Source: a virus
Taxonomy: Duplodnaviria > Caudoviricetes
Reading direction: 5' to 3' (one strand)
IMG/VR virus record: IMGVR_UViG_3300020020_000039
Location: 1-52,779 of that record
DNA length: 52,779 nucleotides
The notes beneath the pieces were generated by a model. The model made no database searches and was not told the DNA's origin. It saw nothing but the letters and a program-made list of their open reading frames with translations. Of this stretch, positions 1 to 52,779 are shown piece by piece; the stretch's first letter is position 1; every line of letters starts with the position of its first letter. The position numbers and the translations under genes were made by a program.

Positions 1-6
1 GTAATT

Positions 7-60
7 AGAGAAGTGGTTTGGACGCCGGAAACGGTGGGAAGCAATTCCCCCACTTCTCTA
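7..60 (+). ncRNA. Miniature tRNA-like RNA heading the tRNA cluster
   Basis: 10-bp stem AGAGAAGUGG/CCACUUCUCU plus A, enclosing a GCCG-GAAA-CGGU hairpin and a GGGA-AGCAAU-UCCC T-arm-like hairpin; no anticodon loop. Confidence 0.5.
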
Positions 61-132
61 ATTACGGGGCAGCTTATGGAAGCGGCAGGTCTCCAAAACC
101 TTGTATGGAAAGAGTTCGATTCTCTTGTCCCG
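7..132 (+). repeat. 126-bp terminal direct repeat, left copy (circular assembly overlap)
   Basis: Identical to 52654-52779. Confidence 0.95.
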
Positions 133-134
133 TG
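64..134 (+). tRNA. tRNA-Trp (CCA), shortened D arm
   Basis: Acceptor ACGGGGC/GUCCCGU, G73, anticodon loop CUCCAAA, T arm AAGAG-UUCGAUU-CUCUU. Confidence 0.8.
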
Positions 135-138
135 CTAT

Positions 139-212
139 GAACGGGTTCCCAATGTTGGTGATGGGTGTGGTCTGCAAAACCATAAACATCGGTTCGATTC
201 CGATTCCGTTCT
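139..212 (+). tRNA. tRNA-Cys (GCA)
   Basis: Acceptor GAACGGG/UCCGUUC, U73, anticodon arm GUGGU-CUGCAAA-ACCAU, T arm AUCGG-UUCGAUU-CCGAU. Confidence 0.9.
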
Positions 213-217
213 CAATT

Positions 218-289
218 GGTAAGGTAGCTGAGATGGATTAGCGGGAGACTGAAAATCTCCAGAGATCAGATCGTTACTGATCCTTACCA
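218..289 (+). tRNA. tRNA-Phe (GAA)
   Basis: Acceptor GGUAAGG/CCUUACC, A73, anticodon arm GGAGA-CUGAAAA-UCUCC, atypical T loop AUCGUUA. Confidence 0.88.
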
Positions 290-290
290 C

Positions 291-361
291 TTTCCTTTCG
301 TCTAATGGCAGGACGCTAGAATTTGGATCTGGAAATCGTGGTTCGAGTCCACGAGGGAAAA
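291..361 (+). tRNA. tRNA-Gln (UUG)
   Basis: Acceptor UUUCCUU/AGGGAAA, anticodon arm CUAGA-AUUUGGA-UCUGG, T arm CGUGG-UUCGAGU-CCACG. Confidence 0.88.
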
Positions 362-802
362 CTTTTTATGATTTCATTATGACAAAATATTTAGCTAAAA
401 ATTAGCTAAAATGCTTAGTTTTACCTAAGGTTTCAAACGGTCTTTTCCTGATTAGTAGCGAGGCTGAATAGCTACCAAATAAGAGGTTTCGGGTATTAGT
501 TCTTAGCCGACTTTGTTTTGCCAGAAATGGACTTTGATGAGGCGGTGAACATAAAGAAGCACCAGTGTGCGCAATGTCTTAGGGGTTGACAACGCATGAC
601 CTTAAAAGTTCGATGGAAAATTTTTTCGTCGAGCAATTTCTACTCTTTTTTCGCTTCTTTTTGCTGGTTGAGGGATACAGATTGGACTATTATCATAGCA
701 ATAATCATCAGCGGCTACATTGATTATTGAGTTGTTCCTAAAGATTTAAGGGATATAAAACCCCTGCTATGCTCGTTACTCAAAATAATACTTACATTTG
801 TA

Positions 803-875
803 CTGTCAACTCCTATTGACATCAGTTGTTCGCAATTGATTGGCCTTACTTCTTCAGCGAAGTGGGGCCTTTTTT
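803..875 (+). ncRNA. Candidate ~70-nt small RNA
   Basis: TACATTTG promoter motif at 793-800, two hairpins (one UUCG-capped), terminator 842-875. Confidence 0.5.
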
Positions 876-886
876 ATCTTTGTAAC

Positions 887-1138
887 GTGTCCCAATTCAC
901 AATAACAATTAAAGGAAACGATAAGAGTTTAACCTTCTTGGTTGAGCACCTAGTAAACTGGCAGAAGTTCCACCGATTTTTAATAAAAGGAAAGAACGGG
1001 CAAATAACAATAACAAAATTCAACGGACAGTGGAAACAGGAATCAGGGAGAGTTCCGAAGACAGAACCTGGAAAACTTTCTTTGGGGTATATTATAAGGG
1101 AGTTGGAAAGTTATCTACGAAATAAAAAGGCCGGATAG
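887..1138 (+). CDS. Hypothetical basic protein (probable GTG start 887)
   Basis: In frame with ORF 836..1138; TATCTTTG promoter motif at 875-882 just upstream. Confidence 0.55.
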   Translation: MSQFTITIKGNDKSLTFLVEHLVNWQKFHRFLIKGKNGQITITKFNGQWKQESGRVPKTEPGKLSLGYIIRELESYLRNKKAG

Positions 1139-1211
1139 ACCGGCGAACCACCCTCTCCACTTCAGGATTGATGGGTAGGGCGAAGGTACTAAAATTCATT
1201 TATTGGACGTT

Positions 1212-1383
1212 CCATGTGAAATCCGTGACAGATTGCATTTTTAAACATAAGTTCGAGCCCGGTCACCTCCACTGATAACCAGTCTATTACGGCTGGTTTT
1301 TTAGTTTTCATAGGGTAGAACATATTTGGATGTGGTTAAAAGTTACTACCTTCCATGACATAACCATGCAAAAAACCGTGACA
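1212..1383 (+). other. attP region: core matching a tmRNA/tRNA-Ala 3' end with flanking arm-type repeats
   Basis: GTTCGAGCCCGGTCACCTCCACT (1251-1273) reads as T loop, T-stem 3' strand and acceptor 3' strand; CC(A/G)TG-core repeats at 1212, 1223, 1353, 1364, 1376; adjacent to integrase. Confidence 0.8.
1277..1302 (+). terminator. Intrinsic terminator after att core
   Basis: AACCAGTC/GGCTGGTT hairpin plus T run. Confidence 0.7.
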
Positions 1384-1384
1384 G

Positions 1385-2542
1385 ATGTCAACCATAAAAC
1401 CATACCTCGATCAAAGAACACCACGAAAATCTAACCTCTACCCCCTTTTCCTTATCGTGCAGCACGAAGGTCGGCAAAGATTCATAAAGACAGGGTTTAA
1501 AATACAGGTCAGCCAGTGGGCTAAAAATAGGGTTGTGAAGCATCCCGACGCTACATTTATTAACGCTAGGGTTTCTGATATCATTAACGAGGCCAATAGG
1601 CATTTTGCGGATTGCCTGTTAAATAACAAACCAGCGAGAATTGATTTGATCGGAACCGGGCGTACTTCTTACTCTTTCCCGCAGTACATCGAACACCGGG
1701 CGCAACAGTTAAAGGAACGTGAAATGGTTATTATGTATAAGAAGTTTAACCGGCTGGCAAAAGAAATAAGAGATTGTTTCGGGGATATTAGTTTCTCAGA
1801 AATGAAGGGAGATAAATTAAGAACACTGGAGCAGCACATGATAAAAAACGGGAACGCACCAAACACCAGGAATAAAAAGTTTAAGATGATCGGGGAGATA
1901 TACGGGCAGGGGATCGCTGAAGGAAAAGCGGACGGACTCAACCCGTTTAAAGAGTACAGTATAAAAACTACTCCCGTTAAAAAGGAAAAGTTAACGGTTG
2001 ACGAAATAAAGAAGATAGAAAATTGTGAGGTGTTCGGAGATAACGAAATAGCAAGGGATATGTTTTTGTTTTCCTACTACTGCAAGGGAGCTAGATTTTC
2101 AGATGTTCTTTTCCTAGAGAATAAATCTATTAAAGAAGGTAGGGTATTTATCACCGCAGGGAAAACCGGAAAGCACATGAGTATTAAGATCCACGCAAAA
2201 CTTCAGGCGTTAATAGATAAGTACGCCAGCGCTAAAGGATATTTATTTCCTCTTGCTACTAAGCCCGCATCAATAACAGAACGAGTGTCTATCTCAGGAA
2301 CTTGGAACACGATAGTAAATAGAAATCTAAAAATGGTGGCGGCAATCGCTAAGATCAAAACAACACTTACCTTTCATCTCAGCCGCCACGCATTTGCTTA
2401 CCACCTAAAATTAAACGAGGCGAATATATTTGTCATTCAGGAAAGTCTTGGTCATAGCTCAATAAAAACAACTGAGCAGTATTTAAAAGGATTAGGGGAC
2501 GAAAGATTAGATAAAGAAATGGGGAAGTTGTATGGGGATTAA
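1385..2542 (+). CDS. int: Tyrosine integrase with N-terminal arm-binding domain
   Basis: Catalytic motifs GARFSD, FHLSRHAFA, LGHSSIKTTEQY; 385 aa. Confidence 0.95.
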   Translation: MSTIKPYLDQRTPRKSNLYPLFLIVQHEGRQRFIKTGFKIQVSQWAKNRVVKHPDATFINARVSDIINEANRHFADCLLNNKPARIDLIGTGRTSYSFPQYIEHRAQQLKEREMVIMYKKFNRLAKEIRDCFGDISFSEMKGDKLRTLEQHMIKNGNAPNTRNKKFKMIGEIYGQGIAEGKADGLNPFKEYSIKTTPVKKEKLTVDEIKKIENCEVFGDNEIARDMFLFSYYCKGARFSDVLFLENKSIKEGRVFITAGKTGKHMSIKIHAKLQALIDKYASAKGYLFPLATKPASITERVSISGTWNTIVNRNLKMVAAIAKIKTTLTFHLSRHAFAYHLKLNEANIFVIQESLGHSSIKTTEQYLKGLGDERLDKEMGKLYGD

Positions 2543-3174
2543 TTTAGAAAAGGCTCCATCTCTTTCATCCATATCTTGTACCCCTTACTATTAATATGAA
2601 GCCCATCGAATGATAAGGAATCAAAGTTTACCATCTTGCTATGTAAGTCAAGGTATTTTACTTTATACTTTTCGCACAGTTTCTGAAGTTCAGTATTAAC
2701 GGTCTTAATATCTGCGTTCCATTTATTGTAATCTCCGCTCATTGGCAGTAAAGAGATAACTATCGCCTCATATTTCGCTCTCATTAATATAGTGTCGTAG
2801 TTGTTAAGTAACGTCTCTTTACTCACCCCGTTTTTAATATCATTCTCCCCTATCAGGATAAACACTTTCGAAGGACAGCTTTGATAGATTGCCCCTATCC
2901 TGTTTTTTAAATGCTCCGTTGTGTTTCCGCTAATCCCCCTGTTCTTAAATTTACTCCCGTATAACTCAACGGGGAACGCTTCTGTAATGCTATTGCCTAA
3001 AAAAACTACATCCCCGCTATCTATTGGCATAAGTTTAAAAACATCATTCTTGGTTTGATTGTAGGTATCGCTGGTGTTTATAGTTTGTGGTTTAGGAGCA
3101 AGCCTTCTGGCAACGATAAAAGCGAAGCCAGCGGTTGACAGTGCCAGTAGCGAGTAAAAAAGGGTTTTGTACAT
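2539..3174 (-). CDS. Membrane-anchored SGNH/GDSL esterase
   Basis: Blocks FLGNSIT, NRGISG, IGEND, DGLH; hydrophobic N-terminus. Confidence 0.88.
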   Translation of the reverse strand: MYKTLFYSLLALSTAGFAFIVARRLAPKPQTINTSDTYNQTKNDVFKLMPIDSGDVVFLGNSITEAFPVELYGSKFKNRGISGNTTEHLKNRIGAIYQSCPSKVFILIGENDIKNGVSKETLLNNYDTILMRAKYEAIVISLLPMSGDYNKWNADIKTVNTELQKLCEKYKVKYLDLHSKMVNFDSLSFDGLHINSKGYKIWMKEMEPFLN

Positions 3175-3176
3175 TA

Positions 3177-3608
3177 CTAATTACTTCTTTCGTAAATAAG
3201 ATCCGAACTCATTTTACTTGCTAATCCGTGAACAACAGTCCACGCCTGCCCGGTAGCGGTTGATGATTGAAACCGTCCCTTCTTTGTAGCGGGGTAGCCT
3301 AAAGGCTCATCTTTTAATATGGTATTCTCCAGTGTAAACGTGGTATTAATACGGGCTGACGAGTCAACTATCCGAACGTAAACAATAATAGTGGTCAGCC
3401 AAACCCCCTTTGTCATCTTGGGTTCCGTCTTTACAGTTAACAGATCATTGTCCTTCTTATCAATTACAAATCCTTCATTCATCAAAACTTCACAGGCCGT
3501 CTTGAAAGAAACATTTTTAGCTATTATTATATTGTCACCTCTCGTTTGCGCAATCGCTTGCGTGGAAAACACTAAGACGAGAAAAAAAATAATTGGTTGC
3601 GTTGACAT
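3177..3608 (-). CDS. Exported hypothetical protein in the immunity region
   Basis: Start MSTQPIIFFLVLVFSTQAIA-Q looks like a Sec signal peptide. Confidence 0.65.
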   Translation of the reverse strand: MSTQPIIFFLVLVFSTQAIAQTRGDNIIIAKNVSFKTACEVLMNEGFVIDKKDNDLLTVKTEPKMTKGVWLTTIIVYVRIVDSSARINTTFTLENTILKDEPLGYPATKKGRFQSSTATGQAWTVVHGLASKMSSDLIYERSN

Positions 3609-3782
3609 ATATTTTTTGATTATTGTTCTACCCACTAGCGGGTATTTGCATTTATTTAAGGGTAATTTTTTGCACAATTTGAGGATGATATTATTTCTTT
3701 ATATAGCTTTACTTTAGAGCGAAGGGTAAAATCTTGTTACTGGTATTTTCACTTACCTCACCCTTAATACATATTCTAATGG

Positions 3783-4415
3783 TCATGAACCCCGTTTGCT
3801 GCGCTTGCCCGCATTTCCGGTCTGGTTGCGTTTGTCCTTTCCTTCGTATTGTTGATGAAATCCCATTCTGCTCTCATCCTTTACAAGCTGCGAAAGAGTC
3901 GAAAACTTCTCGACAATCGTTTTCTCGAAAACTTGAAATTTTCCTTCGATCCCATTTGAACTCGTCTTTATTTCTATTATCATCTTTTCCTGGTTCTGTC
4001 GGATAGCCTCAACTGTCAGGCTAATGGTCTCTATTTTTTCAATAACAAATTCCTGATTCTTTTCCAAGATTGTATTTTGCCTGTTCATGACAACGGTTTG
4101 GGTCTCTACCAAACCGTTTTGTTTTTCCATAAGAAGTACAATAAACTTCATCATCTTATCTAAAAGAGATTGGTGAGTTTCTTGGGAAGGTTCAGAAGGC
4201 GTTTCCTCCTTGTCGGTTTTTTCGTCACTACCATTAAAAAAATACCCTTCTTTTAAATTCAGTGCCTTTTCTATCTGCTTTATACGCTTAACAGAGGGCG
4301 TTTTGTCCTCCCAATAGAGGTAAGTTGTCCTAGCAACCCCTATTTTATTGGCTAATTCTTCCGGGCTTAAACCGGCTGAAAGCCTTGCCTGTCTTATCTT
4401 TTCGTGAATCTGCAT
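3783..4415 (-). CDS. CI-like XRE repressor (HTH plus coiled-coil)
   Basis: KIRQARLSAGLSPEELANKIGVARTTYLYWE HTH; divergent from Cro-like gene. Confidence 0.88.
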   Translation of the reverse strand: MQIHEKIRQARLSAGLSPEELANKIGVARTTYLYWEDKTPSVKRIKQIEKALNLKEGYFFNGSDEKTDKEETPSEPSQETHQSLLDKMMKFIVLLMEKQNGLVETQTVVMNRQNTILEKNQEFVIEKIETISLTVEAIRQNQEKMIIEIKTSSNGIEGKFQVFEKTIVEKFSTLSQLVKDESRMGFHQQYEGKDKRNQTGNAGKRSKRGS

Positions 4416-4425
4416 GGTTTGGGTT

Positions 4426-4490
4426 GTAAAAAATTTCGTCAAATTGAAAAAATATTTGACGAAAAGTTTGGCAATGTCGAAAATTTCGTC
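4426..4490. promoter_or_regulatory. Three 15-bp imperfect palindromic operators of the genetic switch
   Basis: GTAAAAAATTTCGTC (4426), GACGAAAAGTTTGGC (4458), GTCGAAAATTTCGTC (4476) between divergent HTH genes. Confidence 0.75.
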
Positions 4491-4524
4491 TTACTTTACT
4501 TTCTGTAAAACAAATGTAAATAAA

Positions 4525-4743
4525 ATGGAAGCAATGACGAAACCGACAAAGAGAAAAAGCGTAAAACTCACTCCTGACGAATTCAAGGCATTCAAGCAAT
4601 ACAGAAAGACTTTTAATACTGATGTTGAATTTGCGGAATCAATAGGAATTAGAAGAGAGATATTGATAAGACTCGGCTACACTGGTTCGGCATCGCCTGA
4701 AACAATAGAGAAGGTACGCGCAAAGTTGCCCATCGCAGATTAA
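4525..4743 (+). CDS. Cro-like HTH regulator
   Basis: VEFAESIGIRREILIRL HTH-like segment; position opposite repressor. Confidence 0.75.
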   Translation: MEAMTKPTKRKSVKLTPDEFKAFKQYRKTFNTDVEFAESIGIRREILIRLGYTGSASPETIEKVRAKLPIAD

Positions 4744-4806
4744 AAACGGGACGTGCAAGATACTATCACAGAAAACAAAAGTCAATACAACTAACTGGTA
4801 GTTTTT

Positions 4807-4986
4807 ATGGAACTCATAACGGTAAAAGAATTGGCGGTTAAACTAAAAACAACTGACGGCAACGTAAGAAAGATGTGCCGGGAAAGGAAGTTGCCATATT
4901 CAAAGATTCCGGGAATAGGAATAAGGTTTAACCAGAGCGAGATAGAATCATTCATTGCAAAGAAGACGATCAAACAAACCGCCTAA
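4807..4986 (+). CDS. Excisionase-like HTH_17 protein (59 aa, absent from ORF track)
   Basis: MELITVKELAVKLKTTDGNVRKMCRERKLPYSKIPGIGIRFNQSEIESFI. Confidence 0.85.
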   Translation: MELITVKELAVKLKTTDGNVRKMCRERKLPYSKIPGIGIRFNQSEIESFIAKKTIKQTA

Positions 4987-5020
4987 CACCTCTATTAAAG
5001 AATTGATTAAAAACTAGCGT

Positions 5021-5248
5021 ATGAAAGTTTTATGTATCGACTCTAAAAACTTAGGCAATGATGATTGCCCGCAATTAGAAGAGGGTGAAGTGTACGAGGT
5101 GGTAGGCTATGCTAAAGGTCCAACTACCGGATATAACTACTACCGTCTTAACGTAAACTATCCGTGGGCTTATTGGGATAAGCGCTTCATCCCCTGTTCC
5201 GAAATCGAAGAAGAACAACTCGAATATTCAAAAATGCAAATATCATAA
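5021..5248 (+). CDS. Hypothetical phage protein
   Basis: ORF in early operon. Confidence 0.65.
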   Translation: MKVLCIDSKNLGNDDCPQLEEGEVYEVVGYAKGPTTGYNYYRLNVNYPWAYWDKRFIPCSEIEEEQLEYSKMQIS

Positions 5249-5358
5249 ACCTATGACTACTAAAATCGCCATTGTCTTTTTCATGCTCTCCTGTATAGGA
5301 CTGATCATGACTTATGTAAACAGAAAAAACTTTTATAAATAACCTACAAACCAAAGTT

Positions 5359-5757
5359 ATGACCAAAGCCGAATTTTTAAAAGATGTTGAGCATGAAGTT
5401 GAGATGCTGAAGAAACATGCGACTAAAGAGGAGTTGAATAGATTGGATTTTGTCAACCTAGACCCCGCCGATGGTATGTGTTGTATCTACGGACAAGCTA
5501 CCGGCCATTGCAGATCGAATAGGGCGCAAGATTTAATTCTTAAATGCTGTAAGCGTGTTGTTGCTTTTGATGGGGATATTCCAGGCGAACCCTTCAGCCA
5601 ATCTATCAAACCATTTATTAACGGCGCACCGTCGCTATCAAATATTGACAGTTGCCACCACATTTCTTCCATCGAGTCGTATATCATGCTTAAAGGAGCA
5701 AAGAACCAAAACATAATCAAATACCTGAAAGGCGAAACAAAAACCCTAACCCTCTAA
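5359..5757 (+). CDS. Hypothetical Cys-rich protein
   Basis: ORF with CIYGQATG motif. Confidence 0.7.
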   Translation: MTKAEFLKDVEHEVEMLKKHATKEELNRLDFVNLDPADGMCCIYGQATGHCRSNRAQDLILKCCKRVVAFDGDIPGEPFSQSIKPFINGAPSLSNIDSCHHISSIESYIMLKGAKNQNIIKYLKGETKTLTL

Positions 5758-5768
5758 ACCCCCTTCCC

Positions 5769-6035
5769 ATGTCAGACACATTATTTGAAGAACTAGCAAC
5801 AATGACAAAGGCTAACCAATACGACGCTATCAAAGAAGAGTACAAAAGATTGCAGGAAAGCGAGAAGGAGTTGAAGGCAAAGATTCAGGTGCTTGAGCAA
5901 AGTATAAGGGCAGATCACGAGTTCCCTTGTGAAAGTTGTGTAACGGGAGAATATAAACAGGTAGGGCATGTCCAACCGAGTGGACGGGTAAATTATGAAT
6001 GTAACGAATGCAGTCACGAAGTATCGTTTCCATAA
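5769..6035 (+). CDS. Coiled-coil plus Zn-ribbon protein
   Basis: CESC...CNEC. Confidence 0.7.
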   Translation: MSDTLFEELATMTKANQYDAIKEEYKRLQESEKELKAKIQVLEQSIRADHEFPCESCVTGEYKQVGHVQPSGRVNYECNECSHEVSFP

Positions 6036-6076
6036 TCAACAAAGCATCTAAATAACTAACAATAAATCCTCAGAAA

Positions 6077-6295
6077 ATGCATCCCATCATTATGGCTATA
6101 CTAATCTTCTACGGCATCTTCATACTATTTATAATGAGATGCTACTTCAAAGCAGAGAAAGCGGATAAAAAACTTAGAGAACCAGGAAAAGAAGAAAGAG
6201 AGATAATCACTAAAAACTTTTGGGAAAGCATAAAATTCAAAGACGAATCATATTTGGATTGCGAGAATCCTACTGTTACTGATAGACTGAATTAA
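6077..6295 (+). CDS. Small membrane protein
   Basis: N-terminal hydrophobic helix. Confidence 0.65.
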   Translation: MHPIIMAILIFYGIFILFIMRCYFKAEKADKKLREPGKEEREIITKNFWESIKFKDESYLDCENPTVTDRLN

Positions 6296-6326
6296 GGACG
6301 GTTTTGTATTGGAGGGGTTTATATAA

Positions 6327-6360
6327 GGGGGTGGGTTGAAGGTTCCTGCCCCCACTTTTT
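6327..6360 (+). terminator. Intrinsic terminator
   Basis: GGGGGTGGG/CCTGCCCCC plus T run. Confidence 0.7.
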
Positions 6361-6383
6361 AAAAGTTCTTTGATTAAAAATAT

Positions 6384-6492
6384 TTGGCGGTGCAAAGTCT
6401 ATACCCGTTTACGCGAAATGTTGACTACAGCGTAACGCCTACGGACTTCAAGGTGCGGTTGATAGTGTCAACTTATACCGCAAACCCGCCAA
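6384..6492 (+). ncRNA. Structured RNA: three-way junction with kissing loops
   Basis: Stems UUGGCGG/CCGCCAA, AAGUC/GACUU, UUACGC/GCGUAA, UGCGGU/ACCGCA; complementary loops GUUGAC and GUCAAC. Confidence 0.6.
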
Positions 6493-6662
6493 TCTCATTA
6501 CCTACCCATATTGAATCATGCAGAAAGCAGGGAGGATGTATCGGTAGGCAATTTCTTCGCTAAGCTACCGGGCGTTATAAATGCGGGGCAAGACAGCCGA
6601 TGGGGTTTTGAGCTTTTACGTGTCGGCTGTTTCTTTTTGGAATCAATTAAAAAATATAAATC

Positions 6663-6917
6663 ATGGGCGTAGAAAACTTAGGTAGAAAAGGCAAAGATAA
6701 AGTAACGGGGCTTGAGGGCGTAATCACAGCTTATTCATTCTGGCTGTATGGGTGCAATAATTATTTATTACAGCCGGTAGTTGACGAAAAGGGAAGTGTG
6801 CCAGATGCTAAATGGTTCGATGAAGGTAGGATTGAATTGCTCTCAGAGAAGGCTATTCAGCCAGCAGATGTAAGAGCCGACAAGAACGGCTGCGACTCAG
6901 CACCAACCGAACGGTAA
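6663..6917 (+). CDS. Hypothetical phage protein
   Basis: KDKVTGLEGVITA...LYGCN...WFDEGR pattern familiar from small phage proteins. Confidence 0.75.
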   Translation: MGVENLGRKGKDKVTGLEGVITAYSFWLYGCNNYLLQPVVDEKGSVPDAKWFDEGRIELLSEKAIQPADVRADKNGCDSAPTER

Positions 6918-7018
6918 ACAGCTTCCTGTGAGAGCTACAGATATTTCTGATTAGCAACAACTCCAGCGATGATGGTAAACTCAGCCCCGTTACGGCGGGG
7001 CACTTTTAAAAAACATTT

Positions 7019-7342
7019 ATGGCAAACATACAGTACAACTACCCGATCAGTAATAAATACTTTCCAGGTTATAAAGTAACATCCTCGCCAGTGGCAATAA
7101 TCATGGTTCATTATAACAACTATGAAGTTGAACAGGTGGACATAGGACTACCAAGCCAGATACTTGCAAAGATGAGCAACCATAAAGCATTTGCAAAAGA
7201 AGTCGAGGAGTATGCGGCGAGTAGAGTGCTAGGGTTAAAGCCTTACCCACCTGATGAAACGGAAGATTTTGAGAATGGATTTCACGATGAGATTTTGAAG
7301 GATATGCACAGTGTAGCGGAGGCTAGTTATAACAGAGAATAA
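7019..7342 (+). CDS. Hypothetical protein
   Basis: ORF in operon. Confidence 0.65.
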   Translation: MANIQYNYPISNKYFPGYKVTSSPVAIIMVHYNNYEVEQVDIGLPSQILAKMSNHKAFAKEVEEYAASRVLGLKPYPPDETEDFENGFHDEILKDMHSVAEASYNRE

Positions 7343-7362
7343 AAACGAAACCAATAATAACA

Positions 7363-8244
7363 ATGCCACTAATTAAAGCAAGCAGAAAGAAAACCAAAAT
7401 GCGGCTATCACTTGCAGCCCCTTCAGGTTTTGGTAAAACAACATCAGCGTTAATGATCGCTTACGGAATGACAAACGATTGGGATAAGATCGCTGTTATT
7501 GACACAGAGAACGGCACAGCATCTTACTATTCAAATCATGTCTTTCCTAACGGATTCAAAGTAGGAGAGTTTAACACCATCCAACTATCACCTCCTTACA
7601 CTCCTGAGAAGTACAGCGAGGGAATAAAAGAGTGCGAGAATGCAGGGATGGAAGTTATTATTCTCGATTCTGTTACTCACGTATGGCAGGGAGAGGGTGG
7701 ACTACTTGAATACAATAGTTCTCTTGGTTCCAACACCTTCCAGAATTGGGCTAAGACAACTCCCAGGTATCAAAAATGGCTGAACAGTATTTTATTCAGC
7801 AAATGCCACATCATTACTACCAACCGAAAGAAACAAGCCTATGCACTTGTACAAGAGAACGGGAAAAACAAGGTAGAAAAGAAAGGCATGGAAGATCAGA
7901 TTCGTGACGGTTACGATTACGAAATGACAATAGCGTTTGAGATTATTAACGATGGCCACATGGCGCAAGCTGCAAAAGATCGTACAGGTCTGTTTATGAA
8001 TAAGCCTGAGTTTGTAATTACTCCTGAAGTAGGACAAACGATAATGGATTGGTGCGAGTCTGGTATTGACCCCAATATTGAGATCAATGAGGCTGTAGTA
8101 AAACTCACCAACTGCGAAACCGTCGAGGATCTCAAACTATTCAAAGAAACTTTACCCGCCTATGTAATTACCAGCGATGCGTTTATCAAAGCTGGTACAA
8201 AAAGATACGCAGCGATTAACGGAAAAAAAACGGAAGTCGTATGA
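7363..8244 (+). CDS. AAA_24/Sak4-like recombination ATPase
   Basis: Walker A APSGFGKT, VIDTE, Walker B IILDS, KDRT. Confidence 0.88.
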   Translation: MPLIKASRKKTKMRLSLAAPSGFGKTTSALMIAYGMTNDWDKIAVIDTENGTASYYSNHVFPNGFKVGEFNTIQLSPPYTPEKYSEGIKECENAGMEVIILDSVTHVWQGEGGLLEYNSSLGSNTFQNWAKTTPRYQKWLNSILFSKCHIITTNRKKQAYALVQENGKNKVEKKGMEDQIRDGYDYEMTIAFEIINDGHMAQAAKDRTGLFMNKPEFVITPEVGQTIMDWCESGIDPNIEINEAVVKLTNCETVEDLKLFKETLPAYVITSDAFIKAGTKRYAAINGKKTEVV

Positions 8245-8343
8245 TCAGCAGTAGTCAACTCTTCCTCGAAGAAAGAGAATTAGAAACACCACCACCCTCA
8301 CCAATGAGGGACTAATCTAGTGGAGCGATAAAAAAATGATGAA

Positions 8344-8574
8344 ATGACAATAGAAACAAAGTTTGATATCTCCGATAAAATATTTTTCATAAGCAATAAG
8401 AAATCACATTCTTCTATAATTCGGGGGATTAAAGTTGACGTTGCCTTTTGCCCTATAGAAACCAACATAAAAATTACATACTTGTGTAACGAAGATTCCG
8501 ACGCTCGTGTTCATATAAAAATCGAGGAGGAAGACGCTTACAAAACAAAAGAGGAATTATTGCAATCAATCTAA
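8344..8574 (+). CDS. Hypothetical phage protein
   Basis: MTIETKFDI...KTKEELL pattern. Confidence 0.7.
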   Translation: MTIETKFDISDKIFFISNKKSHSSIIRGIKVDVAFCPIETNIKITYLCNEDSDARVHIKIEEEDAYKTKEELLQSI

Positions 8575-8993
8575 TGCAAATCGTCCTTCACATATCGGAA
8601 TCTGGTATTTCTAACACCGCAGCATGGGAGAGGTTCCAGCAGCAGTTGAAACCGGGTAAATGGTTGGTAAGCGCAAAGAGTTTCAAAAAGCGTAGCAATA
8701 ACCAGAACAAATATTATCATGGCTGTATGGTTCCTTTAGTTAAACAAGGTTTAATTGATATGGGGTGGGATATAAGAGACGAGGATGAAGCGCACGAATT
8801 TATTAAAGAAAAGTTCCTGCGAAAGAAGATCGTTAACAAGGAAACAGGCGAAGTAAAAGAAATTCCAGGTTCTACAGCAAAGTTAACAACTGTTCAATTC
8901 AACGAACTAATAGAAGATGTAATAAGATTCGGAGCGGAGTATTTAGGCATCCAAATTCCGTACCCTTCAGAACAAATAGCAATGTATGAGTGA
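8574..8993 (+). CDS. NinB/YbcN-like recombination protein
   Basis: KRSNNQNKYY and STAKLTTVQFNELIE motifs. Confidence 0.8.
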   Translation: MQIVLHISESGISNTAAWERFQQQLKPGKWLVSAKSFKKRSNNQNKYYHGCMVPLVKQGLIDMGWDIRDEDEAHEFIKEKFLRKKIVNKETGEVKEIPGSTAKLTTVQFNELIEDVIRFGAEYLGIQIPYPSEQIAMYE

Positions 8994-9495
8994 AGAACTG
9001 ACTTATTTACAAAAGAGAATGTTACACATTTTATCTGATCGTCCCTTACCCGAAAAGAAAATAAGCAAGATACCGGCTAAGAGTAAAAAGAGAATGGAGA
9101 AAGAGAAGGAACAGAAAGCGGCACTCGGTGAAGATGAAACGGAAAAAGAAAAATGGTTCAAAGCCAGAAGGAGAGAAATGACGGGAATTTGTCAATGTGG
9201 TTGCGCCGCTAAAAGTTCAAAGAACGATGATACTTATTTCAGGCATTCAATCGCTCACATCTTCCCGAAAGCAAAGTTCTTATCAATCGCGTTACATCCG
9301 CTTAATAGTGTAGAGCGAGGGTTCTTTTCAGGATGCCACGGTAATATGGATAATAAGGGAATGGATTTGTGGCCGCAGTTTGCAGACTTCGAAGATATTA
9401 AAGAAAGGTTTTACATACTAGCGCCATTGCTAACAGATGCTGAACGCTCTAGTAAATTTTATTCAAAGTTGGAATCATTGGTTTATTCGAAATAG
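8986..9495 (+). CDS. HNH/NinG-like nuclease
   Basis: CQCGC...AHIFPK...CH. Confidence 0.6.
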   Translation: MSEELTYLQKRMLHILSDRPLPEKKISKIPAKSKKRMEKEKEQKAALGEDETEKEKWFKARRREMTGICQCGCAAKSSKNDDTYFRHSIAHIFPKAKFLSIALHPLNSVERGFFSGCHGNMDNKGMDLWPQFADFEDIKERFYILAPLLTDAERSSKFYSKLESLVYSK

Positions 9496-9525
9496 ATTTT
9501 TTCACACGGTTAAAAGGTTAAGGTA

Positions 9526-10131
9526 ATGAGACATTTCACGAAACGTGAAGATAAATTTTTACTGGTTAACAAGGATCTGATTCCGGCAAAGCGAATGTCT
9601 AAAATGCTTAACCGTTCAGAGTCTTCTGCTAGGCAAAGAATGAAACTCATTGGCGCAATACCTACACCCGAGGCGGTTGAGAGATTCAGAAAAGATAGCC
9701 AGATAAAGCCCGGTACTGTCCCACCCAATAAAGGCAAAAAGATGCCCGCCAGCACTTATAAGAAGGTTAAGGCCACGATGTTTAAAAAAGGTCAACGAAT
9801 CCACAACGAAAAATTTGACGGCGCTATTTCAATCAGGACTGACAAAACAAAAAGAAACTACAAATTTATAAGAACATCCAAAGGAGTTTGGCAAGCCCTT
9901 CATGTTTATATCTGGAAGAAATCAAAGAGACGAGTACCAAAAGGGAAGATAGTTGTATTCAAAGACAAGAACACGATGAACTGCAAACTGGGAAACCTGG
10001 AATGTATTACAAGGGTAGAAAACATGAAAAGAAATACGTACCACAACTACCCGAAACCAATTGCAAATTTAATTCAACTACGAGGCGCCCTCAACAGACA
10101 AATTAATAAACACAGTAAACGATTAAAATGA
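9526..10131 (+). CDS. HNH endonuclease-family protein
   Basis: HVYIW...VVFKDKNTMNCKLGNLECITRVEN; PPNKG repeat-like motif. Confidence 0.85.
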   Translation: MRHFTKREDKFLLVNKDLIPAKRMSKMLNRSESSARQRMKLIGAIPTPEAVERFRKDSQIKPGTVPPNKGKKMPASTYKKVKATMFKKGQRIHNEKFDGAISIRTDKTKRNYKFIRTSKGVWQALHVYIWKKSKRRVPKGKIVVFKDKNTMNCKLGNLECITRVENMKRNTYHNYPKPIANLIQLRGALNRQINKHSKRLK

Positions 10132-10382
10132 AAAATAAAATTGCCGATCTGCGAAATCACATGTTTGCCCAACTGGAAAGATTAGGGGTTGAAGATATTA
10201 ACGAGGAAGATTTGAAAAAAGAAATCGAAAGAGGCAAAGCAATCTCCGAGCTAGGCAAGGTCATTGTTGAGTCGGCTAAAACAGAAATCTTTCATTTAAA
10301 GTTAATGGGGCGGCTCGATCATAACAACCCTCCCAATTTTCTTGAAGATGAGGAACCAAAGAAATTAAGAGCAGCTAAATAA
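10128..10382 (+). CDS. Conserved-looking hypothetical phage protein next to the HNH gene
   Basis: MKNKIADLRNHMFAQLERL. Confidence 0.75.
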   Translation: MKNKIADLRNHMFAQLERLGVEDINEEDLKKEIERGKAISELGKVIVESAKTEIFHLKLMGRLDHNNPPNFLEDEEPKKLRAAK

Positions 10383-10388
10383 TATTTT

Positions 10389-10760
10389 ATGAAACAACCC
10401 GAATTTATATTCCCTGTCATGGAATTAGCGGAGGAAGGAGAAGCTCTTGCAATGCAGGGGTTACAAAGAGCTACCGATAAAGCTGATAAAGATTCCCCCG
10501 GTTGGAAAGAAAGGTGTTATTCTCTATTCAAAGAGTGGATCAATTTAAAGCCAGCCTACTTTGAGTTCATGACCGAGGATTTTAGAAACCATCTCGAACG
10601 TAACGCAAAGATAGAAACACCTAATTCTAAGACCGCTTACGGCTTCATTCCTTTAAAGGCATTAAGAGAAGGATTGATAGAAAGGTGGGGCTACGGGAAG
10701 GTTTCGAACAAGGCTGCTCATGCGGCAAATGCAAGTGTTTGGAGGAAAATTAAAAACTGA
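10389..10760 (+). CDS. Hypothetical protein (possible winged helix)
   Basis: ORF in operon. Confidence 0.7.
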   Translation: MKQPEFIFPVMELAEEGEALAMQGLQRATDKADKDSPGWKERCYSLFKEWINLKPAYFEFMTEDFRNHLERNAKIETPNSKTAYGFIPLKALREGLIERWGYGKVSNKAAHAANASVWRKIKN

Positions 10761-10764
10761 AAAT

Positions 10765-11088
10765 ATGAAAGTTCCTGACGGGGTTAATTACCTATCATTT
10801 TACGAGGCAGCAAAAGCAAAAGGAATAAAGATACAATCTAGGCATATTGGGGTTAGCATTAATATTTATGGCAAGCGCCTGACTTGGCTTGCTTCGTATA
10901 ATAGGGGGAAATCCGTGTTTATTGGAAGATTCCCGTTTACAAGAAATGGAGAAGATGAAGCGGGTGCCGCATATAAAAGATACCTATTGAATAACGGTAT
11001 TAAACCCAAAACAACGGTTAAGAGAAAAAGTAATTCAAAATCAAAATTACCGGTATCTGTTATGAATAATGATACAATGGTAGGATAA
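10765..11088 (+). CDS. AP2-like DNA-binding protein
   Basis: SRHIGVS...W.A...FIGRF...EDEAGAAY. Confidence 0.55.
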   Translation: MKVPDGVNYLSFYEAAKAKGIKIQSRHIGVSINIYGKRLTWLASYNRGKSVFIGRFPFTRNGEDEAGAAYKRYLLNNGIKPKTTVKRKSNSKSKLPVSVMNNDTMVG

Positions 11089-11111
11089 TTAAATTAAAAC
11101 TCTGATTAGTT

Positions 11112-11678
11112 ATGAACGAAAGCGTAATAATAATGCGGATAGTAAAAGACTGCAATATTCTCTCCCCGCAGGAGATCGTTTCAAAGTACAAACCGTTGAT
11201 TCAGGATTATGTGTACGACACGATTAAGACAAGGAATTATTTTAGTCAGATTGAAATACAGGGAACTCATGCAGAGGCTATGAGCCGGTTGATTGATGAT
11301 GTCTGCAAAGTTTATGATATCAAAAGATCCCACCTGCTAGTACAGAATCGAAACAGGGAACTTGTTCTGGTACGTCACATGATTTCATTTATAGCTCGAA
11401 TGCTTGACATAACAACCTGGAAAGACATTGGACAAATCTTAGGGGGGCGGGATCATACGACAGCCATGCACGGTTACTCAACGTTCAAAGACCTGCTATC
11501 TACCAATAACAGACCTGCTTTAATAAACTGGAGTAAGTGGATTAAACACGGCAACCCTGAGTTTACAAAGTATTTTGATTGGGCGGCTCCCGTTGAAGAA
11601 GAAAGAGAAGCTGTTGTGATTCACATAAAACCACAGACTGTTTACAATAATATCCCTGTGTATAATTATGCTGAATAA
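11112..11678 (+). CDS. DnaA C-terminal (domain IV)-like DNA-binding protein
   Basis: RNRELVLVRH...DIGQILGGRDHTTAMHG. Confidence 0.85.
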   Translation: MNESVIIMRIVKDCNILSPQEIVSKYKPLIQDYVYDTIKTRNYFSQIEIQGTHAEAMSRLIDDVCKVYDIKRSHLLVQNRNRELVLVRHMISFIARMLDITTWKDIGQILGGRDHTTAMHGYSTFKDLLSTNNRPALINWSKWIKHGNPEFTKYFDWAAPVEEEREAVVIHIKPQTVYNNIPVYNYAE

Positions 11679-11782
11679 GATATCAACAGGTGTTAACATT
11701 TTCTTAGGTTATTCTTTTCCGGTAGTTATGCAAACTTATCAACAAGACCCCCTGAAATGTTCTAAAAGCTATGGTTATGCGT

Positions 11783-11936
11783 TAAATTTGTATCGCTGCA
11801 ATTAATAGGTTAAGTTATGATTAGTAAAAAGTATTCATCCCCTGATGTAGGTGGGTTTAATTACCCAAGTAGCGAGACTTAACCCGCTGCGCAGCAACCT
11901 ACATCAGGGGATTTTTATTGGTTAACTGATTAGTAT
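11783..11936 (+). promoter_or_regulatory. Promoter and structured leader (C4-like antisense element) before the replication genes
   Basis: TAAATTTG at 11783; perfect 16-bp inverted repeat 11837-11852/11897-11912 enclosing two hairpins, followed by T run. Confidence 0.65.
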
Positions 11937-12305
11937 ATGGTTTGTAGGAAATGTGATTCTCCTGACATTGAGTTGGAGTACCGTGAGGCAATGCAACAAT
12001 ATTTGACCCGGTGTAATGCGTGCAAGGCCGTTACATGGCAACCCAAAGAGGGAACAAAGAACAGGGAAAGCAAGCACAAGGATCTGGTAAAGAAAAAAGG
12101 ACTCGACTATTGTGAGTGCTGCCTGAGAAAGAAAGAAGATATCCCCGCTCCTGGTACTCTTGAAGCCCACCACATTTTAGAATACGCTGAAGGTGGCACT
12201 GATGATCTCGCAAATATTTTAATCCTCTGTACTTATTGCCACAAGGACACCCACCAGAAAAGAACGTATCTCGGTCACTATAAAAAAATCGTATCCAATG
12301 AATAA
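11937..12305 (+). CDS. Zn-binding HNH endonuclease
   Basis: CECC...EAHHI...GGTDDLANILILCTYCH. Confidence 0.88.
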   Translation: MVCRKCDSPDIELEYREAMQQYLTRCNACKAVTWQPKEGTKNRESKHKDLVKKKGLDYCECCLRKKEDIPAPGTLEAHHILEYAEGGTDDLANILILCTYCHKDTHQKRTYLGHYKKIVSNE

Positions 12306-12984
12306 AGAAACTTTTATCCTCCGTTCGGAGTGGTACGGTGCTATATCAAAACTTTCAGTTAAAGAGAAAGCAAAGATGTTAGATAATTTATTCGGATACC
12401 ATATTAAGGGGAGTGATGCTGTAGATAATAACACAGCAGGGCTGGAATTATTGTGGAGTATGCTTGAGCCGAACCTTGTCAGAAATATCGAAAACTACGA
12501 CAGGAGGAAGGATACTTCTTCCGAGAATGGGAAAAAGGGGGGACGTCCGAGCATTAATAAAAACCTAAATAACCTAGAAAAACCTAGCGATAACCTAAAT
12601 AACCTAACGCTTTCTGGAGATAACCTAACAGAACCTAACGAAAGCCTATCTGTATATGTTAGTGTTCCTGTACCTGAGAGTGTACCTGCTCCTGCAACTG
12701 AACCTGTATATGGTAGTGTACCTGATACTGATTGGGAAAAAGAAAAACAAAATTTTTTGAACGATGAAAAATGGGAGTACAAGTTCGTAACAGAAAAACA
12801 GGTCAGCAGGGAAGATTACAGATTGTATGCAAATAACTTTATTTCTACGCTGGATTTGCAAGAAGATTTTAAGAACCGGAAAGAATTGAAAAAACATTTT
12901 ACCAACTGGTTTGATTTAAAAGTAAGAAAGGGCGAAATAATAATCAAGAAGGCGGTAGTAAAAAAGGAGCATCAAGGATGGTAA
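12298..12984 (+). CDS. Replication initiator-like protein (DUF6291-like N-terminus)
   Basis: KETFIL...ENGKKGGRP, low-complexity linker with internal DNA repeats, KKHFTNW. Confidence 0.75.
   Translation: MNKETFILRSEWYGAISKLSVKEKAKMLDNLFGYHIKGSDAVDNNTAGLELLWSMLEPNLVRNIENYDRRKDTSSENGKKGGRPSINKNLNNLEKPSDNLNNLTLSGDNLTEPNESLSVYVSVPVPESVPAPATEPVYGSVPDTDWEKEKQNFLNDEKWEYKFVTEKQVSREDYRLYANNFISTLDLQEDFKNRKELKKHFTNWFDLKVRKGEIIIKKAVVKKEHQGW
12562..12648 (+). repeat. AACCTA iterons, probable replication origin
   Basis: Seven AACCTA copies at roughly 10-bp phasing inside the initiator gene. Confidence 0.7.
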
Positions 12985-14804
12985 CAGCATTTAAAAACAT
13001 ATTTGACAATCTTCCTTTCTACGCAACCGTCGAGAATGCTATAACCAGGATTCAAGAGGGCAAGAGTAAAGAAAAGGTTTTGGAGATCCGGCAGCAGATC
13101 AACAAAGAGAGAGCCGATAAATTGAAACAAAACCTTCCTTGCTTCCTGTTCTCTGGAGAATTCAAGAATCGTAAAGACGAATCAATTCTCAATCACTCAG
13201 GTTTTTTAGTACTGGATTTTGACGAGGTGTATGATTTGCGAGAAAGGCAACTGGAAATTATTTCGCATGAGTTTGTTTATGCTTGTTGGGTTTCTCCTAG
13301 AGGAAACGGATTAAAGGCTCTTGTTAAAATTGCAGACGGTAAAAAACACCGGCAGCACTTTGAGGCGCTAAGAGAAATATTCGAGGATGCTGATAAGTCG
13401 GGAGTGAACGAGGCAAGGGTTTGTTATGAAAGTTACGATCCGGATATCTACGTAAACAAACAAGCCAAGCCTTTCACGAAAATTAAAAAGGTTGAAATAA
13501 TCCAGGTTAAAGAATCACAAGGCAGTGATCAGGTCTTTGAAAAGTTGGTATCATGGCTGGTAAACAAAGGAGATGCTTTTGTAACGGGTCAAAGAAATTC
13601 TTTCATATTCAAACTTGCGTCAAGTTGTTGCCGGTTCGGACTGAATGAATCAGAGGCGGCTGTGAACATTTTAAGTAAGTACTCGACCGATAATAGTTTC
13701 ACTCAATCTGAAACAGAGAGAACGGTAAAGAGTGCTTATAGATCGAATAAGAATCAATTTGCTTCTGCTTCGTTTGATAAGGATGTTTTAGTTGAAACTG
13801 TCACAAGATCCGAGGTAAAACTAGCTGAGTGGATTGATGATGAAGGTCGGGTGAAGGATGTTATCTACGGGGAGAATGTCAAGGGAAAGGCACTGGAAAT
13901 ATTCAGGAACGGGTATGAGAAAGTATTAGGTATTGGAGTCCCGATGATTGACGAGCTATTCAAGTTCAAGAAAGGTGAAATTACTTTGATATCGGGGATA
14001 GGAAACTACGGCAAAAGCTCACTGCTGAAGTATCTGCTGTTAATGAGAGTAATTCGTTACGGTGAAAAGTTTGCGCTGTTCAGTCCTGAAGATAACCCAC
14101 CTCACGAATTTTATCATGATTTAGTTGAGATGTTGCTAGGAACAAACTGCACGCCTACCAATCCAACCCGACCATCGGAGGAAAGTTATAACGCAGCCTA
14201 TGATTGGATAAGCAAGCATATTTTTTATGTGTATCCTAAAAATATTTCGCCTACTCCCGAATACATCAAAGAGAAGTTTTTGGAGTTGATTATTACGGAA
14301 GGGATAGCAGGTAACGTAATAGATCCTTTTAATCAATTGCATAACGAGTACGGAAAAGCCGGTGGGCGTTCTGACAAGTACCTGGAAACTTTCTTAGCCG
14401 ATTATTCAAGGTTCAATCAAGAGAATAATCAGTATGGAATTATTGTAGCTCACCCGCACAAAATGCAGAAAGCTCCCGATGGTAATTACCCTTGTCCTGA
14501 CGTGTTTGATCTTGCTGATGGCGCAATGTGGAATAATAAGATGGATAACATTTTGATTTACCACAGACCAACAGCGCAAACAGATCCAGAGAACAGAGCC
14601 TGCGATTTAAACAGTAAGAAAATAAGAAGGCAAAAGATTGTAGGCAAGAGAGGGTTTGCATCTTTCGAAATGGATCGTAAAGCAAGAAGATTCTTTTTCG
14701 ATGGAAGGGACTACATGGATTTCGCTCTAAAAGAAAAAGGACTAACATTTAAAATGGAACAACAGGAAATGTTTCAAGGATGGAAACCATATAAAGAAGA
14801 TTAA
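12978..14804 (+). CDS. Primase-helicase (BT4734/VirE-N-like domain, PriCT, SF4 helicase)
   Basis: HSGFLVLDFD, SPRGNGLK, GQRNSFIFKLA, GIGNYGKS, VIDPFN, VAHPHK. Confidence 0.85.
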   Translation: MVTAFKNIFDNLPFYATVENAITRIQEGKSKEKVLEIRQQINKERADKLKQNLPCFLFSGEFKNRKDESILNHSGFLVLDFDEVYDLRERQLEIISHEFVYACWVSPRGNGLKALVKIADGKKHRQHFEALREIFEDADKSGVNEARVCYESYDPDIYVNKQAKPFTKIKKVEIIQVKESQGSDQVFEKLVSWLVNKGDAFVTGQRNSFIFKLASSCCRFGLNESEAAVNILSKYSTDNSFTQSETERTVKSAYRSNKNQFASASFDKDVLVETVTRSEVKLAEWIDDEGRVKDVIYGENVKGKALEIFRNGYEKVLGIGVPMIDELFKFKKGEITLISGIGNYGKSSLLKYLLLMRVIRYGEKFALFSPEDNPPHEFYHDLVEMLLGTNCTPTNPTRPSEESYNAAYDWISKHIFYVYPKNISPTPEYIKEKFLELIITEGIAGNVIDPFNQLHNEYGKAGGRSDKYLETFLADYSRFNQENNQYGIIVAHPHKMQKAPDGNYPCPDVFDLADGAMWNNKMDNILIYHRPTAQTDPENRACDLNSKKIRRQKIVGKRGFASFEMDRKARRFFFDGRDYMDFALKEKGLTFKMEQQEMFQGWKPYKED

Positions 14805-14846
14805 ACGCCTCTCAAAAAACATTGCGTTGAAAAATCATATTGAAAA

Positions 14847-15335
14847 ATGAAACAGTTAAAATTTATTCAGGATTTCCAAAACAAATACCTAGATAGTCAT
14901 TTAGGCGGTAGTATCGGTTTGCTACTTCATGGGGTTGACCTTAAAAGAAGTTTAGATAAATCAGACATTGATTTGACGGTGCAAATTCCTCTATCGTTTG
15001 CCGAGCCAATAGGAATTGAAGACCTGACCGAAAGTAGTAATGCGGAAGATTTTGAGTATGCTTTTAGATACGAGCCGATGGGAAGTAATTGGTATTTCAA
15101 AGTTGATGTTAATCTAAAACCAAAATCAGAGTTTGTAAAAATAACTCACGAAGGTTTTGAGTATCGGGTATCGCTTCTTAAAGACATACTTGTTAAAAAG
15201 ATCGAGTACGCCGGCAAAGGAGTTCAGAAGCATATTGATGATCTAATTGTAATACACTGCGGAGTAAGACCCGAAAGAAAAGAGGAAGAAAAGAAGCAAG
15301 TGCCAGTAACAGATATTGATGATTTACCATTTTAA
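14847..15335 (+). CDS. Nucleotidyltransferase-fold protein with SSB-like acidic tail
   Basis: LGGSIGL...SDIDL motif; C-terminus DIDDLPF. Confidence 0.65.
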   Translation: MKQLKFIQDFQNKYLDSHLGGSIGLLLHGVDLKRSLDKSDIDLTVQIPLSFAEPIGIEDLTESSNAEDFEYAFRYEPMGSNWYFKVDVNLKPKSEFVKITHEGFEYRVSLLKDILVKKIEYAGKGVQKHIDDLIVIHCGVRPERKEEEKKQVPVTDIDDLPF

Positions 15336-15515
15336 TAAACCCCTATGACCCTCACCGACATCTCCCACGCCGCATTCGAGGTATTATACTACCAGAGAAA
15401 AATCTATGACGGCGAAGGGACCGAGGACGATAAAAAGTTATTACAATCGGCAAAAGAAAAAGTTTGGAGTATGTGGAGGGAGAGGGGATAGTAAACGATT
15501 AAAGTAAAATAAATT

Positions 15516-16094
15516 ATGGAACAAGCAATAGAACTAGTAAGCAAATCGGCAATGTCTGCATTGATCGACGAAAAAGCGAAGTTATCGAAAGAGAAAAATG
15601 AACTGGCCGGAGCGATTTCGGGCATTGGGCTTTCTGTAAATAGGCTAAAGTTTGCGCCGCATACAATAGATCAGGAGTCTCTTGATTTAAGATCGGCCTA
15701 TGTGAAGAGGTATACCGAAATAGAAAAGAGGCTACTCGAAATCAAAAACATTACAAGGGCTAAAAAGCCAGACGATAGGCATTTTATTAAGGGCATTCTT
15801 GTTGAGTCTTTGGGGAAGGATTTCGCCTATGCTGTATTTGATGAGGCCGAGCGAAGGGCTAACGAAGAGGATTATTTAAAAGTCTCTCCTCCTATGGGTA
15901 AGCCAGCAACCCGTTCTTACAGGAAAGAATTAACGGAGGCGATTGAACTTCTCAGATCAGCAAGAGAAACAATAACCCAATGGATTTATGCTAATGAGCC
16001 AGATGTTAATAAAGCCGATTGGTTAGCGAAGGTTGCAAAGTTGAATAAATGTATACCGCCAATTTCAGAATTAAATCAGTTAAGACCTAAATGA
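15516..16094 (+). CDS. Hypothetical helical protein
   Basis: 192-aa ORF. Confidence 0.7.
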   Translation: MEQAIELVSKSAMSALIDEKAKLSKEKNELAGAISGIGLSVNRLKFAPHTIDQESLDLRSAYVKRYTEIEKRLLEIKNITRAKKPDDRHFIKGILVESLGKDFAYAVFDEAERRANEEDYLKVSPPMGKPATRSYRKELTEAIELLRSARETITQWIYANEPDVNKADWLAKVAKLNKCIPPISELNQLRPK

Positions 16095-16420
16095 CAAGAA
16101 GCGAACTAACTAAAGCCGCAATAGAAGAACTAACATGGAGGGGATCTAGGGTGAGACAGGTTCACAATATCCCGTTCAGAAGGAAAGCGAATAACGTGCA
16201 GCGAGGTTGGCCAGATATCGAAGGTTATTCTAATGCAGGTCTTGCTTTACTATGCGAATGCAAAACAGAGAACGATAAGTTAAGCAAAGAGCAAATAGAA
16301 AGGCTAAACGATGCGGAGAAATGCGGGGCAATATGTATGGTCGCCTACTATAAAAAAGGCTACCACCTCGACCAATGGTGTGATTACAAAATAAAGTTTT
16401 TAATAAATAAAGTGAAATGA
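16091..16420 (+). CDS. VRR-NUC (PD-(D/E)xK) nuclease, resolvase-like
   Basis: GWPDI...ECKT...LSKEQ. Confidence 0.85.
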   Translation: MTRSELTKAAIEELTWRGSRVRQVHNIPFRRKANNVQRGWPDIEGYSNAGLALLCECKTENDKLSKEQIERLNDAEKCGAICMVAYYKKGYHLDQWCDYKIKFLINKVK

Positions 16421-16662
16421 AAAAACCAATCAAGCTATTCACAAAAAAGTATACCAACGGTACAGCTCATTACTGGTTCACTGTAAACGCAAACAATAAC
16501 CAGGTTCTTTGCACCAGTGAAACATACACAAGAAAGGGATCAGCGGTAAAAGCGATTCTGGCGGTTCTGAAAGCACTTCATGGTGTTTACAAAGAAACCC
16601 TTCCTGAAACTACTATTGATCTGAATGTAAGAGATGTGGTTGTTAAAACAAAAAAGAAATAA
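16417..16662 (+). CDS. DUF1508/YegP-like protein
   Basis: WFTVNANNNQVLCTSETYTRKGSAVKAI. Confidence 0.75.
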   Translation: MKKPIKLFTKKYTNGTAHYWFTVNANNNQVLCTSETYTRKGSAVKAILAVLKALHGVYKETLPETTIDLNVRDVVVKTKKK

Positions 16663-16844
16663 ATGGCACTTTTCTTTTACCCATACGGAACAGCTCAGAC
16701 ATTAACAGAGGGCAGCGAAGTAACCCCGATTACATCAATAGAGGTGTTAGCGTTATTTATTTTACTCGGGTCGGTAGTATTCATTGTCAACAAATACATT
16801 CTAAAACATTACGAGGATTAATTATTCACCATAAAAAACAAAAA

Positions 16845-17114
16845 ATGAAAAGGTTTTTTCTATTCCTGATGACCGTAGCAATTTTTTCCTGCACCAACAA
16901 CACCGAAGATCCCGATGCCGTTGGGCAGGGTGCGCTGCACTTGCCGGTAAATTTTGATTCAACTTACAAGCTGTGTCTTGGAAGAGATACATTAAATGTG
17001 ATAATGACAGACACGGCAGGAGGAAACGTTAACTACTTAATCCTTCCTGATTCGATACCGGGAGTAAAGACCCACGAAGATTTTATCCAGGCGGTTGAGA
17101 ACTGCTTTGAGTAG
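16845..17114 (+). CDS. Small lipoprotein
   Basis: MKRFFLFLMTVAIFS-C lipobox. Confidence 0.7.
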   Translation: MKRFFLFLMTVAIFSCTNNTEDPDAVGQGALHLPVNFDSTYKLCLGRDTLNVIMTDTAGGNVNYLILPDSIPGVKTHEDFIQAVENCFE

Positions 17115-17153
17115 GCTAATCCGTACCCTTAACCACCGATTAAAAATAAATGT

Positions 17154-17435
17154 ATGAGTAAGAAATATCTTGAATGTTATAAAGAGTGGATGGAGAAGGG
17201 TGAGATGCCAAAGAGAGGCTTATGTAATTCTTTGCCAGAAGAACTACGAGTACTGGTAGCGTTTGATTTGGTAAAGCCAACTGAGCATGATATGGATAAT
17301 TTAAGATCAGAGGGGTTATCTGGCTGGTTTTGGGCAAGCGGATTAAGTTGGGACGAACTATATAAAGACGTTCCATTTACACCCCTTCGCCAAACCATCC
17401 TGCTTCTATGTGCTGCTATGAACGATGAATTGTAG
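17154..17435 (+). CDS. Hypothetical protein
   Basis: ORF in accessory array. Confidence 0.7.
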   Translation: MSKKYLECYKEWMEKGEMPKRGLCNSLPEELRVLVAFDLVKPTEHDMDNLRSEGLSGWFWASGLSWDELYKDVPFTPLRQTILLLCAAMNDEL

Positions 17436-17470
17436 AAGCCATTCCTGAATACTTTTTTTAATAAAACGGT

Positions 17471-18031
17471 TTGAAGATGGGAAAGTTAAAATATAAAGAA
17501 GTGTTAGATAATTCGATTGCCAAATATCCTGAAATGAGAAGGTATTTCTGCAAGAGTTATCTATCAACGGCAAATAGAGAGTTTGCAAAACGTCATCCAA
17601 ATACTCCTGTTTCGGTTGAGCAATCCCAAGCTATCTATGATATTTATGAAGAACAATGGAGCGAATATTATGTATTGAGGCCGCAAAGAGAGAAGGAAAA
17701 CAAAAAGAAATGCGAGCCACTTTGGAACTATGGTAAATCATTACACATAGATGTATATGCTGCTTGCTGTCGCTTTATTGAGCATATCTACTGTAAAGAG
17801 TGGCAAGATCATTGGGACGGCAACAGGTACGCCAAAATTAGCTGTGGCGACATAATGAAAGAAAGGAATATAGAATTTCAGGATGGGCATATAATGGACA
17901 TGGGATTATTAGAAGATTTTAAGAAGTGGGTAAAAGAAAACAAAGGAACGAAATTAATCTTAGCATACCATAAGCCAACATATACAGACTATTCTCATTT
18001 GGCTTACAATGGAGTGACGGAAGATTTTTAA
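17471..18031 (+). CDS. Hypothetical protein
   Basis: ORF in accessory array. Confidence 0.7.
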   Translation: MKMGKLKYKEVLDNSIAKYPEMRRYFCKSYLSTANREFAKRHPNTPVSVEQSQAIYDIYEEQWSEYYVLRPQREKENKKKCEPLWNYGKSLHIDVYAACCRFIEHIYCKEWQDHWDGNRYAKISCGDIMKERNIEFQDGHIMDMGLLEDFKKWVKENKGTKLILAYHKPTYTDYSHLAYNGVTEDF

Positions 18032-18082
18032 ATTAACCCCCTTCCCCCTCACAAGAGAGGATAGAGATTAAAAAGAAAGAAG

Positions 18083-18322
18083 ATGAAACTATCAGCAAAA
18101 CAAAAAGAAGTTATTAATGGTATGGCAAATGGCAAAACTCTTAGATACAGCACAATAACGCAGCGGTACATATTAGCATCTAATGGATTTGCATCTACTA
18201 TTAAGCCAAATACCATTCATGCGCTCATATTTAGGAGACTTATAGATTGGCAAGAAGAAAGAACTGATTTTAGATTCAGGCATTATTCATTAACTGAACT
18301 TGGTAAAACTTTTTCTAAATGA
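18083..18322 (+). CDS. Hypothetical protein (winged-helix-like)
   Basis: MKLSAKQKEVI...YSLTELGK. Confidence 0.65.
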   Translation: MKLSAKQKEVINGMANGKTLRYSTITQRYILASNGFASTIKPNTIHALIFRRLIDWQEERTDFRFRHYSLTELGKTFSK

Positions 18323-18708
18323 CCACTCACACATTAAACGGAAGAGAAGTAATGCTGGTTGAAGTGCCGGAGGAGGTTAACGCCGATACGCTATTTGTAA
18401 CAAACGTACATGGCGATTGGGATTTAGTAGGCAAGAAAGACGGCAATCTTTTATGGCTTGCCTCTCTGCCAGCAAAAGACATTGAAGTAATTCTCGATAC
18501 AAAAGAAGCGCAAGTAAAAGATTATGAAAAAGTCGTTGAACGATGGTTTATGGGGTATAGAAATTATGAGTGCAGAGAAAAACCGGGAGACGAAAACTAT
18601 CATAAGTGGGTTGCTGCCATAAACTCCTTCCACTCCTTCCTTCGCTCAATAGGATTAGATACTAGTAAGAGATATATCATTTTACAACAAGGAAAAAGTA
18701 AAGTATGA
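18319..18708 (+). CDS. Hypothetical protein
   Basis: Overlapping start/stop with neighbours. Confidence 0.7.
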   Translation: MTTHTLNGREVMLVEVPEEVNADTLFVTNVHGDWDLVGKKDGNLLWLASLPAKDIEVILDTKEAQVKDYEKVVERWFMGYRNYECREKPGDENYHKWVAAINSFHSFLRSIGLDTSKRYIILQQGKSKV

Positions 18709-19124
18709 AACTATACATTTTTGACAGAGAAAAAGATGACATCCTAAAAGATGACGGCGAGAAAATATCCTTTAACTCAAATGAAGAAGTCTATACCTAT
18801 CTGTCTAAAGACTGTCAGTTTACCGATAGCTGGATTAAGGATAACTTTTACATTCTGCGATCTCAAAAAATACTATTAGTAGAGGATTTGAAAATACCAT
18901 ACTTAATAAACACCAACAATTTTAAAATAGGGGACAAGGTGTCGCACCCGGAAATTTATTTAGGTAACGAAGTGTTTGAAGTTGTTGGTATAAGAGAAAA
19001 TGAATTAGAACTGAAAGGCGATTGGTCAGGTGGCACTCATGCTGTTTGTCAAGTAGGATGGTTTAAAAAGGAAGGATGTTTTTTAGCTGATAGTAAACCC
19101 CCGATCAACGGCATGGCATTATAG
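18705..19124 (+). CDS. Hypothetical protein
   Basis: Overlapping start/stop with upstream gene. Confidence 0.7.
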   Translation: MKLYIFDREKDDILKDDGEKISFNSNEEVYTYLSKDCQFTDSWIKDNFYILRSQKILLVEDLKIPYLINTNNFKIGDKVSHPEIYLGNEVFEVVGIRENELELKGDWSGGTHAVCQVGWFKKEGCFLADSKPPINGMAL

Positions 19125-19168
19125 TAAGAGATACGTTTTAATTAGTCAAAATAAAAAATGAACGGTAT

Positions 19169-19609
19169 ATGAAAATTTATGTTGCAAGTAGTTGGAGAAA
19201 TCCATATCAGCCCGAAGTGGTTGAGGAATTAAGATCGCAAGGGCATGAAGTATATGACTTCAGAAATCCCCCCAACGGGTCAGGAGGTTTTGCATGGAGT
19301 GATATTGACCCCAATTGGGAGAGTTGGACAACAGAGCAGTATAATGAAGCATTAAAGCACCCGATTGCTATTGATGGCTTTAATTCTGATTTTGATGGCA
19401 TGAAGTGGGCGGATGCTTGTGTAATGGTTTTGCCATGCGGAAGATCAGCAAACACTGAAGCCGGATGGATGAAGGGTCACGGGAAATTGGTTTTTGTATT
19501 GTCGCCAATTAAGCAGGAACCCGAATTAATGTATAAAATTTATGATGGAGTATTTGGAAATGTAATTGATTTATGCAACCGGCTACTTCAATTAGAGGTA
19601 GTTGCTTAA
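19169..19609 (+). CDS. Nucleoside 2-deoxyribosyltransferase-like protein
   Basis: MKIYVASSWRN...ADACVMVLPCGRSANTEAGW. Confidence 0.7.
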   Translation: MKIYVASSWRNPYQPEVVEELRSQGHEVYDFRNPPNGSGGFAWSDIDPNWESWTTEQYNEALKHPIAIDGFNSDFDGMKWADACVMVLPCGRSANTEAGWMKGHGKLVFVLSPIKQEPELMYKIYDGVFGNVIDLCNRLLQLEVVA

Positions 19610-19761
19610 CTCACCCCACTAAATCAAAGGATATGATACAGCCAGCCAATGAGCAGATTGCAGCCTTAGTAGAAATCATTCAGAACTTACAATTAAGGGT
19701 TGCGGAATTGGAGAAGATAACCAAACATTTAAGACCGCTTTAAACTTCAAATAACTAATCT

Positions 19762-20232
19762 ATGAACATCCAACCAATAAAATACTACGACATAGAAACC
19801 AGTGGAAGCGGAGGGGAGCCAAAGCCAGCGCTATTTAGAGCGGTGAAAGCGAGTGAGCGATTGCCGGAGAAAGATTCAACCTATTATGTGGGATGGGTAG
19901 ATCAATTTCAAGACGGTGAGTATATCCAAATTATGGGAGCCTCCATGTATAATTCAGAGAAAAAAGAGTTTGATGAAATGGAAAATGGAATTGAAGGAGC
20001 GCAACCGGATTTTTGGCTTGAGCCAATAAATACCCAAAGCTACAAAGATGTGGCCGTACTTATCGCCCACGAATTTGCAGCCCAAGAGGAAGTAGAAAAA
20101 GCTACCGCAGGTATGAGGGAGAGGCTTAAAAAAGTACTTGACGATTACACAGATGAACGGAGCAATATAGTAAACGAGTTCCTGACTAACACGTTCGTAG
20201 ACGAACTCAAACATCTCTTAACCACTAAATAA
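19762..20232 (+). CDS. Hypothetical protein
   Basis: Contains KASERLP motif. Confidence 0.65.
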   Translation: MNIQPIKYYDIETSGSGGEPKPALFRAVKASERLPEKDSTYYVGWVDQFQDGEYIQIMGASMYNSEKKEFDEMENGIEGAQPDFWLEPINTQSYKDVAVLIAHEFAAQEEVEKATAGMRERLKKVLDDYTDERSNIVNEFLTNTFVDELKHLLTTK

Positions 20233-20239
20233 ATAATGT

Positions 20240-20623
20240 ATGGAAACGGTAGAGGGGAATAAAATAATTGCGGAGTTTATGGAATTGAAGTTTAAAGATC
20301 AAGACAAAATCTTTGTACGGAATGATAGATGGGGTAATGAGGAATTTAGGCCGTTTAACGAAACCGATTTACAGTATCACGAATCATGGTCATGGTTAAT
20401 GCCGGTAGTGGAGAAGATACAGAAACTAGGGTATAATGTTTATATCAGAATGCAGCCACCGCAAATAAAACTTTGCTTTACTGAAACTATTATTGATGAT
20501 AACGCAAATTCGCCTACTGTAATATGGGATGGAGAACTTGAGGCATCCGCAATAGAATCAGTATATAAAGCAGTCGTTCAATTCATCCAATACTATAACT
20601 CTCAAACCCCCAACAATGAATAA
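20240..20623 (+). CDS. Hypothetical phage protein
   Basis: NKIIAEFM...YHESWSWLMPVVEKI...YKAVVQFI. Confidence 0.75.
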   Translation: METVEGNKIIAEFMELKFKDQDKIFVRNDRWGNEEFRPFNETDLQYHESWSWLMPVVEKIQKLGYNVYIRMQPPQIKLCFTETIIDDNANSPTVIWDGELEASAIESVYKAVVQFIQYYNSQTPNNE

Positions 20624-20996
20624 CACCGAATTAAACAGGTTGATAGAGGAGATGGCAGATAGCTATTTAAAAGAAGCTGGCACTCACGATACCCCAAATA
20701 TAACTAGATACGATTTTGGCAGAGGCGCACTCGCAGCCCTCCAATCTGCTGAAATATTACAGGCAGCAGGATTAGTTAAACAGGAGTGGGTGAGGGTAGG
20801 GGATGATTACCCTAAACATAATCAGGCTGTATTGTGCATGAGAAAAAAGCAAGATTATGACGATCTATCATATCCTATTGTGTGTATTTATAAAGAAGGG
20901 AATAATTCATTTGTTGATTGTATGTACGTTATAGACGTCACCCATTGGATGCCACTACCCACCCCACCCGTAAACGATAAACCAATTAAAGATTGA
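20616..20996 (+). CDS. DUF551-like protein
   Basis: C-terminal VTHWMPLPTPP. Confidence 0.8.
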   Translation: MNNTELNRLIEEMADSYLKEAGTHDTPNITRYDFGRGALAALQSAEILQAAGLVKQEWVRVGDDYPKHNQAVLCMRKKQDYDDLSYPIVCIYKEGNNSFVDCMYVIDVTHWMPLPTPPVNDKPIKD

Positions 20997-21250
20997 TGTA
21001 TGAGTAATAAACCCGGATGGTTCTTTAAGTTTCTAAATTGGCAAGTTCCAGTATGGTCTGTAAGAGGCATATTAATTCTTATTGCAGTAATCGCCCTTGC
21101 CTGTTGGATAGCCTATCACATTTTAAACTACCCAGTAAAATGAATTATACTATACCACCGCACATACTAAAAATATGGGCTGAAATAAAACCAAGTGCTA
21201 GCGGAATGGCTAGGTAACCTTCCTACACAATAAAGTTAAATAGATAAGAT

Positions 21251-21514
21251 ATGACAAAGGAAGAAATGAAAGAGAAGCTATTCGATGTTTTGTATGAATC
21301 TAACGGGCATTGTGGCGGCGGCGGGAAGTGCGCTGATATTGCAGGCGAATACGCAAAGGCTCAAGCAATAGCGTTTGCGGAGTGGATGAGGGAGCAGGGG
21401 TGGCGACCAATATATATTGATTTGTGGGAAAAGCAAGACGATGAAGAAAAAACAGCAACCACCACCGAACTCTACACCCTCTTCCTTCAATCATTAACCA
21501 GTAAAGAAAAGTAA
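21251..21514 (+). CDS. Hypothetical protein
   Basis: AIAFAEW...TTTELYTLF. Confidence 0.7.
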   Translation: MTKEEMKEKLFDVLYESNGHCGGGGKCADIAGEYAKAQAIAFAEWMREQGWRPIYIDLWEKQDDEEKTATTTELYTLFLQSLTSKEK

Positions 21515-21515
21515 A

Positions 21516-21701
21516 ATGAATGGATTAGAAAAACTTGCTCTTGAAAAGTTGAGATGCGAATTAATTTCAGCTAACGACAGATGCCATGAATCAAACGCTG
21601 AAAGATTTCAGCACGAAAGAATATTTGTAAAAGGAGATATAGGACGGGCATTGGATATTGTAAAAGCTCTATTGGAAAATTACGAAACTCAAAAGCATTA
21701 A
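21516..21701 (+). CDS. Hypothetical protein
   Basis: ORF in array. Confidence 0.55.
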   Translation: MNGLEKLALEKLRCELISANDRCHESNAERFQHERIFVKGDIGRALDIVKALLENYETQKH

Positions 21702-22033
21702 CCACTAACACATCTACAAAATGACAGACCCAAAAGCACCGGCGTTTCCGGTAGAGCCAGATTTCGATAGTGAAGAAATAGAATTTACCCGTTGTTCTGG
21801 ATGCGATGGACACGATGCCTGTGAGGACTTTGGTTGTGCAATTGAAGCGGGGTTAGAACACTTGATTGAAAAAGATATTACAAAAGATTTCGATTGAAAT
21901 TCCCAACCCTCCCACCAAAGCAAGGAAACGGATGCTTTGTAGTACTGATTATACTTATCGCTTTGATTACATGGCCGTGGTGGATGTTTAAATTAGGAGA
22001 TGCTATTGCTGATATTATAAATAAAATAATGGA

Positions 22034-22351
22034 ATGAGTATGGAAAATAAGCTATCAGTTGAGGTAATGTATAACCAAAGCGACTACCAGCCCATCATGG
22101 GAGGGGACAGTAGTAATCCTTCATGGGAAGAATATCTAAGTCAATTCATGGATGAATTTAAGCCTCATGTTATTCTATTAAAAGAAAAAATCCAAAGTAG
22201 CGGGATGATTGGCATGACCGGCGAAGCTCAGGATAACATTTCTTTTAAATTCAGCGATGGAACACATTGGGGATTTTCATGGAGAGGGTGGGGCGATTTA
22301 ATGCAAGCCATTGTTGATAAAAAAGAAGGGTATATGGCTTATTATATGTAA
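22034..22351 (+). CDS. Hypothetical protein
   Basis: FSWRGWGDLMQA motif. Confidence 0.7.
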   Translation: MSMENKLSVEVMYNQSDYQPIMGGDSSNPSWEEYLSQFMDEFKPHVILLKEKIQSSGMIGMTGEAQDNISFKFSDGTHWGFSWRGWGDLMQAIVDKKEGYMAYYM

Positions 22352-22409
22352 TCAACCGCCGTGTAGAACAACGCCTAAACCAAATTAGTAACGAATTAAA
22401 AGGGAAGGG

Positions 22410-22664
22410 ATGAGCGAAAAAACATCTGTAATAATTCTGCTTTCAATGGATGCCGTATGGTTATTCATTTGTGTGCGAGCGCTAATCTTGCATATTAGGA
22501 GCAAAGAAAAGGAAGATAGTATAATAATAAATTTATGGATGGGAATAATAATCACACCTGTCGGGTTCATTCCGCTTGGACTTATTATCTCCCTGACGTT
22601 AATAATAGGCATTTGCTATTTAATACCCATGTATCTATTTTTTAAAGTAAATCAAACCAAATGA
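22410..22664 (+). CDS. Small membrane protein
   Basis: Two to three hydrophobic segments. Confidence 0.6.
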   Translation: MSEKTSVIILLSMDAVWLFICVRALILHIRSKEKEDSIIINLWMGIIITPVGFIPLGLIISLTLIIGICYLIPMYLFFKVNQTK

Positions 22665-22993
22665 AACAACTCTTAATTCTATTGCTTGTATGTGCGGGGT
22701 GTATTAGCTGCTCTCCATACACTTATATGGTTGGCTGCAATGAATACTGGGGAACAACTTTTGAGCATAGGATAGACCAACAGGGCAATGTTTGTATTTT
22801 TTATATCGGCAAGATAGAAACGCTTCAGCAAAAACCCGAGAGGAACATAGGTGACACGCTGCATCTTATCTTACTTCACCTTGAATATCGTGACGAGAAG
22901 AAACGCTTTGATAACATGATCGAAATTTATCAAGACATATTAAAGTCTGGTGATAAAACACCCCTTAATCATTTGTCATTTTCGAAATATTAG
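22661..22993 (+). CDS. Putative lipoprotein
   Basis: MKQLLILLLVCAG-C. Confidence 0.6.
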   Translation: MKQLLILLLVCAGCISCSPYTYMVGCNEYWGTTFEHRIDQQGNVCIFYIGKIETLQQKPERNIGDTLHLILLHLEYRDEKKRFDNMIEIYQDILKSGDKTPLNHLSFSKY

Positions 22994-23030
22994 TAGGCAA
23001 CACTCTGATTAGTAAACATAAATCTGAATT

Positions 23031-23246
23031 ATGAATGAGCAAAACAAAAGGATACTGGAACTCCTGGCGGAAGGTAGGGTAGCAAAGGAGATTGCGGCTG
23101 ACGTGGATCTCACAGTAGGAGCAACAGAGAAAAGAATTAAGCGAATGAAGTATTTGCACAACTGCAATTCAACAATTGAACTTGTGTTAAGATTTGTTAA
23201 AGGCGAATGTGTGTATATGGTAGTACGGAATCAGACCGCTGTATAA
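23031..23246 (+). CDS. LuxR-type HTH regulator (candidate late regulator)
   Basis: ILELLAEGRVAKEIAADVDLTVGATEKRIKRM; just before packaging genes. Confidence 0.8.
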   Translation: MNEQNKRILELLAEGRVAKEIAADVDLTVGATEKRIKRMKYLHNCNSTIELVLRFVKGECVYMVVRNQTAV

Positions 23247-23324
23247 CGCAAGTATGAATTAACTTTATCGTCGAAAGGTTAAGGCTTGTGAAAATGAATA
23301 GTGGAGAAAGAAATATCTTTTAAT

Positions 23325-23355
23325 GGCTAACTCATTTACTTGAGTTGGCCTTTTT
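23325..23355 (+). terminator. Terminator immediately upstream of terminase small subunit
   Basis: GGCTAACTCA/TGAGTTGGCC plus TTTTT. Confidence 0.75.
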
Positions 23356-23361
23356 GTTTTT

Positions 23362-23724
23362 ATGTACGACAGAGAGAAAGTTGAGGCGCAATGTCTCGAA
23401 GCAATAGAGAAAGAAGGAGTGGTGTTTTTTAACGAACTCGCTGAATTTGTAGCACCCGCAATGTCAACTCTCTACGAATGGGAGTTAGAAAAATCGGAGT
23501 CTCTTAAAAACGCTATCGAAAAGAATAGGGTAAAGGCCAAGAGAAAATTAAGGCGCAATTGGGTTAAAGACGATGCTGCTCCGGTTCTTCAGTTAGCAGC
23601 GTACAAGCTGATGGCAGACAAGACAGAGATAGATGCGCTGACAATGAACAGGCAAGACATTAACCACAGCGGAACAGGAATACAGGTAGTATTCAAACCC
23701 GCTGAGAACTATGAAACAAAGTGA
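23362..23724 (+). CDS. Terminase small subunit
   Basis: Position before TerL; HTH-like STLYEW. Confidence 0.75.
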   Translation: MYDREKVEAQCLEAIEKEGVVFFNELAEFVAPAMSTLYEWELEKSESLKNAIEKNRVKAKRKLRRNWVKDDAAPVLQLAAYKLMADKTEIDALTMNRQDINHSGTGIQVVFKPAENYETK

Positions 23725-24874
23725 GGTTCTTTATACAAACGTCTTTGAGAGAAACAGGAAAGCAATTGACTCTGGTAAATACCGGGCAATTTGCAATCAG
23801 GGTTCAACAAGATCAGGCAAGACGTATTCTTTAAGTCAGTTATTAGCTCTTTATATACCGTTCAGATCAAAGAAGTCAATCTCAATAGTCTCTCCTTCGT
23901 TACCTCACTTAAAACGAGGCGCAAGGCGGGACTTTTTAGAGATACTTGATAATGCAGGCGTTTACAGCGATGATGATTTCAATAAGACCGATAACGTGTA
24001 TCACTACAAGAACGGATCTTATGTGGAATTCTTCGGAGCTGAAGAACCTGGAAAAGTAAGAGGACCGGGAAGGGACATACTTTATATCAATGAGGCTAAC
24101 CTGCTTCCGTTCACTACTTACACACAGTTAGCTCTTAGAACAAAGGAACTGGTTATACTGGACTTTAACCCTGTTGATGAACTGAGTTGGGTTTACGATG
24201 TAGCAGATAAGGAAGGGAACATATTAATTCACTCGACCTACAAAGACAATCCTTTCCTTCCCAAAGAACAGATAGAGGAGATCGAGAACCTTCAGTATGC
24301 GGATGAGAATTTATGGAAGGTATTTGGACTAGGATTAAGAGGATCGAGTACGGAAATTATCTACACCCATTGGAAGATAAAAGAGTTTCCCGAAGATTGC
24401 GAGGTGTGTTACGGTGTTGACTTTGGCTATAACGTTCCATCCTCGATTATCAAGATAGGGTTTAAAGACGGAGCTTGTTATGTGGATGAGGCTCTTTACG
24501 AGACAAGACTAACGACAGGTGATTTGATCGAACGGATAAAAGATTTAGACATAAGGAAAAGCGATGAACTGTTTTGCGACAACGCAGAACCGAAAACGAT
24601 AGAAGAGATTTACAGGGCTGGCTATAACGCTAAACCAGCAGAGAAAGATGTTTATGCGGGAATTCAAAAGGTTAAAAGTATGCCTCTTTATTTCACTCAC
24701 AGGAGTGTTAACATAATCAAAGAGGCGAAAGGTTATAAATGGAAATTAGGCAAAGACGGTAAGATCCATCCGGATGAGGTTCCGGTAAAGTTTATGGATC
24801 ATGCGATGGACGCAATGCGGTACGGGATTTATACTAAGTTGAATCAACCATCATTAAGTTGGGTTGCAATGTGA
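23711..24874 (+). CDS. terL: Terminase large subunit (PBSX family)
   Basis: QGSTRSGKT, YINEAN, DFNP, GVDFGY, DHAMDAMRY. Confidence 0.95.
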   Translation: MKQSEVLYTNVFERNRKAIDSGKYRAICNQGSTRSGKTYSLSQLLALYIPFRSKKSISIVSPSLPHLKRGARRDFLEILDNAGVYSDDDFNKTDNVYHYKNGSYVEFFGAEEPGKVRGPGRDILYINEANLLPFTTYTQLALRTKELVILDFNPVDELSWVYDVADKEGNILIHSTYKDNPFLPKEQIEEIENLQYADENLWKVFGLGLRGSSTEIIYTHWKIKEFPEDCEVCYGVDFGYNVPSSIIKIGFKDGACYVDEALYETRLTTGDLIERIKDLDIRKSDELFCDNAEPKTIEEIYRAGYNAKPAEKDVYAGIQKVKSMPLYFTHRSVNIIKEAKGYKWKLGKDGKIHPDEVPVKFMDHAMDAMRYGIYTKLNQPSLSWVAM

Positions 24875-24884
24875 GTAAGAAAAA

Positions 24885-26375
24885 GTGAGTATGAGTGTAG
24901 CGAGTTGGTTAATGAGCAGGGTGAATTCTCTTTTGTTCCGCCGTTCACCGGTAGGGGTTAAGGGGGACTTCACTGTTGTTAATAACATCCCACCGGTTTA
25001 TCCGGATAGCGACCTTGACTCGTTTATTGACGATGGGTATGCAGGTAACGCTTCGGTCTTTTCAATAGTTTCATTTATAGCTCGGAAGTTCGCAAGTGTT
25101 CCCGTTTACGAGTTTAAAGTAAAGGACGAAAAGAGCAGTAAGAAATACAAGCACTACGGTAGTTCATTAACATCTCCCGGTGCAATTCAAAGAGCAAAAG
25201 TTCTACATACTAAGGCTTACCAGGAAATGGAAACTATTTCCGACCTCGGTAAATTATTAAAGCGCCCCAATCCTACAGAGGGCGCTGATTCATTTTGGGA
25301 AAAGATTTACAGTTATAAAAAGATATGTGGTGAGGCTTTTATCTGGCTTAACCGTGGCGATACTACAGGCAAAGACGATCTGACTATTGATGCAATGCCC
25401 ATCCTTGAGATGTATGTATTGCCAGCTAACAAAGTACAGATCATTCCGGACCCTGACGATTTATGGGGTGTTCATCACTACGTGCTAGAGGTAGGCGATT
25501 TAATCCCTATCAGAAAGAACGATATCATCCATTGGAAGAGCGTTAACCTACAGTTTCAGGGTAAGGACAACAGGACCCATTTAAGGGGCATGAGTCCACT
25601 CGAACCGGGGTTAAAAGTATTAATACAAGACGATGATTCTACGGATGCAGCGGTAGCGCAGTACCAGAACGGGGGAGCTAAAGCTGTAATATTCGAAAGG
25701 AATAAAACTTCGTTGACTCCAGAGCAGGCGGCTACTTTAAAAACAGTTGTTGACGGTAAGATAAATAACAAAGCTGTTAAAGCAAGTGTAGCAGCATTAC
25801 AAGGTGATTGGGGAATGCTCGATCTCGGACTCTCTTCTACTGACATGGAGTTATTAGAGGGCAGTAAGATAGCGTTTACACGTTTGTGTAATTTATTTGG
25901 TGTTCCTCCTGGTTTATTTCTTCCCGGTGAGACATACGAGAACCAACAATGGCAGATGAAGCAGTTAGTTACTAACCTAATCGTTCCTGATTGGTGTTCA
26001 CTACGAGACGAATTAAACAGGCAACTACTCCCCGCATTTAAGATAACTACTCAATCAACTATTGATATTGACTATACCGATTTACCTGAATTACAACAGG
26101 AGATTGGTAAGATGGTCGATGCTTTAATGAAAGCGTGGTGGTTTACTCCTAACCAGAGGTTAAAAATGATGAACGAGGAAGAGAGCCTTAACCCTCACAT
26201 GGATGAGGTTTGGATTCCTAATAACCTTGTAAGGATTGATGATGCGGCGGTGAATATGGATGAATTAGTTAATGATTTAAATACATCAGGATTCAATGAT
26301 TATTCTGGATCAGGTGGAAGTAATGGTAATGGAAAAGTACCCGCTAAGTCCGGGGGAAAAAAAGTGTCGGGTTGA
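24885..26375 (+). CDS. Portal protein (HK97-like)
   Basis: LLKRPNP, GEAFI, GMSPL, LCNLFGVPP, FTPNQ. Confidence 0.93.
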   Translation: MSMSVASWLMSRVNSLLFRRSPVGVKGDFTVVNNIPPVYPDSDLDSFIDDGYAGNASVFSIVSFIARKFASVPVYEFKVKDEKSSKKYKHYGSSLTSPGAIQRAKVLHTKAYQEMETISDLGKLLKRPNPTEGADSFWEKIYSYKKICGEAFIWLNRGDTTGKDDLTIDAMPILEMYVLPANKVQIIPDPDDLWGVHHYVLEVGDLIPIRKNDIIHWKSVNLQFQGKDNRTHLRGMSPLEPGLKVLIQDDDSTDAAVAQYQNGGAKAVIFERNKTSLTPEQAATLKTVVDGKINNKAVKASVAALQGDWGMLDLGLSSTDMELLEGSKIAFTRLCNLFGVPPGLFLPGETYENQQWQMKQLVTNLIVPDWCSLRDELNRQLLPAFKITTQSTIDIDYTDLPELQQEIGKMVDALMKAWWFTPNQRLKMMNEEESLNPHMDEVWIPNNLVRIDDAAVNMDELVNDLNTSGFNDYSGSGGSNGNGKVPAKSGGKKVSG

Positions 26376-26449
26376 GAGGGAGACAATGAACATGCTACGG
26401 CAGAACATGAGAAAGAGATTGTACGAACAGTATAAAGAAGAACAGAGAA

Positions 26450-27370
26450 TTGACGCAGGAAAACTACATACAGAATCAGCTAGCGGTGATGAACCGGATG
26501 CACAAGATGTACGAGGCTAAGATTTACCGTGCGCTGATGGGGCAGATTAACGACGCTATTGAACTAATTAAACAATGGGGCGAAGATGCTGCCGGCAGAA
26601 TTGATCGTGTTGCAATCAATGACGAGTTAAGTACTGTTATTCTTAACCTGTACAGATCAGCCGGAACGATCAACGCAAGGTTTATCTACGGAATAATTCA
26701 AAAACAGATACCAAAAGAGAAACAGTTTACCCCTGTATTTATCTATAAACGATTTGGATTTAACGAAAGGTGGACACAGATAGTAGAAGCCTATTTCAAT
26801 AAGTTCTTACTCGATAAAGCGGTTCTCCCCATCACTGAGACAACAAAGAAGTTCATCCTCCAGATTCTTAACAAAGGAATCGAGGAAGGATTAGGATATG
26901 AAGAGATCGCACGACAATTAAAAGAAAGCCCGATAACAAGACAACGTGCAAGGCTGATAGTAAGAACCGAATCAGCAAGAGCAACCAATTTCGGTGGTAT
27001 GATGGCTGCATGGGAGAGTGATTTCGAATGTGAAAAATTCTGGATAGAAGTAAAAGACAATCGGACGAGGTTAACACATAGGCATAGCACCGGAGTAGGC
27101 GGAGAGAAAGTAGACCTGTTGAGTAAATACTCAAACGGGTTAATGTTCCCCGGTGATCCGCAAGGAAGCGCTAAGGAAGTATGCAACTGTAGATGTACAC
27201 AAGGATTTAAATTAAAAAGAGATCAACGTGGGCGATTGATACCAAAACAATCTGTAAACCAAAGCGGAGGAATGAGCATTATTGAGGCGTTAAAGCCTTT
27301 ACAGATAGAGATTTTTATTAGTCTCTTGGCAAGTCAATTATTCACTCAAATAGAAGACAATGTTATATAA
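26450..27370 (+). CDS. Minor head protein (Mu gpF/SPP1 gp7-like)
   Basis: RARLIVRTE, KDNRTRLTH, FPGDP...CNCRC. Confidence 0.88.
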   Translation: MTQENYIQNQLAVMNRMHKMYEAKIYRALMGQINDAIELIKQWGEDAAGRIDRVAINDELSTVILNLYRSAGTINARFIYGIIQKQIPKEKQFTPVFIYKRFGFNERWTQIVEAYFNKFLLDKAVLPITETTKKFILQILNKGIEEGLGYEEIARQLKESPITRQRARLIVRTESARATNFGGMMAAWESDFECEKFWIEVKDNRTRLTHRHSTGVGGEKVDLLSKYSNGLMFPGDPQGSAKEVCNCRCTQGFKLKRDQRGRLIPKQSVNQSGGMSIIEALKPLQIEIFISLLASQLFTQIEDNVI

Positions 27371-28079
27371 AGGAACAAGATTCCTGAATAAGGATATCGA
27401 CTTAGGTAAGAGAACGGCTGTAATTGCCTATGCTACTTACAACTCCCTTGATAGGGACGGAGACATAGCAAGCAAAGGGATGTTCTCTAAAAGCTGGAAT
27501 GAATCGCATGAGGATATCCGGTTCTTTAAGAATCATAATAAAGATATTCTCTTAGGGAGTATTGAAAGATTCTGGGAAGATGACAATCATGCTTATGCAA
27601 TGGTAAAAATGAGTAAGAGCCGTGACGGAGAGGATGCACTTATCCAAATGGACGAGGGTATTCTAAAAGATGCGTCGTATGGTTTCGAGCCGATAAAATC
27701 CACTCCTATTCAGAATAAGGGAAGAAAGTTCTCAGAGGTAAAACTATGGGAGATCAGCGCACTAACACATTGGGGCGCTCATCCTGAAAGCGGGGTAAGA
27801 GAAGTTGTAAAGACAGCTATACAACAACAATTCGAGATGAAGGAGCTAAAAGAACTCGCCGAAAGGATTATTAAGATGGAATCACTCGCACGCAACAGCA
27901 AAGCGTCTGATGAATCAATAGAGGAATTATTAATTGAAATAGAAGCAGCGAAAGCGTATCTATCAAAGTACGATACCGCACCCACTCAGAACGATGACGA
28001 TCAGAATGAGCCGGATGCCAGCGGAAACGATGAAAAAGAGTTCGCAGATGCACTCACATTGTTAACGCTAAAAATTTAA
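27360..28079 (+). CDS. HK97-family prohead protease
   Basis: DRDGD...F, NH, SYGF, LWEIS. Confidence 0.9.
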   Translation: MLYKGTRFLNKDIDLGKRTAVIAYATYNSLDRDGDIASKGMFSKSWNESHEDIRFFKNHNKDILLGSIERFWEDDNHAYAMVKMSKSRDGEDALIQMDEGILKDASYGFEPIKSTPIQNKGRKFSEVKLWEISALTHWGAHPESGVREVVKTAIQQQFEMKELKELAERIIKMESLARNSKASDESIEELLIEIEAAKAYLSKYDTAPTQNDDDQNEPDASGNDEKEFADALTLLTLKI

Positions 28080-28085
28080 ACAAAA

Positions 28086-29255
28086 ATGGACATTAAAGAG
28101 GCGGTCAAGCTCATCGAAAAAAAGATTGATGTAGCTGACCAGAAAACGCAGGAGGCGGTTAGCACCGTTCAGAAAGCGTTCGAGGATGGGAAGAAAGAAT
28201 TCGATGGTAAGGTGGAAGCACTTAACACTACGCTTGCTGGCAAGGATGCCACTATCAAGCAGATTCAGGACGAAGTAGTTGAACTGAAAGCAAAAGCCGG
28301 AAGGATTCAGGCAGACAAAGCAAAGACACCGATAAGCCTTTTTGCTCAGTTGCATGAACTCATCGGAGAAAAGAAAGAGATGTTTGAAGCTCTTGAAATG
28401 GGTGGTTCTATGCCGCACTTAAAGATTAAAACCGTTGGTTCTATTCTTGGTGCAAACATGGCAACCGATACTTTTCAATCTTATGTGGACAACCGCACAG
28501 GAATGGAGCCTACAGGCCAAATCCGTTTCCGTGACCTGGCAGGTGTTATTAACTCGGCTACTGATAACGTTCAGTTTCCAAGAGCTAACACTCCTATCGG
28601 TGAAGGTTCGTTCAACCGTCAGACTGATGGCGCAAGCAAACAGCAGATTGATCGTGATTACACAATGGTGAACCTGACCTTAAAGCCAATGGCTGGTTAC
28701 GCAGTTGTTTCCCGTCAGGCTTTGAGAAATATCGTGTTCCTGCAAAGCTGGTTACCTACTTCTATGCTTGAGCAATTGCTTGATGCAGAAGATAGCGACT
28801 TTGCAAACACTCTTGTTGCGGGCGCTACTGGTTCAACTACCACAAGTGGTTCGCCAAACTTTGCCGAGAAGTTGATTTATTATATCAAGAACCTTATTGC
28901 TTCGAAGTACAATCCGAGCGGCCTTGCTGTAGATCCTACAGTATGGGCACAGCTTCTGATTCTTCGCCCCGGTACGGATAATCCTTACAGCGCTCCCGGT
29001 GTTATCGGTGTTGACGCTTCTGGTAATATCCGCATCGTTGGCCGCCCTGTATATCCCGTTAACTGGTTAACCGGTGGACGTGTGATTGTAGGTGATTGGA
29101 CAAAAGCGAAGATTGTACAGAGCGAAGGTTTGACAATGCGTCAAACAGATAGCCACTCTACTACTTTCATCACGAACGAAACAACGTTCTTGCTTGAGAG
29201 AACAGAAGGTTTGGCAATCTTCCGTCCTGATGCGTTTATTACTGCTATCCCATAA
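28086..29255 (+). CDS. Major capsid protein (HK97 fold)
   Basis: N-terminal coiled-coil delta domain; IVGRPV, IVGDW, FRPDAF. Confidence 0.93.
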   Translation: MDIKEAVKLIEKKIDVADQKTQEAVSTVQKAFEDGKKEFDGKVEALNTTLAGKDATIKQIQDEVVELKAKAGRIQADKAKTPISLFAQLHELIGEKKEMFEALEMGGSMPHLKIKTVGSILGANMATDTFQSYVDNRTGMEPTGQIRFRDLAGVINSATDNVQFPRANTPIGEGSFNRQTDGASKQQIDRDYTMVNLTLKPMAGYAVVSRQALRNIVFLQSWLPTSMLEQLLDAEDSDFANTLVAGATGSTTTSGSPNFAEKLIYYIKNLIASKYNPSGLAVDPTVWAQLLILRPGTDNPYSAPGVIGVDASGNIRIVGRPVYPVNWLTGGRVIVGDWTKAKIVQSEGLTMRQTDSHSTTFITNETTFLLERTEGLAIFRPDAFITAIP

Positions 29256-29302
29256 GGGACAGGGTAATTGATCTTTGAATTATGGGTGTTTATGTAAATA
29301 AC

Positions 29303-29342
29303 GGGCAGGGAACCCGATAATGGTCATCCCTGCCCAATTTTT
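29303..29342 (+). terminator. Terminator-like hairpin after capsid gene
   Basis: GGGCAGGGA/TCCCTGCCC plus T run. Confidence 0.55.
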
Positions 29343-29348
29343 AATTGT

Positions 29349-29975
29349 ATGGATAGCGCCTTTAAATATTTTGATAAGATTTATTGTATCAATCTCGACC
29401 ATAGAACAGACAGATGGAACGAAAGTATAAGAGAGTTCTATAAAGAAGGGATTGAAGTAGAAAGATTCCCCGCCGTGAGCGGTGAGAATAGAACTATTGC
29501 GTTTAATACATCGCAGTTAGAGGTACTAAAAAAGAGTTTAGCCGATGGTGCTAACAATCCACTGATACTAGAGGACGATGTAGAGATAAGGGGATCAATG
29601 CACCTGCATTACGCAATGAATGAACTGCCTTCAGATTGGGATATTATATACCTCGGAGGGAATATAATAGGTATAGATGTTATTCCATTCAGAAAGCCGG
29701 TAAGACATTCAGCGCATTTATTTAAAGTTCTTGATTGTTGGCAAACACAGAGTGTAGGGTATAGCAGGAAGATGGTGGAGTGGTTAGTGGAGAACTTTAA
29801 GGTGGATTGCGGATGGATCTATGATGAATTCTTGAGACAGGAAGTATTGCACAGGTTTAATTGTTTTATCGTAGCTCCGCAAGTTACACTACAGAGAAAA
29901 AGTTATAGTGATATATGGAGTGTAGAAGCAAATTTCACTCACTTGTTTGATGCAGGGAATGAATTATTAAAATAA
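29349..29975 (+). CDS. Glycosyltransferase family 25-like
   Basis: YCINLDHRTDRW, ERFPAV, LILEDD, WDIIYLG. Confidence 0.88.
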   Translation: MDSAFKYFDKIYCINLDHRTDRWNESIREFYKEGIEVERFPAVSGENRTIAFNTSQLEVLKKSLADGANNPLILEDDVEIRGSMHLHYAMNELPSDWDIIYLGGNIIGIDVIPFRKPVRHSAHLFKVLDCWQTQSVGYSRKMVEWLVENFKVDCGWIYDEFLRQEVLHRFNCFIVAPQVTLQRKSYSDIWSVEANFTHLFDAGNELLK

Positions 29976-29987
29976 AAACCAAAGACC

Positions 29988-30263
29988 ATGTTACCAGTTA
30001 GTTTTCCAGAACAAAACAAAGTTTACCTAAAGCCAGAAGGCTGGACGGACGAACAGTGTTCTGATTTGCCAGTATGGCAAGGGGCTGCTCCTATTGATGA
30101 AGCAGGCAACACAGCGCCTGTTATTATTTCTTGCTGGCAATTCTCTAAAGAGGATTTAGATGAGATACAAAAGACAGGGCGTGTTTGGTTATCGGTTACA
30201 GGATCATCGCAGCCGCCTGTATCATTATTTACAGAGAATCCTTTTATACCATCAGAAGTATGA
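29988..30263 (+). CDS. Hypothetical phage protein
   Basis: P..FPEQN...PEGW...CSDLP...ISCW. Confidence 0.7.
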   Translation: MLPVSFPEQNKVYLKPEGWTDEQCSDLPVWQGAAPIDEAGNTAPVIISCWQFSKEDLDEIQKTGRVWLSVTGSSQPPVSLFTENPFIPSEV

Positions 30264-30970
30264 CCCACCTAGTAACATACTCAGACGAGAATATGACTAT
30301 TGCAATGGAGAAGTGTAAGGTTAGCGGGCTAAAGAATGGAGTTGATCAAACACATTCATATAGTCCTGGTTCTGTATCACGTGAGTTTAGGACTAATAAT
30401 AAAGAGGTGTTAGATTCCGCTCGTGGTTCTGGTTATTGGTTGTGGAAGCCGTATGTTATTAATGATATAATGAAGCACTGTAATGACGGCGACATTCTCA
30501 TTTACTCAGATGCCGGTGTCGAATTCATCGCCCCCGTACAAGAGATAATCAACCGAATGGATGAGGATATTTTCTTTTTCACTAACGGGTTTCCTCAGAT
30601 AGAATGGTGCAAGGGTGATATAATGAGAGCAATCAACGGCTGGCATCAATACGAATCGTTCAGGGATAAAAAACAGGTGCAGGCATCAGTAATATTCTTT
30701 AAGGTCAATCAGAAAACAAGGGACTTCGTTAAGGAGTGGCTCTTGTGGTGTCAGATGCCAGGATTTATAGATGATAGTCCGAGTAAAGTAGAGAATTGTA
30801 AAACGTTTGCTGAGGCGAGGCACGATCAAAGCATTTTATGTGCATTACAAATAAAGTATGGGTACAAGGTTCATTGGTGGCCTACTCAATACTCAGAACA
30901 TATAAGAATACCGGGGGATAATTACCCTGTTATTTTCAACCATCACAGGAAAAGGAATAACGAATGGTAA
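30260..30970 (+). CDS. Putative GT-A-fold glycosyltransferase
   Basis: RGSGYWLWKP, YSDAG, RHDQSIL. Confidence 0.7.
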   Translation: MTHLVTYSDENMTIAMEKCKVSGLKNGVDQTHSYSPGSVSREFRTNNKEVLDSARGSGYWLWKPYVINDIMKHCNDGDILIYSDAGVEFIAPVQEIINRMDEDIFFFTNGFPQIEWCKGDIMRAINGWHQYESFRDKKQVQASVIFFKVNQKTRDFVKEWLLWCQMPGFIDDSPSKVENCKTFAEARHDQSILCALQIKYGYKVHWWPTQYSEHIRIPGDNYPVIFNHHRKRNNEW

Positions 30971-31512
30971 CCCTCGATCAAAATAATCTAAAGACGTGGC
31001 AAGAGAATAATCTTGAGGGCAAGAGGTATGAATACGACCTGAAGCCTACCGATCATGTGTTAGACATTGGTAGTTATAGAATGGAATTCGCTGATGAGGT
31101 TATTAAGAAATACGGGTGCACAGTAGAATGTTTTGACGCACTGGATAATAAAGCAGCATGGTTATTTGATGGACAATTGTCCTTTGGTGGTCAGTATTAT
31201 TACTCTAGCGCATTTGAGAAAGATACACCACAAGCGATTTACCGCTGTGTTGATATCGCTCCTTACATAGATAAAGAGATTGCTCTTTGCAAGATAAATA
31301 TCGAAGGGGCTGAATATGAACTACTCGATTACATCATTGGTAAAGAGCTAATAAAGCATATAAATAACATTCAGGTACAGTTTCATTATGTAGATGGGCT
31401 TGATTGTGAAAAGATGTATGAAGAATTAGCAACTAAATTAAGTAAAACTCATTCGTTAACGTGGAGAACTGCGTTCGTGTGGGAAAACTGGAAGAGAAAT
31501 GATAGTAATTAA
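30964..31512 (+). CDS. FkbM-like SAM methyltransferase
   Basis: VLDIGSY, KINIEGAEY, IQVQFH. Confidence 0.8.
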   Translation: MVTLDQNNLKTWQENNLEGKRYEYDLKPTDHVLDIGSYRMEFADEVIKKYGCTVECFDALDNKAAWLFDGQLSFGGQYYYSSAFEKDTPQAIYRCVDIAPYIDKEIALCKINIEGAEYELLDYIIGKELIKHINNIQVQFHYVDGLDCEKMYEELATKLSKTHSLTWRTAFVWENWKRNDSN

Positions 31513-31762
31513 AGAAAAGAATAAGGGGCTATTCAAGTTAAGCACTTGCGTAACCAAAAACCCGTCAATCATGGCGGCTTTCTTTGAACACTTTACTCCA
31601 CTAAAGTTTGATTTAGATGTGCATACAGGCATTTATTATATGCTTTGCGAGAGTGAATTATTTAGCGAAGTACCAGATAATAGCCCTATTCCTTTTTACG
31701 ATTGCGAGGTTAGAACTGAACCGGGTGGGAAAATAATAGTAACAGACATAAATAAGTATTGA
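31499..31762 (+). CDS. Hypothetical protein
   Basis: Overlaps both neighbours. Confidence 0.65.
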   Translation: MIVIKEKNKGLFKLSTCVTKNPSIMAAFFEHFTPLKFDLDVHTGIYYMLCESELFSEVPDNSPIPFYDCEVRTEPGGKIIVTDINKY

Positions 31763-32331
31763 TGCTTGAGTTTGTAAAGAAATACGGGTGTAATATCTAT
31801 AGCCAGAATAATGAGGACGGTCTTATTGATCAAATCTTGTCACGGTTAGATATTACACGAGGAACAGCGGTTGAATTCGGCGGCGCTGATGGTTTTTTCT
31901 GTAGTAACACAGCGGCATTAAGAGACAAAGGTTGGGCTGTTCATATGTATGATTTACAAGCCTGTGAGCCGTATGTAAAGAAGAAAGCAATAACTCCAGC
32001 CAATATAAATGAACTGCCAGTATGCGACTTATTAAGCATTGATACGGACAGCGGGAATGATTACGAGTGTTTCAAAGAGATAAAACAGAAGCCCGCAATA
32101 GTTATCATAGAAATAAACAGTTCAATTCCTCCTCATCAGCTTCATGTTAGTGATGATCAGGGGGCAAGTTATAAGTCAATGGTGGAGCTAGGCCTAAGTA
32201 AAGGGTATTTTCTTTTGGCTCATACTGGAAATTTAGTTTTTGTACTCAATGAATATAAAAGTTTATTCCCTGAAATAACAGGAGATCCATTATACAATCA
32301 CGAATTATATTTTAACAGGTCATGGCTATAA
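31759..32331 (+). CDS. FkbM-like methyltransferase
   Basis: YSQNNEDG, VEFGGADG...SNT, LLSIDTDSGNDY, IIEIN. Confidence 0.75.
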   Translation: MMLEFVKKYGCNIYSQNNEDGLIDQILSRLDITRGTAVEFGGADGFFCSNTAALRDKGWAVHMYDLQACEPYVKKKAITPANINELPVCDLLSIDTDSGNDYECFKEIKQKPAIVIIEINSSIPPHQLHVSDDQGASYKSMVELGLSKGYFLLAHTGNLVFVLNEYKSLFPEITGDPLYNHELYFNRSWL

Positions 32332-33080
32332 CGTTCGGTATGCTCGGTAGGTACGGAAGATTCGCAAACGGTCTTTACCAAATAGCTAGTACTATCGGTA
32401 TCGCTATCCGTTCCGGTCAATCATTCGGTTTCCCTGAGTGGAAGAACTACGATCATTTGGAAAGATTTGGCAGTAGTGAAGATATTGACGTTCAGAAATA
32501 CTTTGTTAATCCTTTACCTAGCGTTGATCGCTCTTTGAGTTATGAGTCTAGGTTCGTCCATTGGGGTTATCACGATACCTTTTTACCTGTTGGCAATTGG
32601 GATATAACAGGACACTTGCAAAGCCCTAAATACTTTAATCATTGCATGGATGCTGTAAGGCATTATATGACTATGAAAGACGAGTACCCTTTGAATAACT
32701 ACTGTGCCATCCATTGGAGAGCCGGTGATTATTTAGAAGGTGGGGATAATGTTTACCACCCTCGTCAAACGATGGAGTATTACAACAAAGCAATGTCTCA
32801 CATGCCATCAGGAACAAAGTATTTGGTATTTAGTGATGATCTCGATAAGGCAAGAGAAATGTTTGGCGATGTTGAGTATTACAACGCTGATTATATAGAT
32901 AGTTTTAAGAAAATGAAATCGTGCAAGTATTTTATTATATCAAACAGTTCTTACAGCGCAATGGCAGCGACTTTAGCTGATCAGCCTGGAAAGATTGTTG
33001 TTGCGCCTAAGATGTGGTTTGGTCGTGTAGCTGGCATTACCGGCGATGCGATTTATCAAGACGATTGGATGGTGATTTAA
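32322..33080 (+). CDS. Glycosyltransferase family 11 (alpha-1,2-fucosyltransferase-like)
   Basis: GRFANGLYQ, IHWRAGDY, VFSDD, IISNSSYS, VVAPKMWF. Confidence 0.9.
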   Translation: MAITFGMLGRYGRFANGLYQIASTIGIAIRSGQSFGFPEWKNYDHLERFGSSEDIDVQKYFVNPLPSVDRSLSYESRFVHWGYHDTFLPVGNWDITGHLQSPKYFNHCMDAVRHYMTMKDEYPLNNYCAIHWRAGDYLEGGDNVYHPRQTMEYYNKAMSHMPSGTKYLVFSDDLDKAREMFGDVEYYNADYIDSFKKMKSCKYFIISNSSYSAMAATLADQPGKIVVAPKMWFGRVAGITGDAIYQDDWMVI

Positions 33081-33100
33081 AGAAAAGTGAGGAGTGAAAT

Positions 33101-34069
33101 ATGGGGTTACGTATATTATATTCGATCCACCTCTACCCGCCAAAACACAATTGCGGAGGAGAGTGGATGATTCACCACATGAATAAGTTTCTTATCAGCC
33201 GTGGTCATCATGTTAGAGTTATACTTCATCAGGCAGGGATGCACGGTGTTAAAACCCCGTACAACTTCGAAGGTGTTGAGGTCTTCGAACCATCAGCATC
33301 TACCTACGCATACGATTGGGCTAATGTCCTGATCACTCACCTCGACTATTCACAGTGGACTATTCAAATGGGGCAGATATTAAGAAAGCCTGTTGTTAAT
33401 ATCATTCACAATGATACTCCTTACAACTGCGTCATGAATGCGCAGAGGGACAATTATGTAGTCTATAACAGTAAATGGCTAAAAGATAAACTTAATTATA
33501 AATGGCCGTCAATAGTACTGCGTCCTCCGTGCGACCGTGACTATTATGATCTATCCGAAGAGCCTATAAAAAATACTTACATAACACTCATAAATCTATC
33601 AGAGAATAAAGGTGGAGAACAGTTCTATGAAATAGCTAAGCGCCTTCCTGGGAAAAAGTTTCTTGGCGTAATGGGCAGTTATGATCCTCAGATTGAAAAG
33701 GATTTGCCGAACGTCAGGATTATTCCCAACACCGTTGATATCCGTCCTGTTTACCGGCAAACGAGAATACTGTTAATGCCTTCAGAGTACGAATCATGGG
33801 GAAGGACAGCAACAGAGGCGATGTGTAGTGGTATTCCGGTGATCGCTAGCCCTACACCGGGGTTAAAAGAGAACTGTGGAGCAGCTGGAATATTTCATGA
33901 CAGAAATGATATTGATAAATGGGTGAAAGAGATAAAAAGATTGGATGATTCACGGTATTACCATCAGGTTAGTAACAGGTGCAGGGAAAGAAGTGAGGAA
34001 CTAGATCCTAAAAATGATTTAAATGAGTTTGAGAAATTCTTATATCACGCAGCGCAGTCAGCCTACTAA
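33101..34069 (+). CDS. Glycosyltransferase family 4 (GT-B)
   Basis: LMPSEYESWGRTATEAMCSGIPVIAS (E-x7-E). Confidence 0.9.
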   Translation: MGLRILYSIHLYPPKHNCGGEWMIHHMNKFLISRGHHVRVILHQAGMHGVKTPYNFEGVEVFEPSASTYAYDWANVLITHLDYSQWTIQMGQILRKPVVNIIHNDTPYNCVMNAQRDNYVVYNSKWLKDKLNYKWPSIVLRPPCDRDYYDLSEEPIKNTYITLINLSENKGGEQFYEIAKRLPGKKFLGVMGSYDPQIEKDLPNVRIIPNTVDIRPVYRQTRILLMPSEYESWGRTATEAMCSGIPVIASPTPGLKENCGAAGIFHDRNDIDKWVKEIKRLDDSRYYHQVSNRCRERSEELDPKNDLNEFEKFLYHAAQSAY

Positions 34070-34586
34070 TGGCGTGCTGGATTATACGTTCTCAGGGACA
34101 GAGGCGGAGCTAATCACTTTAACAGAAGTGAAAACGCACCTCTTTGAAACCAGTACAGATAATGATACAGAGCTAACTGCGCTGTTAACGCAGTGTCGCA
34201 AGGCGCTGGAGAGTTTCACATCATTAACTCTTTGTTCGGGTCGTACAGTTACTGCATTGCTGAAAAACGAGAAGGGTAATATTGAAATTCCTTTTGCTCC
34301 TGTACTTACTATCACAACTATGCACGATATAGAAGGTACTGAAATTACTTCTACTGATTACACTATTCGTGGGCTAACATTTAAGTGGATCGAAGCTCCA
34401 TGTACCAGTTATTTGAAACTTGTTTACACCGTTGGTTACACAGTTATACCGGCAGAGTTAAAACTAGCAATCCTAAACGAGATCGCTTACCGTTTCGCTC
34501 ATAAGGGTGACGAAAACTTAGGCGTTCAGATATGTGAAGCGTCAAGATCGCTAGCTGAACCATTCAGGAGGTACGCATGGCGGTAA
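34023..34586 (+). CDS. Head-tail connector (gp6-like)
   Basis: ITLTEVKTHL...YTVGY...PAELKLAIL. Confidence 0.85.
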   Translation: MSLRNSYITQRSQPTNGVLDYTFSGTEAELITLTEVKTHLFETSTDNDTELTALLTQCRKALESFTSLTLCSGRTVTALLKNEKGNIEIPFAPVLTITTMHDIEGTEITSTDYTIRGLTFKWIEAPCTSYLKLVYTVGYTVIPAELKLAILNEIAYRFAHKGDENLGVQICEASRSLAEPFRRYAWR

Positions 34587-34900
34587 GAGTTGGTCAGATG
34601 AAAACTGTTGTAAGAGTCGAGGTTAATCAAGGCTCTAATGGTAGAGATAATTACGTTGAGCTACTAACAACAAGATGTTATTTAGTCAACAATGCCGGAA
34701 GCAGAACGCTTGAAGATAGTGAAGTGGTTTTAGATAGCGGCTGGACAATGGTAATCAGGTTTCAGACTGATATCGAGGATGAGATTAAGCCATCAATGAG
34801 GTTTGTAGCAGAGAATAGATTTTTTGTTATCCAGTCCTATAAAATAATTGACTTAAAGAAACAGTATTACCAACTAAGGTTAACAGAGACAGAATCGTAA
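34577..34900 (+). CDS. Head closure protein
   Basis: Position and size; IRF...MRF. Confidence 0.75.
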   Translation: MAVRVGQMKTVVRVEVNQGSNGRDNYVELLTTRCYLVNNAGSRTLEDSEVVLDSGWTMVIRFQTDIEDEIKPSMRFVAENRFFVIQSYKIIDLKKQYYQLRLTETES

Positions 34901-35323
34901 ATGGCTAAAGTATCAATAGAAATCAGTGGACTGCCAGAGCTTCTAAAAAAGGTTCAGGGGATGCCTTCGGGTGTGCAAAAGGTTGCTGATGCGGAGCTAT
35001 TGGATTCATCTTTTAACGTAGAAGCAAAGGCGAAAAGCAATGCCCCTGCTGATTTAGGTGGATTACGTCAGGGAATATCAGCAACTAAAAACGCACCGCT
35101 AAGTTATCAGGTTGCGGTTAACGTTCACTATGCTCCTTATGTAGAATTCGGAACGGGAGCGCTTGTAGCTGTTCCGCAAGGACTCGAAGCGTATGCGATC
35201 CAGTTTAAAGGAAAGGGAATAAGAGAAGTGAATTTACCAGCAAGACCTTTTCTTTTCCCTGCGGTGAGAACAGAAGCGCCGGAACTTAAAAAGAGATTAC
35301 AGGAGGCTCTCAAAACCCTATGA
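34901..35323 (+). CDS. HK97 gp10-like tail component
   Basis: APADLGGLRQGI, YAPYVEFGT, ARPFLFPA. Confidence 0.88.
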   Translation: MAKVSIEISGLPELLKKVQGMPSGVQKVADAELLDSSFNVEAKAKSNAPADLGGLRQGISATKNAPLSYQVAVNVHYAPYVEFGTGALVAVPQGLEAYAIQFKGKGIREVNLPARPFLFPAVRTEAPELKKRLQEALKTL

Positions 35324-35757
35324 GAGATCCTAACAAGATATTTCGGGATGCGGTTAAGAGTTCTTTGGATGGTGTTTTATTCTTTGAATTATCGCAGGTT
35401 CAAGTGTATGATGAGAAAGCGGAAGAGGGTAATAACATGACTTACGTGATACTAAGCACCCAAACATCAGCACAGGAACCAAATTTCAGTGGTTTCGGGC
35501 ATCAGTGTTCTTTATTACTTGATATCGTCTGCAAACAATACGATATGATGAATAAAGAAGCGGTAGACGATGTAAGCAACCAGATATTAACAATATTATT
35601 CCCGAGTGTTACTACAAACGGGTTAACAATACAATCAGGGTTTCAAATAAACTGCTTGACAGTAGAGAGTGTAAACTATGTGCCTCTAAGGTTAGCAAAT
35701 GCAAAAAGTATAATAAGAAAATTAATTCGATTAACAGCTAAAATATCTCAATCATGA
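35320..35757 (+). CDS. Tail terminator/completion protein
   Basis: Position; VYDE...YVILS. Confidence 0.7.
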   Translation: MRDPNKIFRDAVKSSLDGVLFFELSQVQVYDEKAEEGNNMTYVILSTQTSAQEPNFSGFGHQCSLLLDIVCKQYDMMNKEAVDDVSNQILTILFPSVTTNGLTIQSGFQINCLTVESVNYVPLRLANAKSIIRKLIRLTAKISQS

Positions 35758-36182
35758 CAACAATTTCGTCGACGTTAGTGCCTCTGGAGTTATCTTTTGA
35801 CAGTGCGGTAAGCTGGCAGGCGTTGGTATGTTTACAACAGTACAATGTTCCTACCGAAAGACAGGCAACGCAAGAAGATACTTTCTGTGGTATTGCTACG
35901 GCTCTCGGCGCTCAAACATTTAACCCATCTGGAACAGCGATCTGTGAAGTAAACCCAACAGCGGGCAGCCAGGTTACTTACAATAGGCTTTTAACAGCGC
36001 AAACTAACGGCGAGACATTTAAATTCCGTGTTAGATACCCGTCAAGCGGTTCTACTGGTCAAAGTTTTTACCTGAGCGGAGATTGTAAATGTAGTTCACT
36101 CGATTTACAGATGGACGCTACTACTTACATCAAATTCGCATTCACATTAACAGGAGAGGGAACACTTGATATAACCAACTAA
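35754..36182 (+). CDS. Major tail (tube) protein
   Basis: Position before chaperone; C-terminal FTLTGEG. Confidence 0.8.
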   Translation: MTTISSTLVPLELSFDSAVSWQALVCLQQYNVPTERQATQEDTFCGIATALGAQTFNPSGTAICEVNPTAGSQVTYNRLLTAQTNGETFKFRVRYPSSGSTGQSFYLSGDCKCSSLDLQMDATTYIKFAFTLTGEGTLDITN

Positions 36183-36183
36183 T

Positions 36184-36561
36184 ATGACAACAAGAGGAAT
36201 ATTTTCTTTTGAGCATGAAGGCCAAACAATCACTCTGTATTTCAGGACATGGACTTTTAAAAGGTTCTGCGATCTGAATAATGACCTTAGTTTTTCCGCT
36301 ATGCTGGAGATTTTAAGGGATGACATAAGTTTTGATAAACTTATTCAGCTTATTCTTTGCGCTGCCGAATACGGATGTAAAAAAGAGAACAGGGAATTTA
36401 AATATACAGACTTCGATGCCTGCGAATGGGCTGATACACTCGGCGGAATCTCGGGAAAGAAGTTTCTTGAAATCATACCAGTGATAACTCAGGCGCTTAC
36501 AGACGAAGGAGCGCAGCAAAATGGTACAGCGCCAAAAAAAAAGAAGTTAGCTGGCAGTTAG
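36184..36561 (+). CDS. Tail assembly chaperone (G-like)
   Basis: Between tube and tape measure genes; ends near A9G slippery site. Confidence 0.8.
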   Translation: MTTRGIFSFEHEGQTITLYFRTWTFKRFCDLNNDLSFSAMLEILRDDISFDKLIQLILCAAEYGCKKENREFKYTDFDACEWADTLGGISGKKFLEIIPVITQALTDEGAQQNGTAPKKKKLAGS

Positions 36562-36872
36562 TTCTTGACATAGAGGCGGAATTGGGATTATTACCAGATC
36601 ATGATTTAACAATTGGTGAGCTGTTACGAATGTGGCGTATGTATAACGTCAGGGAATCTAAAGAATGGGAAAGGGTAAGATTTTTAGCGTGGTTCGGGTC
36701 ACTCCCTTACCAAAGCAAGGAAAACAGAATGGAAGTGTACGATATAATAGGTCTTCCTACAGATCCAACAGAGGAAGAGAGAAAGGAAATGGTAGAAGAG
36801 AAGAATAGACAGGACGCAGAGCATTATAAAAAGATTTTTGATTATTACAGGGAGCAGGGATTCAATGTGTAA
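36534..36872 (+). CDS. Tail chaperone -1 frameshift extension (GT-like)
   Basis: A run 36534-36542; -1 frame is open from there through ORF 36582..36872. Confidence 0.75.
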   Translation, partial: KKKEVSWQLVLDIEAELGLLPDHDLTIGELLRMWRMYNVRESKEWERVRFLAWFGSLPYQSKENRMEVYDIIGLPTDPTEEERKEMVEEKNRQDAEHYKKIFDYYREQGFNV

Positions 36873-36886
36873 ATGGAAAGTGAGTT

Positions 36887-38464
36887 ATGGCAGAAGAATC
36901 GTTAAAGGTCGTCATTGGTGCGGATGTTAATGGTGCAATAGCTGGCATCAATAAATTTAACACTGCACTCGGTAAAACCCCTGCTACTACGCAGCGGGCT
37001 AACCAGGCGCTCACCAACTTGTCAAGGGTGGCGCAGGATGCTCCTTTTGGATTCATAGGTATCGCTAACAACTTAGACCCATTACTCGCATCATTCCAAT
37101 CTTTAAGTAAAGAATCAGGTAGCACAAAGAACGCTTTAAAAGCATTAGCCAGTAGTTTAGCTGGTCCGGCTGGTATCGCCGTTGGGCTTTCTATCGTTTC
37201 TTCTCTCGTTGTTTCTGCAATACAAAAGTACGGTAGCTTATCAGCGGCACTTAATGCTGCGTTTGGTGATACATCAGCACTTTCAAGAGCAAACACAGAG
37301 CTTGGTAAATCATTCGCAGAGGCGGCAGGTAAAGCAGGTGGTGAGATTGCTACTGTTCGGGCGTTGGTATCAATCGCAAGGGATAAACAATTATCCGACA
37401 ACGCAAGGAACGAGGCAATAAAGAAACTCAATTCTGAGTACGATCAGTATTTACCAAAGCTCACTTTAGAGAATGTTACCACACAAGAAGTATTAAAGGC
37501 GACGGACGCTCTCAATCAATCATTACTTCGTCAGGCAAAAATAAAAGGTGTTCAGGATTTAATTAGCGATGAGTTTAAAAAACAGGCGTTACTCGCTTTA
37601 GAACTTCAGGAAACAGTTAAGGGCGCTAGTTCTGCTATCGGAGTATTATTTAACTCAGTAAGAGGTGCGGGTAATGTCGGAGTAGGTTTACTTAGTGGGT
37701 TAAAGGGAATTAACGAAGAGCTTTCTGATTCTAAAGTAAAAGCATCAGCATTCGAGCAGGTATTAAACTCTTTATTAAAAGATGAAGCCGTCGGAGGTAC
37801 TTTATTTGATGATACTAAGAAAACAAAGAAAACAAAAGTTGGAAAACTTGTAGACGATCTTAAAGACTTGCAATCTTCACTACCTAAGACAACTCAGCAA
37901 TTACAAAATAGTATAATAGCACCTTTTTTATTCGGTGAAGATTTCGGGCCGGATATTGACACGGATCGAATCATTCTACCAATAAGAAATCTCGGTGATG
38001 CTATAGAGGAAGAAACAAAAAGAGTAGCGGGCGCAAAGCTGATGGAGAATTTAAGACTTCAGGCAGAGCAAACAGCTACTACGGTTTCAGATTTACTTAC
38101 TCCCGCATTTGAGGGATTCTTTAATACACTTCTAACCGGTTCGGGTAATCCATTTAAAGCATTTGGCGAAGCTATCAAAAGAATGATAGCACAATTGGCG
38201 GCGGCAGTTGCTAAGGCTGCAATATTCGCCGCTATCATGAATGTGATTGCTCCTGGTTCCGGTTCGTTTGGCTCATTGTTTAAGGCAGGGCTTGGAGGTT
38301 TAGGGAATTTGATTGGTGGAGTTGCTAACGGAGGCATTAACACCGGCACAATAACAGGATCAGCAAGCAGAGGATTCAATGTAGAGGTAACGGGAAGGAT
38401 GAGCGGAACGGAATTATTATTTGTGACTAACAAAGTAAACGGGCAGATAGCCAGAGGATTCTAA
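36887..38464 (+). CDS. Tape measure protein
   Basis: Ala/Gly-rich helical 525 aa; QDAPFGFIGIANN. Confidence 0.88.
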   Translation: MAEESLKVVIGADVNGAIAGINKFNTALGKTPATTQRANQALTNLSRVAQDAPFGFIGIANNLDPLLASFQSLSKESGSTKNALKALASSLAGPAGIAVGLSIVSSLVVSAIQKYGSLSAALNAAFGDTSALSRANTELGKSFAEAAGKAGGEIATVRALVSIARDKQLSDNARNEAIKKLNSEYDQYLPKLTLENVTTQEVLKATDALNQSLLRQAKIKGVQDLISDEFKKQALLALELQETVKGASSAIGVLFNSVRGAGNVGVGLLSGLKGINEELSDSKVKASAFEQVLNSLLKDEAVGGTLFDDTKKTKKTKVGKLVDDLKDLQSSLPKTTQQLQNSIIAPFLFGEDFGPDIDTDRIILPIRNLGDAIEEETKRVAGAKLMENLRLQAEQTATTVSDLLTPAFEGFFNTLLTGSGNPFKAFGEAIKRMIAQLAAAVAKAAIFAAIMNVIAPGSGSFGSLFKAGLGGLGNLIGGVANGGINTGTITGSASRGFNVEVTGRMSGTELLFVTNKVNGQIARGF

Positions 38465-40485
38465 TGCCATACTATCAAACATATAATTGTAAGGCGTTTA
38501 ATAGGCTCGGTCAGCTTATTGATATAGAATTTTGGTCTACTACGTTCTCCGATACTATTTATCAATTACCTCTTGTTTCTTTTCATCATGAGTATATAAA
38601 CGGCGAGAATGATAAGTTTGATCCATGTATTATAGGCTCAAGAGCGATAATAAAAGTAAGAGCTTGGCCTACATCTCCGTCCCATGTTCACAATGAAATG
38701 TTCTATGCTAACGCATACGACGAGTGGAAAGTAATATGCAAGATTGACACGGTAGTTGTTTTCACCGGCTTTGTATCTATGGATGTAGAGCCTTATATCC
38801 TTAAAGATAAACCTTATGATGTTGTTGTTAGTTGTACTGATGGATTAGGGTTACTAAAGAATGAGGAACTAACCGATATCAACGGGGATCAATTTGAAGG
38901 GCGAAATACCTTTTTAGAATATATCCTCGGAGCGCTAAAGAAAACAAATCTCGATCTGAATCTGAGAGTTTGTGTAAATATTTACAATGTTGCCAATGAT
39001 GACAGGTTAGATAGCGGTAGTCCTGATATGTTTACTCAGAATTGTCTTCATCATAAGACTTTCGAGAAAGATGTGAATGTATTTTATGACTGTTATGAGT
39101 CATTAGAAAGAATTCTCGGAGGTTGGTGTATTCTTTATCAATATATGGGGTTGTGGGTTATTGGTTCCCGCTCCGATCTTCAGTATTTAAGTACTAACTA
39201 TCATTCTGAGTACGATTCAGACGGAGCTGATCAGGGGACTGTATTTGACGTAAACGGTATGCAGGTAATTGGTAAGAACCAGAATATTCACGCTACCAAT
39301 CTTGATCAGAATGTTAGTTATGCAGGCGCTTTAAAAGGAGTAACCACAAGATTTAAATATCGTATTCCTCCAAACTTAGTAAACAATCAAAGACTCCAAA
39401 ACTTAGGTGATTTGATAGCGCCCCTTTCGGGAGTAGGTTACTCAGCTTATGAGCTAGTAGGATGGACTCATTATCAGGGACAACCTCAACCTTTAGCCGA
39501 TCAGGTTCCGGCAGCTTCCAACGCATACATAAAAGTAGAAGTTGATACATACGGAACTCAAACTGACAGATATTATGTTATCGAACACGATGCAACTGCT
39601 CCGAGTACAACGCTAGAGAACTATATCCGCAATGATAACGATGATTGTTTTTTAGATGAAGGAGATGAGTTAACAATCGGACTTACTTACCGGTCTACTC
39701 TGGATCATAACGCTACTGTAGGATGTGTAGCATTATTACGTGATGGCTTCAGCGGCAACAGTGCAGGAGATTGGAGAAGTCTTGATGAAGACGGAGTTTG
39801 GCACAGCGGGCCTTATGCAACATTCGCAAGACACGACGCAGGCGAAGACGCTACTGAATGGAAAACAACAACAGTAGACAGGGCAAGAATTCCAGAGAAT
39901 GGTGTTTTATACCTATTCCTCGGCGCTGGAGATATTAGCGATCCACAAGAGACTCATTTCAAAGATATACTTGTTGATGTTACTCTTTACGTGAGAGGTT
40001 CAAGGCTCGATGTTGATGGTGATTACTGGAAAACAGAACAAGACGCTAACATAAAAGATAAAATAGACGAAGAGATTTTTATAAGTGATGCCCCTAAAAG
40101 AATAATTACAGGCGCAATATGGAACGAAGCTGGAACGGCTTTAACTGATCCCGACTGGTATCAACAGTTCGTAACAGAGAACAGGCATTTTAAAGAGATA
40201 GTAAACTTGGTAAGGTTCCGGCATCAGAGAACAAGGAGAAAAAGAATAGAGGGGCAATTTAAAGGCGTTATGTGTATGCCTGCGGGTAATCCTACAATTC
40301 AATTGCCATTAGGATTTCACAGGCAATTTCAAATGGAGAACCAGGATTTAAATTTTGTTTTAGTGCCTCCATTACAGATTGATTATGTGCAAGGGTTTTG
40401 GAGAGGGACATTAATGTCAGGATATGAGACAGGAGACACCGTAGAGGACGGAGATACGCACGTTTTCAATTACGAATTTAAGTGA
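38464..40485 (+). CDS. Tail tip/hub protein
   Basis: Large acidic protein directly after TMP. Confidence 0.7.
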   Translation: MPYYQTYNCKAFNRLGQLIDIEFWSTTFSDTIYQLPLVSFHHEYINGENDKFDPCIIGSRAIIKVRAWPTSPSHVHNEMFYANAYDEWKVICKIDTVVVFTGFVSMDVEPYILKDKPYDVVVSCTDGLGLLKNEELTDINGDQFEGRNTFLEYILGALKKTNLDLNLRVCVNIYNVANDDRLDSGSPDMFTQNCLHHKTFEKDVNVFYDCYESLERILGGWCILYQYMGLWVIGSRSDLQYLSTNYHSEYDSDGADQGTVFDVNGMQVIGKNQNIHATNLDQNVSYAGALKGVTTRFKYRIPPNLVNNQRLQNLGDLIAPLSGVGYSAYELVGWTHYQGQPQPLADQVPAASNAYIKVEVDTYGTQTDRYYVIEHDATAPSTTLENYIRNDNDDCFLDEGDELTIGLTYRSTLDHNATVGCVALLRDGFSGNSAGDWRSLDEDGVWHSGPYATFARHDAGEDATEWKTTTVDRARIPENGVLYLFLGAGDISDPQETHFKDILVDVTLYVRGSRLDVDGDYWKTEQDANIKDKIDEEIFISDAPKRIITGAIWNEAGTALTDPDWYQQFVTENRHFKEIVNLVRFRHQRTRRKRIEGQFKGVMCMPAGNPTIQLPLGFHRQFQMENQDLNFVLVPPLQIDYVQGFWRGTLMSGYETGDTVEDGDTHVFNYEFK

Positions 40486-40486
40486 T

Positions 40487-40924
40487 ATGGCTAGTGTTGT
40501 AAAAGGCAAGGATTGTTATTTCAAGATAAATATTACAGGTGGGCTAAAGCTAGTCCTATGTAGTAAGTCTTTTACACTGTCTACAGTAACCGAGGAAGTG
40601 GAAGTAACAACAATATCAGACGGAAGCGACCCGGAGGAAGGATTCTGGAGAGACTTTGATTATCATTCTTTGGGTTATACGATAACACTGGAAGGGATTT
40701 TAAAGAATACGGATAGTACAGATGATACAGCATGGGAATTAAATACTGCGCAAAGAATGTTTTACGAGGTTCCGTTTACAATGTATTTCGTTGATGCGGA
40801 GAGTAACGCTAAAACAATTGAGGGGACAGCTATAGTAAAGAGTTCAACATTCGGCGCAACATCGAACGCTTTTGTAAGTACGAGTATTGAATTTATTGGT
40901 AAAGGAAAATATACGATAACATGA
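40487..40924 (+). CDS. Tail-tube-like protein (second copy of fold)
   Basis: VKGKD...SFTLS...EVTT...ITLEG...FIGKG. Confidence 0.6.
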   Translation: MASVVKGKDCYFKINITGGLKLVLCSKSFTLSTVTEEVEVTTISDGSDPEEGFWRDFDYHSLGYTITLEGILKNTDSTDDTAWELNTAQRMFYEVPFTMYFVDAESNAKTIEGTAIVKSSTFGATSNAFVSTSIEFIGKGKYTIT

Positions 40925-43548
40925 GGAAGATTGCATTTGTGGGGCTATTGGTTATAATGGGTATGGGTGTAAAAGCGCAACTTGGTGCTCAATCTCTGGA
41001 CAGTGTTAGAAACTATAACACGAGGTACACGACAAACAGCGCAATTACGTGGTTCTCTAACCTGAGAGGGCAGACGTTACTAAGGGGGATTATTGATCAC
41101 ATTGATTCCACTACACAGAATACCGTGGTTAATTTCTACAAAGACGGTGATTCGATAAGATTAGTATTTGCTTCAGGTGATACGTTGAGTGTGCTTGGCG
41201 GCAGCGGTGGTGGGTCTTCGCTTACCAACGCATCTACAACGGGAGATACATTAATCGTCGGCTCCTCAATAAAAAGATTAGGAGTTGGTACGAGTGGAAC
41301 AGATTTAGCGCTTGCAACAACGTCATCAAAGATTACTATTAATATTCCGAACGCTTCTTTAGCGGCAACAAGAGGATTAGTCGTAAACACAGACTGGCAG
41401 AGCATTCCGGGATCTGTGAACTTAATGAGGTACGGAGCCGACAATACAGGCTCAACTTCTATTCATACTCAGATCAACGCAGCGATAGCAGCGGGGTATA
41501 AAACTATTTATTTACCAGAGGGGCAATTCTTAATTACTACTCAGATTAATTGGGCAGATAGTGTTTCGCTGGTAGGAGCGGGAAGGGGTAAGACTTATAT
41601 AAAAATGACCTCGAATATCACCGCAATTAAATTATCGTATGCGCTCGGAGGCAATAAGGCACAATTCAGAGATTTTACTATCCGTGGAACGAACGGAAGC
41701 GGTGGTTCTACTTCTCAAAAAGGAATCGTTATAGATAGTGCTTATGGTTGTATTATAGATAATGTCGGCGGTTATTTTATGGCCGGTGCAGTGTTTTCCA
41801 TAGCAGGTAACGGATCAATCGCCAGCGGTAATAAATACACTTTTGGAAATCTTATTACTAACTGTTATACAGAAACGTGCTACATAGGTCTATTCCTTGA
41901 CGTTCGGGCAGAATATAACAGGGTTACAAATAACACCTTCGTTGATGGCACTTACGGAATACAACGTAAAGGAGGCAATAACCAGATTATAGGGAACAAC
42001 TTATCATCTAACTCTATTGGGTATTTAAGCGAAGGCGGTTCCAATAATGCGCATGGTATTAATGCGAACAATACAATGAATCACTGCGGAACATGGGGCT
42101 ATCACGCTACAGGAATTACACTAGGCGAGGACATGGAAGGGAATCAGATATGGTCAAGCCAGGTCAGAATTGAAAACAGTGTTAATATTAATATGCGTGG
42201 TGGCACTATTGAATCAGATAGTATAATAATAACCGGTTCTAGTTTCAATATGGCTTACACCCGACTATCGGGAGGCGTCGCATCAGAAACAGGCTGGAGA
42301 TATTCAACGTCTACCGGGAACATAGCATGGTTTAGCGCCGATGGAATGAGATATAAAAATCTTGCATCAACCTCGAATAAAGGCGGAACAGTTAACGCAT
42401 ATTTAAACGGAGTTGTTGCTTATGGTGGCGATTTGGTAAGCGGAACAATGGCAGGGGTGGCAGAGCACAGATTTTATCAGCCAATAACAGGAGCAAACGG
42501 AACTTTTGATGCTTCGAGAGATTTAAACATAAAGTCTATGCGTCAAGATGGGGATGCTACCGGCCCGGTTGATGCTGCACAATTTTACAGAACAGGAACA
42601 ACGGGAAGTACATTAGCAATACTTGATAATGCAGCAAATTATTCATTCAGAGTTTTACCAGTTGGAAGGATTGGAGTGGGTGGTGTTTCTGTTCCTACTG
42701 CTCAAATGCACTTTGCAGCAAGTACTACGTCGGCAAGTACAGCCCCAATAAAATTTTCTACTGGTACTTTAATGACAACTGCGGAAGCGGGAGCGTTTGA
42801 ATACGATGGATCTCATTTTTATTTATCTCCTTCGACTACACGTAAAAAGATTCCATTATTTACCAGTGCAACAGCAGCAACGGGTTCTATATTATACGGT
42901 AACGGAACTGATTTTAGTTTACTTGCTGCGGGGTCAGATGGGCATGTTTTAACTCTTGCAAGTGGTGTTCCTTCATGGGCTGCACCTACGGGAGGTAATG
43001 CTATTGCAACCAACGGAAACAGTACGTTAACAGCTAACAGTACTTTATCCAATTCAACTTTCAACTTCACTATAAGCAATAGCTCTACAGGACGATTCAA
43101 ACTTAACGGAATAAAATCCGACGATCCTGTTCGTGGTCTTGGTATGGCTGCCGATAGTTCGGTTGTTGGTTACACAATTCAGACAAGAGAAGAAGTAGAA
43201 ATAAATACTTCAGGAAATACACCTACTACGGTCTTCACATTAACTCCCGATGTCGGAGTTGAGGAAATCATTACAATAGTAATCACTTTCAACGCTAAGA
43301 AACAAAGCGCCACCGGAGGTTATGTAGCTATTAAAAAAATGTCCTTCCAGTGGGATGGTATTACAACATTAACAAATGGAACTCTTGCTGATATGGTAGC
43401 AGAGCAGTTCTTCTCAGGACTCAGCACCTGCGATATTACAATAACAAATTCAGGGGATGATATAATTGTTCAATTCACCGGGGAAAGCGCAACGGATATA
43501 CACGGAACGTTATACGTTGACATTACCCGCACAAGCATAGGACTATGA
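40921..43548 (+). CDS. Tailspike-like beta-helix protein with signal peptide
   Basis: NLMRYGADNTG...INAAI...IYLPEG pectate-lyase-3-type cap; N-terminus MRKIAFVGLLVIMGMGVKA-Q. Confidence 0.8.
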   Translation: MRKIAFVGLLVIMGMGVKAQLGAQSLDSVRNYNTRYTTNSAITWFSNLRGQTLLRGIIDHIDSTTQNTVVNFYKDGDSIRLVFASGDTLSVLGGSGGGSSLTNASTTGDTLIVGSSIKRLGVGTSGTDLALATTSSKITINIPNASLAATRGLVVNTDWQSIPGSVNLMRYGADNTGSTSIHTQINAAIAAGYKTIYLPEGQFLITTQINWADSVSLVGAGRGKTYIKMTSNITAIKLSYALGGNKAQFRDFTIRGTNGSGGSTSQKGIVIDSAYGCIIDNVGGYFMAGAVFSIAGNGSIASGNKYTFGNLITNCYTETCYIGLFLDVRAEYNRVTNNTFVDGTYGIQRKGGNNQIIGNNLSSNSIGYLSEGGSNNAHGINANNTMNHCGTWGYHATGITLGEDMEGNQIWSSQVRIENSVNINMRGGTIESDSIIITGSSFNMAYTRLSGGVASETGWRYSTSTGNIAWFSADGMRYKNLASTSNKGGTVNAYLNGVVAYGGDLVSGTMAGVAEHRFYQPITGANGTFDASRDLNIKSMRQDGDATGPVDAAQFYRTGTTGSTLAILDNAANYSFRVLPVGRIGVGGVSVPTAQMHFAASTTSASTAPIKFSTGTLMTTAEAGAFEYDGSHFYLSPSTTRKKIPLFTSATAATGSILYGNGTDFSLLAAGSDGHVLTLASGVPSWAAPTGGNAIATNGNSTLTANSTLSNSTFNFTISNSSTGRFKLNGIKSDDPVRGLGMAADSSVVGYTIQTREEVEINTSGNTPTTVFTLTPDVGVEEIITIVITFNAKKQSATGGYVAIKKMSFQWDGITTLTNGTLADMVAEQFFSGLSTCDITITNSGDDIIVQFTGESATDIHGTLYVDITRTSIGL

Positions 43549-44624
43549 GATATTTAACGTTAATATTTTTACTGATTTCTTTTTGTGCGGGAGCGCAAAC
43601 GACTACACATATTTATGATACTGTTGGTGGTTCTGTAACACGTTCAAAACTTGTTATAAAATCATTGTCTGAAATGCCGGATTCGGTATGGACAAAGTTC
43701 GGAAGCGTGTCGGTTAAAGTTCCCAAGTCCTCATTTGCTCCGCAAACTTGGGGGAGTATTACAGGTAAACCTTCATTTGCTACTGTAGCTACTTCAGGTT
43801 CATACGCTGACTTATCTAATAAACCAACGATTACAACTAATACAAACCAGTTAACAAATGGGTCTGGATTTTTAGTTGCTGCGGATATTGCGGGCAAGCA
43901 AAACACTCTGGTAAGTGCCACTAACATTAAAACAGTTAACGGTAGCTCATTATTAGGTAGTGGAGATATATCAATAAGCGGAACAGCGGCATGGGGAAGC
44001 GTGACAGGAACTTTAAGCAATCAATCGGACTTACAAACCGTATTAAACGGTAAGATAGGCGACAATACAGATATGCTTGCTTATACGGCTCTCGGTTCTC
44101 CTTTCCTCGCTCAAACAGTAGGCGCACCAGTACAAACAGCTAATACCTCAACCGCATTGGTTGACGGCCAAATAAAATTTACAGCAGTTTATTTACCGAA
44201 AGCAACAACGATTACAGGAATACGTGTGTACGTGCGTGTATTAGGGGCTTATACAGGCGATAATAATAATAGAGTTGGATTGTATTCATATAGTGCTGGA
44301 GTGTTGACGCTGGTAGCAAGCAGTGCAAATAATGCAACGCAATGGACGGGAGCGGCCAACGCATTTCAAACAATAGCATTTAGTTCTCCTTATGCGGCAG
44401 CAGCGGGAATTTATTATGTGGGCGTCCTTTATAATCAATCGGCGCAAACAACCGCCCCTGCTTTAGCTTCTGGAGTAGCTCTTAACAACGTCGCAATGGC
44501 AACACTAGGGTTTTCTAATTCAGCGAAATTATACGGAACAGCAAACGGTGCAGATTTAACTACACCAATAAATATGAGTGCTATCACTGCGTCGGTAATT
44601 CCAACGTGGATAGCTCTTTATTAA
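43545..44624 (+). CDS. Tail fibre-like protein with signal peptide
   Basis: WGSITGKP, ATSGSYADLSNKP, KQNTLVSATNIKTVNG fibre motifs; MRYLTLIFLLISFCAGA-Q. Confidence 0.75.
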   Translation: MRYLTLIFLLISFCAGAQTTTHIYDTVGGSVTRSKLVIKSLSEMPDSVWTKFGSVSVKVPKSSFAPQTWGSITGKPSFATVATSGSYADLSNKPTITTNTNQLTNGSGFLVAADIAGKQNTLVSATNIKTVNGSSLLGSGDISISGTAAWGSVTGTLSNQSDLQTVLNGKIGDNTDMLAYTALGSPFLAQTVGAPVQTANTSTALVDGQIKFTAVYLPKATTITGIRVYVRVLGAYTGDNNNRVGLYSYSAGVLTLVASSANNATQWTGAANAFQTIAFSSPYAAAAGIYYVGVLYNQSAQTTAPALASGVALNNVAMATLGFSNSAKLYGTANGADLTTPINMSAITASVIPTWIALY

Positions 44625-44633
44625 TAATAAAAA

Positions 44634-47600
44634 ATGAGGTTAGCAGCATTATTGGTTTTGGCTCTGATTGGTTCATTTGGTTATGGGCAGAATCCGAATT
44701 TCGTTCCTGGAGTTCAGAAACTGTACACTATTGCCGGAAGATCCTGTTTAGTATGGACTCCTGACACAACTCTCCCTAAAAAATTCGTGCTCGGCTTACA
44801 CGCTACCGGCAACAGTTGTAATGATAGTGCAGCGGCAGTGAATCAGGGATGGGCTAAAAGAGTACGGGTTACCACAACCGGTTTGCATCGTGACAGTATG
44901 ATGCACATTACTTTTATTAGGACAGTTGGAGAAAATGCAGGGGTAAGCGACCTTCTTAATATTGACAGGGTTTTAGATACTGTTTATAAATACTGCGATT
45001 GGATTGATACGTCAGCTACAACAAATAGAAACTTCTTTAGCGGTCTTTCACAGGGCGCTCAGGAAATGTACAGGTATTTAAGCAACTGGAGCGGAACAGG
45101 CGGAGAGCATAGAACGAGATTTAAAACGCAAGTGGTAATGTCTGGCGGCGCTTTTAATGATCCAGATTTTGTAGGTTTTAGAGTTCGTTATACTCATGTC
45201 AGTTTTAATACGCTTGATGCGGTTGTAGGTTCTTATTATAACGATCATCTGTATGACTTGTTTTATGACACTTACGGTTATGTAAACCCACTTACAAGAA
45301 AAATAGAATTAGCGGGGACTGATCACGGTTCAGCGGCATGGGATAGCACAACAAGTCAGGCGGGAGCAGATGCTAATAGTAACGTAACGATGTGGATATT
45401 ATCTCCGTCTTACAATCTTTCAAATTACCCACCGGTAGCCGATGCAGGAGTAACGCAAACACTAGCTATTGCAGCAACGACAGCAACACTCAATGGATCT
45501 GCAAGCTACGATCCGGATGCCTTAATAACTACCTACGCATGGACGCAAATAAGCGGGGCGGCTAGTACGATCACATCAGCATCTTCTGCAAGTACCGGAA
45601 TAACAGGATTAGCGCCGGGAATTTATAGATACAGATTGGTGGTTACCGATGATGATGGCGCAACAGATGATGATACAGTGAGTGTAGTTGTCGCAAATCC
45701 ACGTTACCGAATAACTGTTCCCGCGGCCAATGTATTCAGAAACGGAGGGCGTGACGGAGTAATACCCTATACGAATTGGTTAGATGGCGATACTACTAAC
45801 AATACATGCCCACTAACATTTGGAACATCCGGAATTGATCTGCCTAACACTGGTATTATAATGCTGGATAGCACTTATACCAACTTCGCCTTTGCTTTAA
45901 AGAATCTTGGCGGCGGCGGAAGTACGGTAATAAATTTTTGGTTGTATAATGACGACCGTGATGATAGTTTGGCGGTATCAGTAAGTACAGCAATTGATTC
46001 ATGGAACTATGTAGATAGCAACAGATCGAAAGGCGTTCACTTCCCGGTAAGGTGGATTGAGTGGACTACTACAACATGCTTTTCTTATATAAGCGAAATG
46101 CGGATATACGGCACTGCGGTAGCGGAAGGTCAACAGATATTCCCAAGCTCCGTATCTATGCCAGTTGGCTCATTCACTGACTTCTTAGGTACTGCCTCGG
46201 GCGGTACTGATCCGGACAGTTTATATACCGCTATCGGGAAATCCAGAATATTCGCAGGGCATTGGTATTTCGATAGCTCAGCAACTTTCAATTCAGCAGC
46301 AAGAAATATAATTTTTAACTTCTTTGGAGGTGATAATACAAACGCAGTTGTAGCAGCTTACCGGGCAAGAGGTGTTAAGTTAAGCTATGCAACTTTCGGA
46401 GCTATAAGAGCCTTTCAAGATCCCGTACCCAGTAGCCCATTATCATACGGATCATTTAATGACAATAAAAAGAATATGGCTATCGGAGCAGATAGTACAG
46501 ACCCGGCAGCGTGGATAGCTTCAGCCCAAAACGGTTATTTTATTTCAGGATGGGGGGGGCGTAACACTTCAGTAAGTTGGGGTCCACATACCGTAAAAAC
46601 AGGAGGTGGCGTGAACGTTACAAAAGGCAACGATTGGTTATACGGAATAGAAGAAGGAAACGAATCCAATGCAAGCTGGTCTACTGAGCGGTATCAAAAC
46701 AGCCGGGTACGGATGGCCAAGCAATCGGCTTTCTACGATGGACACATGGGCGCTCTTGGAAGTTACGCAGGTGTAAAAACAGCCGATAGCACGATGCTTG
46801 CGGGAGTTGGCGCACTGGTTGGATTTGACAGTGTAACCATGAAAACAGATGCCCTGTTTGATTACCGTATTCGGGGATTGGATAATCAAGCGTGGGATTA
46901 CTATTCTATAAATCAATACTTCACTTATACAGGTGAGCAATCATTCAGTGTGCCATCTCCAAACGGGATCTCACCGGGTCAATTTCGGTGGTTCACAAGG
47001 GCTAGTTCAATAGTTAGCATACGCAACAGATACATGCCCGGTAAGAGAATTCACATAACGGAGTTTGGATGGGATAAAAACGGGTCAACTTCTTACAGCG
47101 CACTTGCTCACGGTTCGCTAGATAGCGAATACGTACACGCAAACTACATACACCTTGCTTTTCATATTGGTAGAGCGGTTGGTATTGATGAAATGGATCA
47201 GTATAAAAGTATTGATGATGGAGTACTGGCAAACCAGGGAGATTTTGTTACATCAGGAAATTCTAGTGGTTACCCTGATTACACAAGATGGGCGGCTAAC
47301 TTTTGGATGAGTACAATGAAAAGTGTTTTTGCAGGCTACGATTCTCAATTGCCAACAATACTTCAGAACGGAGATAGTACTGATCTGTACATTTTCAAAT
47401 ATCAAACAAGCGGAAATGATACTATAGTTTTTGTATTACAATCCGGAACGCATGATGATAGTGAGTTTGATTATGATTTAAGCGTTGGTGAAACTTCTTT
47501 TTGTGAAGTTATAAACATGGCTAAAGGAGATTTAGACGGAGTGCGAACAACGGGGACACCAACGGCGGGAGTGCTTCATCTTGATGACGTAGGCGAAACT

Positions 47601-47681
47601 CCTGTTTATGTCAGAATAGTTTTACAAAGTTCATCAGCAACAAGACGAACAATATACACTAATACAATAATAAGACAGTAA
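44634..47681 (+). CDS. Multidomain exported protein: alpha/beta hydrolase, PKD and clan-A glycoside hydrolase-like
   Basis: Signal peptide ...GYG-Q; SGLSQG; PPVADAG...SYDPD...YAWTQ...VTDDDGAT; EEGNE and HITEFGWD. Confidence 0.7.
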   Translation: MRLAALLVLALIGSFGYGQNPNFVPGVQKLYTIAGRSCLVWTPDTTLPKKFVLGLHATGNSCNDSAAAVNQGWAKRVRVTTTGLHRDSMMHITFIRTVGENAGVSDLLNIDRVLDTVYKYCDWIDTSATTNRNFFSGLSQGAQEMYRYLSNWSGTGGEHRTRFKTQVVMSGGAFNDPDFVGFRVRYTHVSFNTLDAVVGSYYNDHLYDLFYDTYGYVNPLTRKIELAGTDHGSAAWDSTTSQAGADANSNVTMWILSPSYNLSNYPPVADAGVTQTLAIAATTATLNGSASYDPDALITTYAWTQISGAASTITSASSASTGITGLAPGIYRYRLVVTDDDGATDDDTVSVVVANPRYRITVPAANVFRNGGRDGVIPYTNWLDGDTTNNTCPLTFGTSGIDLPNTGIIMLDSTYTNFAFALKNLGGGGSTVINFWLYNDDRDDSLAVSVSTAIDSWNYVDSNRSKGVHFPVRWIEWTTTTCFSYISEMRIYGTAVAEGQQIFPSSVSMPVGSFTDFLGTASGGTDPDSLYTAIGKSRIFAGHWYFDSSATFNSAARNIIFNFFGGDNTNAVVAAYRARGVKLSYATFGAIRAFQDPVPSSPLSYGSFNDNKKNMAIGADSTDPAAWIASAQNGYFISGWGGRNTSVSWGPHTVKTGGGVNVTKGNDWLYGIEEGNESNASWSTERYQNSRVRMAKQSAFYDGHMGALGSYAGVKTADSTMLAGVGALVGFDSVTMKTDALFDYRIRGLDNQAWDYYSINQYFTYTGEQSFSVPSPNGISPGQFRWFTRASSIVSIRNRYMPGKRIHITEFGWDKNGSTSYSALAHGSLDSEYVHANYIHLAFHIGRAVGIDEMDQYKSIDDGVLANQGDFVTSGNSSGYPDYTRWAANFWMSTMKSVFAGYDSQLPTILQNGDSTDLYIFKYQTSGNDTIVFVLQSGTHDDSEFDYDLSVGETSFCEVINMAKGDLDGVRTTGTPTAGVLHLDDVGETPVYVRIVLQSSSATRRTIYTNTIIRQ

Positions 47682-47911
47682 TGAATCCATCAGACATATT
47701 AGAGATAGTTGTTTTTGCCGGTGCGCTCATAGGGGTATGGGTAAGACTACAAACTAAACTCAAAGAGTTAGACATGAGAATGGCTGCAATGGAGCAGAAG
47801 GATAAGCACGACGATAACCAGAACGAGAAGGTAATGAAGAAACTGGATCATATTAGCGAGCAGATATTCGAGGTAAAAATTCAATTAAATAATAAACAAG
47901 ACCGGGATTAA
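47681..47911 (+). CDS. Holin-associated membrane/coiled-coil protein
   Basis: One N-terminal TM plus coiled coil. Confidence 0.6.
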   Translation: MNPSDILEIVVFAGALIGVWVRLQTKLKELDMRMAAMEQKDKHDDNQNEKVMKKLDHISEQIFEVKIQLNNKQDRD

Positions 47912-47922
47912 AAACATTTTTT

Positions 47923-48171
47923 ATGAAAGAATTTATTAAGTCATTATTCAGTGATAAAGACGGGTCAATAAGCAGCAAACGGTTTGTAATGTTTTCGCTC
48001 GTTATAACCTTTATTATAGTAGTCTTCGTTAACCTAGCCACCGGTAAATCGCTAAAAGCGACACTCGAAGACCAACTCTACTATTTAGTAATCTATGTTC
48101 TTGCTACCATATTCGGCGAAAACATAGCGGATTTATTAAAAAAGAAGTTTGGCAACAATGATCCTAAATAA
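47923..48171 (+). CDS. Putative holin
   Basis: Two TM helices, SSKR motif, basic C-terminus. Confidence 0.65.
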   Translation: MKEFIKSLFSDKDGSISSKRFVMFSLVITFIIVVFVNLATGKSLKATLEDQLYYLVIYVLATIFGENIADLLKKKFGNNDPK

Positions 48172-48260
48172 ATGAAGCTCCGTCGTGACAGTACAATTTT
48201 TCTTATAGTAATAATTATAATTATTCTACTGAACGGTAATAAATGTTAAAACTAAAACCA

Positions 48261-48830
48261 ATGAGATATCTATTAATTATTATTCTCTTCGCCTCTTGCG
48301 TCAACCAGAAAAAGGTAACAAGGTGGCTCGACGAAAACGAAGTAGAGGCTGCGAAGTATTGCGCCGATGAATTTCCCGTAAAGGAATCCGTTGATACTAC
48401 TTACAAAATAGACTCAGCAGCTTATAACGAAGCGTACAATGAACTATTAAAGTACGTAGATAGTTTGCTTGGCGTCGTTGAAAGTAAACCAACTGAGAGG
48501 TTAGTTTATATCACTACTGAAGGGAGGATTAGAGAAATCAACATGGACTCTTTACGCAAAGCAGTCACAGCACAGGTTAAAAAAGCAATCAGGCCGTGTA
48601 TTGACTCAATTAAGTACGTGACTAAAGTAGTTGAGAATACTGCGAGGGTACGGCAATTGACCTTAGAGCTAGGGACAAAAGATCAAACGATTTCTAAGCG
48701 AGATCAAACAATAAGCGATCAGGCAAAGACTATCAAACAAAAAGCACGTTGGGTCTGGTACTTCTGGTTACTAATAGCTCTTATCGCAGGGTACGTCTTT
48801 GTAAAGATCAGATTCAAATTACCAATATGA
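48261..48830 (+). CDS. Candidate unimolecular spanin
   Basis: Lipobox MRYLLIIILFAS-C and C-terminal TM WVWYFWLLIALIAGYVFV. Confidence 0.65.
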   Translation: MRYLLIIILFASCVNQKKVTRWLDENEVEAAKYCADEFPVKESVDTTYKIDSAAYNEAYNELLKYVDSLLGVVESKPTERLVYITTEGRIREINMDSLRKAVTAQVKKAIRPCIDSIKYVTKVVENTARVRQLTLELGTKDQTISKRDQTISDQAKTIKQKARWVWYFWLLIALIAGYVFVKIRFKLPI

Positions 48831-49156
48831 TTTGGCTAATTATCATACCGGTATTAATAGTAATCCCCGGTTTTATATCGGCCTATATGGTCGAAAAAGA
48901 CGGCGTTGACGAAAAAATATACATAGGTTCAGAAACATTAAAACACATAAATATGGAAAAGAAATTCAATGGTATCGCAGGTATTTTATTTATACTGGCA
49001 AACCTCATCGGAAGTTTTGGCAGTGTCTTCTGTTTTATTCTCGCTGATTACACAAACACATCTGTTTTATGGTATGTGATAGGAGCAGTATTAGGACTTG
49101 GGTTCCTCGGTTTTTGGGGTTCTAAATTCCTCGGAGGCGGGAAAAGCAAAAGATGA
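48827..49156 (+). CDS. Membrane protein
   Basis: Three hydrophobic segments. Confidence 0.6.
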   Translation: MIWLIIIPVLIVIPGFISAYMVEKDGVDEKIYIGSETLKHINMEKKFNGIAGILFILANLIGSFGSVFCFILADYTNTSVLWYVIGAVLGLGFLGFWGSKFLGGGKSKR

Positions 49157-49647
49157 TTTTCACCATCCACAAAGGAAAGCATATATCCAAACCAAGAAAG
49201 TTTTCTTTCTGGTGGGGACGTGATGCCTTTAGATGGAACGTTTTATTCACTCCCTCTTGTCGGTATGACTTAAAGTCTATAGATCAATTAGACATCAACA
49301 AACTTGTTGGAGTTGGCTATCTACCAACTCACCACAGAGAGAGTGCAAGATTCGGATGGAGGTATAATAGCAAGAACGACAGGATAGAAGTGTTTGCTTA
49401 TTGTTATATCGGAGGTAAAAGAGTAACAAGATTAATAGATGATTGCGAGATAGGTAAGGAATATTTTCTGAATCTTTTTATTAGTTACGACAGATACCAG
49501 TTTTCAATATCCGATAAAGCGCATGTTTTCTCAGGCGAGACAATTAAGAAAACTCACAACAAGAAATTCCAGTATCGGCTAGGAACTTATTTTGGCGGTA
49601 ATGAACCAGCGCCGCAAGAAATCAAAATACAAATTAAGGCAGTATGA
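49153..49647 (+). CDS. Hypothetical beta-rich protein
   Basis: DINKL.G...SARFGWR...YFGGN..AP. Confidence 0.7.
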   Translation: MIFTIHKGKHISKPRKFSFWWGRDAFRWNVLFTPSCRYDLKSIDQLDINKLVGVGYLPTHHRESARFGWRYNSKNDRIEVFAYCYIGGKRVTRLIDDCEIGKEYFLNLFISYDRYQFSISDKAHVFSGETIKKTHNKKFQYRLGTYFGGNEPAPQEIKIQIKAV

Positions 49648-50108
49648 TGACAGATGAACAAATAATTGCAAAGTACGGAGCGGCGGGGGACGAAAACAAT
49701 CTAACGTTTATTCAACTACCGTACCCAATGCGAATAGCTTGGGATTTAGGTAAGACGGTAACCAGAATGCAATGTCACAAGCTGGTAGCTCCTGGTTTCG
49801 AAGAGGTGTTTGATCATTTATTACAACACTACGGGCTAGATAAAATAAAAGAGTTGGGAATTGATCTGTATGGAGGCTGTGTGAATTTTAGATTAATGAG
49901 GGGAAGTAAAACGAAATGGTCAAGACATTCCTGGGGAATTGCATTAGACCTAGATCCTGCTCGTAATGGGTTAAAGACAAAGAAACCAATTGCCCAATTC
50001 AGCAAACCGGAATATACAGCGATGACAGAAATTTTCTACATGAACGGTTTTATTGGGTATGGTAGAGAAAGAGATAATGATTACATGCACTGGGAAACCG
50101 CATCATGA
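49644..50108 (+). CDS. Endolysin, peptidase M15 family
   Basis: SRHSWGIALDL and DYMHWE zinc motifs. Confidence 0.9.
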   Translation: MMTDEQIIAKYGAAGDENNLTFIQLPYPMRIAWDLGKTVTRMQCHKLVAPGFEEVFDHLLQHYGLDKIKELGIDLYGGCVNFRLMRGSKTKWSRHSWGIALDLDPARNGLKTKKPIAQFSKPEYTAMTEIFYMNGFIGYGRERDNDYMHWETAS

Positions 50109-50341
50109 AAACCCTAACCCTTATACTAATCATCACAGTAGTTATTTACTTAACAGGATGTCATTTAGTTTATCGGGGATGTATGGGGAATATAAAAGGG
50201 GTTCATTATTACGAGTACTACGGATCTTTTACCTATAGAAACAAAGAGTTTAAGGTTTTCCAATGCCGGGAGAAGGACGCTAAAGATACATTTCCTAATT
50301 ACCGGCTATTTATAAAATCAAAACAAGCTCATGAACGGTAG
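50105..50341 (+). CDS. Putative lipoprotein
   Basis: MKTLTLILIITVVIYLTG-C. Confidence 0.6.
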   Translation: MKTLTLILIITVVIYLTGCHLVYRGCMGNIKGVHYYEYYGSFTYRNKEFKVFQCREKDAKDTFPNYRLFIKSKQAHER

Positions 50342-51083
50342 ACGAAGATTGTTTTTCGACATAGAAGTCAGTCCCAATATCGGCTACTTCTGGAATCCGG
50401 GCTACAAACTAAACATCGGTTACGAGAATATAATTAAAGAGAGAGCTATAATCTGTATCTGCTATAAATGGGAAGGAGATAAGAAAGTAGAATTTGTTAG
50501 GTGGGATAAAAAACAGAACGATAAAAAGCTCCTTCAGGATTTTATTAAAGTCGCTAACGAAGCTCAGGAAATGATAGGTCACAACGGAGATAAGTTTGAT
50601 CTGGCATGGATAAGAACAAGGTGTTTATTCCATAAGATTGAAATGTTTCCAAGTTACATTACCGTTGACACGTTAAAGGTTGCTCGGTCTAAATTCAGGT
50701 TCAACTCAAACAGACTCGACTACATAGGCAAGTTTCTAGGACTCGGCAAAAAGATTCACACCTCTTTTAGCTTATGGACGGACATAATGAAGGGGAGCGA
50801 GAAGTCAATGGATAAAATGGTTAAGTACTGTAAGGGAGACGTGGTACTGTTAGAGAAGATTTACGCTGAAATGAAGAATCATATTGATCCTAAGTTTCAC
50901 TTTGGTAAGGCTTTGTTACAAGACAAAGGATCTTGCCCTGAGTGCGGGAGCGATGATTTAAAGTCAGCTAAGAAAAGATACACAGCAACAGGGCAATTAA
51001 AAATCCAGTATCAATGTAACACCTGTCACAAGTTTCATACTAAGAGTGATAAAGAAGAGAACAAAAAAGGAATTAAAAAATAG
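50331..51083 (+). CDS. DEDD/RNase H-like 3'-5' exonuclease with Zn ribbon
   Basis: FFDIE, GHNGDKFD, YCKGDV; CPECG...CNTC. Confidence 0.85.
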   Translation: MNGRRRLFFDIEVSPNIGYFWNPGYKLNIGYENIIKERAIICICYKWEGDKKVEFVRWDKKQNDKKLLQDFIKVANEAQEMIGHNGDKFDLAWIRTRCLFHKIEMFPSYITVDTLKVARSKFRFNSNRLDYIGKFLGLGKKIHTSFSLWTDIMKGSEKSMDKMVKYCKGDVVLLEKIYAEMKNHIDPKFHFGKALLQDKGSCPECGSDDLKSAKKRYTATGQLKIQYQCNTCHKFHTKSDKEENKKGIKK

Positions 51084-51086
51084 AGG

Positions 51087-51317
51087 TTGCAAACTGAAAC
51101 CACAATGAATAAAGTGATAAAGTACATTAAGCGTACCACCAAAGGATTGACCCCTTCAGAAAGAAAAATGTATGTCGATAGAGTAGCGGATTACTTCAGG
51201 AGGGAATCAATAGACTATGTAAACGGCAAACCGATACAAGTAGAGAAAGATGTTGATTTAATAGCCGAGGTAATGTTAGATAAGGATGAAGACCCTACGG
51301 GGGCGCTAATCGAATGA
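51087..51317 (+). CDS. Hypothetical protein
   Basis: ORF in operon. Confidence 0.55.
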   Translation: MQTETTMNKVIKYIKRTTKGLTPSERKMYVDRVADYFRRESIDYVNGKPIQVEKDVDLIAEVMLDKDEDPTGALIE

Positions 51318-51634
51318 TAACACCTCTACTCATATTATTTCTCAGCTGTGACACGATACCGAAAGCTAGTGTTTGGATAGAAGATTACAAAGACCCGTAC
51401 ACACTAGCTAACTATTATTTTGTTAATGGTAGCGTGTCGCAAAGAGTCAGCAAAACAGTATCGGTATCTGCTCTCCTCTGGTTCGGCGTTTACGATTTAA
51501 AACAGACATGGGTTTATAAGAATGTAAATATTGACTTGAGGAAAAGAAAGTGGCTATTTGAGTTATCGGTTAACCCTGAGAAAGCGGACGAATATAACCA
51601 AGCGGTTTATTTGACGGCGTATTTAAACTTTTAA
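51314..51634 (+). CDS. Putative lipoprotein or outer-membrane protein
   Basis: LFLS-C; C-terminal YLNF. Confidence 0.55.
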   Translation: MITPLLILFLSCDTIPKASVWIEDYKDPYTLANYYFVNGSVSQRVSKTVSVSALLWFGVYDLKQTWVYKNVNIDLRKRKWLFELSVNPEKADEYNQAVYLTAYLNF

Positions 51635-51636
51635 CT

Positions 51637-51885
51637 ATGGCAAAAGATGAAATAACAGAACAAGACCTCGAAGATGGCGAGGATATGATCGAGATCACCC
51701 CTGCTTCACCGGCAGAGGAAGTTGCATGTTGCTACAATGCTATTTGCTCCGTCGAAGATGTGGATATGGAGTTAATCAGCGAAGCCGACCAAAGAAGGGT
51801 GCGGGAGATTAAGAAATATTCCCTTCGAATAATCCACAAGCATATTAAAGAAATGTACGAGGAGAACTTTCCGAAAGCTGAATAA
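51637..51885 (+). CDS. Acidic hypothetical protein
   Basis: ORF in operon. Confidence 0.65.
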   Translation: MAKDEITEQDLEDGEDMIEITPASPAEEVACCYNAICSVEDVDMELISEADQRRVREIKKYSLRIIHKHIKEMYEENFPKAE

Positions 51886-52388
51886 TGGACGCAATAGTGG
51901 CATTTATAACGCAGTTTTGGGCCGATCTCATGCCGTTTAAAATTATACTATGGTATGAGAGAGGGGCGTTTCTTCGTCCCGGTAAAGAGCCTAAATTGAT
52001 GATGCCAGGATTTTATATGAAGTGGCCTTTTTACGACACCGTTTTTGATTGCATTATAACTCCAGACACTTTAGTTTGTAAGCCATCGCATATAACAACG
52101 CTTGACGATAAGACGGCTGTAATAACTCCGGTAGTTGATTACGAGATAACAGATGCAATGAAGTTTATGATATTTAATAACGAGGCTCGTTCAAACTTCC
52201 ATGATACCGTAATGGGTATAACGTCAGAGGTAGTAGTTGGAATCGTTTGGCCTGAGTGTCGCAATAAATCCACAAAGACAGAGATTAAAAATAAGTTGAA
52301 TAAAAAAGCTGATGATATGGGAGTTAAGGTTAACACGATTTACTTAAAAGATATTGCTCTGTGCAAACTTATTATTACGAAGGTTTAG
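51885..52388 (+). CDS. SPFH/band 7 domain protein
   Basis: YERGAFLRPG...PGFYMKWPF...ITTLDDK...GVKV. Confidence 0.8.
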   Translation: MDAIVAFITQFWADLMPFKIILWYERGAFLRPGKEPKLMMPGFYMKWPFYDTVFDCIITPDTLVCKPSHITTLDDKTAVITPVVDYEITDAMKFMIFNNEARSNFHDTVMGITSEVVVGIVWPECRNKSTKTEIKNKLNKKADDMGVKVNTIYLKDIALCKLIITKV

Positions 52389-52433
52389 GTTCTGGTTTTT
52401 TCTCATGCAGTGGTTTGGTTTTTTGGTTTTATC

Positions 52434-52473
52434 CCGGCAAGGCATGTTTATGCGCAAAAGCCGGATTTTTTTT
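52434..52473 (+). terminator. Terminator ending the late operon
   Basis: CCGGC/GCCGG stem plus T8. Confidence 0.65.
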
Positions 52474-52507
52474 ATTGCGGTACGAATATTTTTCATAATT
52501 TGCATCT

Positions 52508-52573
52508 ATGAATTTATGTCAACATACATGGCAATTCCAGTTTACCATCGGTAGCGGAGTGTTGTGTATGTAA
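52508..52573 (+). CDS. Attenuator leader peptide MNLCQHTWQFQFTIGSGVLCM
   Basis: 21-codon ORF overlapping alternative RNA structures upstream of the tRNA cluster. Confidence 0.75.
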   Translation: MNLCQHTWQFQFTIGSGVLCM

Positions 52574-52623
52574 TAGAATAAAAAATATTTCATAACGATG
52601 CCCCGCTAAATGCGGGGTTTTTT
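52522..52623 (+). promoter_or_regulatory. Ribosome-mediated transcription attenuator of the tRNA operon
   Basis: 1:2 = 52522-38 with 52556-71; 2:3 = 52552-65 with 52595-608 (13 of 14 pairs incl. G-U); 3:4 = GCCCCGC-UAAAU-GCGGGGU plus U run. Confidence 0.8.
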
Positions 52624-52653
52624 GTTTTACGTTAATAGTTCGTCGTGAGCTAA

Positions 52654-52779
52654 AGAGAAGTGGTTTGGACGCCGGAAACGGTGGGAAGCAATTCCCCCAC
52701 TTCTCTAATTACGGGGCAGCTTATGGAAGCGGCAGGTCTCCAAAACCTTGTATGGAAAGAGTTCGATTCTCTTGTCCCG
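52654..52779 (+). repeat. 126-bp terminal direct repeat, right copy
   Basis: Identical to 7-132. Confidence 0.95.

Follow-up and report, generated by a model that had tools for sequence, protein, structure and literature searches.

Near the 3′ end of the window, by which we mean the whole 52,779-nucleotide stretch of a Caudoviricetes virus (IMG/VR record IMGVR_UViG_3300020020_000039), lies a predicted ribosome-mediated attenuator that probably feeds back on tRNA supply. An earlier note had read this region as a switch operated by a ribosome stalled on a leader peptide. That reading gains support from other phages, where leader codons covary with tRNAs in units of analogous design, from a permutation test and from a geometry that these units share with the window. 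In silico, the parts of the switch can be delineated (Table 1), its helices are mutually exclusive, their choice depends on where the ribosome stalls, and leader codons covary with tRNA content in the analogues.

How might such an element operate? Transcription would begin at or beside the leader ATG. A pioneering ribosome that reaches the stop codon would cover segment 2, so that 3:4 forms and the tRNA genes stay silent; with no ribosome loaded, the 1:2 hairpin would form and lead to termination as well. If charged tRNA-Cys, -Gln, -Trp or -Phe were scarce, the ribosome would stall at codons 4–12 and mask segment 1, whereupon 2:3 would pair ahead of the synthesis of segment 4, and the polymerase would continue into the tRNA genes. 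Since the tRNA product would itself relieve the stall, the circuit would constitute a negative feedback matching tRNA supply to decoding demand. Here, we infer the promoter, translation of the leader, coupling of transcription to translation by the host, and what triggers the switch physiologically.

Table 1. Features of the predicted attenuator and of the adjoining tRNA genes in the window.
Feature	Position	Strand	Basis or remark
Possible -33-like TTG of the leader promoter	52475..52477	+	sequence reading; position relative to box presumed
-7-type promoter box fitting TAnnTTGY	52496..52503	+	4 nt before ATG
Leader ORF, 21 codons + stop	52508..52573	+	
Control-codon window, codons 4–12	52517..52543	+	7/9 cognate
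1:2 hairpin (segment 1, 52522-52545; segment 2, 52548-52571)	52522..52571	+	folds, -18.5 kcal/mol
Antiterminator 2:3	52552..52608	+	nascent-transcript fold, duplex energy, shuffle tests
Intrinsic terminator 3:4	52600..52628	+	7-bp stem, 6 GC pairs, 5-nt loop, T run
Three-way-junction hairpin, two GNRA-type loops	52654..52706	+	fold; second copy 7-59
tRNA-Trp(CCA)-like gene, cut by contig end	52711..52779	+	full copy at 64-135
tRNA-Cys(GCA)	139..213	+	ARAGORN + Rfam
tRNA-Phe(GAA)	218..290	+	ARAGORN + Rfam
tRNA-Gln(UUG)	291..362	+	ARAGORN + Rfam

The ORF and its seven cognate codons, as described in the earlier note, were confirmed in the ORF listing and by rereading the codons: positions 4–12 are TGT CAA CAT ACA TGG CAA TTC CAG TTT, and under simple wobble rules the downstream anticodons can read all eight of the Cys, Gln, Trp and Phe codons of the ORF. 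When 52389-52653 was shuffled with preserved dinucleotides and any ATG ORF of at least 10 codons was accepted, at least seven cognate codons out of nine were reached in 113 of 20000 shuffles. The cognate count over the whole ORF (at least eight) is not significant, being matched in 3154/20000 shuffles, because the region is T-rich, and ORFs of leader length are common (present in 18085/20000). Scored against the amino-acid sets of other units, most of which are larger than the window's four, the leader reaches 8/20 for its own set and up to 7/20 for the others.

The mutually exclusive helices of the earlier note were borne out by the folds and by the helix energies (1:2, -18.5; 2:3, -14.9; 3:4, -14.6 kcal/mol), with the 2:3 antiterminator excluding both 1:2 and 3:4. 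The minimum-energy fold of 52503-52630 consists of the 1:2 hairpin and the terminator (-39.4 kcal/mol, z = -4.78) and was equalled by none of 200 shuffles; a terminator scan placed the terminator stem at 52600-52618, followed by the T run. With segment 1 masked and the nascent transcript extending to 52609, the extended antiterminator becomes the best fold at -19.4 kcal/mol, a value attained with the terminator arm paired by 2/3000 shuffles that preserve the dinucleotides of the preceding 50 nt and by 43/2096 other 50-nt stretches of the same phage. Likewise, the 2:3 duplex energy of -17.5 was matched by 44/7513 genome windows and 36/3000 shuffles of segment 2. In an in silico footprint model, the antiterminator can form when the A site is at codons 3–12 and is lost from codon 13, a permissive range that matches the position of the control codons.

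To calibrate the nascent-transcript test, we applied it to four E. coli attenuators (thrL, trpL, hisL, pheL), and it yielded the antiterminator in all of them. In the full-length RNA with segment 1 masked, the minimum-energy fold of the window still holds the terminator; as the same is true of three of the four E. coli attenuators, this fold was dropped as evidence. The folding check proposed in the earlier note thus gave the antiterminator in the nascent transcript, while the terminator persists in the full-length RNA, and the trp/his-operon geometry suggested there was upheld by the calibrated stall-mask test, in which the window behaves identically to the E. coli leader-peptide attenuators. 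As modelled, the region combines a leader ORF, a terminator, an antiterminator with its competing 1:2 hairpin and a stall-dependent switch.

The promoter-like box, one base off TAnnTTTG, is present at the leader as previously noted, and it fits TAnnTTGY exactly. This shorter motif has 12 matches on the + strand and 51 on both strands, with 83 expected from shuffles; the full TTTG-N(17-23)-TAnnTTTG pattern occurs once in the window, on the other strand (2.59 expected from shuffles), and the leader lacks the two-element consensus. The near-consensus match is therefore a weak pointer to a leader promoter. For Flavobacterium psychrophilum such a box has been reported from -12 to -5 (PMC9723704); with that spacing, transcription here would begin near 52508, on the first base of the leader ATG. 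The spacing of box, 4 nt and ATG recurs in units 2 and 3 of Cellulophaga phage phi38:1 and in two units of phi4:1. Between the terminator and the tRNAs, scanning and a reading of the 25-nt gap revealed no promoter-like site on the + strand. A 'late terminator' claimed upstream of the leader fared poorly: the terminator scan did not call it, and 52389-52507 folds no better than its shuffles (z = -0.32).

Among the four tRNA genes proposed downstream, those for Cys, Phe and Gln were called by both tools, and that for Trp fell below threshold. The Trp(CCA)-like gene has a shortened D arm and went undetected by the Rfam tRNA model and by ARAGORN at default settings; ARAGORN calls it at relaxed thresholds only, and its sole Rfam match is to tRNA-Sec (16.5-18.8 bits). 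It shares 85% identity with the annotated tRNA-Trp of Vibrio phage Ceto, and the two anticodon arms are the same. Between the terminator and this first tRNA sits the three-way-junction hairpin, which has no Rfam match.

Does the correspondence between leader codons and tRNAs extend beyond this phage? In an unselected test, we scored the leader codons of 27 terminator-to-tRNA units against permuted tRNA sets. The summed score was 49.8 as compared to 23.6 +/- 3.9 for the permutations, none of which (0/500) reached it, and the window ranked fourth of the 27 with a score of 3.88. The covariation predicted in the earlier note is thereby observed across units. Low scores in 17/27 units indicate that the design is not universal, and among 273 tRNA arrays taken irrespective of a terminator there was no global codon-tRNA enrichment. 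A distance of 22–28 nt between the leader stop codon and the terminator arm, a property that formed no part of the scoring, was found in 9/10 of the best-matching units as compared to 1/15 others. In all ten best-matching units, early stalls allow an antiterminator with an energy of roughly -18 to -28 kcal/mol, and late stalls leave the terminator arm free. The window shares this geometry, with 26 nt from the end of the stop codon to the 5′ arm of the terminator and a switch at codon 12–13.

The clearest analogues are the Cellulophaga phages phi38:1 and phi4:1, each of which has three units of promoter, leader, terminator and tRNA array, with leaders containing uninterrupted runs of 9–16 codons that specify exactly those amino acids carried by the unit's own tRNAs. 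The phi38:1 units (L182/L186) are paralogous, with cognate residues at 18/24, 19/28 and 17/28 positions, longest cognate runs of 9, 16 and 13 codons, and a clearly diagonal cross-matrix of leaders and tRNA sets. In phi4:1, which belongs to another genus, the three runs measure 11, 16 and 10 codons; the two phages are not fully independent, as their arrays have tRNA groupings in common and a tRNA-Val at 97% identity. Leaders of phi38:1 and Calle_1 are 96-99% identical, and in leader 3 all four residue changes between them fall outside the cognate run. The design also occurs in records G022, L081, L042, L070 and L112. One G022 unit has a 7-codon Gly/Thr/Glu run before Gly, Thr and Glu tRNAs, and in a second, two closely spaced Trp codons precede a pair of tRNA-Trp genes; L070 and L112 combine sigma-70-type promoters with Trp+Cys or Trp+Gly arrays. 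The comparison further shows that several annotated 'hypothetical proteins', phi4:1 gp075 for instance, are by their sequence such leaders.

Homology searches, in turn, returned little. No homologue of the window's leader was found in viral, metagenome or genome contigs or among GenBank phages, and hence its own helices offer no covariation; a degenerate leader-peptide pattern gave 0 matches, and alignment with the L007 leader was not convincing. The window's leader showed no sequence homology to the other proposed members; the class is defined by design rather than by sequence. The neighbouring SPFH protein yielded none in viral, metagenome or genome contigs or GenBank phages, the single SPFH homologue found being P0002 (63% identity). 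There were likewise no matches for the integrase among viral contigs, for a stretch specific to the odd tRNA-Trp, for the tRNA-Phe T-arm in metagenomes, or for the attP-like tRNA end in genome contigs, where the pattern probably overran the tRNA end. Both window ends gave only generic tRNA matches to GenBank phages (blastn). Portal-based relatives comprised 51 loci; of 20 records searched, just 2 contained a tRNA, and neither of these shows a leader.

Together, we lean towards a wider proposal, with somewhat less confidence than for the window alone: phages from two or more types of host (with Bacteroidota-type and with sigma-70/Shine-Dalgarno-type promoters) may run their tRNA arrays by modular leader-peptide attenuators whose codon list mirrors the tRNAs of the unit. 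These would sense decoding capacity with codon resolution, autoregulate the viral tRNA supply and come on automatically upon depletion of the host's tRNAs, as might result from phage-induced turnover or tRNA-cleaving defences. The window would represent a temperate-phage version with four tRNAs.

Could the element be a genuine attenuator that senses translation in general, be it ribosome availability, a global slowdown or another factor, with the codon match of the window coincidental? The enrichment is moderate in the nine codons chosen and not significant over the ORF, the leader holds a single Trp codon, and His and Thr codons lie within the control window. We consider this unlikely in view of the long unbroken cognate runs and diagonal specificity of the units in other phages, and because the control codons sit exactly where stalls allow the antiterminator to form. 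Slightly less probable again is a small transcription unit that stands alone, with a promoter and terminator of its own, and yields an sRNA or constitutes a small-protein moron; leak-through or an unrecognised promoter would then account for expression of the tRNAs. An sRNA-like layout of 5′ stem-loop, AU-rich linker and intrinsic terminator would suit this, as would Rfam matches to rseX and Hrs12, weak and below threshold, and another box-plus-terminator unit elsewhere in the window; yet it would leave unexplained the 2:3 complementarity, the in-frame cognate codons and the stop-to-arm spacing common to tRNA-matching units.

The region might also lack regulation altogether and merely supply a second terminator to the late operon, with both ORF and complementarity due to chance. 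Scanning very many windows does meet coincidences at the 1% level, and leader-length ORFs arise in most shuffles; we regard this as very improbable, however, as several roughly independent features (fold, codons, antiterminator) coincide and the window both scores high in the unselected test and has the class geometry. Least probable of all is a T-box-like mode, in which tRNA anticodons would read the codons directly, without a ribosome, and uncharged tRNA would stabilise the antiterminator: T-box elements do sense tRNAs and the codons do match them, but Rfam gave no T-box match at E up to 10, neither a Stem I nor a T-box bulge is evident, and codons placed in frame within ATG-to-stop ORFs at a fixed distance from the terminator point to a ribosome.

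How does the preferred reading, a leader-peptide attenuator controlling tRNA genes, compare with known systems? E. coli trpL, hisL, pheL and thrL (Rfam families, e.g. RF00513) resemble the window in having a short control-codon ORF, 1:2, 2:3 and 3:4 helices and an intrinsic terminator, and thrL illustrates that leaders may respond to more than one amino acid. The E. coli elements control enzymes, whereas that of the window would control tRNAs, the product itself relieving the stall; in addition, its transcript is probably leaderless and its setting a phage. Matches to Rfam leader families stayed below gathering thresholds (Trp_leader, RF00513, 25.7 bits vs 41; Phe_leader, 16.3 vs 55; Leu_leader, 15.6 vs 50), and we set the Trp_leader match aside, as it rests mostly on the terminator. 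T-box riboswitches also let tRNA status set a terminator/antiterminator switch, but in them the RNA itself binds the uncharged tRNA, at a single specifier codon, and translation is not required. In mycobacteria, leaderless short ORFs with Cys codons act as attenuators; like the window's leader, which is probably leaderless, they are ORFs whose codon content sets specificity, albeit in another phylum and with other targets (cysteine metabolism genes). Leader-peptide control of translation-apparatus genes is known from pheST/pheM of E. coli. Leaders with His codons upstream of hisS paralogues in bacilli are described in PMC2965389. Both cases parallel what is proposed for the window, a ribosome stalled at cognate codons bringing about higher expression of part of the decoding machinery; they concern aminoacyl-tRNA synthetases and a single amino acid, as opposed to tRNA genes and several amino acids. 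For the phylum, a Flavobacterium transcriptome study speaks of 'strong clues' for leader-peptide attenuation (PMC9723704).

In line with the earlier note, which knew of no phage example, we found no published precedent for tRNA-array attenuators in the literature covered, to which most subscription journals do not belong; in the accessible text of the phi38:1 RNA-seq paper (PMC5335546) the terms 'leader' and 'terminator' are absent. The reasons for, and control of, phage tRNA genes have been debated for decades; among the proposed roles are codon compensation, making good the loss of degraded host tRNAs, and escape from anticodon nucleases (PMC10264068, PMC11555353). If our reading is true, tRNA supply would be set by demand, unit by unit, and a classical amino-acid-sensing mechanism would have been re-used as a sensor of decoding capacity, providing a direct, testable link from tRNA depletion to viral tRNA expression. 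Because the design is present in Cellulophaga phages that have been cultured and whose host is tractable, the idea is testable at once, and the leader design supplies a sequence rule for finding further units.

Finally, the tRNA genes would follow the leader across a circular junction, a proposal that the contig ends sustain in part: 7-132 and 52654-52779 are identical over 126 nt, while bases 1-6 differ from 52648-52653, lengthening a hairpin stem instead, and the source record is classed as linear, so that a single shared copy is only presumed. This terminal repeat was set aside as an att site; adjoining the integrase, at ~1249-1298, is an attP-like tRNA 3′ end that has a terminator of its own. 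Between the tRNAs and the integrase lies the second box-plus-terminator unit, at about 793-875.

What controls the tRNA genes of this phage? From its sequence and predicted folds, the element ahead of them is most plausibly a leader-peptide attenuator acting on a tRNA operon, and it would be one member of a wider design class; translation of the leader, termination and regulation are all predicted. Each part of the element (leader ORF and codons, hairpin, antiterminator, terminator) lies where the earlier note had placed it (see the table), and the "late terminator" which that note described upstream proved weak. The leader fold was exceptional relative to shuffled sequence (z = −4.78, with none of 200 shuffles as good). 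For a nascent transcript stopping short of segment 4, with segment 1 covered by a ribosome footprint, the most stable fold was an extended 2:3 helix of −19.4 kcal/mol that buries the 5′ arm of the terminator. Of 3000 dinucleotide shuffles, 2 were at least as stable, as were 43 of 2096 natural 50-nt stretches taken from the phage itself. At least seven cognate codons (codons for the amino acid of a tRNA downstream in the same unit) within nine were seen in 113 of 20,000 shuffles; the cognate count over the whole leader ORF was not significant against shuffles, owing to the T-richness of the region, in which 24% of codons across all frames are cognate. With a modelled ribosome, the antiterminator persisted for stalls at codons 3–12 and was lost from codon 13, a range that matches the control codons 4–12, and the stop codon lies 26 nt from the terminator arm. 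Only 25 nt separate the terminator T run from the structured hairpin abutting the Trp-like gene, and no promoter-like site was found on the + strand of this gap; therefore, the tRNAs appear to depend on read-through of the terminator. A Phe-rich ATG ORF, which shares sequence with the weak upstream terminator, the putative promoter box and the leader start, is probably a by-product of T-richness.

Features of the window and of comparison phages (window positions unless a locus is named)
Feature	Position	Description
Phe-rich ATG ORF	52405–52554	49 codons; different frame from leader
Putative promoter box	52496–52503	
Leader ORF	52508–52573	21 codons; 7 of codons 4–12 Cys, Gln, Trp or Phe
1:2 hairpin	52522–52571	
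2:3 antiterminator	52552–52608	
3:4 terminator	52600–52628	
Three-way junction	52654–52706 (copy at 7–59)	10-bp stem around two short hairpins
Trp-like gene (CCA)	64–135 (52711–52779 at other end)	
tRNA-Cys(GCA)	139–213	
tRNA-Phe(GAA)	218–290	
tRNA-Gln(UUG)	291–362	
Candidate small RNA, ~70 nt	793–875	Exact TAnnTTTG box at 793, then ~45 nt on a strong terminator (842–869 plus T run); between tRNAs and attP
Likely attP core	~1249–1298	tRNA 3′-end-like (T loop, acceptor strand), just upstream of integrase gene; then own terminator (1277–1298 plus T run)
Tyrosine integrase	1385–2542	Bacteroidota-type arm-binding and SAM-like domains
GDSL-type lipase/acylhydrolase	2539–3174 (− strand)	Adjoins integrase
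Family 4 glycosyltransferase	33101–34069	Within structural gene block
phi38:1 unit 1		tRNAs Lys, Ile, Gly, Met, Asp, Thr, Val, Arg, Ile; 18/24 leader codons cognate
phi38:1 unit 2		tRNAs Tyr, Ser, Ser, Asn, Trp, Phe, Cys; 19/28 leader codons cognate
phi38:1 unit 3		tRNAs Pro, Glu, Gln, His, Leu, Arg; 17/28 leader codons cognate, run of 13
phi38:1 unit 1 spacer	2416–2522 of locus L182	Unit 1 terminator to tRNA-Lys; ~105 nt, T-arm-like motif
G022 second-unit leader	3694–3771 of locus L185	Before two tRNA-Trp genes

With segment 1 masked, the nascent transcript formed the antiterminator, but the full-length RNA kept the terminator in its minimum-energy fold. Repeating the procedure on Escherichia coli thrL, trpL, hisL and pheL, we found that three of the four likewise keep the terminator in the masked full-length fold and that all four form the antiterminator in the nascent-transcript version. 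The window behaves like true attenuators in these tests and, given the three E. coli controls, its full-length masked fold is not evidence against the attenuator reading.

As to the four downstream tRNAs, those for Cys, Phe and Gln are canonical, but the Trp-like gene is a sub-threshold call with a short D arm; its anticodon arm is that of an annotated tRNA-Trp in a cultured Vibrio phage. The circular junction proposed to connect leader and tRNAs is favoured by 126 identical bases common to both record ends (7–132 and 52654–52779), but bases 1–6 differ from 52648–52653, breaking terminal identity, and the record (52,779 nt; CheckV 100%) is classed linear. These six bases are the exact complement of 54–59, extending the hairpin stem to 16 bp, and look like an assembly tip or fold-back artefact; we read the record as a putative circular assembly, or a terminally redundant one, that carries a short tip. 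Directly between the attenuator terminator and the Trp-like tRNA lies the three-way junction, both inner hairpins of which end in a GNRA-type tetraloop. It had no Rfam match and may serve in processing or folding.

No homologues of the leader, the tRNA array or the neighbouring genes were found. Portal relatives comprised 51 loci (28–48% identity), most without tRNAs, and among 20 such records examined only two carried a tRNA, neither with a leader. Located between lysis/accessory genes and the attP-integrase region, the tRNA module is an accessory block specific to this lineage.

Analogous units were sought more widely, starting from 118 unrelated phage loci gathered with a generic tRNA-Trp pattern. 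Across 273 tRNA arrays, upstream ORFs had no overall excess of cognate codons; limiting the survey to arrays with a terminator-like hairpin within 160 nt upstream (21 of 270) revealed several striking codon-tRNA matches. The clearest was phage record G021, which is identical (100%) to Cellulophaga phage phi38:1 across its tRNA region. In phi38:1, one promoter module occurs in three copies, and downstream of each copy come, in turn, a short ORF, an intrinsic terminator and a tRNA array. Sixteen consecutive codons of the unit 2 leader specify solely that unit's six amino acids, every one represented, and the cross-matrix of leaders and tRNA sets is diagonal, this leader matching its own set at 19/28 codons and the others at 6/28 and 4/28. 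On inspection of the leader codons, UCN and AGY serine codons accompany both tRNA-Ser species in unit 2, and arginine codons are AGA/AGG with tRNA-Arg(UCU) in unit 1 and CGA with tRNA-Arg(ACG) in unit 3. The stretch that separates tRNA-Lys from the unit 1 terminator gave no tRNA call even at relaxed thresholds and, like the three-way junction of the window, is a structured spacer following the terminator.

Three units of like logic also occur in phage phi4:1, a myovirus from a different genus (cognate runs of 11, 16 and 10 codons, assuming a GTG start for the middle leader, whose start codon is uncertain). The phi4:1 leaders are very different in sequence from those of phi38:1 yet preserve the composition; the middle unit has an extra tRNA-Ala, and two Ala codons lie within its leader run. 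In phage record G022, seven consecutive Gly/Thr/Glu codons precede Gly, Thr and Glu tRNAs in one unit, and two close Trp codons precede two tRNA-Trp genes in another. Ser codons, too, are very frequent in the latter leader, and four tRNA-Ser genes follow on that strand 3–6 kb farther downstream; the G022 array as defined may be only part of its transcription unit. Loci L081, L042, L070 and L112 are further cases, the last two with Shine-Dalgarno-like sequences and TTGACA-type promoters; the design thus extends beyond phages of Bacteroidota. In GenBank, short "hypothetical protein" genes cover leader ORFs (gp066 and gp070 of phi38:1, gp075 of phi4:1), and the phi38:1 unit 2 leader and all leaders of its relative Calle_1 are unannotated. 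phi4:1 gp076 coincides with a tRNA-Ser call (ARAGORN, relaxed threshold).

For an unselected test, every terminator with a tRNA within 200 nt downstream was taken from all gathered loci, including the rotated window, with two loci (L061 and L007) entered as longer regions. Of the 36 units, 27 were scorable (at least one ATG ORF of 10–45 codons ending 15–110 nt before the T run), the score being the binomial enrichment of the best codon window. Covariation of leader codons with tRNA content, a check proposed in the earlier note, was borne out: the summed score was 49.8, against 23.6 ± 3.9 with tRNA sets permuted among units, and none of 500 permutations was as high, bearing in mind that several units per phage are not independent and that L037 duplicates L089. 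Scores of 4 or more were reached by three units (null mean 0.35), and the window ranked fourth of 27 (3.88). The phi38:1 unit 1 score was lowered because array merging inflated its tRNA set.

Geometry lends independent support to the attenuator design. In the 10 best-matching units, a ribosome modelled at early codons yields antiterminators of about −18 to −28 kcal/mol that pair most of the terminator 5′ arm, and one modelled near the ORF end leaves that arm free. The stop codon lies 22–28 nt from the arm in nine of these (49 nt in phi38:1 unit 2), versus 1 of 15 other measured units. Conservation is weakly consistent with the same reading: phi38:1 and Calle_1 are 96.3% identical overall and 96–99% in the three leader regions, with leaders 1 and 2 unchanged, four residue changes in leader 3, all outside the cognate run, and one terminator change converting a G-T into an A-T pair.

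The mechanism is of a known kind, its target and logic being new; no published description of this tRNA-operon attenuator class was found in the literature searched. The tRNA product would relieve the stall that induces its own transcription. Heavy late-gene translation, host tRNA loss or tRNA-cleaving defences might each act as trigger, and the evidence favours none of them. Since the unit sits in an accessory region next to attP of a temperate phage, expression from the prophage is also possible.

The window is a temperate tailed phage encoding terminase, portal, HK97-type capsid, repressor, endolysin and exonuclease, with an SPFH protein gene as the final gene ahead of the leader region. 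A 24-nt stretch of the likely attP core had no exact match in a scan of genome contigs. Of 14 control genomes, only Bacteroides matched the integrase domain PF17293; plasmid records carrying an integrase homologue are almost all from Bacteroidales (53 of 55), and in GenBank the closest portals are those of Cellulophaga and Flavobacterium phages. We therefore infer that the host is likely a member of the Bacteroidota. The GDSL-type enzyme and the glycosyltransferase are possible accessory or conversion genes.

In the window, 4 nt separate the putative promoter box from the leader ATG, a spacing shared by phi38:1 units 2 and 3 and two phi4:1 units. As PMC9723704 positions the Flavobacterium box at −12 to −5, the leader mRNAs of these units are predicted to be leaderless, a minority class both in Flavobacterium (5.5%, same paper) and in B. 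thetaiotaomicron (3.7%, PMC7366714). Across the whole window the TAnnTTGY box motif is depleted (51 found, 83 expected), with 12 of the 51 on the + (coding) strand and 39 on the − strand, a pattern that may stem from promoter-like sites being avoided on the coding strand.
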